The translations under genes and the position numbers were made by a program. Under the pieces are notes generated by a model. It had not been told where the DNA came from. It saw only the letters and a program-made list of their open reading frames with translations, and ran no database searches. This document shows positions 1 through 53,982 of a stretch of 53,982 nucleotides of DNA, piece by piece; the stretch's first letter is position 1; each line of letters opens with the position of its first letter. Source of the DNA: Bacilli bacterium (GTDB lineage: Bacteria > Bacillota_I > Bacilli_A > RF39 > UBA660); the NCBI GenBank assembly GCA_036667875.1, contig JAVWTD010000004.1, forward strand, positions 1-53,982, read 5' to 3'.

Positions 1-36
1 TTGTTTATAAAAATCATTAATTCTTCCATTAGCCAT
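1..36 (-). CDS. 5' end of an unidentified CDS running off the left edge (MANGRINDFYKQ...)
   Basis: ATG at 36-34, AAAGGA upstream, open to nt 1. The 13 nt around the start (GTGATTGATATGG) are identical to those at the start of the 195..989 gene, hinting at a paralogue. Confidence 0.3.
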   Translation of the reverse strand, partial: MANGRINDFYKQ

Positions 37-135
37 ATCAATCACGTATCCTTTATGTAATAATTATAATATATATATAAAATTAAATATAGTCTTATAT
101 TTTTTGAAAAATTGTAGTATTATTATTATAAAGCT

Positions 136-164
136 TAAAAAAGATAGACTTAATTATCTATCTT
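136..164 (-). terminator. Intrinsic terminator downstream of the XRE-type gene
   Basis: 8-bp stem AAGATAGA/TCTATCTT (141-148/157-164) with an 8-nt loop, followed on the minus strand by UUUUAAG. Confidence 0.5.
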
Positions 165-194
165 CTTGGCTGAACTGTAACATTTTTCACTCAT

Positions 195-989
195 TTACTG
201 AAAATTGGTAACTTTTCTTGATTGAATCTCTGCAATCTTTTCAAAAACTTCACCAACATTAGCATCATTTATTGTTGTGTATCCAAGTTCTTTTAACGCT
301 TGAACTTTAATAGTATTAATTTCTAAAGTTCTACTCATCTTTTCTTCAATTTTATGTTCTATTTGATTTACAAATCTTTTATGAGCTTCTGCAATTTTGT
401 CATTTGAAGTCTTGCCGCTTCCATAAAGTGACATTCCTGAAAACATAATTGATTCAAAAACAAATTGTCTTTCTTCGTTAAACATGAATTCCATTGGTTT
501 AACAAAACCAGTTACTTTAGCAAAATACCCAAGAACATATTTAAGTTCTTCAATATTATCTAGTGATTGCATAAAATTATACATATATTTAAAAGTATAA
601 TATGCATCCATATCATTTGAATCTTCTAGTCTTTCTTTTATTAAATCTATTATATTAATAAGTAGATCTTTTTGTTTTTTTCCTAATTGATTAAAAACTT
701 GCTTTTCACCGTTTATTGTAACTTTTTTTTCTTGAGAGTTTTCTATTAAACTATTTAATCTTGTTTCAACATCTAATATATAATCTGTATCTATTTTTAT
801 GTGGTTTAAATCCTCTGGAGATTTGATACCTAATAAGTTTAACAATAAAACCTTTTTATCTTTTGGCCACTTGTTTAAATCTTCTAATTCAAGATAATTA
901 TATATCATCTGTCTAGAAACTCCTAAAAATTTAGCTAATTTTACTTTAGAAATTCCTACCTCATGTAGTATGTCATTTAGTTTACCCAT
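195..989 (-). CDS. XRE-family helix-turn-helix protein with an uncharacterised ~200-aa C-terminal domain
   Basis: N-terminus GISKVKLAKFLGVSRQMIYNYL is a classic HTH_3/XRE motif. AGGAGG (1005-1000) lies 10 nt before the ATG at 989; the GTG at 998 in the ORF track is too close to the SD. Confidence 0.6.
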   Translation of the reverse strand: MGKLNDILHEVGISKVKLAKFLGVSRQMIYNYLELEDLNKWPKDKKVLLLNLLGIKSPEDLNHIKIDTDYILDVETRLNSLIENSQEKKVTINGEKQVFNQLGKKQKDLLINIIDLIKERLEDSNDMDAYYTFKYMYNFMQSLDNIEELKYVLGYFAKVTGFVKPMEFMFNEERQFVFESIMFSGMSLYGSGKTSNDKIAEAHKRFVNQIEHKIEEKMSRTLEINTIKVQALKELGYTTINDANVGEVFEKIAEIQSRKVTNFQ

Positions 990-1011
990 ATCAATCACAC
1001 CTCCTATTTTA

Positions 1012-1039
1012 ATTATACTATATTCATGTTTAATGTCAA
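1012..1039 (-). promoter_or_regulatory. Sigma-A-type promoter of the XRE-type gene (TTGACA-16-TATAAT)
   Basis: Minus-strand TTGACA = 1039-1034 and TATAAT = 1017-1012. The predicted transcript would start almost at the SD. The inverted repeat TGTAAA...TTTACA (1041-1061) abuts the -35. Confidence 0.55.
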
Positions 1040-1112
1040 GTGTAAAGTATACATTTTTACAATATTTATCTCCCCTTTTGTTACAAATTTAAAAGAGAAT
1101 ACTTAACAGTAG

Positions 1113-1140
1113 TAGACATTTTCAAAATTTGTAGTATAAT
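1113..1140 (+). promoter_or_regulatory. Possible plus-strand promoter (TAGACA-16-TATAAT) pointing at the bidirectional terminator
   Basis: TAGACA at 1113-1118 and TATAAT at 1135-1140. There is no ORF downstream before the terminator at 1217-1245. Confidence 0.3.
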
Positions 1141-1207
1141 GCGAAACAAAGTAGAAAGATTACCTTAAAAAGCGTAAGTCTTTTATTGCTACATTAACTC
1201 CATCTAT

Positions 1208-1245
1208 AAAAAAATTAAGGATTAAATAATATTAATCCTTTTTTG
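1208..1245. terminator. Bidirectional intrinsic terminator
   Basis: 9-bp stem AAGGATTAA/TTAATCCTT (1217-1225/1232-1240) with a 6-nt loop, an A-run on the left (1208-1214) and a T-run on the right (1239-1245). Confidence 0.65.
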
Positions 1246-1318
1246 CAAAATAAAAGAACCTCCCGAGTTAAGTTCCGGACAATCATACTATAAATGATCG
1301 CCACTCGTTTGGTTCTTT
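1208..1318 (-). ncRNA. Candidate small RNA: extended imperfect hairpin plus terminator, with its own promoter
   Basis: Nested stems AAAGAACC/GGTTCTTT (1253-1260/1311-1318), CGAGT/ACTCG and ATCAT/ATGAT form one ~66-nt hairpin. It follows a TTGCAA-16-TGcTATAAT promoter and precedes the 1217-1245 terminator. No family was recognised. Confidence 0.3.
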
Positions 1319-1322
1319 AAGT

Positions 1323-1350
1323 ATTATAGCACATTTTTCATAAATTGCAA
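1323..1350 (-). promoter_or_regulatory. Sigma-A-type promoter with extended -10 (TTGCAA-16-TGcTATAAT)
   Basis: Minus-strand TTGCAA = 1350-1345 and TGCTATAAT = 1331-1323. It lies just after the stop of the 1366..1887 gene. Confidence 0.45.
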
Positions 1351-1365
1351 CATTTATTTTACATT

Positions 1366-1887
1366 TTAGTAAAGGCTTACTCCAACACTTGCTAGTTCTT
1401 TAAAATTCTTAATCATTTCTTTTGAAATCTTGCCCGTTATTATTCCTGTTGGAATTGAAAATAATAACAACCAGGGAAGATAAAATATCATGTTCGTTGA
1501 CTTTATTAATACTATAGCTACTATGATTTGTCCTATACTATGAAATATTGACCCAACTATGCTAACCCCTATTAAAGATAAGGAAGAGAATCTTTTGATA
1601 ATATACATAGAAATAAGCGATAAGATAGCTCCTCCGAGCGAAAAGAAGAAAGACACACTAAATAGTCCAGTCCTTGTAATGCCTACTAGAATAACCCTTA
1701 AAATAGACACATACATTGCATCCTTAAATGAATAACAATATAGAATAAATAAGATTACAATATTCGCCAAACCTAGTTTTAGTCCTGGTATATATCCATT
1801 AAATAAAGGAATACATGTTTCTATTATATTTAATACTACTGATAAGGCTAAAAGTAAAGATAGCCTTGTAAATTTCTTCATTTCCAT
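1366..1887 (-). CDS. Gx transporter / heptaprenyl diphosphate synthase component I family membrane protein
   Basis: Polytopic 173-aa protein. N-terminal LALSVVLNIIETCIP...GLKLGLANIVILF resembles the Hpre_diP_synt_I family. It sits next to a NusG-II gene, as usual for this family. Confidence 0.65.
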   Translation of the reverse strand: MEMKKFTRLSLLLALSVVLNIIETCIPLFNGYIPGLKLGLANIVILFILYCYSFKDAMYVSILRVILVGITRTGLFSVSFFFSLGGAILSLISMYIIKRFSSLSLIGVSIVGSIFHSIGQIIVAIVLIKSTNMIFYLPWLLLFSIPTGIITGKISKEMIKNFKELASVGVSLY

Positions 1888-1890
1888 TTT

Positions 1891-2253
1891 TTACCTCGCT
1901 ACAACATCTAAGTCACTATTATTTTTTAATTTAATTACTATTTTATTCGGAAGACATACTATTTCTTCATAAGATTTTGTTATATAACCTTGTTTACTGC
2001 ATAGGTGTAGTGGAGATTTTTCTGTTTTTACTTTTATTTTTCCATTACCTGCTATTATTCTTACTACTCCATTATAACCATCTACTTTATATTCTTTTTC
2101 TTTTCCATTTAAATCAATTGTTTTTATTAATTTATCTTCATAATAAACATAAGCACTGGAAATATCTTTATCTTCAGTAAGATTTAGAAAGGTAAATAAT
2201 AATGTTGTTACTAGTAAAATAAAAAGAATTAAAATTTTATCTTGTTTATTCAT
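1891..2253 (-). CDS. NusG domain II-containing (DUF1312) membrane-anchored protein
   Basis: N-terminal TM helix followed by a small beta-rich domain (VYYEDKLIKTIDL...GKIKV). The ATG at 2253 (MNKQDK) is preferred; a GTG at 2268 is the alternative. Confidence 0.55.
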   Translation of the reverse strand: MNKQDKILILFILLVTTLLFTFLNLTEDKDISSAYVYYEDKLIKTIDLNGKEKEYKVDGYNGVVRIIAGNGKIKVKTEKSPLHLCSKQGYITKSYEEIVCLPNKIVIKLKNNSDLDVVAR

Positions 2254-3187
2254 ATTTAGAGTACCCACTACTTTTTAGTATCTGATCTTTATTTATGTAA
2301 ATTATAGCTTCTGTGTTTGGAATGGTCTCAATCAAAGATATTGCTTTATTTGGTTCCATTAGAAATAGAGTTGTTGACAATATGTCTGCTAATCCAGAAT
2401 CATTTGAAACAATAGTAACTGACAACATATTTGTTGCAGGATATTTAGTAAACGGATCTATAATGTGATGGTAATTTACACCATCAACTTGAAAGAATCT
2501 TTCATATCCCCCACTTGTTACAACACTAATGTTTTCACCCTTTACAACGCTATACACTTTTGTTTTATCAGTTGGATCTTCTATTCCAATTTTATAGTAA
2601 CCTCTGCTTTCATTTTCCCCTGCTAGAATATTTCCTCCAGCATTTATTAAATAATATTTAATATTGTTCTTTTTAAAATAGTCTGCTACTTTTTGGGTTG
2701 TAAATCCTTTAGCTATAGCTCCTAAATCTAAATTATTAGAATAAACCTTTTTATTTCTTAATTCTATTTTTTTAATTTCTATATTTAATTCTTCTGGTGT
2801 TGGTAATTTCCCATCGTTTTCTTTATGGTTTTTCCAAACATCTATTAAGTTACCCATGTTTATATTGAATAGTCCATCGCTTTTGTCATACCACGTTGAA
2901 CCAAGTTCTAACATTTCATATAATTCATCACTTACTTGATGAGTAAGATTTGCATTTATTTTAGATACTTCACTGTCTAAATCATATTTATTTGTTATTT
3001 TTTGATATTTTTCATATATTTTTGATGCTCCATCAAGTATTTTTTTGGCTTGTTTTGGATTATTCATATAGACTTTTATATTTATATAGGTATCCATAAA
3101 AAATAGGTTTTTATTATATTCTTTTAACTGTGTACACCCGGTTAGAAGAAGAACTAAAGTTGTTATTAAAATTATGTATTTTTTCAT
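2246..3187 (-). CDS. apbE: FAD:protein FMN transferase (ApbE family) lipoprotein
   Basis: Motifs GAIAKGF and SGGYERFF...YHHIIDP. The start at 3187 gives MKKYIILITTLVLLLTGC with a lipobox. The longer ORF-track start would overlap the upstream gene. Confidence 0.85.
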   Translation of the reverse strand: MKKYIILITTLVLLLTGCTQLKEYNKNLFFMDTYINIKVYMNNPKQAKKILDGASKIYEKYQKITNKYDLDSEVSKINANLTHQVSDELYEMLELGSTWYDKSDGLFNINMGNLIDVWKNHKENDGKLPTPEELNIEIKKIELRNKKVYSNNLDLGAIAKGFTTQKVADYFKKNNIKYYLINAGGNILAGENESRGYYKIGIEDPTDKTKVYSVVKGENISVVTSGGYERFFQVDGVNYHHIIDPFTKYPATNMLSVTIVSNDSGLADILSTTLFLMEPNKAISLIETIPNTEAIIYINKDQILKSSGYSKYE

Positions 3188-3242
3188 TCTATCACCATAA
3201 ATATTATAGCATGTATTTTTAATTTTATAAACAAAAAAAGAG

Positions 3243-3467
3243 TTAGACGTTTGTAAGTATAACATCTTCTCCTATTTTTTCTATTTTGTTCCATTTTATT
3301 ACTACTTCATCTTTTGATGTGAATCTTGATATTATGAATTTACTTTTTTCAACCACTATTGATTCTATTTGCCCGTTATTATCTATTATAATATCAATTA
3401 TTTCCCCAATGTAACCTCCCGTAGCTGAGTTTACAATTCTTTTGTTTTGGAGTTCTGAAAGTCTCAA
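3243..3467 (-). CDS. YlmC/YmxH-family sporulation protein (PRC barrel)
   Basis: (M)RLSELQNKRIV...VIKWNKIEKIGEDVIL matches YmxH/YlmC end to end. A TTG start at 3467 lies 5 nt after AGGTGA; the GTG at 3476 overlaps the SD. Confidence 0.75.
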   Translation of the reverse strand: MRLSELQNKRIVNSATGGYIGEIIDIIIDNNGQIESIVVEKSKFIISRFTSKDEVVIKWNKIEKIGEDVILTNV

Positions 3468-3517
3468 ATTAATCACCTATTTAAGTATATTCAAATTTTT
3501 TCATATTATAAGATATA

Positions 3518-4294
3518 TTAAAGAATTTGTTTTTTTATTGATTCAATTCCACTTTTTTCTAGTCTTGAAATTTGGGCTTGTGAAATTGAAAGTTCTGTTG
3601 AAAGTTCCATTTGTGTTTTACCGAATATATATCTTTCTAGGAGTATATATTTTTCTTTTTCTTTGATATGTTTTAATGCTTCTTTTAATGAAATTTTTGT
3701 TTCAATATCAAATAGTTTATCTTTTTTGTCTTCTAGTTGGTCACAAAGATATATTGTATCAGAACCATCATTATAGATTGGTTCAAACATGGAGAGTGTT
3801 TCTTTCATTGAATCAATGGCATTTGCAAGTTCAAATTCGGTTATTCCAAGTGATATTGCAAGTTCCATTTTTGATGGTTCTTTTCCTGTTTGCATGATTA
3901 GTTCTTCTTTTTTTCTTAAAATTTGATATGATAAATCTTTAACACTTCTTGAAACACGATAACTAGTGTTGTCTCTTAGATATCTTTTTATTTCTCCTAG
4001 AATCATTGGAACAGCGTATGTCGAAAATTTTACTTCGTGTTTTAAGTCGAAATTATCGATTGCTTTTATAAGCCCTATACACCCTACTTGGAATAAGTCA
4101 TCCATATTATCACATCTGTTCATATACTTTCTTAAGATGGATAAGACAAGCTTTAGATTACCATTTACGAGGTCATCTTTGGCAAATATATCTCCTTTTT
4201 TTAATTTTATGAATAGGTCTATCATTTCATTGTTTGTTAATACTTTTATGTTTGATGTATTAACATTTGATATTTCGACTTTGTGTCTAGCCAT
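3518..4294 (-). CDS. sigG: RNA polymerase sporulation sigma factor sigma-G
   Basis: Near-collinear with B. subtilis SigG: KVEI...LVNGNLKLVLSI...DDLFQVGCIGLIKAIDNFDL..VKFSTYAVPMILGEIKRYLRDN...FEPIYNDG...GKTQMEL...ISQAQISRLEK. Confidence 0.85.
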   Translation of the reverse strand: MARHKVEISNVNTSNIKVLTNNEMIDLFIKLKKGDIFAKDDLVNGNLKLVLSILRKYMNRCDNMDDLFQVGCIGLIKAIDNFDLKHEVKFSTYAVPMILGEIKRYLRDNTSYRVSRSVKDLSYQILRKKEELIMQTGKEPSKMELAISLGITEFELANAIDSMKETLSMFEPIYNDGSDTIYLCDQLEDKKDKLFDIETKISLKEALKHIKEKEKYILLERYIFGKTQMELSTELSISQAQISRLEKSGIESIKKQIL

Positions 4295-4300
4295 AATAAA

Positions 4301-4337
4301 AATCCCCTTTCATATCAATAATGATACTTTGGGGATT
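4301..4337 (-). promoter_or_regulatory. Hairpin whose 3' arm contains the sigG Shine-Dalgarno; also acts as a terminator-like element after the upstream gene
   Basis: Minus-strand RNA AAUCCCC-(23 nt)-GGGGAUU followed by UUUUAUU-AUG. The SD AAAGGGGA lies inside the 3' arm. Confidence 0.5.
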
Positions 4338-4346
4338 ATTTTATTC
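4317..4346 (-). promoter_or_regulatory. Possible forespore-type (sigma-F/G-like) promoter inside the hairpin: GAATA-18-CATTATT
   Basis: Minus-strand GAATA = 4346-4342 and CATTATT = 4323-4317. It resembles my recollection of the sigma-G consensus GHATR-N17/18-CATxHTA, with one mismatch in the -10. Confidence 0.3.
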
Positions 4347-5339
4347 ACTTTTTATATTAAAAGTAATTCCTCCGATTATAACTGGCATTATATAAGTAAT
4401 AAAACGCCATAAAATGAGAGATGATGACAATGGAGAACCTTTAATAAAAGAACCTATTACTTTTATATAGGCATATTCCATTCCTCCGGTTCCTCCTGGA
4501 ATTGGCACATAAGACCCTGCTAGGAAGATAAATGTCCCTGCCACTATAATTCCTATGATATTACTACTAATTGTAATACTTAGGGCTTTAAATATGAATA
4601 TGAGGACTAGGAAATTAAGAATCAATGCTATAAACTGATAAAGGATTCCTTTTAAAACTAATATATGATTTTTACGAAGATTATAAAAACCATTATAAAA
4701 GTCATTACAAGTAATTTCTAGTTTTTCAATTAGTTTGTCTTTTTCTTTTATTATTTTTAATTTATGTAATAATTTTGTTGTTTTAAAAACTATTGCTTTA
4801 TTTATTTTTTTATTGAATCCAACAATATATGCGAATATTAATAAGAATAAATTAAGTAAAAAACCTAATAAAATCATTTTACTAATAAAAGAAGATAATG
4901 TGACTAGTTTAAAGATTAAATTAACAACATAACAAATAACACTTAATATTATTAATGCTATTTGATAAAGTAAAAAGTTTTCTACTATTATGTTTGTTCC
5001 ATTACTTACTTTTATATCATCTTTGGTAAGTTCATATACTTGAAGTGGTTGTCCTCCACTTGCAAGTGGAGTTATTCCGTTAAAGAATTTTGTTATAGTA
5101 TTTAATCTAAATGATTTTCTAAATGTATATTTTGGTTTATATTGTCTTATTAATGTTTGAAGAACTTTAGTTTCAATAATAAATCCAATATAATAAAGAA
5201 TAACTGAGCATATTAACCAAAATAAGTTTACATTTTTTAAAGTATTTATTATATTGTTATATTCAGGTGCTATAATAAAACCCATCATACCAAGTGACAA
5301 CAACAATACTATAATACTTTTAAATTTTATGTTTTTCAT
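4341..5339 (-). CDS. Flippase-like / lysylphosphatidylglycerol-synthase TM-region family (UPF0104) membrane protein
   Basis: About 8 TM helices and the family-typical PIPGGTGGMEYAY motif near the C-terminus. GGGAGTGA lies before the ATG at 5339. Confidence 0.6.
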   Translation of the reverse strand: MKNIKFKSIIVLLLSLGMMGFIIAPEYNNIINTLKNVNLFWLICSVILYYIGFIIETKVLQTLIRQYKPKYTFRKSFRLNTITKFFNGITPLASGGQPLQVYELTKDDIKVSNGTNIIVENFLLYQIALIILSVICYVVNLIFKLVTLSSFISKMILLGFLLNLFLLIFAYIVGFNKKINKAIVFKTTKLLHKLKIIKEKDKLIEKLEITCNDFYNGFYNLRKNHILVLKGILYQFIALILNFLVLIFIFKALSITISSNIIGIIVAGTFIFLAGSYVPIPGGTGGMEYAYIKVIGSFIKGSPLSSSLILWRFITYIMPVIIGGITFNIKSE

Positions 5340-5382
5340 ATATTTCACTCCCACTTTCTCTATTATATCATTTCTTATAATT

Positions 5383-5410
5383 TAGTATATTACAAATATG
5401 TAATATACTA
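5383..5410. repeat. Perfect 12-bp-arm palindrome (TAGTATATTACA-AATA-TGTAATATACTA)
   Basis: Read directly from the sequence. It lies between the GT2 stop (5417) and the flippase-like start (5339). No U-run follows it on the minus strand. Confidence 0.8.
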
Positions 5411-5416
5411 GGAATA

Positions 5417-6097
5417 TTATTTTTTATTAGAAAACATTATTTTATATATACGAATGGAATCCTTTAATGGTTTAAAATGACTCATCCCTTTTTCTTTATT
5501 ATATATTGTATTTATAAATTCAAATTGGAAATCCATTTGGTGTTTAATCAAGTAAATAAGAGCTTCAAGTTCAAATTCAAACCCATCTGATTTAAGATTT
5601 TTAATTAAATCTACTGCTTTTTTGGAATAAATTCTAAGTCCTGTTTGGGTATCAGGAATATATACTTTATAGAGTTTTTTAAAAATATAGGCTGATAATT
5701 TATTTGCTTTCTTTCTTAAAACGGGAACACCTTTTTTGTCAAAATCTCTTGTTCCTATAATAGTATAGTTTTCTGTTGGAACAAATGAATCTACGAGTTT
5801 TAGAATTGATTCTATGTCGTGTTGTCCATCATCATCTATAGTTAATATTCCTCTATAGTCTTTATAGTTTTCTTCGATATAAGCAAATCCTGTTTTTAAT
5901 GCTTTTCCTTTTCCACTATTTTTTCTATGTGTTAAAATAGTATGGTTTATCTCTTTAAATATTTTTTTTTGTTCTATGTCTGATCCGTCATTTACAATTA
6001 CTATATCAGTAAGGTTATTTTTTTCTAAATTTTCTATTACTTCAAGTAGTTTTCTAGTTGGGTTTAGTGTTGGAATTAAAACAATTAAATTTTTCAC
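5417..6097 (-). CDS. Family 2 glycosyltransferase (polyprenyl-phosphate sugar transferase-like)
   Basis: LIPTLNP...IVIVNDGSD...DDDGQH motifs are typical of GT2/DPM1-like enzymes. Confidence 0.7.
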   Translation of the reverse strand: MKNLIVLIPTLNPTRKLLEVIENLEKNNLTDIVIVNDGSDIEQKKIFKEINHTILTHRKNSGKGKALKTGFAYIEENYKDYRGILTIDDDGQHDIESILKLVDSFVPTENYTIIGTRDFDKKGVPVLRKKANKLSAYIFKKLYKVYIPDTQTGLRIYSKKAVDLIKNLKSDGFEFELEALIYLIKHQMDFQFEFINTIYNKEKGMSHFKPLKDSIRIYKIMFSNKK

Positions 6098-6522
6098 ATT
6101 ATTACTCCTTCAATACTTTTAATTAGTTTGTCTTCGTCTTCTTTTGTTCTTTTCTTTATTCCTTTTGATCTGTTTTTCAGTTTTCTTTCCATGGCATTAA
6201 GATGTTTTTCATAATTTAGTTGGTCAATATTTTCATTTGTAAATATAAGCCCTTTTGGGCTTATTGGTATTGCTCCTAACGCTAGTGCAATTGTTGCTAG
6301 TCCAAAATCTTGTGTAATTAAAATGTCTCCATTTTTTAAAATGTTTGCAATTTTCATATCAACACTTTGAAATCCTTTTGATACTGTAATTATTTTGGCG
6401 TAGTTATTTTCTATTTTATGGGTATCATCTAAATATAGTTCTAATTCAATATTGTAATTTATAGCCAAGGAAGTTATTGCTTTAATGCTTGGACACGCAT
6501 CAGCGTCTACTATTATTTTCAT
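6094..6522 (-). CDS. YaiI/YqxD family protein (UPF0178/DUF188)
   Basis: MKIIVDADACP... N-terminus and size are characteristic. There is a 4-nt overlap with the downstream GT2 gene. Confidence 0.7.
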   Translation of the reverse strand: MKIIVDADACPSIKAITSLAINYNIELELYLDDTHKIENNYAKIITVSKGFQSVDMKIANILKNGDILITQDFGLATIALALGAIPISPKGLIFTNENIDQLNYEKHLNAMERKLKNRSKGIKKRTKEDEDKLIKSIEGVIM

Positions 6523-6526
6523 ATTT

Positions 6527-7642
6527 TTACCTTTTTAATTTTTTAGAATATCCATTAATATTATATAATAAATTTTCTTCTAAAAAATCAATCTTTTCTA
6601 TAGATTCTTTTAATTCTTCTCTAAAATAATATATAGGATAATTATTTATTAAGTATTTTTTAATTTCTCTTAATCTATTTAGAGAATCATCTATTAAATT
6701 TGTTGTTGTACTTTCTATTTTATCTTTTTTAATTTTGTTTATATCAAGTAGTTTAATATCGTAATCTTTAGTAATATTTATGCTTGCTAAGCGAGTTGCA
6801 TTATTAAACATTATGGAGTCAATTAGTGTTCTTATACTACTACCTTTAAATTGATGGTTTAATAGATTTACTTTATAATAATAAAGCAAGTTAACAGTAG
6901 ATTTAATCATATTAAACGATTGTAATTCTAATAGTGATTTAAATAATTTAGTTTGATTAGTTATATCTTTTTTTGTTATTTTTAAGTCTATAAATTTAAT
7001 TATTTGTTCTTTTTTTAATGTTGGTTCATTTTTTTTGATTAATTTTATTTTATCAATTTTTTGAATAGCCTTTTTATTAATAATTATATTTGATTTATTT
7101 TTAACTTCTTTAGTTTTAGATGTCTGATTATTTAATATTTCTTTTTCTACGATTTTTTGTAATGTTTCTTTATCAATGATTTTTAAATCTTGGTAGTCAT
7201 TTAATATTCCTTTTTTTACAAGTTTTAAGTTGTGATAGTTATTTATATTTCTTTTTTTAAAGTTTTTTATATTTTTTTGTAATTTTGCTTTTTTTGAATT
7301 TTTTTGTAATTTTTCTTTTTTAACAGTTTTTGAATTTTTTGTTATATGGTTTGGAATTAATACCGAGTTTTTTTTGAAAGGAATATTTTTATTTTTTAGG
7401 GGTATATCTATTTTATTATTTCTTTTTTTGATTAATTCTCTTTTTTTAAGTTTGAGTGTTTCTTCTCTTTTTACTAGATTATTATATTTGCTTTTTAAAC
7501 TTTTTATGTTTATTTTAACCTTATCTTGTTTTTTATTTGGAACAAAAAAGGATATGATGAATGTTAAAAAAAAGAAAAGTAAACATAGTGGTTTTCTAAA
7601 CAATCTTATGTATATTAGTTCTTCTTCTTTTTTCTTTTTCAT
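6527..7642 (-). CDS. Lysine-rich low-complexity protein with one N-terminal TM helix (hypothetical)
   Basis: 371-aa ORF with TM segment LCLLFFFLTFIISFFV and tandem KLQKN repeats. It is tightly linked (4-nt gap) to yaiI. Confidence 0.45.
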   Translation of the reverse strand: MKKKKEEELIYIRLFRKPLCLLFFFLTFIISFFVPNKKQDKVKINIKSLKSKYNNLVKREETLKLKKRELIKKRNNKIDIPLKNKNIPFKKNSVLIPNHITKNSKTVKKEKLQKNSKKAKLQKNIKNFKKRNINNYHNLKLVKKGILNDYQDLKIIDKETLQKIVEKEILNNQTSKTKEVKNKSNIIINKKAIQKIDKIKLIKKNEPTLKKEQIIKFIDLKITKKDITNQTKLFKSLLELQSFNMIKSTVNLLYYYKVNLLNHQFKGSSIRTLIDSIMFNNATRLASINITKDYDIKLLDINKIKKDKIESTTTNLIDDSLNRLREIKKYLINNYPIYYFREELKESIEKIDFLEENLLYNINGYSKKLKR

Positions 7643-7676
7643 AAATTACACCTCTTTTGCCAACTGCTCAGTTAAT

Positions 7677-7685
7677 ATTATACCA
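7677..7685 (-). promoter_or_regulatory. Extended -10 element TGgTATAAT upstream of the Lys-rich gene
   Basis: Minus-strand TGGTATAAT lies immediately after the terminator U-run. Confidence 0.35.
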
Positions 7686-7714
7686 CAAAAAAAATAACAA
7701 TTTAATGTTATTTT
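7686..7714 (-). terminator. Intrinsic terminator after the LRR gene
   Basis: 9-bp stem AAAATAACA/TGTTATTTT (7691-7699/7706-7714) followed by a U-run on the minus strand. The stop codon lies inside the stem. Confidence 0.6.
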
Positions 7715-9456
7715 GTTAATATTAATGCTTGCCCATCTTCTTTATTGTTTGCGTCTCCTTCGTAGTTTTTAAATTTATAGTTATTAAGGAGTTCGTCTTT
7801 AATAATTTGATAACCATAGTCAATAATTACTTCTTTTAAATCATTTCTTCGCATACCTATCCTTACTTCAGATATAGGAATATCTTTATTTTTCATTGCG
7901 TCTATTTGAGATTCTACTCCTCTTAGAATCGCTTCTAAAATAGATTCTCTAGATCCTTTAAAGGATTTACTTACTTCTATATTATTAAATAGAATATAAT
8001 CATTATTATAAAAGGCTGTTGATTTTGCTATTATGTTGTTTTTATTAAAAATTACTAAGTTTTTAATGCGTGGGTTAATTACAGACTGAATCATAATATC
8101 TTCACCCTTGCTGTTTAGTTTGGCACAACAATTTGCTTTATATCCAAGAATGAAATTAGTAGGATTAGTGTTTTCTAACCATTTAAAATAAAAATCATTT
8201 TCTTCTTCGCCTATATTTTCAAAATATTCTGTATCATTAATTTTAGTTCCTTCAAGATAGATTTTTTCTAGTTTATCAAATCCTTCTTGATCTATATATC
8301 TTGCTAAGGTATTTGTTATTTGATGTAAATTTACGCATCTTTCATCTATTTTAAATGTTGTTTTAATTAAAAAATTATCGACATCAGTTAAAGATATATT
8401 TTTTTTATTCTTTTTTAAAATATCAAGACCTAGTATTTCATCTTCGTTATTAATATTAGGTATTTTTATATAATTTGTTAATTTCCTTATTTCTTCTTCT
8501 CTAATTTTAATTATATTTTTATTGATATTTGAAAAGTTATTATAATAATTTGCAGCATTTTCTAAAACTTTTCTATCCTCTTTATAGATGGCATCAATTA
8601 ATACACTTTGAAACTTCTTATTGTAATCTTTTAAAACCATATTATTAAATATTAAATCTATTGCTTCTAATTCTAAATTTTTAAATATATTTAATACTGT
8701 TTCTTTTGAATTACCATTATTAAAAACACCAAAAATAAAACAACATTTTACGATATTTTTGAAAAGTTTATTTTTCAAATCTAAAAATTCATAGGGTTTT
8801 AGAGTATTATCGATTTTAATATTTTTTGTTACTTGGTCTATTACTTCACTAACGTGTCCCCTATTATGAACAAATGATTTTATTGCAGAATTTTCATTTG
8901 GTAATATGACTAATATTTTTTCATCATCTTCGCTAATGTTATTTAATAGTTTTTTGGCTTTATCATACTTCATTATATTTTGAAATCCTAATGTTAAATC
9001 AAATAATTCATCATATTTGATACCCTTATAATAAAGGTTTGAATCTGAATCAAATGAACTACTTTCAAAACTATAAAGTGAGTCGTTTAAATATACTTCT
9101 TTTACTTTATTTCCAAAAAAACACATATTTCCAACTGTTTTAAGATTTTCAGGTAAAGTTAAATAATCGATTTTATTACACATGAAGGCTTTTTCTTCAA
9201 TTACTTCTACATTTTTATTAAATTTTATTGATTTAATATTATTTGATGTGAATGCTGATTTTCCAATATATATTAGTTTATCTGGTAATTCTATTTCTTC
9301 TAAATCATTACCAAGAAAGGCAAAATCTTCAATTCGCTCAAGTGTAGAAGGTAGTTTAACAGTTTTTATGTTTTGAAGCATAAAGGCACGTGTTTTAATC
9401 ATTTTAGTACCTTCTTTTATTACAAGGTGCCCATTATTTAAAGTGTAGTACTCCAT
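7708..9456 (-). CDS. Cytosolic leucine-rich-repeat (BspA-type) protein with a large uncharacterised C-terminal region
   Basis: Residues ~20-130 carry about 5 repeats of the pattern hxLPxxLxxIxxxAFxxNxI. No signal peptide. The remaining ~450 aa were not recognised. Confidence 0.55.
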   Translation of the reverse strand: MEYYTLNNGHLVIKEGTKMIKTRAFMLQNIKTVKLPSTLERIEDFAFLGNDLEEIELPDKLIYIGKSAFTSNNIKSIKFNKNVEVIEEKAFMCNKIDYLTLPENLKTVGNMCFFGNKVKEVYLNDSLYSFESSSFDSDSNLYYKGIKYDELFDLTLGFQNIMKYDKAKKLLNNISEDDEKILVILPNENSAIKSFVHNRGHVSEVIDQVTKNIKIDNTLKPYEFLDLKNKLFKNIVKCCFIFGVFNNGNSKETVLNIFKNLELEAIDLIFNNMVLKDYNKKFQSVLIDAIYKEDRKVLENAANYYNNFSNINKNIIKIREEEIRKLTNYIKIPNINNEDEILGLDILKKNKKNISLTDVDNFLIKTTFKIDERCVNLHQITNTLARYIDQEGFDKLEKIYLEGTKINDTEYFENIGEEENDFYFKWLENTNPTNFILGYKANCCAKLNSKGEDIMIQSVINPRIKNLVIFNKNNIIAKSTAFYNNDYILFNNIEVSKSFKGSRESILEAILRGVESQIDAMKNKDIPISEVRIGMRRNDLKEVIIDYGYQIIKDELLNNYKFKNYEGDANNKEDGQALILTK

Positions 9457-9487
9457 ATTATCCTCCTATAAATTGAAAAGAAGATAA

Positions 9488-10249
9488 TTAAATCTTCTTA
9501 AAATAGTTTTCACTATCGTATTTTTTTTGTTTTTTTAAATCATATATTTTTTGCATTGTTTTACTTTTTATTGGTAGACCATACAATATTTGTTCATATT
9601 CTGAGATATTGCTATAATCTTCAAGTTCTGTGAAGTCTTTTTTAATTATTTTATATTTTTCTAATGGAGACATAACCCCAAGTTCATCAAAAACATAAGT
9701 TTGCATTAATGTATCATGAAGATACATACTTTGTGCTTTTTTGTTTATATTGCCCATTTGGTTTATTATCTCTGTTATTTTGAATTTAGCTTCAATGTTA
9801 GCGTTATATTCAATTAAAAAATAATCATGATGGTCTTTATACAATTGACTACAAAATGCCCTATCTTTAAAGGATTCTTTTAAGATATTAACAATTTTTT
9901 GATCTTTACTATTTTCTTTAATAATTTTTCTTTGTTCTGCATGAACAATTTCATGAATGACAGTTGCTAAAACGGTTGTGTTTATTGATAAAACATCATT
10001 TGACTGTCCTGAATAAAGCATTTCTTTAGTTGCTTTTAATATTTTAACTAAGTTTAAATTTATTCTATTGTTATTACTATAATACATTGCTATTGCATTT
10101 GTATTAGTAGAAAATGTTACATCTTTGATATAATCGTCTAAATAATTTTCTTCGATATATTTAAATATAAACTCAAAAATAAACTCTTCATCAATTATCT
10201 TAGATTCTTTATAATAATTATTAAAAGTGGTTATTATTTCCTTATTCAT
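9488..10249 (-). CDS. Hypothetical protein with an HExxH motif (putative zincin-like metallopeptidase)
   Basis: VLATVIHEIVHAEQ at mid-protein. No signal peptide or TM helix. Confidence 0.45.
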   Translation of the reverse strand: MNKEIITTFNNYYKESKIIDEEFIFEFIFKYIEENYLDDYIKDVTFSTNTNAIAMYYSNNNRINLNLVKILKATKEMLYSGQSNDVLSINTTVLATVIHEIVHAEQRKIIKENSKDQKIVNILKESFKDRAFCSQLYKDHHDYFLIEYNANIEAKFKITEIINQMGNINKKAQSMYLHDTLMQTYVFDELGVMSPLEKYKIIKKDFTELEDYSNISEYEQILYGLPIKSKTMQKIYDLKKQKKYDSENYFKKI

Positions 10250-10275
10250 ACATATACCTCCTCAAGTTGATATAT

Positions 10276-10303
10276 ATTATATCATTATTAATGTTTTAGT
10301 CAA
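10276..10303 (-). promoter_or_regulatory. Sigma-A-type promoter TTGACT-16-TATAAT for the HExxH/LRR gene pair
   Basis: Minus-strand TTGACT = 10303-10298 and TATAAT = 10281-10276. GGAGG precedes the ATG at 10249. Confidence 0.5.
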
Positions 10304-10342
10304 ATTGAACACAAACCATTAATTTATATAATTAGGGTATTA

Positions 10343-10366
10343 ACAAAAAAGAAGCTATGCTTCTTT
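10343..10366 (-). terminator. Intrinsic terminator after the coiled-coil gene
   Basis: Stem AAGAAGC/GCTTCTT (10349-10355/10359-10365), then a U-run. The TAG stop lies in the loop. Confidence 0.55.
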
Positions 10367-11938
10367 AATAAAATTTAAATAATCTTTTACAGAGTTTAAA
10401 TTTATTTTACTTTTTAATATGTTTCTATATTTAGAAAGAGTAACAATAGAGTCTCTTTTTTCTTGGTAGTCTTTGCTGTTTATATTAAGTTCTATAGTAC
10501 ATTGTAATAGATTATATTTTTCTTCTATTATTTTATCTAATTCATTGTATTTTAAGAAATCAATACTTTTACTTATTATAATATAAGGACTATTTATAAA
10601 ATCATAAAAATTATCTAGTTCGTTTTCCATTTTATTTGTTTTTAAAATAGATATTAGTTCAATATAATTGTTATTATATAAATTTAACGCGTCATAAATT
10701 GAACTGTTTTCATTAAGGTTTAAACTAACAGTTTCTTCAAAAAAAGCCTTGTTAAGTGTTTTTTGTTCTGCCTTAATTTCTTCTATTTTTTTTGTCAATT
10801 CTGATCCGTTTTTTTTAATTTCAAAGTCTAGTTTTTCTATTTTAGCTATTTTAGACTTTTCACTGCTTAAAATACTAGTTTTTTTGGTCAATATTTTAGA
10901 GTGTTCATTTAACATTCTATTGCATACCGCTAATAATTTTTCTTTTTCTTTTTCTTGTTTTTCTATTGTTTTAAGTTTGTTTTGGTAGACTCCTTTAATG
11001 GAATCTTTTTGTAAAAATATTGTTTTTAATGAATCAAGCATGAAAGAAAATTTGTGAACATTTTCAAATTCTATAATATTATTGTATAAATCATAAATGT
11101 TTTCAAAGAAAATTTCTTTTTTATCCGCTCCTAAATTGTTAAATGCTTCGTCTGTAATGAATTTTCTTCTTGCTTCAACAATGTTAGCACTTTCTTTGGT
11201 GTAGTCTTCTGGATTTTCTCCTTTTAATAGAAATAATTCCTTAATGTTTACAGGTTCTATTCTTTTTAGTTCTTCAAGTTCAAATTTAATTTTATCTAGT
11301 TTTTCAATAGCTGTTGATTCATCGATTGATTTTTCTTTAATAAAATTAGTTAATTTTATATTTGATTTTTCTTTTATGCTTTTTTCATTTTGGTTTAATA
11401 TTACTTTTATATTTAATGATATATCTGATAGTATTTCATTATTTTCCCAATAAATTCCATCAAATGAACTTTTCATATTTTTATTAAAATCTTCTTTATT
11501 ATATTCTTTAAAGAATTCTTTCATGTAGTTTGTTACATAGGGTGTATAGGTAAAACTTTCTTCGTTTACTTTTATCTCAATATTTAAAAGTATTTCAATT
11601 ATTTTTTTTAAGTTAGAATTGAATCCTTCAAGTGTTTTTGGGTTATCTATTTCATAAATTATTTTATTTATTCCTAAGCTCTCTTTAAAGTTTTGACAAG
11701 CTTTTTTAAGTTTGAAATATTCTAGGTATTTATTTTTTTGAAGTTCTAATACGTCTATTTGCTTATTCTTTATAACTGGTAAGTTTACTTCTGATAATGC
11801 TCTTAGAGCTTTAAGAACTAATTCTCTATAAATTAGTACTTCTTTTTTTATATTTTCTATTTTTCCTTTTTCAATGTTTGAAGATGCCTGTGTTATCAAA
11901 TTAATTCTATCTAGGATTTCTTCATAATTATTTTTCAT
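10355..11938 (-). CDS. Large alpha-helical/coiled-coil protein (hypothetical)
   Basis: 527 aa rich in E/K/L/I heptad-like stretches. No TM helix and no recognisable catalytic motif. Confidence 0.5.
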   Translation of the reverse strand: MKNNYEEILDRINLITQASSNIEKGKIENIKKEVLIYRELVLKALRALSEVNLPVIKNKQIDVLELQKNKYLEYFKLKKACQNFKESLGINKIIYEIDNPKTLEGFNSNLKKIIEILLNIEIKVNEESFTYTPYVTNYMKEFFKEYNKEDFNKNMKSSFDGIYWENNEILSDISLNIKVILNQNEKSIKEKSNIKLTNFIKEKSIDESTAIEKLDKIKFELEELKRIEPVNIKELFLLKGENPEDYTKESANIVEARRKFITDEAFNNLGADKKEIFFENIYDLYNNIIEFENVHKFSFMLDSLKTIFLQKDSIKGVYQNKLKTIEKQEKEKEKLLAVCNRMLNEHSKILTKKTSILSSEKSKIAKIEKLDFEIKKNGSELTKKIEEIKAEQKTLNKAFFEETVSLNLNENSSIYDALNLYNNNYIELISILKTNKMENELDNFYDFINSPYIIISKSIDFLKYNELDKIIEEKYNLLQCTIELNINSKDYQEKRDSIVTLSKYRNILKSKINLNSVKDYLNFIKEA

Positions 11939-12050
11939 TTACTTCATCCTTTTCTTCAAGCAATTTTAAACATTCTTCAATCTTATTTAAAAGGTTTTTT
12001 AATTCAGTTATGTCTTTTGTTTTTAGATTCTTTATTGTTTCATCATACAT
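11928..12050 (-). CDS. Possible 40-aa helical micro-protein (MYDETIKNLKTKDITELKNLLNKIEECLKLLEEKDEVNEK)
   Basis: Absent from the ORF track. It starts 3 nt after the upstream stop and overlaps the next start by 11 nt, filling an otherwise empty 115-nt gap. Confidence 0.3.
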   Translation of the reverse strand: MYDETIKNLKTKDITELKNLLNKIEECLKLLEEKDEVNEK

Positions 12051-12053
12051 CTT

Positions 12054-12446
12054 TTATTCCCCCTTTTTTATATTTAGATAGAATTTCTTTTTTTCATCAT
12101 TAATTTTTAAAACCAGAAAATTTTTATGCTGTTCTATTATCTTTATTTGACGGTTATTTTTAAATCCTACCCGACATTTTAAATTAATTGTTCTATTTGA
12201 TATTGTGTAAGTATATTTTTTACAATTTCTATAATTTTTTATTGGAGTGTTTGTTTTTTTATCATAATACTTAAAACCATTTTTTAAATCAAGGACACTA
12301 ATATCTCCTGTTTTTTCTACATTATACCATTTATTCTTTTTTAAAGAGTTTACACTATCTAATGTATTAAATATTTCAAAAAAAGCTAGTCCTATTAAGA
12401 TAATTATTATTATATATAATACTAATTTATTATTGTTACCATTCAT
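12054..12446 (-). CDS. Membrane-anchored hypothetical protein
   Basis: N-terminal TM helix LVLYIIIIILIGLAFFEIF. GGTGG precedes the ATG. Confidence 0.5.
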   Translation of the reverse strand: MNGNNNKLVLYIIIIILIGLAFFEIFNTLDSVNSLKKNKWYNVEKTGDISVLDLKNGFKYYDKKTNTPIKNYRNCKKYTYTISNRTINLKCRVGFKNNRQIKIIEQHKNFLVLKINDEKKKFYLNIKKGE

Positions 12447-12471
12447 TTTACCACCATAAACATTATAGCAT

Positions 12472-12502
12472 AAAAAAAATAGTTTTGTAATTAAACTATT
12501 TT
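12472..12502 (-). terminator. Intrinsic terminator after the HNH-like gene
   Basis: 10-bp stem AAAATAGTTT/AAACTATTTT (12476-12485/12493-12502) plus a U-run, followed by the extended -10 element TGcTATAAT. Confidence 0.6.
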
Positions 12503-12870
12503 AAATATAATTTTTGATAATTTTCTTTTTTATGTTTTTTACTATATTTATTACTTATTTGATAGTTTTCTAGACAATTTATTATTTCTTCTATTATTTC
12601 TTCAGTTGGAGCTTTTTTAGAGTCATTAATTATTTTAAATAGAATATTTAATTTATCATATAATTCTTTATCATCTTGCTCTATTACATGAATATATTTG
12701 TGAGCAATAGATGTAAGAAGTGCTCCGTTTGTAATATCAAATGTACCACCATGTTCACTTTTGACAATATGATGAAAAGTATATTGATTGTTTTTCTTCA
12801 TTTTAAAGTTCATCCAGTCTCTTCCTTTTGGATTATATATCTTTATTAAATTAATTGTGCTTTGTTTCAT
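12496..12870 (-). CDS. Small HNH-like (His-Me finger-like) protein, paralogue of 32275..32667
   Basis: Shared pattern W-x10-14-(F/Y)T(F/Y)HHIVK-x3-(G/H)G-x5-NGA(L/I)L-x5-H-x-YIHVIE. There is a 1-nt gap after tsaC. Confidence 0.45.
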   Translation of the reverse strand: MKQSTINLIKIYNPKGRDWMNFKMKKNNQYTFHHIVKSEHGGTFDITNGALLTSIAHKYIHVIEQDDKELYDKLNILFKIINDSKKAPTEEIIEEIINCLENYQISNKYSKKHKKENYQKLYLK

Positions 12871-12871
12871 A

Positions 12872-13894
12872 CTACACCTCTATATAATTATAAGAGCAAG
12901 ATCTTATAAGTCTATTCATAATAGCAATTCCTAACCCTGTTTTGGCTACACCCATTATTATAATAAGTTTTGGATTTAGTCTGTCTACTTCTCTTAGTAA
13001 TTTGAATATATTGTGTGATATTGAATCTAAATCTTCAATTGAACCAAATGATAAATATTTTTCGCATTTTATATCATTTTTAAGTTCTTCACATCCAATA
13101 ACAACTGTGTTTTTTACAATATGTTTGTCAATTTCATTTTTCAGTTTATCTAAATCTTTTGAATACACTAATAAACATTTACCATTCGGTGCATAATGTT
13201 TATATTTCATTCCTGGACTTTCAACTACTCCAACAGCCTTTTTAAAGATGAAATCATCTATTTTACATGTTCCAATTATATTGATAATATCTTCAGGTGT
13301 GATTTTACCTGGTCTTAAAATTGTTGGGACACCATCAATTACTTTTACAACTGTTGATTCTAACCCTACTTTAGTTTCTCCGCCATCAATAATATATGAA
13401 ACACTTCCATCAAATTCACTTATTATATCTTCTATTCTTGTACCACTTGGTTTTCCTGATTTATTAGCACTTGGTGCTGCTACAGGACAACCTGCTAGTT
13501 TAATTAGTTCATGTGCTATCTTATTATCAGGCATTCTTATACCTACTGTTTTAAGGTTAGCACTGACATTATTTGGAATAATATCTTTTTTTGGAAGAAT
13601 AATCGTAAATGGACCTGGCATGAAAGCATCCATTAGTCGTCTTTCAACTTCATTAATATCTGTTACTAAATCATTTAAATCTTTAAAGTCACTTATGTGA
13701 ACGATTAAAGGATTGTCGTTAGCGCGTCCTTTGGAAATAAAGATTTCAGAAACTGCTTCACTATTTAGTGCGTTAGCGCCTACACCGTATACTGTTTCAG
13801 TTGGAAATATTACTAGTGAACCATTTCTAAGAGCAGTTGCTGCTTCTTTTAGTTCTTCTGTTATACCATCTTTAAGGTCAATTATTTTAGTCAT
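12872..13894 (-). CDS. tsaC: L-threonylcarbamoyladenylate synthase (Sua5/YwlC type, with C-terminal Sua5 domain)
   Basis: FPTETVYGVGANAL...KGRANDNPLIVHI YrdC motifs plus an ~140-aa Sua5 C-domain. AAGGAAGTGA precedes the ATG at 13894. Confidence 0.85.
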   Translation of the reverse strand: MTKIIDLKDGITEELKEAATALRNGSLVIFPTETVYGVGANALNSEAVSEIFISKGRANDNPLIVHISDFKDLNDLVTDINEVERRLMDAFMPGPFTIILPKKDIIPNNVSANLKTVGIRMPDNKIAHELIKLAGCPVAAPSANKSGKPSGTRIEDIISEFDGSVSYIIDGGETKVGLESTVVKVIDGVPTILRPGKITPEDIINIIGTCKIDDFIFKKAVGVVESPGMKYKHYAPNGKCLLVYSKDLDKLKNEIDKHIVKNTVVIGCEELKNDIKCEKYLSFGSIEDLDSISHNIFKLLREVDRLNPKLIIIMGVAKTGLGIAIMNRLIRSCSYNYIEV

Positions 13895-13955
13895 AACTTT
13901 CACTTCCTTATGTGCTATAGTATACAATAAAAGACTTCTTTTTGCAAATAGTTAT

Positions 13956-13982
13956 AAAAAAAGAAACTTTTCCAAGTTTTCT
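13956..13982 (-). terminator. Probable intrinsic terminator after hdeD-like gene
   Basis: Minus-strand AGAAAACUU-GGAA-AAGUUUCU (one bulge) followed by UUUUUUAU. Confidence 0.45.
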
Positions 13983-13997
13983 TCTAATAAATATTTT

Positions 13998-14534
13998 TTA
14001 TTTAATTATTTTAGCTTCTATTATGCTATTCTTACTGAAAGCATTAACTGCTATAATTTCACTTATTCCATCGATAATTAGAACAATTCCTATTAAACGA
14101 ATTACTATTTTTACAGCATTAAATGGATTAAAAAATAGGAAAAGTCCAAATAGTAAAAGAATAATTGATGTTATTAAAATATATATCCAATTACTATAGC
14201 CTTCTTTTTTTAAACTGAAAGATTGCATTAATTTAGAGATTGAATCTATAGTGATTATAACGCCTGCTACAAGAGGAATAAATGATGCCGCTAATTCTGG
14301 ATTAAGAATTAGATATATTCCAAAAATAGTCGCAAGAACTCCTAAAACTAGGTTAAATTTAGATAAAGAAGTTTGTCTATTATTTATAAATGTTATTATT
14401 TGGTTTGTTGCAAATAACAATATAATTAGACCTAATAAATAACAAATAAGGTTTGATATTGATGCAGGACTTACTATCATAAATAAACCTACTACTATAT
14501 AAATAAGGGATGTTGTTAAAAGTGTTTTTTTCAT
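13998..14534 (-). CDS. HdeD-family (DUF308) membrane protein
   Basis: Six TM helices with the repeated DUF308 pattern, 178 aa. Confidence 0.6.
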   Translation of the reverse strand: MKKTLLTTSLIYIVVGLFMIVSPASISNLICYLLGLIILLFATNQIITFINNRQTSLSKFNLVLGVLATIFGIYLILNPELAASFIPLVAGVIITIDSISKLMQSFSLKKEGYSNWIYILITSIILLLFGLFLFFNPFNAVKIVIRLIGIVLIIDGISEIIAVNAFSKNSIIEAKIIK

Positions 14535-14546
14535 TTCTACTCCTTT

Positions 14547-16007
14547 TTAATTATCACTGAAAACTGGTTCACTAGTGATATTTATTTTTAATGATTTTAA
14601 TAATTTGATTTCTAATGAGTCAATAATGTATGATGAATGAGCATCACAGTTTTCTAATTTTTTCATGTTTTCTAAAGCAGTTACTATTATTGGATTAGTA
14701 ACTGAACATATTGATAGTGCTATTAGTACTTCATGCAAGTTTAAGATACTTTCATTAGATACTTGTTTTTTTAGTTCAAGAATTGGCTTTAAGACTGAAG
14801 GAGATAACAAGTAAACATCATCAGGAATGTTTGTTAATTCTTTTATGGCGTTTAATATCATAGATGATGCTGGAGAAAGTAATTCTGTTTCTTTTCCAGT
14901 CACTATTTTAGAATCGTCTAACTTTAGTGCTACTACTCCTTTATTTACTAGTTTATTTTTATCTAAACATGCTTTTATAACTGGTCTTATACTTGAATCT
15001 ATCTTTAATTCATTCATTAAGACTTTAATTAATTGTGGTGTTTCTTCGTTTACTTTTTCTAATTTTTCATCTACTAGGGCATTATAGTATCTTCTTACTA
15101 TTTCTTCTTTACTTGCTTTTATAATTGCTTCATTATTATCTATACAGAAGCCTACCATATTAACACCCATGTCTGTTGGTGATTTATATAAATCTTCTTT
15201 CATTATCTTTTCTAAAATGTTTTTTAGAATTGGAAATGTTGCTATATCTCTATTGTAATTTACAGCACTCACTCCGTAAGCTTCAAGATGAAACGGGTCA
15301 ATCATATTAATGTCATGCAAGTCTGCTGTAGCAGCCTCATAAGCCATATTCACAGGATGTCTTAAAGAAAGATTCCAAACAGGAAATGTTTCATATTTTG
15401 CATACCCTGCAATAGTACCTAATTTATTTTCATGATAAAGTTGAGAAAGACAAGTTGCAAGTTTTCCACTTGATGGTCCTGGAGCTGTCACAACTACAAG
15501 TTTTCTTGTTGTCTTAATAAATTCGTTTTTTCCATAACCTTTTTCTGAAACAATAGTGTCAATATCTGTTGGATAACCTAATGTCTTATAATGAACATAA
15601 GTTTTTACACCCATATTTTCAATAACTTTTCTAAATTTATCAATGCTTGGTTGTCCATTATATAAAGTTACAACTACACTAGAAACAAATATATCCATAC
15701 TTTTTAAAATATTAATTAATCTTATTAATTCCATATCATAGGTAATACCATAGTCAGCTCTAATTTTCTTCTTTTCTATATCTTTTGAATTAATACAAAA
15801 GATAACTTCAACATCATCTTTAAATGACTCTAATATTTTAATTTTAGAATTAGGGTCAAATCCAGGTAGAACTCTACTTGCATGAAAATCATCAAATAAT
15901 TTGCCTCCAAACTCTAAATATAGTTTACTATTAAAAAGTTCTATTCTTTTTTTAATTTCTTCCTTTTGTATTTTTAAATATAGTTCGTTATTAAATCCTT
16001 TTGCCAT
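14547..16007 (-). CDS. DUF1846 / UPF0371 family protein
   Basis: N-terminal YL..Q...I..R......KLYLEFGGKLFDDFHASRVLPGFDPN is the UPF0371 signature, and the ~490-aa size fits. Confidence 0.75.
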   Translation of the reverse strand: MAKGFNNELYLKIQKEEIKKRIELFNSKLYLEFGGKLFDDFHASRVLPGFDPNSKIKILESFKDDVEVIFCINSKDIEKKKIRADYGITYDMELIRLINILKSMDIFVSSVVVTLYNGQPSIDKFRKVIENMGVKTYVHYKTLGYPTDIDTIVSEKGYGKNEFIKTTRKLVVVTAPGPSSGKLATCLSQLYHENKLGTIAGYAKYETFPVWNLSLRHPVNMAYEAATADLHDINMIDPFHLEAYGVSAVNYNRDIATFPILKNILEKIMKEDLYKSPTDMGVNMVGFCIDNNEAIIKASKEEIVRRYYNALVDEKLEKVNEETPQLIKVLMNELKIDSSIRPVIKACLDKNKLVNKGVVALKLDDSKIVTGKETELLSPASSMILNAIKELTNIPDDVYLLSPSVLKPILELKKQVSNESILNLHEVLIALSICSVTNPIIVTALENMKKLENCDAHSSYIIDSLEIKLLKSLKINITSEPVFSDN

Positions 16008-16009
16008 TT

Positions 16010-16735
16010 TTAGTCCTCATACCATTCTAGTGATTCACTATCCCCTATTACTATAACATTCTCGTGTGTTTGAAGAATGCTTGCAGGGACATTTGTTGTT
16101 ACAGGACCTGTTAGGGATTCCTTTAATATTTCTTTTTTATTTTTTCCTGTTGCTATTAATAAAATTGTTTTTGATTTCATTATTGTTTTTATTCCCATTG
16201 TATATGCAAATTTTGGTACATCTTCTTCTTTTAAGAAGAATCTTCTATTAGCGGAAATAGTTGATTTTGATAGTGAAACAAGATGAGTTTCTTCATTAAA
16301 ATCAGTACCTGGTTCGTTGAATCCAATGTGACCATTTAGTCCTATTCCAAGTATTTGTAAATCAACTGGTCCTAGGTTATTAAGAGTTTTTTGATATGTG
16401 TTACAGGCTTTTACTGGGTCTTTTTCCATTCCGTCTGGTATATTAGTGTTTTTAATATTTATTTGATTAAATAAATGCTTATCCATAAAATAACTATAAC
16501 TATTAGGGTCATCTTTAGACAATCCCTTATATTCATCTAAATTTACGGCTGCTACTTTAGAAAAGTCTATTTTCTTATTTTTGTAGGCATCAATTAAAAA
16601 TTGATAAGTTTTTAAAGGAGTTGATCCGGTTGCTAAACCTAAAACACAATCCTCTTTATTTTTTATTGTTTCTATTATTATTTCAGAAGCTTTTCTGCTT
16701 GCGTCTTCTTCTGTTTTAAGTTTATATATTTTCAT
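16010..16735 (-). CDS. nagB: Glucosamine-6-phosphate deaminase
   Basis: GLATGSTP...NLDEY...ILGIGLNGHIGFNEPG motifs. Confidence 0.9.
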   Translation of the reverse strand: MKIYKLKTEEDASRKASEIIIETIKNKEDCVLGLATGSTPLKTYQFLIDAYKNKKIDFSKVAAVNLDEYKGLSKDDPNSYSYFMDKHLFNQINIKNTNIPDGMEKDPVKACNTYQKTLNNLGPVDLQILGIGLNGHIGFNEPGTDFNEETHLVSLSKSTISANRRFFLKEEDVPKFAYTMGIKTIMKSKTILLIATGKNKKEILKESLTGPVTTNVPASILQTHENVIVIGDSESLEWYED

Positions 16736-16806
16736 TCTTTATTCCTCTTACTTTCTTAATTATTATATCATAATTGTTTTATATTTAATAAAAAAATAGT
16801 ATTTGT

Positions 16807-17382
16807 TTACACTATTTTCTTTCTTATATCAGTAAGTTCATTTTCTAATTCGTTTTTTATTTCTTTGAATTTTTGATAAAATTTATTATCATCACCATTT
16901 ATATCTACTTTAAGTCTTTTCATGTCCTCAAATAGGTATAATACTGTTTGTGATCTTGATTCAACATCCCCACTGAGAGTAAGAGGAAGAAGCATATTTA
17001 TTTCACTTATTTCAGCTTGAATAAATTGTTCAACATCTTCATTTTTATAGTATTCATCGATACATTTAATTGTATTTTTTGGACTATTTTTAATTTTTAA
17101 GCAATATTTATTGTTTAATTTTTTTTGTTCAATTTTAGTAATTGACGATATGTATTCAACTGTTAAGTTCTTTTCTTTTGCTTTGTTCCACACTAAGTAT
17201 CTATTGTTTTGCATTTTAAAATATATTTTAGATATTTCATTTAATTTATAGTATATAGCTGCATCCGCATTTTTTTTGTATTCATATTTTTTAAAAGTTG
17301 CGTATTTAGTTTTATATATATAAAATGTTAAACCAAATAGAATAATTGAAATAATGATTATAATATTTCCTAATTTTTTCAT
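16807..17382 (-). CDS. Bitopic membrane protein, helical ectodomain (hypothetical)
   Basis: N-terminal TM helix IIIIISIILFGLTFYIY. Third gene of a tightly packed triplet. Confidence 0.5.
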   Translation of the reverse strand: MKKLGNIIIIISIILFGLTFYIYKTKYATFKKYEYKKNADAAIYYKLNEISKIYFKMQNNRYLVWNKAKEKNLTVEYISSITKIEQKKLNNKYCLKIKNSPKNTIKCIDEYYKNEDVEQFIQAEISEINMLLPLTLSGDVESRSQTVLYLFEDMKRLKVDINGDDNKFYQKFKEIKNELENELTDIRKKIV

Positions 17383-17383
17383 A

Positions 17384-17827
17384 TTATCCCACCATTTCTT
17401 TTAATTCTTTTAAGTTATATTTTATTTTTTTAGTAATAATATCGTATTTTAATTTAAATGATTTTTGATCTTTTCCTACCATATCTTTTAATTGATAAAG
17501 ATTAGATAAGTTTGTTAATACAAGTGATGCTTTAAGGTTATATAAGTCGGATTCTCTTAATTTAAGTTTGTTTGATAATTCATTAATATTTGAATTTATA
17601 TATTTATAAGTGTATGTTGCTGCTCTACTGTCTTCGTTTTTTCCCCATAGTTTTTGTTCTTCAATATAAAGTTCATCTAATATTTTATAAGTACCTTGTA
17701 ATAAGTAATAGGTATCTTTATCTTGCTCGTTTTTATTATAGTCTATTAGATAGACTTTATTAATTACAGAATATAATAAGAAAGATGAAATAAGAAAAAG
17801 AATAATTGGAAAAATTAGTTTTTTCAT
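17384..17827 (-). CDS. Bitopic membrane protein (hypothetical)
   Basis: N-terminal TM helix. It has a 4-nt overlap with the upstream gene and a 1-nt gap to the downstream gene. Confidence 0.5.
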   Translation of the reverse strand: MKKLIFPIILFLISSFLLYSVINKVYLIDYNKNEQDKDTYYLLQGTYKILDELYIEEQKLWGKNEDSRAATYTYKYINSNINELSNKLKLRESDLYNLKASLVLTNLSNLYQLKDMVGKDQKSFKLKYDIITKKIKYNLKELKEMVG

Positions 17828-18423
17828 GATTGTTCTCCTTCTTTTATTTTAAGATCAATTAGATTTTTTTCGATTCTATTTAAGTATTTTATTCTCTCAG
17901 CTTCAAATGTTTGAAAGTTTTCTGTTTTTGTTCTTGAAATTGAAAATAAATTAAATAAATTATTGTGTAGAGCGAACAAATTGTTATCACCTTTAAATAG
18001 TTTTTTTGTGTCTTTAGAGTGATTATATAGTATGTTCAAACTGTCATAACATGAACTTTCTATTTTGCTTATTTGATGAGTTACCTCAATACATTTGATT
18101 AAACTATTTTGATCTTGTTTTTTCAAAAAATTATTACATGTTTTATTATTCAATTCTTCAAATGAGAAGGAGGTCATTTTATCTATTTCAATTAAATTAA
18201 GTTTTGTGTTTTCAGATAATTTTTTCATTGGATAATATAAATTATTGGAATAGTCTTCTATTTCTTTTACCGTTTTCATTATTAAAGTTTTATTTATTTT
18301 GCTCTCTGTTTCTACTGGTTCTTTTATTTTGTTTAATTCTCGTATGATAAAAAAAGCTATTAGAAAGAGAAGAGGAATTGAAACAATTATTGCAATTGTT
18401 ATTAAAATTTGTTTTCTTTTCAT
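17824..18423 (-). CDS. Bitopic membrane protein (hypothetical)
   Basis: GGGAG lies 7 nt before the ATG at 18423 (MKRKQILITIAIIVSIPLLFLIAFFII). The longer ORF-track start lacks an SD. Confidence 0.5.
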   Translation of the reverse strand: MKRKQILITIAIIVSIPLLFLIAFFIIRELNKIKEPVETESKINKTLIMKTVKEIEDYSNNLYYPMKKLSENTKLNLIEIDKMTSFSFEELNNKTCNNFLKKQDQNSLIKCIEVTHQISKIESSCYDSLNILYNHSKDTKKLFKGDNNLFALHNNLFNLFSISRTKTENFQTFEAERIKYLNRIEKNLIDLKIKEGEQS

Positions 18424-18455
18424 TTTATTACTCCCTACTATATATCTATTATACA

Positions 18456-18481
18456 CAAAAAAAGAGTTAAAATAAACTCTT
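18456..18481 (-). terminator. Intrinsic terminator directly after sigE
   Basis: Stem AAGAGTT/AACTCTT (18462-18468/18475-18481) then U7 on the minus strand. It overlaps the sigE stop, and a TATAAT follows at 18453-18448. Confidence 0.55.
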
Positions 18482-19133
18482 AATTGGATAAACTTTTTAA
18501 TTTCTTTATTATCTTTTTTTCTATCCTGGAAATATAGGACTGGCTTATGCCTAGATTCTCTGCTACTTCTTTTTGGGTTTGTTCTTTATTATTATATAAA
18601 CCATATCTTAAAATCATAATATTTTTATCTCGTTCTTTTAAATTCTCTATTTCTTTATATAATTCTGTTTCTAAAAATTGATCTTCAATTTTTTTTGTAA
18701 TGACATCTTTTTCTGTTCCTAATATGTCTTCTAAGTGTAATTCATTTCCTTCAGCATCATAACTTAAACTATCTTCAAAACTAACTTCTGTTTTCCTTTT
18801 TTTGTTTTTCCTAAGAAACATTAATATTTCATTATCAATGCAGCGTGAAGCATAAGTTGCTAGTTTAATATTTTTATCTAGTTTATATGTATTTACTCCT
18901 TTTATTAGGCCTATTGTTCCTATACTTACTAGGTCCTCTAAGTCTATTTTAGTGTTATCATATTTTTTTGATAAAAATACTACTAAGCGAAGATTATGCT
19001 CAATTAATTTAGCACGAGCAAACATATCACCTTTACCACTTTCTGTAACATATTTTATTTCTTCTTCTTTTGTTAAAGGTTCTGGTAATTTGTCTAAACT
19101 TCCTACATAGAAAATAGTTGTTGTTGTTTTCAT
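18480..19133 (-). CDS. sigE: RNA polymerase sporulation sigma factor sigma-E, with a very short N-terminal pro-region
   Basis: FYVGSLDKLPEPL...LIEHNLRLVVFLSKKY...SIGTIGLIKGVNTY...IKLATYASRCIDNEILMFLR...ISQSYISRIEKKII is collinear with B. subtilis SigE from residue ~27 onward. Confidence 0.85.
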   Translation of the reverse strand: MKTTTTIFYVGSLDKLPEPLTKEEEIKYVTESGKGDMFARAKLIEHNLRLVVFLSKKYDNTKIDLEDLVSIGTIGLIKGVNTYKLDKNIKLATYASRCIDNEILMFLRKNKKRKTEVSFEDSLSYDAEGNELHLEDILGTEKDVITKKIEDQFLETELYKEIENLKERDKNIMILRYGLYNNKEQTQKEVAENLGISQSYISRIEKKIIKKLKSLSN

Positions 19134-19735
19134 TTTTCCTCCATTATTTTGGGATTTAAAATTAATTCTACATTTTCTTCTGTAACTGCGATTATTACTT
19201 TTTTAATAGTTTTATTATTAATAACTACTTTATCTGGAATAAACCCTTTTAATATTCCTTTTTCTGTGATTGTTTGATATGGAATGTAAATTGGCTTTTT
19301 TAGTTCCACATTTTTTGGAATTTGTTTTTTACTTATTATAAGGACTGGTATATTAAGATACTCTAGTGAATTTCCTGTATCCATTAAGCCTTTTAACTTA
19401 ATTACTGTACCACTAATATAAATAGTGGTGTAATAGTAGATTATGTTTTCTTTATTTTTAAATGATGTTAAAAGATACATGGCTAAAAGAGAAATAAAAG
19501 GATTATAATTAAGGGCTTTTAATATTAATACAATGATTATAAAATTAGATAAGTACTTTAAATTTTTGAATGTTACATAAATCATTAATATATCAAACAA
19601 GAAATAGGGGAAAAAGATTCGGTAGGCACCTATTACAGCCCCAAGTATTATTTGACTTCTTGTTGTTTGTACTTTTAATATATATGTTATAGTTGTCAAA
19701 ATTAGTACATTAAAATACAAATTAATAATTATCAT
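19130..19735 (-). CDS. spoIIGA: Sigma-E processing peptidase SpoIIGA (short form)
   Basis: Polytopic N-terminal half, the aspartic-protease motif LMDTGNSL, and a position immediately upstream of sigE, overlapping it by 4 nt. Confidence 0.75.
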   Translation of the reverse strand: MIIINLYFNVLILTTITYILKVQTTRSQIILGAVIGAYRIFFPYFLFDILMIYVTFKNLKYLSNFIIIVLILKALNYNPFISLLAMYLLTSFKNKENIIYYYTTIYISGTVIKLKGLMDTGNSLEYLNIPVLIISKKQIPKNVELKKPIYIPYQTITEKGILKGFIPDKVVINNKTIKKVIIAVTEENVELILNPKIMEEK

Positions 19736-19752
19736 TTTATATCACCATTTAT

Positions 19753-19786
19753 ATTATAAAAAAAAGACACAAAATATTGTGTCGAT
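19753..19786 (-). promoter_or_regulatory. Putative spoIIGA promoter: TCGACA-21-TATAAT with an overlapping Spo0A-box-like TGTCGAT
   Basis: Minus-strand TATAAT = 19758-19753 and TCGACA = 19785-19780. The plus strand reads TGTCGAT at 19780-19786 (0A-box consensus TGTCGAA). Confidence 0.35.
19758..19783 (-). terminator. Intrinsic terminator after ftsZ
   Basis: Minus-strand GACACAAUAUUUUGUGUC followed by U8. Confidence 0.6.
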
Positions 19787-19792
19787 TTATGG

Positions 19793-20875
19793 TTAAAAAC
19801 CTCTTTTTCTTAAACTTGAGAAGAAATCATTGTCATCATTGTCTGTTTCTTCAGGTTCTTCTTGTAAAGTTTCTATAATATCTTGAGTTGGGAATGCACG
19901 TCTTGGCTTTTCAGCTTGTGCTTGTTTTGTGTCTTCGAATCCTGTTGCAATTACTGTAACGATTATTTCATCGTTTAAGTTTTCATTAATTACAGCTCCA
20001 AATATTGTATTAATATCAGTGTTAGCAGATGTACGAATTACTTCTGCTGCTTCTTCTACTTCAAATAAAGTAAGGTTTGATCCACCTGTAACGTTTATAA
20101 TTGCATCAGTTGCACCACTGATACTTGTTTCTAACAATGGGCTTGATACTGCTTGGCGGGCTGCTTCTGTAGCACGTCCTTCTCCAACTCCAATACCAAT
20201 TCCAATAAGTGCGTTTCCTCTTTTTTCCATAACTGTCTTAACATCGGCGAAGTCTAGGTTTATTAACCCAGCAACAGCGATTAAATCGGAAATAGACTGT
20301 ACACCTCTTCTTAGTACATTATCTACTTCTTTAAATGATTCTAATAAAGGTGTTGTTTTATCAATAATGTCTCTTAATCTATCATTTGGTATAACAATCA
20401 ATGTATCTACATGTTTTTTTAATTCAGATAAACCAAGATTGGCATGTTCCATTCTTTTTCTTCCTTCGAATGAGAATGGTTTAGTAACTATACCAACTGT
20501 TAGTGCACCCATTTGTTGTGCAATATCTGCTATAACAGGGGCTGCACCAGTTCCAGTACCTCCACCCATTCCACAGGTAACAAATACCATATCTGCTCCT
20601 TCTAAAGCTTTTTCTATTTCTGCTTTAGATTCTAGGGCAGCTTCTTTACCTATAGTTGGATTAGCTCCAGCTCCTAGTCCATTAGTAAGTTTCTCACCAA
20701 TTTGTATTTTAATGGCAGCTTTTGAATTATTTAAAACTTGTAGATCTGTATTTGCTACTATGAATTCTACACCTTGTACTCCAGATTCTATCATACGATT
20801 TACAGCGTTATTACCGCCTCCACCTACACCTATAACCTTTATTTTTGCTAATTGATCCATTTCTAAACCAAACAT
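19793..20875 (-). CDS. ftsZ: Cell division protein FtsZ
   Basis: [17 protein letters not shown]...[15 protein letters not shown] tubulin signature. GAGGAGGA precedes the ATG. Confidence 0.97.
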
Positions 20876-20897
20876 AAATTATCCTCCTCTTGTGCTT

Positions 20898-22139
20898 CTA
20901 TTCCCCAAAAAAGTAACTAACAACTTTGTTTAACATTGAGTCACTAGAAATATTAGCTGTGTTTTTTCTTACTGATGATAAGTCTTCTAAATCACTTGTA
21001 CTTAACATCGAGCATTCTGTGCCTTTAAGTTTTAATTTATTAATAAAATATATTATATTTCCTACTGCTGCTGTATTTTGGTTATTTCTTAATCCAACAA
21101 TTTTAGTTTTACCAACTTTGGCTTTTTTTCCAAGTTTTTCTTCGATTAAAGTGTCAAAGTGGAAAGCATTAGTAGCTCCTCCTGTGAATATTAAATAGTC
21201 TAGTTGTTTTCCGGAAAGACTTGATATTTCTTTTACTGCTAACTCTATTAATTGTAAATATCTATTACTTACTAAAGTTGAAACTTCAAGTTGAGATATT
21301 TTAATTTTTTTAGAATCTTTAGTAGTAACTTCATAGAACTCACTATTACTAGCAAATTTCTTATCTGCTACTGCAAATCTTTCTTTAATTTTTCTAGCAT
21401 TATTTAATGTAATATCATAAGTTTTGGCTATATCTGTTTCAATAACGCCACTACCGACTCCAATTATACTATTTTTTACTATTGTTCCTTTATTATATAA
21501 AGATACATTCATTGTTTCTGCACCTATATTAATAATAGAACCTGCTTCTTTATCCATTTCTTTTGTTTTTAAAGCATTAATAGTTCCTATACTATTTATC
21601 ATGAAGTCAATTACTTCTACCCCTAATGATTCAATGATTGAAACCACTGAAATAATGTTTTTCTTAGGAGCAGTAACCATTATAGCACGAGTGCTAAGAA
21701 CTTTAGCCTTATGACCAAGTGGGTTTTGTATTCCTTCTGCATCATCCAATTTAAAATCAATCGGGATAATAGTAACCATTTCTTTTTCAGGAGTAAGTTT
21801 AGTTTTAGCGGATTGTTGTAAAACTTTTACAATATCATCGCTTTTAACAATTTCATTAACAATTCTTACTTCACCTTTTACAAATGTAAAATCAGCGAAA
21901 TTAGCAGGAATAGATGCTATAATTTGTTTTATTTTTATCCCTAGCATCTTTTGTATTTCATCCATTGCTTCCTTAACAGAAGCTTGTGCTTTTTCCGCAT
22001 CAACAATTAGTCCCTTTTTTATTCCCTTAGATTTTACAGAAGATGTTGCTAATAAATTTAGCTTGTTATTTTGAAGTGTGCAAACAACAACTTTTATGCT
22101 GTCAGAGCCAACATCGATGCTTGCAAATACATTTTTCAT
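20898..22139 (-). CDS. ftsA: Cell division protein FtsA
   Basis: Actin-fold ASIDVGSDSIKV...; position upstream of ftsZ. AGGAGA lies 8 nt before the ATG at 22139. Confidence 0.9.
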   Translation of the reverse strand: MKNVFASIDVGSDSIKVVVCTLQNNKLNLLATSSVKSKGIKKGLIVDAEKAQASVKEAMDEIQKMLGIKIKQIIASIPANFADFTFVKGEVRIVNEIVKSDDIVKVLQQSAKTKLTPEKEMVTIIPIDFKLDDAEGIQNPLGHKAKVLSTRAIMVTAPKKNIISVVSIIESLGVEVIDFMINSIGTINALKTKEMDKEAGSIINIGAETMNVSLYNKGTIVKNSIIGVGSGVIETDIAKTYDITLNNARKIKERFAVADKKFASNSEFYEVTTKDSKKIKISQLEVSTLVSNRYLQLIELAVKEISSLSGKQLDYLIFTGGATNAFHFDTLIEEKLGKKAKVGKTKIVGLRNNQNTAAVGNIIYFINKLKLKGTECSMLSTSDLEDLSSVRKNTANISSDSMLNKVVSYFFGE

Positions 22140-22202
22140 GTTTCTCATCTCCTATAATCTACAACTCAATTATACTATATTATTTAAGAAAAGTAAAAGA
22201 AA

Positions 22203-22228
22203 AAAAGAAAAAAAGACTTTTTTGTCTT
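22203..22228 (-). terminator. Probable intrinsic terminator after divIB
   Basis: Minus-strand AAGAC-AAAAAA-GUCUU followed by a long U-rich run. Confidence 0.4.
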
Positions 22229-22913
22229 AATTTTCCATGATTTTAAAGTATTCTCCTGAGTTTAGGTATAATATTCCTTTTTTATTATTAAATTCTTTAA
22301 CATAATTGTTATAATTATTTATTTCTTTGAATTTACTTAATGTAACATAAACATAATTTCCGTCAATCATCGTTAAAAGAAAGCGTTCAGTATCAACTGC
22401 ATCGGGGTCATATTTAATTTCGGATATTTTATTTAATATGTTTCTATTAATTAAACTTAATTTTTTTATTAGTAAATCGTGCTTTTTTTTATCAATTGCA
22501 TTTACAAGAATTGGGGCATTTAAGTTTTCTTTTACTACAGTTCCATTTTTTAAAATTGTTACATTTTTTAAACTATCATAAAGTATAGGTATATTTTCTT
22601 TTACTTCTATATAGACAGTAGTAAGAAATTTCTTTCTAACTTTAGCTTTCATAATGAATTTATTTTTTTCTAGTCGTTTTTCTATTAGGAAACTAAAATT
22701 AGTAATAGAGACTGGATAATCTTCTATACCGGCAGTTCTAATTATTTCATAATCTTCTAAATAATTGTTGCCTTTAACATAAATACTATTAATGGGTTTT
22801 GTTATTATAGAAAAGAGTAAAAAACATACTAAATAAATACTTAATAATACTAAGAATATATTAACTACTTTTAAACGTACTTTCTTTTTTTTCTTTTTTC
22901 CCAATTTATTCAC
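22227..22913 (-). CDS. divIB: Cell division protein DivIB/FtsQ
   Basis: Basic N-terminus, a single TM helix, a POTRA-like INSIYVKGNNYLEDYEI segment, and the position between murB and ftsA. GTG start. Confidence 0.75.
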   Translation of the reverse strand: MNKLGKKKKKKVRLKVVNIFLVLLSIYLVCFLLFSIITKPINSIYVKGNNYLEDYEIIRTAGIEDYPVSITNFSFLIEKRLEKNKFIMKAKVRKKFLTTVYIEVKENIPILYDSLKNVTILKNGTVVKENLNAPILVNAIDKKKHDLLIKKLSLINRNILNKISEIKYDPDAVDTERFLLTMIDGNYVYVTLSKFKEINNYNNYVKEFNNKKGILYLNSGEYFKIMEN

Positions 22914-23807
22914 CTATTCTATAAATTCTTGTTCAATTTTTAAATCTATATCAAATTTTTCTTTTACTTTTTCTTTTATTTCGTTTATTAGGTTTTTAAT
23001 GTCTTCTCCAGTTGCATTACCGACATTTATAATAAAGTTAGCATGTTTTTGTGAAACCATTGCACCCCCTATCATGTGACCTTTATATCCTATTTCTTCT
23101 ATAAGTCTTCCTGCGAAGTCTCCTTCTGGGTTTCTGAATACTGATCCTGCTGAAGGATATTCAAGTGGTTGTGATTCAAGGCGTCTTATTTTTCTGTTTC
23201 TTATTACATCTAGGATTGCTTCCTTTTTGCCTTTATAAAGTCCTAGGGTTGCTTCAAGACAAATATAATTTGGATTAGTAGCTAGAAAAGAAGTTCTATA
23301 ATGGAAATTTAGTTGGTTATTATTAAGTTCAATGATTTCTAATTCTGGTGTTAAAACTTTGATGCTTTTAACAATGTAACCCATATCACTTTTATAGGCT
23401 CCAGCATTCATAAAAACGGCTCCTCCTACTGTTCCAGGAATTCCACTAGCAAACTCTAAACCTGCTAAATCATATCTAGCAACTAAAAGGGAAAGTTTAA
23501 TTAAAGAATAACCTGCTCCAACTGTAACAATAGTCCCATTAATATTTACATCATTAAGATTATCTAATTTTATAAGGACTCCATCATATATTTTTTTTGT
23601 AAATATTAAATTAGAACCAAACCCTAGAATTTTATGTTTGATATTATTTTCTCTTAAATATATAAGTAGTTTTTTTAATGAGGATATATTTTTAGGAATT
23701 GCTAAAAATCTTGCAACTCCCGCTAATTTGTATGTAGTATATTTTGTAAGATCAATATTTTCTAATATTTCACCTATATTTAAATTTTTTAAATCTTTAT
23801 AATTCAT
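22914..23807 (-). CDS. murB: UDP-N-acetylenolpyruvoylglucosamine reductase
   Basis: FAD-binding GxGSN(L/I), GIPGTVGGAVFMNAGAYK and SAGSVFRNP motifs. Confidence 0.92.
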   Translation of the reverse strand: MNYKDLKNLNIGEILENIDLTKYTTYKLAGVARFLAIPKNISSLKKLLIYLRENNIKHKILGFGSNLIFTKKIYDGVLIKLDNLNDVNINGTIVTVGAGYSLIKLSLLVARYDLAGLEFASGIPGTVGGAVFMNAGAYKSDMGYIVKSIKVLTPELEIIELNNNQLNFHYRTSFLATNPNYICLEATLGLYKGKKEAILDVIRNRKIRRLESQPLEYPSAGSVFRNPEGDFAGRLIEEIGYKGHMIGGAMVSQKHANFIINVGNATGEDIKNLINEIKEKVKEKFDIDLKIEQEFIE

Positions 23808-23809
23808 AA

Positions 23810-24892
23810 TTATTTCCTATCTATTAGTTTTTTGATATTGTCGTATATTAATGAGGCTGAGTTGTTACAACTTCTTTGTTTTAAGTTCTTTTTTAATTCT
23901 TTAATTTTATTTTCATCATTAATTACTTTATCAATTGTTTCTATTAATATTTCACTAGTAAGGTTTTTTTCTTCTATTATTATTCCAGCATTATTTTTTT
24001 CTAAATCTAAGGCATTTTTATATTGATGGTTATTTGTTACATAAGGACTTGGAATAAATATAGCAGGTATCTCTAAGGCTTCTATTTCTGCTATTGTACT
24101 TGCTCCTGCTCTGCATACAATTAAGTCTGTTTTCTTCATTATACGAGGTAAGTCATTTATGTATGGAAAGACAAAAACATTTTTTGAAAATCTTATTTTT
24201 TTAATTTCATCGTACATATCTTTACCTGTGATAAAAACTATTTCATACTTTTTATTGTTTACTTTTTTTAGAGTATCTATTAAAAATTCATTAATTTTTG
24301 ATGAACCAAGTGAACCCATTACAAATAAAACAAGTTTCTTAGTTTCACTAAGCCCAAATTCACTTTTCTTTGCAGGAGTAATTTGAAAAGCATTTTCACT
24401 GACTGGATTTCCTGTAAAAACAACTTTCTCTTTTGGAAAATATTCCATCGATGATTTAAAGGATACTCCAATTAAATCAGCATATTTTGTTAAGAATTTA
24501 TTACTAACACCACTTATGCTGTTTTGTTCATGAATAAATGTTTTTATTCCTAATTTATTAGCAGCTTTAATTACTGGTGCAGTTACATACCCTCCAATAC
24601 CTAATACAATATCAGGATTAAATTCTTTAATTATTTTAAGACATTCTTTATAACTTTTTAAAAGACATTTAATAGTTTTAAAATTTTTCAATGGTTTTTT
24701 ACGATTAAATCCATAAATTTCAATACTTTTAAAGGGAATATCTTTAGCGGGTACTATATCTTTTTCCATTCTATTATGTGTTCCTATATATAAAAACTCG
24801 CTATTAGGTTCCATTTGTTTAATTTTGTTAATGATGGCTAAGGCAGGATAAATATGTCCTCCTGTACCTCCAGCACTTACAATAACTCTCAC
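23810..24892 (-). CDS. murG: Undecaprenyldiphospho-muramoylpentapeptide beta-N-acetylglucosaminyltransferase
   Basis: SAGGTGGHIYPALA. The GTG at 24892 gives (M)RVIVSAGG as in other MurG proteins, 10 nt after AGGA. Confidence 0.92.
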   Translation of the reverse strand: MRVIVSAGGTGGHIYPALAIINKIKQMEPNSEFLYIGTHNRMEKDIVPAKDIPFKSIEIYGFNRKKPLKNFKTIKCLLKSYKECLKIIKEFNPDIVLGIGGYVTAPVIKAANKLGIKTFIHEQNSISGVSNKFLTKYADLIGVSFKSSMEYFPKEKVVFTGNPVSENAFQITPAKKSEFGLSETKKLVLFVMGSLGSSKINEFLIDTLKKVNNKKYEIVFITGKDMYDEIKKIRFSKNVFVFPYINDLPRIMKKTDLIVCRAGASTIAEIEALEIPAIFIPSPYVTNNHQYKNALDLEKNNAGIIIEEKNLTSEILIETIDKVINDENKIKELKKNLKQRSCNNSASLIYDNIKKLIDRK

Positions 24893-24980
24893 ATTAATCA
24901 CATCCTATTACTAATTATACCATAATTATATGCAATGACAAATTTTTATATTATTAGTTAAAGAAAATTTAGTTATAGTT

Positions 24981-25007
24981 AAAAAAGAAGTATTGTATAT
25001 ACTTCTT
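24981..25007 (-). terminator. Intrinsic terminator upstream of murG
   Basis: 9-bp stem AAGAAGTAT/ATACTTCTT (24985-24993/24999-25007), then U6 on the minus strand. Confidence 0.6.
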
Positions 25008-25059
25008 AACTTTACTATTAATAATTAATTCTAATAAATCAAAAGAATTAAGATTTTAA

Positions 25060-25272
25060 TTATTTCATTTTTTTGGTTTCATATTCTTTTTGATATTCAA
25101 GTATACCATCTACTATTTCTAGTTCTTTTTCGTTGAATCCTTCGAAATCGATTAATTCTAAATTGCTTTCTTTATAGAGGGCAAAAAGGCAATATTTTAT
25201 AGTTTCAATTTTGTTTGGTCCATTTAGTATTAAATACATAGCAAACCTAAACTCAAATCCTTTTTGTGTCAT
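25060..25272 (-). CDS. Hypothetical 70-aa protein
   Basis: GGAGGAA lies before the ATG. No similarity was recognised. Confidence 0.45.
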   Translation of the reverse strand: MTQKGFEFRFAMYLILNGPNKIETIKYCLFALYKESNLELIDFEGFNEKELEIVDGILEYQKEYETKKMK

Positions 25273-25332
25273 CTAAATTCCTCCTTTTTTTAGATTGTAT
25301 TATAGCATTAAAAAAAGCCTTATTAAAGGTTT

Positions 25333-26100
25333 TTAGCAAAATTTATCAATAAAGTTAAATATTTCATCAGAGAACTCTACAATTTCATCTTTATATAGTT
25401 CTAAATTGTCAAAGTCATCTATTAAAGCAATTATATCAATGCCTCTTTTTTTAGTTAAACTAAAGTGAAATTCACGGCAAAGAGTTGTAAACTTAAGTAA
25501 TACTTCTTCATATCCAAATGAGAAAATATTATGAAAGTTCAATATACATTTAAGTAAAAGAAGCATCTTTTTAATGTGCGTTCTTGATGGTTTTACTTTA
25601 TCACTTTTAAGCTCCATAATCATTTTTTTATAGTCTTGATAGATACTTGGAAAATTATGTATATCGTTTGATCTAATTGTTTCATAGGTTACAGGAATAT
25701 AATAATCTTTTCCATATAATGTAGGATTTAGATTATACTTGTATTTTTCATAAATCATAACTTTTGTTTTGTAACTTACAATATTTTTTTCTACTTCTTT
25801 TAAGGTATAAAAACTAGTTCCAACATGAATTGAATCTTGCTCATTACATTTTTCATTAAATTCAATTATTTTTTCCATTTCATATTCATTAATTATAAAG
25901 AATAAATCAATATCTGACCATCCTGAATGAATATCTTTTTTGCCAGCTGAACCCCCTAGGGTTATACTTAATATATTATCTCCTAAAATGTCAAAAACTT
26001 TTTCAATTGTTTTTTCGACACAGTCATAATAATTACTTGGAAGTTCTTCTTTTAAATTATAATGCTTGAGATTTTCTTTTGCTATATCCATATTCTTCAT
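25333..26100 (-). CDS. Pol-beta-fold nucleotidyltransferase with a helical C-domain (AadA/ANT-like architecture)
   Basis: LGGSAGKKDIHSGWSDIDLFFI fits the G(G/S)-x9-13-DxD NTase motif and resembles AadA GSAVDGGLKPHSDIDLLV. The 255-aa size fits. The substrate is unknown. Confidence 0.5.
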   Translation of the reverse strand: MKNMDIAKENLKHYNLKEELPSNYYDCVEKTIEKVFDILGDNILSITLGGSAGKKDIHSGWSDIDLFFIINEYEMEKIIEFNEKCNEQDSIHVGTSFYTLKEVEKNIVSYKTKVMIYEKYKYNLNPTLYGKDYYIPVTYETIRSNDIHNFPSIYQDYKKMIMELKSDKVKPSRTHIKKMLLLLKCILNFHNIFSFGYEEVLLKFTTLCREFHFSLTKKRGIDIIALIDDFDNLELYKDEIVEFSDEIFNFIDKFC

Positions 26101-26926
26101 AGTTGTATTCTCCTAAGTCTTTTGTTGTTATACCAATTAGTGTGTTATTAATTTTAATTTTGATTCTTTTTACAAAGTAATTGTATAAAATCTCTTTTTT
26201 TTCAGGTGAAATATTTTCTATTTCATCTAAGTAGTTTATGTTTGAATAATAAAAGTGCATAAAATCTCTTAATCTTTTTAGTTCTTGATGTTTGCTTGTG
26301 TTTGTTGTTATACTGTTAGGTCTTTTTATATAATTGTACCCTAGATAATCAATAGAAGTAACGCTTTTACTGTTAGCATATATTTTAGGCATAAGTCCAA
26401 AGTCTTCATGATATTTTTTGGGATCAAAGAATAAATTATTATCTATAAATATTTCTCTTTTTATAGCGGACCCCCAAGGTGTTGCCCAAATGTTACCAGT
26501 ATTTGCAAATAAGACCATGGCATCAATTCCTGAAACATTATTGAATTCTATTAATGAAAGTCGGTCATTTGGAAATTCTTCTATACACCTTACTTTATAT
26601 TTAATTATATCTGCATCAACTTTTGACAAGTTTTTAATTAGGTCTGGTTCAACAGTATCATCAGCATCTACAATTATTATATATTCCCCTTTACTGTTTT
26701 CAATAGCAGTGTTTCTAGCACCTCCACAGCCTTTATTTGTTTGTCTAATACACTTTACTATATTATTGTCTAAATACTTTTTAACTATGTTATAACTGTT
26801 ATCTTTTGACCCATCATCTACAATTATAATTTCAAAGTTTTTTTCAGTTTGATTAAGAATTGATTTTATACAATCTTCTATATATAATTCTGCATTATAC
26901 ATAGCAATAATAAAACTATATTTCAT
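26057..26926 (-). CDS. Family 2 glycosyltransferase
   Basis: FSIIIAMYNAELYIEDCIKSILNQT..FEIIIVDDGSKD...VDADD. GAGGTGA lies 5 nt before the ATG at 26926. Confidence 0.8.
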   Translation of the reverse strand: MKYSFIIAMYNAELYIEDCIKSILNQTEKNFEIIIVDDGSKDNSYNIVKKYLDNNIVKCIRQTNKGCGGARNTAIENSKGEYIIIVDADDTVEPDLIKNLSKVDADIIKYKVRCIEEFPNDRLSLIEFNNVSGIDAMVLFANTGNIWATPWGSAIKREIFIDNNLFFDPKKYHEDFGLMPKIYANSKSVTSIDYLGYNYIKRPNSITTNTSKHQELKRLRDFMHFYYSNINYLDEIENISPEKKEILYNYFVKRIKIKINNTLIGITTKDLGEYNYEEYGYSKRKSQAL

Positions 26927-27015
26927 ATAATTCACCTCTTTTTTAGTAGCTATAATTTTCCTGATTTCGTCTTACTATGGTATATTAAAAAGTTCTAAAT
27001 GTCAAACATTTTTAC

Positions 27016-27042
27016 AAAAAAAGAAGAATTAAATATTCTCCT
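27016..27042 (-). terminator. Probable intrinsic terminator after the ABC permease
   Basis: Minus-strand GGAGAAU-AUUUA-AUUCUUC followed by U7. Confidence 0.45.
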
Positions 27043-29575
27043 CTCTAATAGCGTTTAATATGTTTTCATGTTTGATTTTTTTCGTTGCATAAACTGTTGA
27101 TAAGAAAACAATTATGAATACACCTACTATTGCTATTATTATGCTTTTCCAAGGAATAAGAATAGATTCCATCTGTATTATATTCATCATTGACAAATGC
27201 ATTAACAGAATGACTCCAAATGAGAAAGGAAGAGCATATAGTATAGCTTTTAATCCAAAGAATAAACTTTCAAACCATAAAATCTTATTAAATCCTTTTG
27301 GTGTTAAGCCTATACTTCTTAAAACAGCAAATTCTTTTCTTCTTAATGCTATACTTGTATTTATAGTATTAAAGACACTAGTTACTCCAATAAGAGTTAC
27401 TAAACTAATAAAACCATATACTAATATTTTTATTATTGTCATTATTTTATTAGCGTTTTCTGATTGTTCTTTAATATTTATATAATTATACTGTTTAATT
27501 TCCCCTTTTTCTATATATTCCTTTATTACTTCATCTACCTTTTTATAATTAGAAGTTTTAAGTAACAATATTTTGGTGTTTGTTTCCTCTTTAATTATAC
27601 TTTTATAAATAGAATTAGATAAAATAAATGATGGTGAAAAATTCCCTTCATAAGAAGATGATCCTAGAAAAGGTTTACTACTTATGTGGTAATCTTTTAT
27701 ATTTGTAATAGTTTTTCTTAGATTAGTATCTGTATTTTCATCGTATATATCTTTTGATATCTCTAAGTTTATTTTTTTGTTTTTTCTGTATTTTTCAAGA
27801 TCATACGATTTTCTTGAATTTTTTTTATAGATAACTCCTTTATACTTATTAAGTAAAACCGGTTTGTTTGTCTTTTCTCCTATTTTATTTAAATATTCAT
27901 CAAAATATTTATCATCTAAAATAAATAAAGAAGATGAACTATTTTCTAAATCTCTTATTTTATTATCATCTAAGAATTTTTGAAATTTAGGAGTGTGAAT
28001 TTCTTTAAAGTCCCCTTTTGTGTAAATTCTGTCAACTGAAAGACGAAGTGATTCATCAATTTCTTTCATTGATTCAATTTTATTTAACACAGGACTTTCT
28101 TTATCATAATTAATAATTAAGTCTATGTCTGCTACATTTGTTAAACTCTCTCCCCCATCAATAGTGTAGGCCAAATAACCTGAGAAAGATATAAACATTA
28201 CAATACTAATAAAAAGTGATACTACTGTAATTCGATATTTCTTTTTATTTCGTTTGATGTTCTTTAAAGCTAATTCTCCTTCAATTCCAAATAACTTTAG
28301 AATAAATTTAGGAGTTCTCACTTTTTTTGCTTTTATTTTTATATCATCATTTAAACGTATAGCTTCAATAGGTGATATTTTACTTGCCCTATGTGCTGGT
28401 AAGAAGGCACTTATAAATATTGTAATAATCATAAATAATATTGGTACAAAAATAAATAATGGATAAGTGGAAAGTTTAAATGATAAATTATTAATTATTC
28501 CTTTTATTAAATTATTTAAAATTATCAAAACAGTTCCAATCCCTAAGTAAGCTGCCATTATACCAAGTGGTATTCCTATTACCGCTACTATTATGGCTTC
28601 AAAGAAAACAGTCTTCTTTAGTTGATTTCTTGTTGCCCCAATACTTGAAAATAGTCCAAATTGTTTTTTTCTTTCCATAACGGAAATAGCAAATGAATTA
28701 TAAATAACTACAATACATGCAATTGATACAAGACTTAATAAGATTGCTAACATTCCAGTCATACCATTTACAATATTATTATATTTTGTTACACCATAAA
28801 TTCCTAATAAATTATCATTATAAATAATTCTTTCATAGTATTCTTGACTTTCATATTTAATTTTCAATGATTTAGATATCATTTTTCCTACTTCAAAAGT
28901 TTTTTTAGGATATCTCAATTGAACAAGGATATCTACTTTATTTTCTAAATTTTTACTAGGAAGAGTGAATGAATAATATCCAACATCTGTTCCTTCGGAG
29001 ATATCTTTTTCTATGATTCCTACTATTTTGTATGATTTACTAAATTTTTCTTTTATGTATTCATTTTCTACAATAGAATTTTGATTAACGATTTGATTGT
29101 CTTTTAGTCTATCACCAACTTTTAAATTCAATGTTTCTCCAATTTCATAAGGTAAATTATATTTACTTAATAGATGCTCTGGGATTACTATTTCATTTTC
29201 AGTTTTTGGAAATCTTCCTTTTTCCAATTTTAAGGAATTAAAGAATTTTTCATTTGCTCCATAAATTTTAAAATAGGCATCATTTATTTTTTCGTTTATT
29301 TTAGCGTATCCATAATATTCTTTTATCTTAATTTCTTTAATATTAGCATTATTTTGAATCATGGATATTTGTTCTTTTTTTAAATCTTTTATTTCAATAT
29401 GTTGACTACCAAAGTTGCTGATTGCATCTTCTATCATCATTTCTCTAGTAGAAGATAAAAGTAACCCAATACCAACCATTAAAGAGGTCGATAATACAAT
29501 ACCTATGATTGTAACGATTGTTCTTTTTTTGTTCATTTTTAAATGCTTGACAGTTAGTTTATTTAAGATATTCAT
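27029..29575 (-). CDS. ABC transporter permease with two FtsX-type domains (MacB/Bce-like)
   Basis: 848 aa with two 4-TM FtsX-like blocks, each preceded by a large extracytoplasmic region. It overlaps the ATPase gene by 1 nt. Confidence 0.75.
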   Translation of the reverse strand: MNILNKLTVKHLKMNKKRTIVTIIGIVLSTSLMVGIGLLLSSTREMMIEDAISNFGSQHIEIKDLKKEQISMIQNNANIKEIKIKEYYGYAKINEKINDAYFKIYGANEKFFNSLKLEKGRFPKTENEIVIPEHLLSKYNLPYEIGETLNLKVGDRLKDNQIVNQNSIVENEYIKEKFSKSYKIVGIIEKDISEGTDVGYYSFTLPSKNLENKVDILVQLRYPKKTFEVGKMISKSLKIKYESQEYYERIIYNDNLLGIYGVTKYNNIVNGMTGMLAILLSLVSIACIVVIYNSFAISVMERKKQFGLFSSIGATRNQLKKTVFFEAIIVAVIGIPLGIMAAYLGIGTVLIILNNLIKGIINNLSFKLSTYPLFIFVPILFMIITIFISAFLPAHRASKISPIEAIRLNDDIKIKAKKVRTPKFILKLFGIEGELALKNIKRNKKKYRITVVSLFISIVMFISFSGYLAYTIDGGESLTNVADIDLIINYDKESPVLNKIESMKEIDESLRLSVDRIYTKGDFKEIHTPKFQKFLDDNKIRDLENSSSSLFILDDKYFDEYLNKIGEKTNKPVLLNKYKGVIYKKNSRKSYDLEKYRKNKKINLEISKDIYDENTDTNLRKTITNIKDYHISSKPFLGSSSYEGNFSPSFILSNSIYKSIIKEETNTKILLLKTSNYKKVDEVIKEYIEKGEIKQYNYINIKEQSENANKIMTIIKILVYGFISLVTLIGVTSVFNTINTSIALRRKEFAVLRSIGLTPKGFNKILWFESLFFGLKAILYALPFSFGVILLMHLSMMNIIQMESILIPWKSIIIAIVGVFIIVFLSTVYATKKIKHENILNAIREENI

Positions 29576-30255
29576 TATTGTACCTTTTCATCACTTATTA
29601 TTTTACCATCATCAATGGTAATTATTCTGTCAGCATTTAGTGCCAAATTATGATCATGAGTAATCATAATTATTGTTTGTTTGTATTTTTTGTTTGATAG
29701 TTTTAATAATTCGAGTATTTCTTTGCTTGCTTTTGAGTCTAAGTTTCCAGTAGGTTCATCCGCTAAAAGTAAGGCAGGTCTATTCATTAAAGCTCTACCG
29801 ATACTAACTCTTTGCTGTTGTCCTCCTGAAAGTTCATTTGGTAAATGGTTTACTCTATTTTTTAAGTTTAGAGTAGTTATTATTTCATTTAAATATTCCG
29901 TATCTGGTTCTTTTCCATCTAAAAGAATAGGAAGCGTAATATTTTCAGTTACATTTAAAATTGGTATAAGATTATAAAATTGATAAATTAAGCCAACTTG
30001 TCTTCTTCTAAAGATTGCCAAGTTATTTTCATCCAAGTTATAAATGTTTTCACCGTCTATAATAATATTTCCACTTGTTGGTTTATCAACCCCACCTAAA
30101 AGGTGTAAAAGAGTTGATTTCCCACTACCACTTGCACCTACTATTGCAACAAATTCACCTTTTTCTACTTCAAAATTAATACCATCTAAAGCTCTTACTA
30201 AGGTTTCTCCTTTTCCGTAAGTTTTTTTAAGATTTTCGACTTTTAAAATGTTCAT
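29575..30255 (-). CDS. ABC transporter ATP-binding protein (MacB/LolD-like)
   Basis: Walker A GASGSGKST, signature LSGGQQQR and Walker B LLLADEPT. Confidence 0.92.
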   Translation of the reverse strand: MNILKVENLKKTYGKGETLVRALDGINFEVEKGEFVAIVGASGSGKSTLLHLLGGVDKPTSGNIIIDGENIYNLDENNLAIFRRRQVGLIYQFYNLIPILNVTENITLPILLDGKEPDTEYLNEIITTLNLKNRVNHLPNELSGGQQQRVSIGRALMNRPALLLADEPTGNLDSKASKEILELLKLSNKKYKQTIIMITHDHNLALNADRIITIDDGKIISDEKVQ

Positions 30256-30326
30256 ATTTTTCCCTCCACACTTAAAGTATAGTATTATTAGATGACTTTT
30301 AAATGACTAATGTTGTGACTTTTTTG

Positions 30327-31532
30327 TCATATTATATGATTATAAAATTTAATTCTAAAAAGTGTTCCATTTGAATCACTTGTCACTGTTATATCACCAT
30401 TTTCTTTTTCAATGATTGTCTTTGCCATGTTTAAACCAATTCCAATACTTTCTTTATTATTTATTCCTTTGTAAAATCTTTCAAATATATGTGGCAGGTC
30501 TTTTTTTGAAATACCTAAACCAGTATCCTTCACGGTAATTTCTGTGTACAAAGGGTTTTCACTTGCATCAATTATAACAGAACCTTTATTTGTGTGTTCA
30601 ATGGCGTTTTTTATGATATTTCCAAGAGCTTCTACTGTCCAGTTAAAGTCAATATTAGCATATATTTTTTCATTACAATTAATAAGTAATTCAATATTTT
30701 TAATTTCTGAAATTATTTTAAGTGGTTCAATTGAAACTTTTAAAACTTCTTTTATATTAGTCTTTTTAATTGTTAAGATAGTTGTTCCACTATCTAATCT
30801 TGACATAATGAGTAAACTCTTTATAAGCCACTCAATTCGCTTTAATTGTTCCTTATTTTGATTTAAAAATTCATGTTTAACGCTATTTGAGACATTGTCA
30901 TATAATATATCATTTATAACAAACAGACTTGTAAGAGGTGTTTTTAATTGATGTGATATATCTGATAATGTTGTTTCTAAGAATTTTTTGTCGTTAGTCA
31001 AGTTTTCACTTTGCTCTTTTAATTTTATAGTCATTTTATAAAGATCGTTTTTTAAATTACTTATATCTCCTTCTGAATATTCTCTAATGTCCATACTGTA
31101 GTTATTATTTAAAATATTATGAGTATATTTTGAAATGTTATTTATTTTATTATAAAGTTTTTTTACAAATAAAAATATAATAAACAATAAAACAAATGAA
31201 AACGATAAAATAAAGAATGAAATTTTAATTATAATATTTGCTTTTAAAACACCATTATTACCAAGATAATCAAGATTATTTAAATCAGTTAGACCATATC
31301 TATCAAGTGTTTCACTATTACTATTACCTTCAGTAATTAGATTGATTACTTCATTTTCTAGTTCTGGATGTTTTTCTATTATTCCATTTACTATTTTAGC
31401 ATTGTTAGATATTAAATTTTGTTTATATTCTTTATAAATTTCTTTAGAAAATAAAATGCCAAAAAAAAGAAATACTATTAAAACTAGAAAAAAGACTAAA
31501 AATAATTTTTTTATTTCTTTGTTTTTAAACAT
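30327..31532 (-). CDS. Sensor histidine kinase
   Basis: Two TM helices, H-box SDISHQLKTPLTS, an N-box and GxGLG (GIGLNMAK). Confidence 0.85.
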   Translation of the reverse strand: MFKNKEIKKLFLVFFLVLIVFLFFGILFSKEIYKEYKQNLISNNAKIVNGIIEKHPELENEVINLITEGNSNSETLDRYGLTDLNNLDYLGNNGVLKANIIIKISFFILSFSFVLLFIIFLFVKKLYNKINNISKYTHNILNNNYSMDIREYSEGDISNLKNDLYKMTIKLKEQSENLTNDKKFLETTLSDISHQLKTPLTSLFVINDILYDNVSNSVKHEFLNQNKEQLKRIEWLIKSLLIMSRLDSGTTILTIKKTNIKEVLKVSIEPLKIISEIKNIELLINCNEKIYANIDFNWTVEALGNIIKNAIEHTNKGSVIIDASENPLYTEITVKDTGLGISKKDLPHIFERFYKGINNKESIGIGLNMAKTIIEKENGDITVTSDSNGTLFRIKFYNHII

Positions 31533-32205
31533 TATATTCTCCTATCTTATAACCCATCCCTCTTATCGTTAAAATGATTTTAGGATTACTTGGGTCATTT
31601 TCTATTTTTTCTCTTATTCTTTTTATATAAACAGTTAAAGTGTTATCGTTAACATACTCTTCGTTAACATCCCAAATATCCGCTAGAAGTTTTTCTCGTG
31701 TAAATGTTATTTTTTGATTTAGGGCTAATGTAATTAGTATCTTATATTCAAGGGCTGTTAGCATCAAATCTTTACCGTTTTTTAAAACTTTTGCTTGATT
31801 CAAATCAATTGTAATATCGAATATTTGAAAAATGTTTGAGGTATTATTTCCTTTATTTCTTCTTAAAACATTTCTTATTCTACTCACAAGTTCTCTTGCT
31901 TTAAATGGTTTTGTAATATAGTCGTCTGCTCCCATATCTAGTCCTCTTACGATTGAAAGTTCTAAGTCATTAGCGGTAAGAAAAATTATGGGTATTTTGT
32001 TTATGTTCTTTAATTGCTTAAAAAGACTAAAACCATCTATGTCTGGCAAGTTTAAATCTAATAGTATTATATCTACAAGGGATGCTTTATTTAGTCCAAT
32101 TACCCCAGTTGACGCTATAAAAACATCATATCCTTCTTGTTCAAGATAATATTTCAAACCAGTTCTAATAGCAGTGTCATCTTCAATAATTAATATTTTT
32201 TCCAT
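31525..32205 (-). CDS. OmpR-family response regulator
   Basis: ILIIEDD...LLDLNLPDIDG receiver plus a winged-helix LTALEYKIL...RGMGYK. AGGTGA precedes the ATG at 32205. Confidence 0.9.
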   Translation of the reverse strand: MEKILIIEDDTAIRTGLKYYLEQEGYDVFIASTGVIGLNKASLVDIILLDLNLPDIDGFSLFKQLKNINKIPIIFLTANDLELSIVRGLDMGADDYITKPFKARELVSRIRNVLRRNKGNNTSNIFQIFDITIDLNQAKVLKNGKDLMLTALEYKILITLALNQKITFTREKLLADIWDVNEEYVNDNTLTVYIKRIREKIENDPSNPKIILTIRGMGYKIGEYNV

Positions 32206-32274
32206 AAAATCACCTAAATCCATTATACATTATTTTATAATATTTTATCTTACATTTTAGTAACAAAAAAAGAA

Positions 32275-32667
32275 TTATAAAATAATCCTTTTTGTATAGT
32301 CCTCTTTTATTAGAGGCTCATTGAAACGGTTAACATCACTACAGTGGTCTCTTTCAAATTTTAAAAGGCAATCATATATTTTTAAGAGTTCTGTTTTAGT
32401 TGGCATCTTACTACTATTGTTTATTTCTTTTAAAATACGATTTAAATAAACAAACATGTCTAATTCTCTTGATTCAATAACGTGAATATAATTGTGTGAT
32501 GTTTCTCCTATTAAAATGGCACCATTTGAAATAGTATCTAATCCATGGTATTGTTTTTTTACAATATGATGATATGTAAATTGTTGTCTATTTTCAAGTT
32601 TATAACCCATCCAATCAATATCAGTCATACCATAAATTTTAATCATTTCTTTCGTTATTCGTCTCAT
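32275..32667 (-). CDS. Small HNH-like protein, paralogue of 12496..12870
   Basis: DWMGYKL...QFTYHHIVKKQYHGLDTISNGAILIGETSHNYIHVIE aligns position by position with the 124-aa protein. Confidence 0.45.
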   Translation of the reverse strand: MRRITKEMIKIYGMTDIDWMGYKLENRQQFTYHHIVKKQYHGLDTISNGAILIGETSHNYIHVIESRELDMFVYLNRILKEINNSSKMPTKTELLKIYDCLLKFERDHCSDVNRFNEPLIKEDYTKRIIL

Positions 32668-32729
32668 ACTTCTCCCCCTTTGATTATATCAAAAGAAAAT
32701 TATAGAAACAATTAAGTTACTTTTAAGTA

Positions 32730-34085
32730 TCAATTAAATTTATTAAATACAGTTTGATTGTGTGGTTCTATTCCTTTTAAAGCAAACATTTCTTCAAGTG
32801 ATACAAATTCATATCCTTGTTTCTTTAAATCGTCCATAGCCATTAATGCTCCGTCTATACTTGACCTATACAGGTCATGAAGTAATATAACAGAACCATT
32901 AGTAGTACTAGACATTATATTCTTATATACTGTTTGTGCATCTCTATATTTCCAATCAAGAGGATCTACAGACCATAAAATAATGGGTAGACCTGCTACA
33001 TTTTTAACATTATCATTTAAATTACCATAAGGTGGTCTTAAGGCAAAAGGGTTTACTCCAAGAACGCTATTTATGGCATCAGTGGTGTTTTTAATATCTT
33101 TATATAATTCATATTCTCCAAGATAAGTTAAGTTTAAATGGGCGTAAGAGTGACTTCCTATAGTGTGACCTTCATTATACATAGTTCTAATCAAATCAGC
33201 TTGAGCCATAACTCTATTACCTAGGACAAAAAATGATGCTTTAGCATTTCTTATATTCAATTGATTAATTAGATAATTAGTATTCTCTCCAGCGGGTCCA
33301 TCATCAAAAGTAAATGCCACTACTTTTTTATTTTTGAAGTTTTCTATATTTCTACTTTTTCTTTCTTTACTTACTGGTTTTTCTTTATTATAAATCATTT
33401 TAAAACTAATAATATCTTCTATTTCACTTAAAGGTATTTCAATTTTAATATCTCCAATATATCTTGGACCTACTTTGTATGAAGGGAATATAATATTCAT
33501 TCCACGGTCATCAAAATAAAAATGTTCAAAGGTTTTTTCTTCAGGCTTAACAGCGTTTTTTATTTCTTCGTCTGTAAATAAATCAATATTTTCAGTAAAT
33601 TTTAAATCTAATAACTTATAATAAGACTTTTTAGAAATAATATCCAAAAAATTAGAATTAGGTTTAAAAAAATCATTAATTGATAGTTTTGTTTTTGTTT
33701 CATCATTATAGTGATAAGTATAATTATCTACTTCATAATTAGCGCCTCCACTAAAATAATATTTTTTAAGTCTTAATGTTTTAATATTCCCTACTCTATA
33801 TTTTTCATAACTAATTATTAATTCATACTTTAATTTATTTTCTTTTAACCATTTTTTGTTTTCTTTGCTTTTATGAACAGTTTCTAATATTGATTCTTTT
33901 ATTATTTTATTTGTTTCTTCATCAATCTCTTTAACTTCTGTAAATGGTTGATCTATTTTAAGTGTATAATACCTTTTTTCTTTTATAATTGGTTCACTTG
34001 TTTTAGTAGGTTTTATAATCACTAATAAAGTTATTGTTAATATTAGAGCAATCATTATTGTTAAAATTATTTTTTTCTTTTTCAT
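32730..34085 (-). CDS. PdaC-like polysaccharide deacetylase (TM anchor, DUF3298-like domain, NodB domain)
   Basis: NodB motifs FTFDDGP and HSYAH. N-terminal TM helix and a ~230-aa pre-domain, as in B. subtilis PdaC. Confidence 0.75.
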   Translation of the reverse strand: MKKKKIILTIMIALILTITLLVIIKPTKTSEPIIKEKRYYTLKIDQPFTEVKEIDEETNKIIKESILETVHKSKENKKWLKENKLKYELIISYEKYRVGNIKTLRLKKYYFSGGANYEVDNYTYHYNDETKTKLSINDFFKPNSNFLDIISKKSYYKLLDLKFTENIDLFTDEEIKNAVKPEEKTFEHFYFDDRGMNIIFPSYKVGPRYIGDIKIEIPLSEIEDIISFKMIYNKEKPVSKERKSRNIENFKNKKVVAFTFDDGPAGENTNYLINQLNIRNAKASFFVLGNRVMAQADLIRTMYNEGHTIGSHSYAHLNLTYLGEYELYKDIKNTTDAINSVLGVNPFALRPPYGNLNDNVKNVAGLPIILWSVDPLDWKYRDAQTVYKNIMSSTTNGSVILLHDLYRSSIDGALMAMDDLKKQGYEFVSLEEMFALKGIEPHNQTVFNKFN

Positions 34086-34158
34086 ATTACTACCTCATTT
34101 TTAGTATACCACAAAAAATATTTTCTAGTTATTAATAATTTAGAGAAGTTTGTAAAGG

Positions 34159-34187
34159 TTGACAAATTTTAATATTTTAAATATAAT
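34159..34187 (+). promoter_or_regulatory. Consensus sigma-A promoter TTGACA-17-TATAAT for the glmS leader
   Basis: TTGACA at 34159-34164 and TATAAT at 34182-34187. Confidence 0.65.
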
Positions 34188-34221
34188 TAATTTAAAGTTA
34201 TATAAAGTAGAAAGGTAATAT

Positions 34222-34356
34222 GACTAGCGCCAGACCATTATGGTGACGAGGATTAGTAGTTATCGATTTTTCGGCGGATGCTACTACGGACAGATGAGTT
34301 CGTTAAATAATTAGTAAAAAATAAAATAAACATTATAACAAATCTAATTATTAATC
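34222..34356 (+). ncRNA. glmS leader: glmS ribozyme (GlcN6P-dependent self-cleaving riboswitch)
   Basis: Core AGCGCCAGACC...GGUGACGAGGAUUAGUAGUUAUCGAUUUUUCGGCGGAUGCUACUACGG matches the conserved AGCGCCAGAAC...GACGAGGAUGG...AUCGAAUUUUCGGCGGAUGCC. It lies directly upstream of glmS. The 3' boundary is approximate (AU-rich P4-like stem TAATTAG/CTAATTA). Confidence 0.85.
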
Positions 34357-34374
34357 ATTTAAAAGGAGAATTAT

Positions 34375-36147
34375 ATGTGTGGAATTGTTGGTTATGTAGG
34401 CAATAATTATAATGCAATAAATGTAATTATAGATGGGCTTACTAACCTAGAGTATAGAGGCTATGATTCAGCTGGTATAGCGTACTCTGAAGAAGGCTTA
34501 ATAAAAATCATAAAAGAAAAAGGCAAATTAGAAAACTTAAAAAAGAAATTAGATATGAATATACTATCTAATTTAGGTATAGGTCATACAAGATGGGCTA
34601 CACATGGAGAAGCTAACCTTGTAAATAGCCATCCTCATAAAGTTGGAAAAGTTACAATTGTTCATAATGGGATTATTGAAAACTATAGTGAAATTAAAGA
34701 AGAATTACGTGAAGCTGGATATAATTTTATTAGTGACACAGACTCAGAAGTAGGAGCAGCATTATTAGATAAAATATATAATGAAACAAAAAGCGTTGAA
34801 CAAACATTATCATTATTTTTAAAAAAAACAAGAGGAGCTTATGCTTTAGGTATAATAATTGATGGTGATAATCACTTATATGCATTAAAAAAAGATAGCC
34901 CTCTTATCATCGGAGTTGGAAACTCTGAAAACTTTATTTCATCTGATGTTCCCGCTATTTTAAAATATACAAATAAATATATTGTTCTTGAAGATTCTGA
35001 CTTTGCTAAAATAAGTGCAGATAAAATTATTGTATATGATAATAAAGTTGACATTAAAAAGTATGAAGTTAGAGAGTTTAAAGGAAAAAGTATAGATATA
35101 TCAAAAAACGGTTATGACCATTTTATGTTAAAAGAAATATATGAACAACCCGAAGTTATTAAAAATACATTTTCTAGTTTTGTAAAAGACAACAAATTAG
35201 ATTTAAATATTCCAAACTTAAATAAATATAGAAGAATTGATATTGTTGCATGTGGAAGTGCCTATCATGCAGGGTATGTTGGAAAAATGTTTATTGAGGA
35301 ATATGGTAATATAGAAGTAAATGTGGAAGTAGCATCTGAATATAGGTACAAGAAATTATTTTTAGATTCATCTGTTTTAGTAATTGTTATATCTCAATCT
35401 GGTGAGACTGCAGACACTTTAGCAGCACTAAAACTCGCTAAAAAAAGTGGATGCTTCACTATCGGTATAATAAATGTTGTAGAAAGCAGTATTGCTAGAC
35501 TTTGTGACAAAGTTTTATATACTAAAGCAGGTCCTGAGATAGCTGTAGCAACAACCAAAGGTTATACAAGTCAAGTGGCAATATTAGCTTTAATTGCAAT
35601 TCAATTATCAAACAAAAATATTGATGGTTTAAGAAAACTTCCAATCATCATGCAATCTATTTTAGATGATACAATTGAATATAAAGAAATAGCAAATAAA
35701 ATTTTTGACAAGGATCCTGTTTTCTTTATAGGAAGAGATATTGATTATGCTTTATGTATGGAAGGAAGTTTGAAATTAAAAGAAATTTCTTATATTAATT
35801 CAGCAGCATATAAAGCAGGAGAACTAAAACATGGTACCATCTCTTTAATAGAAAAAGGAACAATAGTAATAGCTATTATGACAGAACCAAAAATCATGGA
35901 AAAAACAATTAGTAATATAAAAGAGACTAAAGCAAGAGGTGCTTATGTCATATTAATTACAACATTAGATGTTAATCCTGAACAAGACTATTTTGATGAG
36001 GTAATATATGTACCTCGTACTGAAAAATTATTTCAACCTATGCTTACAGTTTTACCTTTACAACTTTTAGCATACGAAGTAGCTAAATTAAAAGGTTGTG
36101 ACATTGATAAACCCAAAAACTTAGCGAAATCTGTCACTGTTGAATAA
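34375..36147 (+). CDS. glmS: Glutamine--fructose-6-phosphate aminotransferase
   Basis: MCGIVGY N-terminal nucleophile, two SIS domains and a C-terminal KSVTVE. Confidence 0.97.
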   Translation: MCGIVGYVGNNYNAINVIIDGLTNLEYRGYDSAGIAYSEEGLIKIIKEKGKLENLKKKLDMNILSNLGIGHTRWATHGEANLVNSHPHKVGKVTIVHNGIIENYSEIKEELREAGYNFISDTDSEVGAALLDKIYNETKSVEQTLSLFLKKTRGAYALGIIIDGDNHLYALKKDSPLIIGVGNSENFISSDVPAILKYTNKYIVLEDSDFAKISADKIIVYDNKVDIKKYEVREFKGKSIDISKNGYDHFMLKEIYEQPEVIKNTFSSFVKDNKLDLNIPNLNKYRRIDIVACGSAYHAGYVGKMFIEEYGNIEVNVEVASEYRYKKLFLDSSVLVIVISQSGETADTLAALKLAKKSGCFTIGIINVVESSIARLCDKVLYTKAGPEIAVATTKGYTSQVAILALIAIQLSNKNIDGLRKLPIIMQSILDDTIEYKEIANKIFDKDPVFFIGRDIDYALCMEGSLKLKEISYINSAAYKAGELKHGTISLIEKGTIVIAIMTEPKIMEKTISNIKETKARGAYVILITTLDVNPEQDYFDEVIYVPRTEKLFQPMLTVLPLQLLAYEVAKLKGCDIDKPKNLAKSVTVE

Positions 36148-36170
36148 AAGACTACAAATTGTAGTCTTTT
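36147..36170. terminator. Hairpin terminator shared by glmS and the convergent 36185 gene
   Basis: AAAGACTAC-(loop)-GTAGTCTTT with short T/A runs on both sides. Confidence 0.5.
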
Positions 36171-36184
36171 AATGTGTATTTTTA

Positions 36185-37234
36185 CTATAATGACTTTCCT
36201 TTATTTAGAGAATCATTAAATCTTTCTTCTAAGTTTTTCTTTGTAAAATCATTGTTTGGTAAATTATTGAGTTTATCCTCAAGTCCATCAAATATTTGAT
36301 CACTTGTCATGTTTAATATTAAAATAGAATCTAATTCTTCCATAAGGTATCTTACCCCCATTGTTGGTTCTTCATAAACTCTATCTCCATTATTTAAAAG
36401 ATAACCCCCTTCAAAATCAGTTAACGGTTTATAATAATTTACTCCAATTAATGATTGAATTTCTTCATAGTCATTTGCTAAAACAGCATCTTTTATTTTG
36501 GTTTCATTATCCTTTATTGATTGATATATTTCTTTATCTATGTTATTAAAAATAAATGATTTAAAATATATGTTTTCTCCATTTGATATTGAAGTAGATG
36601 CTAGTTCTCCTATTACATAATCTGCACTATTCTTAACATTATCAAAATCAGTATCTGCAAAAATCTTTACTAATAACTCACTATTATTTTCTTTTATTGT
36701 ATCAATATTAATTAAAGTTATAAAATATAAGACTTCTTTATTACTAACTTGAATTCCAATATTTTTAAGTTCTCCTTGAAGTTCAGTTGTAGCATTAACT
36801 AAAATATCTTCGGTAATAATAGTTGCTTCTTGTTCTTCATTAGTTATATCGTTAAATGTAGTATTTGGGATAAATGTTGTTCCCGCTTTTAGTGCTAAAG
36901 CCATAACTGCTATTAATAAGAATTTTTTTCTTTTTTTCTTAAGTTTATCAGTTCCTTTTTTATATGTTACTTTATGTTTTTCTTTTACAGGTTCCATTAC
37001 TTGTGTTTCATCTACATCTTTTGTTATTACTTGTTCGATAAAACTGTTTGTTTCTTTTTCTCTTCTTTGCTTTTCAATTTCAGATTTAACGTATCCTACA
37101 ATTTCTGTTGCTAAAGGATTTATTTTCCCATCAATTCTTACGGGTATTGTAAGAGTTTTTCTTTTTCCATCTTCATCAATAAAAGTATATACAAAATCTT
37201 TATTTGCAATTACTTCGTATCCTAAAAATTTCAT
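36185..37234 (-). CDS. Bitopic membrane protein with a ~110-aa cytosolic and a ~230-aa external domain (hypothetical)
   Basis: Single central TM helix FLLIAVMALALKAGTTFIP. The ATG at 37234 is preferred. Confidence 0.5.
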   Translation of the reverse strand: MKFLGYEVIANKDFVYTFIDEDGKRKTLTIPVRIDGKINPLATEIVGYVKSEIEKQRREKETNSFIEQVITKDVDETQVMEPVKEKHKVTYKKGTDKLKKKRKKFLLIAVMALALKAGTTFIPNTTFNDITNEEQEATIITEDILVNATTELQGELKNIGIQVSNKEVLYFITLINIDTIKENNSELLVKIFADTDFDNVKNSADYVIGELASTSISNGENIYFKSFIFNNIDKEIYQSIKDNETKIKDAVLANDYEEIQSLIGVNYYKPLTDFEGGYLLNNGDRVYEEPTMGVRYLMEELDSILILNMTSDQIFDGLEDKLNNLPNNDFTKKNLEERFNDSLNKGKSL

Positions 37235-37238
37235 ATAA

Positions 37239-38549
37239 TCATCCTTTCCTACATAAATCAACAAAATCTTTAAAGATAAGTTGGTTATTTAAATCGTATT
37301 CTTGCATTAATTCTGGATGCCACTGGAAACCATAAGCTTTTTTTCCATTTTCAAAATATTCTGGAATACCATCGTTTGAAAAACCATAGACTTTAAATTC
37401 ATTAGTAATTTCACCTATGTTATAACTATGTCTACTATTAACCATTATTGTGTCTTGCTTTAATATTTCATACAGTCTTGATCCTTTTTTTAAATTAACC
37501 GCATGGACATATTCTGGACCTATTTGGTGATGGTCTATGTCTGTTTCATTAATATAAGTTTTATATTTTGGTGTTGCAATTTTTAAGTTATCTACATACC
37601 CTAAAGTTTGCATTCCTAAGCAAATTCCAAGTATTGGTATATTGTTTTCTAGGGCATAATTTGCTACAAATTCATCATATTCATACCATCTGTTACCTCC
37701 AGGAAGAATTATACCATCAACCATATTTAATGATGTTTCTAGTATCTCTTTTTCTTTTGGTGTCATCCTTAAAAGTTCTTTTGGTGAAAATTCATTATAA
37801 ATTACATTTTGAGGTGGATTAATTGTTATTACACACGCATTATTTTTAGATAATGCTTTACGATAATATTCACCTATTCCGATTATTGGATATTTTTTGT
37901 CGCTCACTTGAGGTCTTCCCACTATTCCGATTATAGGAATATTTCCTTTACCTTTATTAAATGGAATATGTCTAAAATCTAAATACTCTTCAAGGCACAT
38001 GTTTAAGTTATACATAATTGTAGCATCTTTACTACCAACATATCTTAAATGCCATGGTTCTTTAGACTGGTGAGTAATTTCTTCTTTAGCTTCTGGAAAC
38101 CTTAAGACAAATCCAAATTTATGAGCATTTTTAAAAACCCACTTTGATGCTTCATCATCAAACATATCAGTACCTTTAACATAATGTGGTCCATCTTCAT
38201 CAATGGTTTCTAAGACTGCAAAGTCTATGGCTAATCCTGTTTGGTGTTCTGAGTGCCCTGGTAGGGCTACTCTTTCTATTGCTTTATCATAATCAGTTTT
38301 CTCTATAAAGTGGATAAGTATTTCTTTTTGTTCTTGATATCCACGATAACCTGAATTAATATAAATTTTATGACCTTTTTTTAAAGCTTCATTTTGAAGT
38401 AATCTAAATGATTTATAAGCGGTTTTATCAACTTTCATTTTTGATTCTATTATAGTACTTTTTATATTATCATCTATTTCAATCAAATTTTTAGGAATAA
38501 AATTACTATTTAACTTATTATATTTGTTTACAAGTATTAAGTTTTCCAT
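37239..38549 (-). CDS. Fusion protein: VanY-type D-Ala-D-Ala carboxypeptidase (M15B) plus class-I glutamine amidotransferase-like gamma-glutamyl hydrolase (C26)
   Basis: N-half: SGYRGYQEQ, HSEHQTGLAIDF and EPWHLRYVG. C-half: ILPGG...ILGICLGMQ...HH...VNSRHSY...GFQWHPE. No signal peptide or TM helix. Confidence 0.7.
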   Translation of the reverse strand: MENLILVNKYNKLNSNFIPKNLIEIDDNIKSTIIESKMKVDKTAYKSFRLLQNEALKKGHKIYINSGYRGYQEQKEILIHFIEKTDYDKAIERVALPGHSEHQTGLAIDFAVLETIDEDGPHYVKGTDMFDDEASKWVFKNAHKFGFVLRFPEAKEEITHQSKEPWHLRYVGSKDATIMYNLNMCLEEYLDFRHIPFNKGKGNIPIIGIVGRPQVSDKKYPIIGIGEYYRKALSKNNACVITINPPQNVIYNEFSPKELLRMTPKEKEILETSLNMVDGIILPGGNRWYEYDEFVANYALENNIPILGICLGMQTLGYVDNLKIATPKYKTYINETDIDHHQIGPEYVHAVNLKKGSRLYEILKQDTIMVNSRHSYNIGEITNEFKVYGFSNDGIPEYFENGKKAYGFQWHPELMQEYDLNNQLIFKDFVDLCRKG

Positions 38550-39153
38550 TTTCTACCTCTTCTAAAATTATTTTTGCAGAATAATTTATGAATTCTATTA
38601 TTTTTTCTTTTTTAAATACTAACAATTCTTTTTCTTCACTTGCATTAATTATTGTGTTTGTTTCTTTAAGTAAAAGATTTATTTTGTTTGTTTCTATCTC
38701 AGTTATATTAGACTTTATTTCTACATAAGGTTCTTTTAGAAAGTCTAAGTTTAGACCATAATATGAATTTATGAAATTATTTAATGAACTATAATCTCTA
38801 TATATCATTTCTAATCTATCTTTAAAGCATAATTCTAAAACTTTGCCATCATTTAAGCGTATTAAATTTTTAGTAGTATACTTCGGCAAGAAATCTCTAA
38901 ACCATAAAATATCTGTGAATAAATGAATATAATAACCCATTTCAAAAGGCTTACTAGTATCATATTTTTGTAAAAATAACGATAGATTTGAAGTATATCT
39001 ATCAAATTCTAAAAAATGCCCCTTATCTTTTGTTTGCCCTAATAGTTTACCTAAGTCGGGAGCAATAGATCCAATCATTAATTCTTTTTCATTCATCTGC
39101 AATTTTTTATTAATTTCTTTTGCCACACACATGTGTATCAACGCTGATGCCAT
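38518..39153 (-). CDS. Hypothetical protein (His/Asp-rich N-terminus; possible metal-dependent hydrolase)
   Basis: ALIHMCVA...IAPD...GHF...YYIHLFTD. AAAGGA lies 10 nt before the ATG at 39153. There is a 32-nt overlap with the next gene. Confidence 0.4.
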   Translation of the reverse strand: MASALIHMCVAKEINKKLQMNEKELMIGSIAPDLGKLLGQTKDKGHFLEFDRYTSNLSLFLQKYDTSKPFEMGYYIHLFTDILWFRDFLPKYTTKNLIRLNDGKVLELCFKDRLEMIYRDYSSLNNFINSYYGLNLDFLKEPYVEIKSNITEIETNKINLLLKETNTIINASEEKELLVFKKEKIIEFINYSAKIILEEVENGKLNTCKQI

Positions 39154-39205
39154 TACTATCACATCCTTTTATAATTATATCAAAAAAAGACTAAAAAGTC
39201 TTTAT

Positions 39206-39628
39206 TTATTTTATTAAACATGCTAATTGATAAACGGTAACTGCTAGAAGAATTGAAGGAGGAAAAGCAATTGCAAGGGATAGAACCATCATAACAATCT
39301 TTTGAAGGTTTGTTGTAACTTTTTTTAAAATATTAGCATATATTAATCCAAAATTAATAGGAGTTAAAACAGCACTTGCAAATGTTACCAAATATCTTAC
39401 TTCATTCTCATTTGCGGTTATTGAATAAAACAAATATGCAAAACCAATTAGAGTAATAAATTCTACTAAACCTAAAATATTAATAATATTTTCTTTTCTT
39501 ATTTTATTCCATTTTATATTATAGATTATTATTAGTAATGTTACTACAGCAACTATAACTGATACAATCATACCTACTTCTACATAGTTAATATTTTTAA
39601 AAAAGTTTATTATTTGTTCGTTTTTCAT
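39206..39628 (-). CDS. Four-TM membrane protein (hypothetical)
   Basis: Hydrophobic 140-aa ORF, 12 nt after the CNNM gene. Confidence 0.5.
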   Translation of the reverse strand: MKNEQIINFFKNINYVEVGMIVSVIVAVVTLLIIIYNIKWNKIRKENIINILGLVEFITLIGFAYLFYSITANENEVRYLVTFASAVLTPINFGLIYANILKKVTTNLQKIVMMVLSLAIAFPPSILLAVTVYQLACLIK

Positions 39629-39640
39629 AATTTATTCCTC

Positions 39641-40648
39641 CTAATTATATTCGTCGTAAATGTTTCCTAATAATTCTTCAATTATGTCTTCCATTGTTAT
39701 TATACCGGTTACTTTTTTATCGTTTTTTACAATCATTAGACCAACATTTTTTTCTTTCATTTTATTAAAAATATCGTCTATTTTATCATCTTCTTTTACA
39801 AATATAGGAAGTCTCATTAAATCATTTTTATTGAAATCATCTTTTTTTATTACTATTAGATCTTTAATGTTTAAAATTCCTATTATATCTTTTCCGTCAA
39901 AAACTGGAAATCTGGTGTGTTTTGTTCTTCTTATTTGATCTATTACTTCTTTTGGACTATCTTCATAATTAATTGACATTACTTCTTTTATAGGTGTCAT
40001 TACGTTAGATACTGTTATATCATTAAATTTAAATACATTTAAAATAATATTTGATTCTTCTTTTTCTAGTATTCCTTCATTTTTGCTATAAGATATTATT
40101 TTTTTGATTGTGTTTTCTGTTAGTTTATCTTCTTTTGGCTCTTTAATTTTAAATAAATTTTGAAGTAATTTAACTGAATTTGTTAATATATAGACAAAAG
40201 GATAAAAAACTTTTAAACTAAAATCTAAAACATTTACTGTATCAATTGCAAATTTATTTGGATTACTTAGAGCAATCTTCTTTGGAAGTAATTCTCCAAA
40301 AACTAAAGTCAAGTATGATAATAGAACAGTTATTACAACTAATATAATTGTTTCTACTAATCCTTTATAAGCACTATTTATTGTAAGATAAAGAAGGATT
40401 TGATCAGTAAATGAACTAGCGGCAATGGCACTTGCCATAAATCCTCCAAATGTTATAACAACTTGAATTGTTGCTAAGAATCTACTTGGGTTCATCGAAA
40501 GTTTTTGTACTTTCATGGCTTTTTTTGATCCTTCATCTATTTTTTCTTTTAGTTTAATTTTATTAAGAGATAAAAAGGCTATTTCAATAGCAGAAAATAG
40601 ACCATTAATAGCAATAAGAAGAAATAGTAGCAATATTTTTAAAATCAT
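39641..40648 (-). CDS. CNNM/DUF21 transmembrane domain plus CBS-pair protein (hemolysin-family, lacks the CorC_HlyC tail)
   Basis: LFSAIEIAFLSLNKIKL DUF21 start and two CBS repeats (VMTPI...; RFPVFDG...). Confidence 0.75.
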   Translation of the reverse strand: MILKILLLFLLIAINGLFSAIEIAFLSLNKIKLKEKIDEGSKKAMKVQKLSMNPSRFLATIQVVITFGGFMASAIAASSFTDQILLYLTINSAYKGLVETIILVVITVLLSYLTLVFGELLPKKIALSNPNKFAIDTVNVLDFSLKVFYPFVYILTNSVKLLQNLFKIKEPKEDKLTENTIKKIISYSKNEGILEKEESNIILNVFKFNDITVSNVMTPIKEVMSINYEDSPKEVIDQIRRTKHTRFPVFDGKDIIGILNIKDLIVIKKDDFNKNDLMRLPIFVKEDDKIDDIFNKMKEKNVGLMIVKNDKKVTGIITMEDIIEELLGNIYDEYN

Positions 40649-41097
40649 TTTATTTCACGACCTCTCACACAATGATTATAGAAATCTTTATAAGTTATTC
40701 CATAGTTAGGAATATCATATTCATATATTTTAGCATTTAAAAGATTGTGTTTTTTTAAAAATTTATTATAGATATCTTCTATTAATAATTCAAAATCAGT
40801 ATATTTGTGAGTTCCTTCAAATTCTTTCCAAGAGTGTTCATACCAAACATTATCTATTACAATAAAAGAATGAAAGTAATTTTTATTTGAAACTATAAAA
40901 TATGATTTACATTTATTTTTTAAAACATATCTTTCTAGTTCTACTTGATCTATTGAATTTCCAATTTTCGTTTTAATAAGTTTGTTTGGAGATTGTAATC
41001 TATAATCATCAAAGAAATTTATTGAATTTTTTAAATGATAATAATTATCTTTATCTATCCATCCATTTCTTATGTCTTTCATAGATTCTTCTAACAT
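40645..41097 (-). CDS. Hypothetical 150-aa protein
   Basis: It overlaps both neighbours (7 nt and 4 nt), implying translational coupling. No motif was recognised. Confidence 0.45.
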   Translation of the reverse strand: MLEESMKDIRNGWIDKDNYYHLKNSINFFDDYRLQSPNKLIKTKIGNSIDQVELERYVLKNKCKSYFIVSNKNYFHSFIVIDNVWYEHSWKEFEGTHKYTDFELLIEDIYNKFLKKHNLLNAKIYEYDIPNYGITYKDFYNHCVRGREIK

Positions 41098-42113
41098 TGT
41101 TGATTACTTTCAATTAAATTTTGAATTTGTTTTTCTAATTCTTTTTCTGGATTGTCTTCAAGTATTTTCCAGCATGATTTATTATTTTCATCTAAAACTG
41201 GTAAATACCCTAGTTCTCCAAAATGGTTTATTAAAATGATACGCCCGTCCTTTATACCGACTGCCAAGGCATAGTCATTATTAGTAAGTTTATCTAAAAG
41301 ATCGTCTCTTTCATTGTTAAAGGTTACTTTAAAGAATTTATTTTCCATACCTTCTTTAATTTTTATTAAAGTAGCATAAATATGGTCACAATAATACTCA
41401 CATCCACATGAACAATGCATGATAAATTTCTTATTACCATCCTCCATTATTGTAACGATAGAATCTTTTTCTCCTGTTACAAGAGCATAATAAGTAATTT
41501 CTACTTTTTCTAAATATTTTACATTATCTAATATTTTCTTTCCTTCTTCAATTACTTCATCAGTTAAAATTATATTAGGATTATCTTTTAAAAGATCAAA
41601 CTTAACATTATTTAAGTAATCAAATTTATATTGTTCTCCTGTAATAACTGCAAGTATTTGAACAAAGAATTCATCAAGTTTAGCAGGTAAATTTTTTGAA
41701 ACAATTATAAAAAAATCAACCATAAAAATCAAATCTTCAGGAAGATATCTATGAAATTCAAAATGATTAGTTCCTGGAGTCATATTTTTTATATAAGTAT
41801 CAATTTTAACTACATTTTCTCTTATATTTTTATTTATATTTTTTCCAACAATTGTGTTAGTTTCAAACATTTTTATTATGTAGCCAACAGTTTCTTTTTC
41901 AATAACCTGAGAATTTAAATATTTTTTAATTTCTTTTTTATCTGCCGTATCTAAGTTTACTAAACGCAAACGGTAGACTCCTTCTCTTTTATATAAATCT
42001 AAACTTATAAAAAAATTAGCTCTTTTATAGTTAAATAATCTAATTTCAAGTATAGGAACAGTATGGGATTTTTTAATAAATTTTTTAATTTCGTTAATTT
42101 TTTCTTCTAGCAT
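41091..42113 (-). CDS. SWIM zinc-finger-containing protein (hypothetical)
   Basis: HCSCGCEYYCDHIYA fits the SWIM pattern CxC-xn-CxH. The rest was not recognised. Confidence 0.5.
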   Translation of the reverse strand: MLEEKINEIKKFIKKSHTVPILEIRLFNYKRANFFISLDLYKREGVYRLRLVNLDTADKKEIKKYLNSQVIEKETVGYIIKMFETNTIVGKNINKNIRENVVKIDTYIKNMTPGTNHFEFHRYLPEDLIFMVDFFIIVSKNLPAKLDEFFVQILAVITGEQYKFDYLNNVKFDLLKDNPNIILTDEVIEEGKKILDNVKYLEKVEITYYALVTGEKDSIVTIMEDGNKKFIMHCSCGCEYYCDHIYATLIKIKEGMENKFFKVTFNNERDDLLDKLTNNDYALAVGIKDGRIILINHFGELGYLPVLDENNKSCWKILEDNPEKELEKQIQNLIESNQQC

Positions 42114-42186
42114 TTTATCTCACCTTACATTAAGTATAACACGATTGACAATTTCTATAAATAGTTTTTTATAAATTTTAATATAT

Positions 42187-42765
42187 TTATTCAAAGTCTT
42201 CTAAATGATAACCTAACTTTTTTAAATTATAATAAATTGTTTCAACGGGACATCCTAAAACATTATAGAAACTTCCTTCAATTTTATCAAGAAAACATGA
42301 AGCTGTGTTTTCTAACACAAACCCTGAAGCATGCATAACATATTTTTCTGATTTCATATAATAGTCAATATCTATTTCATCTATTTCTTTTAAAGTTACT
42401 TTAGATATAGCGTGATCTGTTATTACTTTTTCCTTTTCTATATCTATAATGCTTATTCCTGTTATTACTTGAACAGTTTTATTTTGAGACTTAGATAAGT
42501 TATTTCTAGCGTCTTCAATACTCTTTGGTTTTTCAATTATTAAGCCATCTCTATAAACGATTGTATCTAGACCTATAATAATACCAGTTTCTACTTTTCT
42601 ACTAGCTTCATAGGCTTTATTCCTTGCTAATTCCATAGTATACTCTGCAGGATTTGTTGCTTTACTTATTTCTTCTCCTTCAATACTAATACAACTATGA
42701 TTTAAACATACTTTATTTAATATATCACTCTTCATTTTTGAAGTACTTGCTAAATACAATTTCAT
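42187..42765 (-). CDS. maf: Maf-like nucleoside triphosphate pyrophosphatase (divergent)
   Basis: LYLASTS..., GLDTIV and EGSFYNVLGCP match the Maf layout. The usual SPRR phosphate-binding motif reads SKMK. Confidence 0.6.
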   Translation of the reverse strand: MKLYLASTSKMKSDILNKVCLNHSCISIEGEEISKATNPAEYTMELARNKAYEASRKVETGIIIGLDTIVYRDGLIIEKPKSIEDARNNLSKSQNKTVQVITGISIIDIEKEKVITDHAISKVTLKEIDEIDIDYYMKSEKYVMHASGFVLENTASCFLDKIEGSFYNVLGCPVETIYYNLKKLGYHLEDFE

Positions 42766-42766
42766 A

Positions 42767-43528
42767 TTATTTCCTCCTTGTTTCTAATAACTTTATAGCT
42801 TCATTTTTTAAATTAAGAACTTTAAATTTATGATAATCTTTTTCTAATTCATTAAAATATACCAAAAAAACATTTTTAACTTTTATACTGGTACAATTCT
42901 CAATTAAGTATTTATAAATATTTAATTGAAGTGAATAATGAATATAATTGCAGTCTTCTATATTGTCTATTGGATAGAGCATCTTTTTATTATTAAAACT
43001 ATTAAATTTAATTTCTTTATTAGTCTTATAATCAATTAGTACCAGTGTATCACTATCTTTATTTATTAAAAGATTGTCTATACTTCCAGCTATATCATAT
43101 TCTATACTTCCTACTATAAATTCATCCCTAAATATTTTTAAAGTGTCTTTATGGTCAAGATAGAATTTTTTAGCCTGAATGCAACTGTTTTCTACTGATT
43201 TCTTTAAAGATTCAATATCTAACTCTTTATATTGATCATAATTTAATTCTACTTCTTCATCATTCCATAGTGCTTGAGCATAAAGATGAACAAGAGTACC
43301 CTTAGCAGTTGAATATAAATTATCTAAACGCCATTTTTCTAAAATCTCACTTTGAGGAATATTAAGTTTTTCAGATTGCCTTTTACTTAACCCCTCTTTA
43401 TCAAAGACATTTGAGTATTCATGTATTAGAGTTGTTACGCTAGTTCCTACTCTTTTACCATCAAGTTCATAATGATGGTCTTCTGGATAAAAAACATATC
43501 CTTTGAATGCTTCTTCTAATTCATTCAT
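42767..43528 (-). CDS. PD-(D/E)XK-superfamily nuclease-like protein
   Basis: GSIDNL...LVLIDYKTNKE...YSLQLNIYKYL fits the D...(D/E)xK...QxxxY pattern of RecB/Cas4/YqaJ-like nucleases. Confidence 0.5.
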   Translation of the reverse strand: MNELEEAFKGYVFYPEDHHYELDGKRVGTSVTTLIHEYSNVFDKEGLSKRQSEKLNIPQSEILEKWRLDNLYSTAKGTLVHLYAQALWNDEEVELNYDQYKELDIESLKKSVENSCIQAKKFYLDHKDTLKIFRDEFIVGSIEYDIAGSIDNLLINKDSDTLVLIDYKTNKEIKFNSFNNKKMLYPIDNIEDCNYIHYSLQLNIYKYLIENCTSIKVKNVFLVYFNELEKDYHKFKVLNLKNEAIKLLETRRK

Positions 43529-43581
43529 TTTATCACTTCCCTATATACTATTCTAACATAAAAAGAGACAATATTGTCTCT

Positions 43582-44553
43582 TTAATTTTCTGCTTCTTCT
43601 AGCATATTAGTTATTAGTATTCCATAGCCTTTTTTAGGATCATTGATAACAACGTGGGTTATTGCACCAATAATTTTATTATCTTGAATAATCGGAGAAC
43701 CACTCATTCCCTGAACGATTCCTCCAGTCTTATTTAATAAAGAAGGGTCTATTACTTCAAACATAATATTTTTTGTTTTATCTGAAATATTTATTTTAGT
43801 TATATTGATTTTATATTTTAAGACTTCATTTAAATTAAGGACGGTTAGTATTTCTGCTTCACCTGTTTTTACTTCAGATGGTTTAGCAACTTTTAACAAA
43901 TTATTATTATTAATATTTATTTCATAATTTCCAAATATACCTTTATTGGTATTTTCAAAAATATGACCAAAGATATTTGAAGAGTCGTACCTAGAATTCT
44001 TTTCTCCAGGTGTTCCTGGTTCACTTCTTTCTATACCTACAACTTCTGAATTAAAGATTGTTCCATCATTTGTCTTTATTATATCTCCTGATTGAGAGTC
44101 TATTATTTCATGCCCTAATGCTCCAAATAATTTAGTATTTGGATCAATATATGTAAGTGTACCTATTCCAGTTATACTATCTTTTACATATAGCCCTGTT
44201 TTACATATACCATTATCTTGTTTTAAGTTTAAGGTTGTTTTTAAGGGTTTTAAGTTTCTTACTAATTCTATTTCTAGTTTAGTACAGTCTGAATTATTAA
44301 CTTTATTTGTAAGTTCTTCGACTGTTTTTATTTCTTGGTTTTCTACTTTTTTTATGGTGTCTCCTATTTTAATCGTATTATCAGCATTTATAATATAGTC
44401 ACCAATTTTGTATGAACCAACAATTAAAACTCCTTCAGTTTTAATGTTAATTCCAATATTCTCCCCACTAGCAATTATGTAGTCAGAATAAGCTTTTGCA
44501 GTAAAAGGAATACATAACAATATACTTAAGAATAAACTAAAATGTTTTTTAAT
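43582..44553 (-). CDS. spoIVB: SpoIVB sporulation signalling serine peptidase (S55), probable ATT start
   Basis: PDZ-like segment, GTLTYIDPNTKLFGALGHEI and the GMSGSPI catalytic Ser. The in-frame ATT at 44553, 8 nt after AAAGGAG, restores the signal peptide (M)KKHFSLFLSILLCIPFTAKA. Confidence 0.8.
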   Translation of the reverse strand: MKKHFSLFLSILLCIPFTAKAYSDYIIASGENIGINIKTEGVLIVGSYKIGDYIINADNTIKIGDTIKKVENQEIKTVEELTNKVNNSDCTKLEIELVRNLKPLKTTLNLKQDNGICKTGLYVKDSITGIGTLTYIDPNTKLFGALGHEIIDSQSGDIIKTNDGTIFNSEVVGIERSEPGTPGEKNSRYDSSNIFGHIFENTNKGIFGNYEININNNNLLKVAKPSEVKTGEAEILTVLNLNEVLKYKINITKINISDKTKNIMFEVIDPSLLNKTGGIVQGMSGSPIIQDNKIIGAITHVVINDPKKGYGILITNMLEEAEN

Positions 44554-44628
44554 TATATCAACTCCTTTGACTACTCTATTATTTTACCCTGTTTATTATA
44601 TTTTATGTGTCTAATTATGTCATTTATA

Positions 44629-44657
44629 TTGCACTATGTCTTTAAATGTTTTATAAT
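44629..44657 (+). promoter_or_regulatory. Sigma-A-type promoter TTGCAC-17-TATAAT for the phosphoesterase pair
   Basis: TTGCAC at 44629-44634 and TATAAT at 44652-44657. AGGAGG precedes the ATG at 44681. Confidence 0.55.
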
Positions 44658-44680
44658 GATGGTGAAAATAGGAGGTTTTT

Positions 44681-45658
44681 ATGGATAAAGAGTTGTTAGA
44701 TAAATTAAAAGATTTATCAAAAAAAGAGATTACTTTAGAAAAACTATGTAATATGTTAGGTTTAAGCAATCTTGAAGTTTTAGGTCTTATTAAGGAACTA
44801 GAAAAAGAAGGACTTAATATAAGTAAGATTGCAAAAGATGATGGAATTCATATTTTAAACAAAGGAGACGTTAATGAATTTAATGATAATCATTATAAAT
44901 TTGGAACAGATGAATACAATGAATTTAAATTTGCAGTAATATCTGATACAAGATTAGGATCAACTTCACAACAGTTATCAATCTTAAATGATATTTACAA
45001 AAAAGCTAATGAATTAGGAATTAAACATGTATTCCACTGTGGAAATATTAGTGAGGGTTTATATCCACTTACAAGTGAATATGCACCTACTTTGTTTGTA
45101 AGTGACACTATTATGCAAGCAAATTATATTGTTCAAAATTATCCATTTGTTGAGGGAATTAAGACATATTTTTTACTAGGAACAAAGGATATTACTCATT
45201 TAAAGAAAAAACAAATTGATATTGGTAAAATTATATCTGAGAGTAGAGAGGATATGATATATCTTGGAATTGATAGATGTAATATTGAAATTGATAAAGT
45301 AAAATTAGATTTAAGAAATGTAAAAGGGAAAAAAACATACACTGTATCATACAGAGCTCAAAAAATTATTGATGCTTTAAGAAGCGAAGATATTCCAGAC
45401 ATTATGATTTATGGTGGATTACTACAAATGGAGAGTTTTAAATATCGTGGAGTTAGATTAATTTCTTCCCCTTCTGTAGTTGCTACTACAAACGAAATGT
45501 TTAATAATGAAAACAATAATACAGTTGGTAATTGGTTTATAACTATAGTTACAAATAAAAAAGGAGAACTTGTAAAGGTAATACCTACAGCTGCTACTTA
45601 TTATAGTACAGATAAATTAGATTATCAAAAATCAAAAGTCTTAAGGGGGGAACAATAA
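44681..45658 (+). CDS. wHTH plus metallophosphoesterase-fold protein with degenerated catalytic motifs (pseudo-enzyme paralogue)
   Basis: Aligns along its whole length with the next ORF, but DxH reads DTR, GD reads GN, GNHD reads GTKD, and GHxH reads YGGL. Confidence 0.6.
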   Translation: MDKELLDKLKDLSKKEITLEKLCNMLGLSNLEVLGLIKELEKEGLNISKIAKDDGIHILNKGDVNEFNDNHYKFGTDEYNEFKFAVISDTRLGSTSQQLSILNDIYKKANELGIKHVFHCGNISEGLYPLTSEYAPTLFVSDTIMQANYIVQNYPFVEGIKTYFLLGTKDITHLKKKQIDIGKIISESREDMIYLGIDRCNIEIDKVKLDLRNVKGKKTYTVSYRAQKIIDALRSEDIPDIMIYGGLLQMESFKYRGVRLISSPSVVATTNEMFNNENNNTVGNWFITIVTNKKGELVKVIPTAATYYSTDKLDYQKSKVLRGEQ

Positions 45659-46644
45659 TGGATATGGATACTGCAAATAAATTCTACCGTTTAATAAAAA
45701 ATGGAATGACTCTAAAAGATATTGAAAACAAATTAGGAATAAAAGAAGTTGAAGTAATGGGTATGATTGAATTATGTAATATCTATGGAAAACAAATTGA
45801 ATTAGTAGTAGATAATAATGAATGCTGTGTAGTTAAAAAATCAAGCATTAAAAAAACTTCAAAAGAATTAAAACCAAGTTTAGATGAATTAATTCATACT
45901 AAATTATGTATAGTTTCAGATACTCATCTAGGCAATAATCGTCAACAATTACATTTATTAAACAAAGTTTACGAAGAAGCATATAAAAGAGAGATTGACA
46001 CAGTTCTTCACTGTGGAGACCTAGTAGATGGGGATTATACCTCTGTTAGAAAAGAACAGAAAAGATTGAATTTTTTACTAGGATTTGACCAACAATGTGG
46101 ATATGTTGTTGATATGTATCCAAGTGTAAATGGAATAACTACTAAATTTATTTTAGGAAGTCATGATGAAACTCATTTTAAAAATGGAGGTGCTACTATT
46201 GAAAAGTGGTTACCAAAATGTCGTAAAGACATGATTTTTCTAGGTCAAGATACGGCTGATATAGTTATAGACAAAGTTAAAATAACAATGGATCACCCAG
46301 GAGATGGATGTGCTCAAGGATTAAGTTACAAACCTCAAAAAAGAATCGATATTCTAGAAGTTGGAGCAAAACCAAGTGTTCTATTAATTGGACATTATCA
46401 TAAAAGCTATTACTTTAATTATAGAAATGTAAATGCTTTAATTGTTCCCGCTTTATGTGATAAGACTCAATTTCAACAAAAGAAAATGTTAACAAATGTT
46501 ATGGGTGCATATTTCCTTGATATTTATTCTGATGAAAAAGGAAATATTCAATATTTTATTCCAGAAGAAATGTCATTTGGACACAATGATGTTTGGGATG
46601 AAGCAGGAAAAGATATGAAGAAAGTAAAAAGACTAAGTATTTAG
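45658..46644 (+). CDS. wHTH plus calcineurin-like metallophosphoesterase (motifs intact)
   Basis: VSDTHLG, HCGDLVDG, LGSHDETH, MDHPG and IGHYH. The start overlaps the upstream stop (TAATG). Confidence 0.7.
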   Translation: MDMDTANKFYRLIKNGMTLKDIENKLGIKEVEVMGMIELCNIYGKQIELVVDNNECCVVKKSSIKKTSKELKPSLDELIHTKLCIVSDTHLGNNRQQLHLLNKVYEEAYKREIDTVLHCGDLVDGDYTSVRKEQKRLNFLLGFDQQCGYVVDMYPSVNGITTKFILGSHDETHFKNGGATIEKWLPKCRKDMIFLGQDTADIVIDKVKITMDHPGDGCAQGLSYKPQKRIDILEVGAKPSVLLIGHYHKSYYFNYRNVNALIVPALCDKTQFQQKKMLTNVMGAYFLDIYSDEKGNIQYFIPEEMSFGHNDVWDEAGKDMKKVKRLSI

Positions 46645-46653
46645 TCTTTTTTT
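46626..46653. terminator. Strong bidirectional intrinsic terminator
   Basis: 11-bp stem AAAAAGACTAA/TTAGTCTTTTT (46626-46636/46641-46651) with loop GTAT and T/A runs on both sides. The TAG stop lies inside the stem. Confidence 0.7.
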
Positions 46654-46867
46654 ATGAAATATTTTATTTATTTTTAGTGGGACAATAAAAAAAGGGCACA
46701 AAAACTTGGGATGTTTTCATACACCTGTTATACATTAAATTAAATTAATAAAAAATTAAAGTTTCCTAGTTATCCGATTTATAATGATTAAATAAATATA
46801 ATTTGGGCCGCATTTTTATATAGATAGATTGGTCTTAATGCTTACATTTATTTAGTAGTTTAAATAA

Positions 46868-46880
46868 TATATATATATAT
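46868..46880. repeat. (TA)n microsatellite
   Basis: tatatatatatat read directly from the sequence. Confidence 0.9.
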
Positions 46881-46953
46881 TAGTAAGTTGAATTTTGGGC
46901 TAATTCATCTTATTTTGATAAGTAAAATCTTGGGCTATCTTACTTATACTTTC

Positions 46954-46981
46954 ATTATACCATTTAAATTATATTAATCAA
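46954..46981 (-). promoter_or_regulatory. Sigma-A-type promoter with extended -10 (TTGATT-16-TGgTATAAT)
   Basis: Minus-strand TTGATT = 46981-46976 and TGGTATAAT = 46962-46954. It lies 29 nt downstream of the xseB stop. Confidence 0.4.
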
Positions 46982-47009
46982 CATATATTTACAAATTTTT
47001 ACATTTTAC

Positions 47010-47228
47010 TTATGATAATTCAAAATCTTTAAGTTCGCCGTCTTTTGAAACAATCTTTGTTATTTTTTCTTCAGCATCTTTTAATTCAATGTCACATTCT
47101 TTAATTAATTTCATTGCTTCAGTATATTTGTTTATTGAATCATCTAAATTTATTTCATCAAGTTCTAATTCTGCTACAATTTTTTCTAATATTTTCATTT
47201 TTTCTTCAAATTTCATATTATTCACCAT
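47010..47228 (-). CDS. xseB: Exodeoxyribonuclease VII small subunit
   Basis: FEEKMKILEKIVAELE...L.DSINKY.EAMKL. It lies immediately after xseA. An alternative ATG at 47216 has a GGTGA SD. Confidence 0.85.
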   Translation of the reverse strand: MVNNMKFEEKMKILEKIVAELELDEINLDDSINKYTEAMKLIKECDIELKDAEEKITKIVSKDGELKDFELS

Positions 47229-48555
47229 TTTTCCTTTTTACTTCTGCTTCTATATTGCCGTTAGATAATTTTACTTTAATTAAATCGTTTATTTTAACTT
47301 CATCAATACTTCCTAATACTTTATTTCCTATATAAGTTATACTATAACCTCTTTTTAGGATTGATATAGGGTTTAGTATTTCTAATTTATCCATTAATTG
47401 ATTGAAGTTATTTTTTGTTATTTTTAATTTATGACTTAACAATAAATTCAACTTATTTTTGCTTGTTTCAATAAATGTTTTGTTTTTAATTATTTTGTTA
47501 ATGGGATTTAAGTATTCCATTTGTTTATTTAAATTTAATACATTATTTATTGAGTTATCAAGTTTTTGTTTTAAAAGGGTTATTAGTTTTTCATTTAATA
47601 AATCTAATTTTTGTAGTTTATTATCAATAATTAATCTAGGATTTTTTATAACAAATGAATTTTTAATGTTATTAATTTTTAATTTATTAATGTTAAATTT
47701 TCGGTTCATGCTTTCATTTGTTCTTATATTTATTTGATTTAAATATTTTATTAAATCTATTAAGTTTGGTACGGCCTTTTCTGCTGCTCCTGTTGGAGTC
47801 TCAGCTCTGTAGTCTGCTACAAAGTCTGCTATTGTAAAGTCAACTTCATGTCCTGTTCCGCTTATAACGGGTATTCTACAGTTATAAATTGCTCTTGCTA
47901 CTATTTCTTCGTTAAAAGGCCAAAGGTCTTCAATTGACCCCCCACCTCGTCCTACTATGAGGATATCAAGGTTATAATTATTAGCAAGTTCAATGTTTCT
48001 TACAATATCAGTAGCAGCTCTTTCTCCTTGAACTAAACTTGGTAGAATTATTATTTCGGCTATTTTATAACGCCTTTTTATTGTTGATATTATATCTTTA
48101 ATTGCTGCTCCTGTAGGAGCTGTTATAACTCCAATTCTTTTTGGGAATTTGGGTATAGGCACTTTATGAGCCGGATCAAATAATCCTTCTTTTTTTAAAT
48201 CTTCTTTTAATTTCTCAAAAGCTATATAAAGGTTCCCTACTCCATCTTCAAGCATTTCTTCAATATATATTTGATAATTACCAGTTGATTCAAAAAGACT
48301 AATGTGCCCCATTACTAAAACTTTTGTTCCATCAGTTGGTTTAAACTTTAACTTTTTAGCATTTGTGCTAAACATTATTGCATTAATTTTAGATTTATCA
48401 TCTTTTAAGGAAAAATACATATGACCTGTAGAATGTCCCTTAAAATTAGATATTTCTCCCTTCAAAAAAACACATTTTAAGTGCTTATCCGAATCAAATT
48501 TATACTTTAAATATTTTGTTAATGAACTTATTGTTAGGTACTCTTTTTCTTTCAT
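47218..48555 (-). CDS. xseA: Exodeoxyribonuclease VII large subunit
   Basis: OB-fold N-terminus GEISNFK.HSTGHMYFSLKD, a GVITAPTGAAIKD core and a long helical C-terminus. Confidence 0.92.
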   Translation of the reverse strand: MKEKEYLTISSLTKYLKYKFDSDKHLKCVFLKGEISNFKGHSTGHMYFSLKDDKSKINAIMFSTNAKKLKFKPTDGTKVLVMGHISLFESTGNYQIYIEEMLEDGVGNLYIAFEKLKEDLKKEGLFDPAHKVPIPKFPKRIGVITAPTGAAIKDIISTIKRRYKIAEIIILPSLVQGERAATDIVRNIELANNYNLDILIVGRGGGSIEDLWPFNEEIVARAIYNCRIPVISGTGHEVDFTIADFVADYRAETPTGAAEKAVPNLIDLIKYLNQINIRTNESMNRKFNINKLKINNIKNSFVIKNPRLIIDNKLQKLDLLNEKLITLLKQKLDNSINNVLNLNKQMEYLNPINKIIKNKTFIETSKNKLNLLLSHKLKITKNNFNQLMDKLEILNPISILKRGYSITYIGNKVLGSIDEVKINDLIKVKLSNGNIEAEVKRKNGE

Positions 48556-48563
48556 AAGACCTC

Positions 48564-48965
48564 CTATTTTTGATGATAAACTTTGTCTAATACTCCATTA
48601 ATCATTTTTCTTACTTCGTCATCACTATATACTTTAGCAAGTTCTATTGCTTCATTGATAGCAACAATTTCTGGTGTTTTTGTATATGTTAATTCATATA
48701 TACCCATTCTTAAAATAGCTTGATCAGTATTTCCTAATCTATTTATTTTCCAACCATTTAAGTATTTATTTGCTAATTCATCTATTTCATTACGATATGT
48801 AATTACTCCATATACTACTTCTTTTACAAACTCATTGTCTATTTCTGATGTTTCTTTTATTACTTCATTAATATCATATTCAATTTTATTGTTATCATAA
48901 ACATTTAGTTGATAAAGAATTGTCATTATTTTTTTTCTTAATTCACTTCTATTCATTTGTTCCAT
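48564..48965 (-). CDS. nusB: Transcription antitermination factor NusB
   Basis: [14 protein letters not shown]...[10 protein letters not shown]...INEAIELAK. Confidence 0.9.
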
Positions 48966-49016
48966 CTAAAAATCACCTCTAATCATTATAGCATATAAAC
49001 TTTAAAATAAAATATT

Positions 49017-49403
49017 TTATATATATTTTTCAGCTTTTCCTTCATAAATTTTAATTATTGTTGCTATAGAAAGATAGAAAAACATTACTAATAATAATAT
49101 CCATCCTATAATAGGGACAATAAATAAAACTATCCATACATAAGGTGAAAGATATAATTCTTTTCCAGATACTTCAAGTTTAAATGCTACTTGACAAGTC
49201 ATTTGAATTAGTAAAACCATTGCCATTATAGCAAGAGGAAATCCACAGCAAAGAGCTCCTAGAATCCAATTTTTATAATTTGCATACCATGCATTTTTAT
49301 CAAAACAATTTAATAAAGCTGCTAATACTAATACTGAAGTTCCACCTGTAAATAATTGAAGTAGTAACCAAACCCACCAATTTTCTTTTTTTATTATTTC
49401 CAT
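49017..49403 (-). CDS. Four-TM membrane protein (hypothetical)
   Basis: Hydrophobic 128-aa ORF between dxs and nusB. Confidence 0.5.
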   Translation of the reverse strand: MEIIKKENWWVWLLLQLFTGGTSVLVLAALLNCFDKNAWYANYKNWILGALCCGFPLAIMAMVLLIQMTCQVAFKLEVSGKELYLSPYVWIVLFIVPIIGWILLLVMFFYLSIATIIKIYEGKAEKYI

Positions 49404-49427
49404 TAAACATACCTCCCTTATTATGTA

Positions 49428-51278
49428 TTATATCATATTCTTAATCTTTTTAGATATACTTTTATAATCTAGTTCTAAAAACTCTAAAATTTTATCAGTA
49501 TTACCTTGTTTTACAAATATATCGTTTACAGCAAATATTTTCATCTTTGGAGTATAACCATTATTAATTGCATAAGTACTTAAAATACTTCCTAAAGAAC
49601 CCGTTAAAGAACTTTCTTCATATATAAATATGGGCGTATTTAAATTTAGAATTTCTTTAAACATTTTTATATCAAATGGCTTTATAAATCGTGAATTAAC
49701 TACATTAAGGTCTAATTCTTCTCCAATTAGAAGGGCAGTATTTAAGAAATCTCCATAAGAAATAATTGTTCCTTTTGTTCCTACCTTTAGTTTGTCCCAT
49801 TTTCCTATTTCTAATAATTTATAGTCTTCATATTTATATTCTATTTTAGCCCTTGAATACCTTATAGCTACAGGATGATTAATATTAAAGGCAGTGTAAA
49901 GCATGTTGCCAGCCTCAACAGAATTTGATGGAGCCATTATAATCATATTAGGTATATGACTTAAAAGGGCTATATCGTAAATACCTTGATGAGTCTCTCC
50001 ATCATCTCCAACAATACCTGCTCTATCTATACCAATAACAACATTTGTATCCATTCTTGCAATATCTTGATTTATTTGATCATATCCTCTTTGAAGAAAA
50101 GTTGAATAAATTGAAACAAATGGTTTTTTTCCAGATAAGGCAATTGCATTTGCTAAAACTAAAGCATGTTCTTCTGCTATTCCTACATCAATAAAATGTT
50201 TAGGATATTTTTCTTTAAATTTATTTAATTTTGAGCCATTAGCCATAGCGGGTGTAATTGCTATTATTTTATTGTTTAATTCTTTTATATTTATTAAATG
50301 ATTAGATATTATCTCACTCCATGATGTAAGATTATCTTTCTTTTTAAGTACTTTCCCTGTTTCTTTATCAAAAGGTGCAATTCCATGCCACACTCCTTCA
50401 ATATCTTCTTCAGCATATTTATATCCTTTTCCTTTTTCAGTTATAACATGAAGAAGAACAGGTCTTTGTCTTTTTTTTGCTAATTCTAAATATAGAAGCA
50501 TTTCATCGTAATCGTGCCCATTTATTGGTCCAAAGTAATCAAGACCAAGTTCTTCAAAAAGATATCCTTCTTTCATATAAATTTTTTTGAATGATTCTTT
50601 TATTAGTTTTAATCCGGTTCCTACTTTTTTGCCGAGATATGGAATTTTTCCAATGACTCCTTTTGTATCTGTTTTAGCAATTTCATATTTATAGTTTGTT
50701 CTTATTTTATCTAATGTATTATGAATGGCTCCAACATTTTTAGATATACTCATTTCATTATCATTTAGAATTACAATTAGTTTAGTATTAAGTGAACCAA
50801 TGTGGTTTAATGCTTCATACGCTAGACCATTACCTATTGAACCATCTCCAATTACTGCTATTATATTGTTTTTCTTTTTGTCTAAATCTCTTGAAATGGC
50901 AAAACCAAGACAAGCACTTAGACTAGTAGATGAGTGACCTGCTTCATAGGAATCATGTGGGGATTCATTTCTTTTTTGAAATCCAGATAAACCATTAAAT
51001 TGTCTTAGCGTATCAAATTTATTAGCTCTTCCTGTAAGTATTTTATGGGTATAGGCTTGGTGTCCTACGTCAAAAATTATCTTATCTTTTGGGCTATCAA
51101 ATGTTTTATGGATAGCTATTGTTAAATCAACAATTCCAAGATTTGAAGATAGATGACCTCCTGTTTTGGAAATACTATCTATTAGAAATTTTCTTATATT
51201 TTTTGCTAGTTCTTCTAGTTCTTCTTTTTTTAATTTCTTTAAAAATTTAGGGTCTTTTATTTCTTCTATTTTCATCAT
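49428..51278 (-). CDS. dxs: 1-deoxy-D-xylulose-5-phosphate synthase
   Basis: GGHLSSNLG, GHSSTSLSA, IGDGS...NDN and transketolase C-terminal domains. Confidence 0.95.
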   Translation of the reverse strand: MMKIEEIKDPKFLKKLKKEELEELAKNIRKFLIDSISKTGGHLSSNLGIVDLTIAIHKTFDSPKDKIIFDVGHQAYTHKILTGRANKFDTLRQFNGLSGFQKRNESPHDSYEAGHSSTSLSACLGFAISRDLDKKKNNIIAVIGDGSIGNGLAYEALNHIGSLNTKLIVILNDNEMSISKNVGAIHNTLDKIRTNYKYEIAKTDTKGVIGKIPYLGKKVGTGLKLIKESFKKIYMKEGYLFEELGLDYFGPINGHDYDEMLLYLELAKKRQRPVLLHVITEKGKGYKYAEEDIEGVWHGIAPFDKETGKVLKKKDNLTSWSEIISNHLINIKELNNKIIAITPAMANGSKLNKFKEKYPKHFIDVGIAEEHALVLANAIALSGKKPFVSIYSTFLQRGYDQINQDIARMDTNVVIGIDRAGIVGDDGETHQGIYDIALLSHIPNMIIMAPSNSVEAGNMLYTAFNINHPVAIRYSRAKIEYKYEDYKLLEIGKWDKLKVGTKGTIISYGDFLNTALLIGEELDLNVVNSRFIKPFDIKMFKEILNLNTPIFIYEESSLTGSLGSILSTYAINNGYTPKMKIFAVNDIFVKQGNTDKILEFLELDYKSISKKIKNMI

Positions 51279-53791
51279 TTACCTGCTTTATTTTGTAATT
51301 TGTATAATACATTAAGTGCTTCAAATGGGGTAGTATTCATTAAATCTAATTTTTTAATTTCTTCTTCTACTTCGTTTGGTACATCTAAAGGTAGTGCTTC
51401 TTGTATTAATATGTCTCTTTTATTTTCTTTATTTTCGTATATTTTTAATATTTCATCTGCTCTTTTTATTAGGCTATCTGGTAGGTTAGCAAGTTTAGCA
51501 ACATGAATTCCATAACTTTTTGACACACTACCGTCTTTAATTTTATGTAAAAATGTTATGTTACCTTCTTCTTCGTATGCACTAACATGAATATTTTTAA
51601 GTCCTTTTAATGTTTTATCTAGGTCTGTTAATTCATGATAATGGGTTGAAAAGAATGTTCTTGCTCCTATATTTTTATTAATATATTCTATTATTGATTG
51701 TGCTAGCGACATGCCATCAAATGTGGCTGTTCCTCTTCCTAGTTCATCAAATAATATTAAACTATTTTTTGTTGCATTTTTTATAGCGTAGTTTGCTTCT
51801 AGCATTTCAACCATAAATGTTGATTCTCCACTTACTAAATCATCTGATGCTCCAATTCTTGTGTATATTGCATCAAAAAGTGGAATAACTGCTTTTTCTG
51901 CTGGTACAAAACAACCTATTTGAGCCATAATTGATGTAATTGCTATTTGACGCATAAAAGTACTTTTCCCTGCCATATTTGGTCCAGTTATGAGAAGAAT
52001 ATTAGTATCTTTGTCCATTTTTATATCGTTTGGTACAAATTCTTTTTCAAGAACTTTTTCAACTACAGGGTGTCTATTATTTTTAACGTCAATAATATCT
52101 CCTAGAATTGGTCTAACATAGTTATTTTCTTCTGTAACTGTTGCAAAAGATTGCAGAACATCTACTTCACTTATTATTTTGGATATGTTTTGTAGTTTAG
52201 GGATAAATTCTTTTATTTTTTCTCTTATAGAAACAAACAAATTATATTCAAGTTCAATAATTCTTTCTTCAGCGTTTAAAATTAGGGCTTCTTTTTCTTT
52301 TAGAATAGGACTTATATATCTTTCACAATTAGATAGAGTTTGTCTTCTTTCATATCCATATTCTTCTTTAACAAGTCCTATATTTCCTTTTGAAACTTCA
52401 ATATAATAACCAAAAACTTTATTAAATCCTATTTTTAAATTTTTAATTCCCGTTCTTTCTTTTTCACTTGCTTCAAAAGCAGCAACAAAATCTTTGCCGC
52501 CTTTTCTTAAACTTTTGAGTAAATCAAGTTCTTCATTATATCCTTCTTTTATTAAATATCCTTCTTTGACTGCAACTGGAGGATTTTCATAAATACTATT
52601 TAGTAAAATTTCATATAAATTGTCTAGCGGTTCTAATTTTTTATAGAATTTTATGCTTTCTAATAAGTCTTTTATAGCGGGCATTACTTTTAGTGAATTT
52701 CTGAGTTGGATTAAATCTCTAGCGTTTGCACTTCCAAAGGCTATTCTTCCACTTAATCTTTCTAAATCATAGACCTCATCTAGTAAATCTTGTAAGTCAA
52801 TTCTTGTTAAGAATTCTTTTAATAAAATTTGAACCATATCATATCTTTTTTCAATAACTTGTTTATTTACTAATGGATTTTCTATAAAGTTCTTAAGCAT
52901 TCTAGCACCACTAGCGGTTTTTGTCTTATCAAGAAGCCATAGAAGAGAATAAGTTCTTTCTTTTAGTCTTAAAGTTTCAGTTAATTCAAGATTTCTTTTG
53001 GTATGGATATCCATTTTCATTGTTTCATTAAATTCAATTATTTTTGCTTCTTGCAAGTGAGACAAATAACTCATTTGGGTTTCAAAAATATATGTTAAAA
53101 GATGGTTAATGGTTGTGATAAGACGCATGTCTCCTACATTTTTTGTAACTCCATTATATTCTTTAAATGATTTTATATCATCTCTTATAGTTACTATTAT
53201 GGAATAATTATTTTTTAATTTATTTATTATTTCTTTTTCTGTTTCAGAATTAGTAATTATTTCTTTTATTTTAAATGATAAGATTCGACTGATTATTTCT
53301 TCTTTTGGAATAATACAGGTATATATTTCACCTGTAGAAATATCACAGTAACTAACAGCATATTCTTCATTAAATGGTATTATGCTTCCAATATAATTAT
53401 TTTCATTATCTTTTAAAGACTCACTATTCATGACTGTTCCTATTGAAACTATTCGAGTAAGCCCACGCTCTACAATTCCCTTTGAACTTGAAGGATCTTC
53501 AAGTTGTTCACAGATTCCTACTTTATATCCTTTTTCTACTAGTCTTTCAATATATATGTTTGATGCATGATGTGGAACTCCACACATTGGAATTTTTTCT
53601 TCAAGTCCAGCACTCTTTCCTGTTAGAGTTAATTCAAGTTCTCTTGATACATTTATTGCGTCTTCAAAAAACATTTCATAAAAATCTCCAAGTCTAAAAA
53701 AGATAATAATATCTTCATTTTTGTTTTTTATTTCTAGGTATTGTTTCATCATTGGAGTTACTTTTGACATATCTACTTCGTTTCTTTTCAT
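51275..53791 (-). CDS. mutS: DNA mismatch repair protein MutS
   Basis: TPMMKQYLEIK, FYEMFFEDA, Walker A TGPNMAGKST and DELGRGT. AAGGGGGA precedes the ATG at 53791. Confidence 0.95.
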   Translation of the reverse strand: MKRNEVDMSKVTPMMKQYLEIKNKNEDIIIFFRLGDFYEMFFEDAINVSRELELTLTGKSAGLEEKIPMCGVPHHASNIYIERLVEKGYKVGICEQLEDPSSSKGIVERGLTRIVSIGTVMNSESLKDNENNYIGSIIPFNEEYAVSYCDISTGEIYTCIIPKEEIISRILSFKIKEIITNSETEKEIINKLKNNYSIIVTIRDDIKSFKEYNGVTKNVGDMRLITTINHLLTYIFETQMSYLSHLQEAKIIEFNETMKMDIHTKRNLELTETLRLKERTYSLLWLLDKTKTASGARMLKNFIENPLVNKQVIEKRYDMVQILLKEFLTRIDLQDLLDEVYDLERLSGRIAFGSANARDLIQLRNSLKVMPAIKDLLESIKFYKKLEPLDNLYEILLNSIYENPPVAVKEGYLIKEGYNEELDLLKSLRKGGKDFVAAFEASEKERTGIKNLKIGFNKVFGYYIEVSKGNIGLVKEEYGYERRQTLSNCERYISPILKEKEALILNAEERIIELEYNLFVSIREKIKEFIPKLQNISKIISEVDVLQSFATVTEENNYVRPILGDIIDVKNNRHPVVEKVLEKEFVPNDIKMDKDTNILLITGPNMAGKSTFMRQIAITSIMAQIGCFVPAEKAVIPLFDAIYTRIGASDDLVSGESTFMVEMLEANYAIKNATKNSLILFDELGRGTATFDGMSLAQSIIEYINKNIGARTFFSTHYHELTDLDKTLKGLKNIHVSAYEEEGNITFLHKIKDGSVSKSYGIHVAKLANLPDSLIKRADEILKIYENKENKRDILIQEALPLDVPNEVEEEIKKLDLMNTTPFEALNVLYKLQNKAGK

Positions 53792-53858
53792 TTTAAATCC
53801 CCCTTTGTATATTTTAACATATTTTCTCCTAATTTATAAAAGAAAATTATAAGCATTT

Positions 53859-53888
53859 AAAAAGGTCTAACTTAAATTGTTAGTCCTT
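53859..53888 (-). terminator. Probable terminator after the right-edge gene
   Basis: Minus-strand AAGGACUAAC-AAUUUAA-GUUAGACCUU (one mismatch), then UUUUAAA. Confidence 0.4.
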
Positions 53889-53982
53889 CTTTTTATAGTT
53901 TTTTAAATAATTTAGTGCTTCATCAAGTGTTTCTACTCCTATTATTTTAATTTTATATTTATTTTTCTTTTTTTCTTTCATT
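53880..53982 (-). CDS. 3' end of a CDS entering from the right edge (...KIKIIGVETLDEALNYLKNYKKKD); the tail resembles S16/Lon-like peptidase C-termini
   Basis: Open frame from the window edge to the TAA at 53882-53880. The family call is only a guess from the V.TLDEAL..L ending. Confidence 0.25.
   Translation of the reverse strand, partial: MKEKKKNKYKIKIIGVETLDEALNYLKNYKKKD

Follow-up and report, generated by a model that had tools for sequence, protein, structure and literature searches.

Two adjacent genes in the genome of an uncultured gut member of the Bacilli encode paralogous proteins, one keeping the metal ligands of a metallophosphoesterase and the other having exchanged most of them, and the locus raises the question of what such a live and dead pair does. 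The pair lies in a stretch of 53,982 nucleotides, analysed as a whole and referred to below as the window. Overall, the best explanation is that the two products, ORF1 and ORF2, form a heterodimer with one active site, located in ORF2, that acts as a nuclease on DNA ends; we give this reading a probability of about 0.5.

ORF1 and ORF2 were found to be paralogous over their full length (31% identity over 315 aa, E=3e-45 by BLASTP). The positions of the ORFs, this paralogy and the TAATG overlap at 45656-45660, all reported in a preliminary description of the sequence, were borne out. The same is true of its statement that the pair makes up two of only three genes on the plus strand of the window: the third is glmS (34375-36147), and every other plus-strand ORF of at least 100 aa overlaps a longer ORF on the minus strand. 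The features of the locus are listed in Table 1.

Table 1. Features of the ORF1-ORF2 locus (window coordinates)
Feature	Position	Strand	Basis or remark
Probable promoter: TTGCAC (44629-44634), 17-nt spacer, TATAAT (44652-44657)	44629..44657	+	read from sequence
Shine-Dalgarno of ORF1, AGGAGG	44670..44675	+	sequence
ORF1, catalytically dead paralogue, winged helix and pseudo-phosphoesterase	44681..45658	+	325 aa
ORF1 winged-helix module, aa 1-62	44681..44866	+	AlphaFold topology H3-12, H19-26, H30-42, E45-52, E55-63
ORF1 pseudo-phosphoesterase domain, aa 80-325	44918..45655	+	sequence alignment, Foldseek
G-rich Shine-Dalgarno for ORF2, within the 3' end of ORF1	45643..45650	+	sequence
TAATG stop/start overlap (ORF1 TAA and ORF2 ATG, one A in common)	45656..45660	+	translational coupling
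ORF2, intact paralogue, winged helix and metallophosphoesterase	45658..46644	+	328 aa
ORF2 winged-helix module, aa 1-61	45658..45840	+	AlphaFold topology H3-12, H19-26, H30-42, E47-51, E57-61
ORF2 phosphoesterase domain, aa 79-328	45892..46641	+	Pfam, motif alignment
ORF2 ligand codons D88, H90, D121	45919-45921, 45925-45927, 46018-46020	+	sequence
ORF2 ligand codons S168-H169-D170, H213	46159-46167, 46294-46296	+	sequence
ORF2 ligand codons H246, H248	46393-46395, 46399-46401	+	sequence
Probable intrinsic terminator at the end of the operon, overlapping the stop codon of ORF2	46626..46653	+	hairpin and U-run

Five motifs, DxH, GD, GNH(D/E), H and GHxH, were compared in the two proteins. ORF2 has all of them (D88-x-H90, G-D121, S168-H169-D170, H213 and G-H246-x-H248) apart from the Asn of motif III, which is Ser in 100% of the ORF2 clade; the motifs had been called canonical, which is correct for the ligands kept but not for this position. 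The protein scores 37.2 and 34.5 bits against the Pfam models Metallophos and Metallophos_2 (PF00149 and PF12850), above their cut-offs of 27 and 21.5. Since Ser occupies the canonical metal-binding Asn position of motif III, the activity of ORF2 is an assumption. ORF1 stays below the Pfam metallophosphoesterase gathering score (13.6 bits, E=0.068) and reads D89-T-R91, G-N122, T-K169-D170, N213 and G-G246-L-L248 at the same places. It had been described as having lost every metal-binding motif; most ligands are indeed gone, but motifs I and III each keep their Asp, which does not vary.

Conservation was computed across 118 homologues of ORF1 and 118 of ORF2. R91, N122, G246 and L248 are conserved in 97-100% of the ORF1-family sequences. 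Because the replacement residues are themselves conserved at close to 100% across these homologues, ORF1 is, judged from the alignments, an old pseudo-enzyme under selection, and the enzyme/pseudo-enzyme pair suggested by the preliminary description is real and ancient. A decaying pseudogene is ruled out by the 422 homologous clusters, the invariant replacement residues and the well-folded model of the protein. The net charge of the pseudo-phosphoesterase domain of ORF1 is +6.0 as a family mean, compared with -2 for ORF2.

A survey of 16 cellular loci showed the two genes to be always together, tightly juxtaposed and in the order ORF1-ORF2 (16/16), with nothing else conserved around them; the junctions outside the window ranged from an 8-nt overlap to a spacing of a few nucleotides. 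Approximately 25 of the best 150 representatives are natural fusions of 640-870 aa, a form missed in the preliminary description, and every one of these has a degenerate N-terminal half and an intact C-terminal half. Fusions occur in close relatives, 59-65% identical to the window proteins, and in distant ones. They are not gene-calling artefacts: one of them (locus L024) is an uninterrupted ORF of 679 aa under genetic code 11, and the same fusion recurs on several independent contigs. A crude neighbour-joining tree and an identity matrix do not discriminate between a single and a multiple origin of the dead copy across the fusions.

Physical heterodimerisation of ORF1 and ORF2 appears probable from this genomic evidence, because related bacteria encode the pair as a single fused protein, because the two genes are adjacent in a fixed order in 16/16 cellular loci with nothing else conserved, and because the stop/start overlap with its internal Shine-Dalgarno sequence recurs as a tight junction in other loci. 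Of all the genomic evidence, the fusions speak most strongly for an obligate complex.

The position of the pair between xseB and spoIVB, to which the preliminary description had drawn attention, carries no such weight. This slot is common only to the two closest lineages (L001 and L002), the pair lying elsewhere in all others, and a functional meaning of the slot, or a replacement of recN, was rejected. Gene order around the window pair is already rearranged (mutS-dxs-nusB-xseAB), and no DNA-repair gene is a shared neighbour of the cellular pairs.

AlphaFold monomer models of the two proteins (pLDDT 85 and 87) consist of an N-terminal winged helix, with three helices and two strands, followed by a phosphoesterase sandwich. 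Both models matched more than 100 solved phosphoesterase structures in Foldseek at E <=1e-3, which confirms the beta-sandwich phosphoesterase fold, and the N-terminal module of about 60 aa, earlier called helix-turn-helix-like, proved to be a winged helix in each. The role then proposed for it, targeting the complex to DNA, is not favoured: the modules are acidic to neutral (family mean net charges of -3.5 for ORF1 and -0.3 for ORF2), E32, G35 and E38 of ORF2 are invariant, and the region of helix 3, the would-be recognition helix, is net negative with invariant Glu residues. Of the obligate heterodimer with a DNA-targeting domain that had been put forward, the complex is favoured by linkage and fusions, and the targeting is not supported. 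These acidic modules are more likely to contact proteins than to recognise specific DNA sequences.

The winged helices could nevertheless be those of an enzyme-linked transcription factor of the BirA/NiaR kind, binding DNA while ORF1 senses a nucleotide or phosphodiester and ORF2 hydrolyses it, the ligand being for instance a messenger made of a cyclic or linear (oligo)nucleotide. They are bona fide winged helices: those of the window ORFs score below the Pfam HTH cut-offs, but in divergent fusions HTH_24, HTH_11 and TrmB pass them, and the BirA repressor-domain model matches at 2e-8. Many metallophosphoesterases hydrolyse nucleotides, and YfcE-type and cAMP-phosphodiesterase models were among the weak matches of the family. 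The acidity of the modules in the clade of the window and the invariant Glu argue against such a factor, as do the DNA-transaction modules in which the viral relatives are found (see below) and the region upstream from the pair, where no conserved operator or palindrome was detected. The TATGT(GT)C repeats, previously suggested as operators, occur four times in the window against 2.8 expected by chance and are absent from the orthologous locus L002; they were rejected. In most lineages the operon is preceded by a leader-peptide attenuator instead of an operator. Taken together, we regard a transcription factor as unlikely.

The TTGCAC-17-TATAAT promoter is plausible because the L002 locus (65% identical) has TTGATT-17-TATAAT at the equivalent position. 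The claim that the pair has a promoter of its own is weakened, however, by the -35 hexamer, which has three of the six consensus bases, and by the promoter scanner, which did not list it. At the other end of the operon, the terminator hairpin (RNA fold -9.5 kcal/mol, z=-2.25) was not listed by the terminator scanner either, presumably since its stem has too few G-C pairs. Rfam and tRNA scans detected no non-coding RNA in the 365-bp downstream spacer.

The attenuator had not been noticed before. Upstream from most orthologous operons there is a short leader ORF with its stop codon at a covarying terminator hairpin, an arrangement from which control of the operon by leader-peptide attenuation is predicted in most other lineages; the design senses ribosome behaviour. 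Calcineurin-like domains carry out RNA 3'-end healing in bacterial Pnkp. With this domain as a precedent, and given the attenuator, the pair might be a complex that heals RNA ends or acts as a 2',3'-cyclic phosphodiesterase and that is induced by translation stress. The clade of the window lacks the attenuator, however, no RNA ligase, kinase or RtcB-type partner is encoded nearby, and the nearest relatives are DNA nucleases, so that this function seems quite improbable.

Database searches consistently placed DP1, the small subunit of the archaeal polymerase PolD, nearest to the pair, an affinity that had gone unremarked. Among the NCBIfam models it came first with ORF2 and with 8 of 10 further members of the family that were scanned (down to 8.6e-13), it ranked top in a PDB sequence profile search, and it was the top Foldseek match of both models (6e-9 and 5.5e-9), followed by MJ0936, Vps29 and Mre11; the Foldseek E-values are just slightly better than those for MJ0936, a generic phosphodiesterase. 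The dead copy also matched the inactive eukaryotic B-subunits Pol12 and Dpb2. DP1 and the pair have in common a local motif after GHxH, Y-R-x-V ... T-Q/E-F-Q-K. DP1, a 3'-5' proofreading exonuclease, resembles the pair in having a calcineurin-like phosphoesterase fold after a small N-terminal helical module, and DP1 and the B-subunits likewise comprise a form that is an active nuclease and forms (Pol12, Dpb2, p50) whose metal motifs are dead and which persist as structural subunits.

The differences are equally clear. Against the DP1 model (NF003118 and relatives) ORF2 scored 28.2 bits, ORF1 13.9 bits and the best family member 48 bits, the cut-off being 445. DP1 has an OB-fold between its N-terminal module and the phosphoesterase, whereas in our models the winged helix ends at residues 61-63 and the phosphoesterase starts about 18 residues later, at 79-81, with no OB-fold domain. 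DP1 and the B-subunits go with a polymerase, whereas the active and dead copies of the pair coexist and are joined or fused to each other, and their loci show no linked gene for a DP2 or PolB-CTD partner. DP1 and the B-subunits are archaeal and eukaryotic, and a jackhmmer survey of them gave archaeal and eukaryotic groups only (PMC7544198); the family of the pair is bacterial and viral. Because the OB domain is missing and the scores are far below the DP1 cut-offs, both proteins appear, from sequence and models, to form an unnamed bacterial and viral sister clade of DP1.

The affinity to DP1 allows the pair to be read as an accessory module that docks on a polymerase of replication or repair. 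It would then correspond, in bacteria and phages, to DP1 and the B-subunits, with ORF2 proofreading in trans and ORF1 serving as scaffold. Besides the matches to DP1, Pol12 and Dpb2 and the motif in common, this reading is favoured by the phage relatives automatically annotated as "DNA polymerase II small subunit" and by the N-terminal domains of DP1, which are protein-interaction modules (PMC9023282). Such a role is hard to reconcile with the missing OB-fold, the low scores, the restriction of surveyed DP1 and B-subunits to Archaea and eukaryotes, and the loci examined, 16 of them cellular and more than 60 viral, none of which has a linked polymerase gene; a 1,242-aa neighbour in one phage locus (L019), considered as a candidate, is a tail fibre. 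We consider it improbable. In its most specific form, the dead and live pair would have repeated independently the inactivation that led from DP1 to the B-subunits, providing a trans proofreading or end-trimming subunit and a scaffold; by way of the acidic winged helices these would dock on a polymerase or on a replisome or recombination component of the bacterium. This is a long shot.

Similarity to Mre11/SbcD was weak in sequence (E about 0.05) and about 5e-6 in Foldseek. Both systems have a binuclear metallophosphoesterase with motifs I-V, dimers working on DNA ends would be expected of both, and the viral relatives of the pair sit in recombination modules. Mre11 is, however, a homodimer with two active sites, whereas one of the two sites of the pair is dead; no capping domain was recognisable in the pair proteins, and no Rad50/SbcC ABC-ATPase gene adjoins the pair in any locus examined. 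The models TIGR00619 (sbcd) and NF041031 (Mre11) gave 18 and 26 bits in a few relatives, with cut-offs of 78 and 500.

The family comprises 2,853 clusters at 50% identity. Its architecture matches no Pfam, NCBIfam, PADLOC or PDB entry, and no name, specific model, solved structure or description in the literature was found, in agreement with the earlier remark that this is not a described system.

A large clade of viral relatives, also missed earlier, was found in 59 IMG/VR loci, 58 of which are single-copy; all are at most 40% identical, and none of these contigs carries the paired form. The viral proteins have fully canonical motifs and, compared with the pair, often an additional 60-90 aa at the N-terminus. 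Structural neighbours in BFVD come as close as 7e-24. In PHROG, phrog_7339, "DNA repair exonuclease", ranked first for ORF2 and for 6/6 viral relatives scanned (2e-9 to 3e-16), these matches being modest and partial. Some viral relatives adjoin genes for Holliday-junction resolvase, PD-(D/E)XK exonuclease, Sak or Sak4 annealing proteins, RusA or D5 primase-helicase, and others lie directly upstream of terS-terL-portal. The contexts are heterogeneous, with a halovirus copy located within a head module; in deposited phage genomes a single unannotated halovirus gene was found. Our searches retrieved no experimental characterisation of the phage relatives.

A domesticated or mobile phage-derived module, be it a nuclease for packaging or recombination or a gene pair for anti-phage defence, has little to recommend it over a housekeeping role: the viral clade, the chromosomal position that differs between lineages and the Bro-N gene near the pair in locus L016 speak for it, but no viral contig or plasmid carries the pair, the GC content equals that of the flanks, which are core genes (xseAB, nusB, spoIVB, hisS), and 55-65% identity is maintained over hundreds of clusters in a whole clade of gut Bacilli, as expected for vertical inheritance. 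PADLOC, which gave no match for ORF2 and only CasR (E=0.025, over the HTH) for ORF1, did not support a defence system.

For the DNA-end nuclease, we propose a pseudo-symmetric heterodimer whose only working binuclear metal site is that of ORF2. ORF1 would be permanently inactive, its basic phosphoesterase-like domain serving most likely for substrate binding, positioning or regulation. DNA would be the most likely substrate, because DP1 is the nearest relative, phrog_7339 is matched, the viral contexts are those of recombination, replication and packaging, and the ORF1 domain is basic (+6 vs -2). The enzyme may depend on metal and act, in the manner of DP1 or Mre11, as an exonuclease or as a nuclease that processes ends, and the pair probably derives from a single-copy phage protein of recombination, replication or packaging. 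Against this proposal stand the weak similarity to DP1 (28 bits, cut-off 445), the Ser in motif III of ORF2, the lack of shared DNA-repair neighbours around the cellular pairs, the heterogeneity of the viral contexts, the notorious substrate promiscuity of metallophosphoesterases and the leader-peptide attenuator of most orthologous operons, which is not typical of DNA-repair genes.

The retention of a dead paralogue as partner of the active copy resembles the prozymes of trypanosomatids. The dead paralogues of AdoMetDC and DHS are obligatory partners of the active copies (PMC5201418, PMC3663545); fold and chemistry are unrelated, and the pair, unlike these, also exists as a single fused chain.

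The architecture, with two winged-helix and phosphoesterase paralogues, dead and live, either split and coupled or fused, is unusual. With natural variants that are split or fused, and with intermediate stages of ligand loss, the family lends itself well to studying the evolution of pseudo-enzymes. Its affinity to DP1 bears on the origin of polymerase B-subunits, and if docking of the DP1 kind were true, an archaeo-eukaryotic replisome module would be extended into Bacteria and their viruses. If the pair is a nuclease with one active site and a dead substrate-binding subunit, it would represent a new solution to DNA-end processing in small-genome Firmicutes and phages.

Two adjacent genes, ORF1 and ORF2, were identified in the window; their products align end to end with 31% identity over 315 residues (E=3e-45), and a G-rich Shine-Dalgarno sequence of ORF2 lies within the 3' end of ORF1. 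AlphaFold models (pLDDT 85 and 87, pTM 0.74 and 0.75) predicted the same build for both proteins: an N-terminal winged helix of three helices and two strands (approximately residues 1-62), a short low-confidence linker and a phosphoesterase sandwich extending to the C-terminus. The preliminary description of this DNA, which had reported two paralogues with a helix-turn-helix-like N-terminus, overlapping stop and start codons (TAATG) and only one further plus-strand gene in the window, was correct on these points; the further gene is glmS.

Coordinates of the features of the gene pair, its surroundings and its relatives
Feature	Position	Strand	Remarks
glmS ribozyme	34215-34361	+	78.9 bits, E=1.5e-16; directly upstream of glmS
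glmS	34375-36147	+	third plus-strand gene of the window
PD-(D/E)XK, Cas4-like nuclease gene, 253 aa	42767-43528	-	between spoIVB and maf
Plausible promoter, TTGCAC-17-TATAAT	44629-44657	+	24 nt 5' of start codon
ORF1, 325 aa	44681-45658	+	ORF call
TAATG stop/start overlap	45656-45660	+	one base common to ORF1 TAA and ORF2 ATG
ORF2, 328 aa	45658-46644	+	ORF call
Probable terminator hairpin	46626-46653	+	overlaps ORF2 stop
Non-coding spacer, AT-rich, ~360 bp	46654-47009		between operon terminator and convergent xseB
mutS, dxs, 128-aa ORF, nusB, xseA, xseB (local order)	47010-53791	-	
Leader ORF and hairpin	e.g. L016:6801-6949, L012:4915-5012		~60-130 nt upstream of ORF1 orthologue, L003-L017 and L024
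BLv36 family member, ORF43	L018:5572-6732		between Mu-like portal gene and cement and capsid genes
Terminase-side relatives	L040, L043, L048, L060, L062, L071, L081, L083		viral contigs

The ligand positions of the phosphoesterase domain read D-x-H, G-D, S-H-D, H and G-H-x-H in ORF2, which scored above the Pfam gathering thresholds of Metallophos and Metallophos_2, and D-T-R, G-N, T-K-D, N and G-G-L-L in ORF1, which scored below them. The earlier claim that ORF1 had lost all metal motifs was true of most ligands, but the Asp residues of motifs I and III are still present; the motifs of ORF2, described as canonical, are so at DxH, GD, H and GHxH, but Ser replaces the canonical Asn of motif III (codon 168, 46159-46161). 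GSHD occurs in place of GNHD throughout the ORF2 clade, and this metal-binding Asn is kept in viral single-copy relatives.

Unnamed homologues with 50-76% identity formed 483 clusters for ORF2 and 422 for ORF1, and no Pfam match was found among ORF1-family members. In an alignment of 118 ORF1-family and 118 ORF2-family sequences, D88, H90, D121, H169, D170, H213, H246 and H248 were kept at 99-100% in the ORF2 family; the equivalent positions of the ORF1 family were R91 (97%), N122 (100%), K/R169, G246 (100%) and L248 (100%). Judged by its conservation, the dead copy, ORF1, is ancient and under selection. The decay of its ligands was stepwise, since some ORF1-type proteins miss only part of them (motif string D-R-D-E-H-D-H-H-L); its most constant trait is the replacement of the motif I His by Arg.

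In 13 of 13 loci from species-representative genomes, all of them uncultured Bacilli/Erysipelotrichaceae MAGs from gut or rumen, the ORF1 orthologue was directly upstream of the ORF2 orthologue, at identities down to 39% and 45%. Long metagenome contigs showed the same adjacency in four more loci (L014-L017), which represent two additional arrangements. The survey of co-occurrence called for in the preliminary description thus found both genes together, in the same order, in all cellular loci examined. Junctions across 16 cellular loci ranged from an 8-nt overlap to a spacing of a few nt, and clustering of the neighbouring ORFs of these loci yielded no third conserved gene. A 199-aa HTH_11+WYL regulator gene is located on the same strand, 66 nt past the ORF2 orthologue, in one lineage (L014:9074-9673, L015:9074-9673); its conservation does not extend to the others.

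A profile search run exhaustively over 1.84 billion representatives retrieved 2,853 family members, and approximately 25 of the best 150 were two-module proteins of 640-870 aa. In every such fusion the N-terminal half was degenerate (e.g. DRNKEDSGL, DRDEHDHHL, NNNKQDHRG) and the C-terminal half intact (DHDSHDHHH or DHDNHDHNH). The fusion at locus L024 is a single unbroken 679-aa ORF (code 11) with several independent full-length copies within its cluster; sequences 59-65% identical to the window proteins proved to be parts of this fusion, cut off at contig ends, in which the linker spans ~25 residues. The dead/live fusions are genuine. The constant gene order, the translational coupling and the recurrence of fusions that keep this order argue together that ORF1 and ORF2 would form one physical complex, the best reading, to which we assign a probability of about 0.8. 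The obligate enzyme/pseudo-enzyme pair proposed earlier is supported, and much strengthened by these natural fusions.

No curated family claims either protein and no published description of the architecture was found in the literature, in agreement with the earlier statement that it is not a described system. The top NCBIfam match was DP1, the small subunit of archaeal PolD (9e-7 for ORF2, 0.02 for ORF1), as it was for 8 of 10 other family members scanned (best 8.6e-13; the protein of the halovirus BLv36, 5e-9). A profile search of PDB sequences placed DP1 chains first (E=0.04), in an alignment spanning GHxH through a common Y-R-x-V ... T-Q/E-F-Q-K segment. With the predicted structures, Foldseek returned DP1 first for both models (6.4e-9 and 5.5e-9), followed by MJ0936, Vps29, Mre11 and LpxH, and the ORF1 model also matched the inactive eukaryotic B-subunits Pol12 and Dpb2. 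The best match among predicted viral structures reached 7e-24, and several phage proteins among the matches are auto-annotated 'DNA polymerase II small subunit'. These independent signals, each weak, converge on DP1 as the nearest family. Membership in the DP1 family itself was rejected: the score was 28 bits against a cut-off of 445, ORF1 and ORF2, unlike DP1, are without an OB domain, and no polymerase gene was linked to the pair or its relatives at any locus examined. A published survey of DP1 and B-subunit homologues reported archaeal and eukaryotic groups only (PMC7544198). The description that best suits the ORF1/ORF2 family is that of an unnamed sister clade of the DP1-type phosphoesterases, present in bacteria and viruses.

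The majority of the 150 best representatives were single proteins of 300-410 aa with all motifs canonical, frequently with 60-90 extra N-terminal residues. These single-copy relatives are viral. A scan of IMG/VR gave 59 loci, every one <=40% identical to ORF2 and 58 of them single-copy; Halorubrum tailed virus BLv36, a virus of haloarchaea, was the only carrier among 50,697 deposited phage genomes (the gene is annotated as hypothetical), and no family member was found on a plasmid. The top PHROG match throughout was phrog_7339, 'DNA repair exonuclease'. One recurring context consisted of recombination/replication modules (DUF1064 Holliday-junction resolvase, PD-(D/E)XK exonuclease, Sak4 or Sak, RusA, D5 primase-helicase). 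In the other, seen in at least eight loci, the relative was located just 5' of a small gene (109-165 aa) and the large-terminase and portal genes; its L071 counterpart abuts terL with no gene between. The slot 5' of terminase genes is a frequent home of terminase-associated HNH nucleases or late regulators. Both recurring contexts are ones of DNA transactions.

Some viral members (P0266, residues ~232-500; P0353, ~288-645; L083:1129-2999) carry an insert just past motif IV, in the conserved G-S/S-Y segment, which begins CFDD(K/Q)TEILT, contains LAGLIDADG-like blocks and in P0353 ends ...SHN/S. The insert looks like an intein with a homing endonuclease. BFVD structural matches include a 660-aa 'Hint/intein' phage protein.

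The winged helices are bona fide, and those of divergent fusions exceed the HTH_24, HTH_11 and TrmB cut-offs. The DNA targeting previously attributed to them was not borne out: they are acidic to neutral (mean family net charge -3.5 for ORF1 and -0.3 for ORF2) and carry invariant Glu residues on helix 3 in the window's clade, features that would fit better with protein contact than with operator recognition. Since the dead phosphoesterase domain is basic (family mean +6.0) and the live one slightly acidic (-2.1), ORF1 would add substrate binding within the complex and ORF2 the chemistry, at a single active site. The preferred reading is that the heterodimer is a metal-dependent DNA exonuclease or end-processing nuclease. 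DNA as the substrate is a tentative assignment, just short of even odds; a complex that acts on DNA, the two taken together, is about evenly balanced.

The pair is a chromosomal form: it has the same GC content as its flanks, which consist of core genes, and PADLOC gave no match for it. The Cas4-like nuclease gene adjoins spoIVB in L002, one of the two closest loci, too. No Rfam or tRNA match was found in the spacer before xseB. Compared with the B. subtilis order, nusB-folD-xseA-xseB-ispA-dxs-...-recN-spoIVB, dxs is on the opposite side, and the mutS-xseB block contains no folD, ispA, ahrC or recN; the interpretation based on synteny was not supported.

The promoter proposed for the pair is plausible and L002 has one at the equivalent position, but its -35 is weak and it is absent from the promoter scanner's list; the TATGTC copies suggested as operators occur about as often as expected by chance and lack conservation. 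In most other lineages an extended -10 promoter is followed by a Shine-Dalgarno sequence, a leader ORF of 14-23 codons (e.g. MQNKFFKIETPCKFKSYSKSALK, MKMFLKITTPFKM), a hairpin with a T-run starting at or just past the leader stop codon and, directly after, the ORF1 Shine-Dalgarno. Compensatory changes were found in 9 of 10 hairpin pairs (13 loci), and the L016 hairpin is not the terminator of the upstream gene, since that gene is divergent. The element looks like a ribosome-dependent leader-peptide transcription attenuator. It is absent from 44521-44680 of the window; here and in L001 and L002 a simple promoter has replaced it. Of all the findings, this putative attenuator fits least comfortably with a simple role in DNA repair.

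The pair combines known kinds, a nuclease-like metallophosphoesterase fold and an enzyme accompanied by its inactive paralogue, and makes no new category. Its interest is moderate to good, because the family is large, conserved and wholly uncharacterised, and has the polymerase B-subunit/DP1 module as its closest phylogenetic neighbour.
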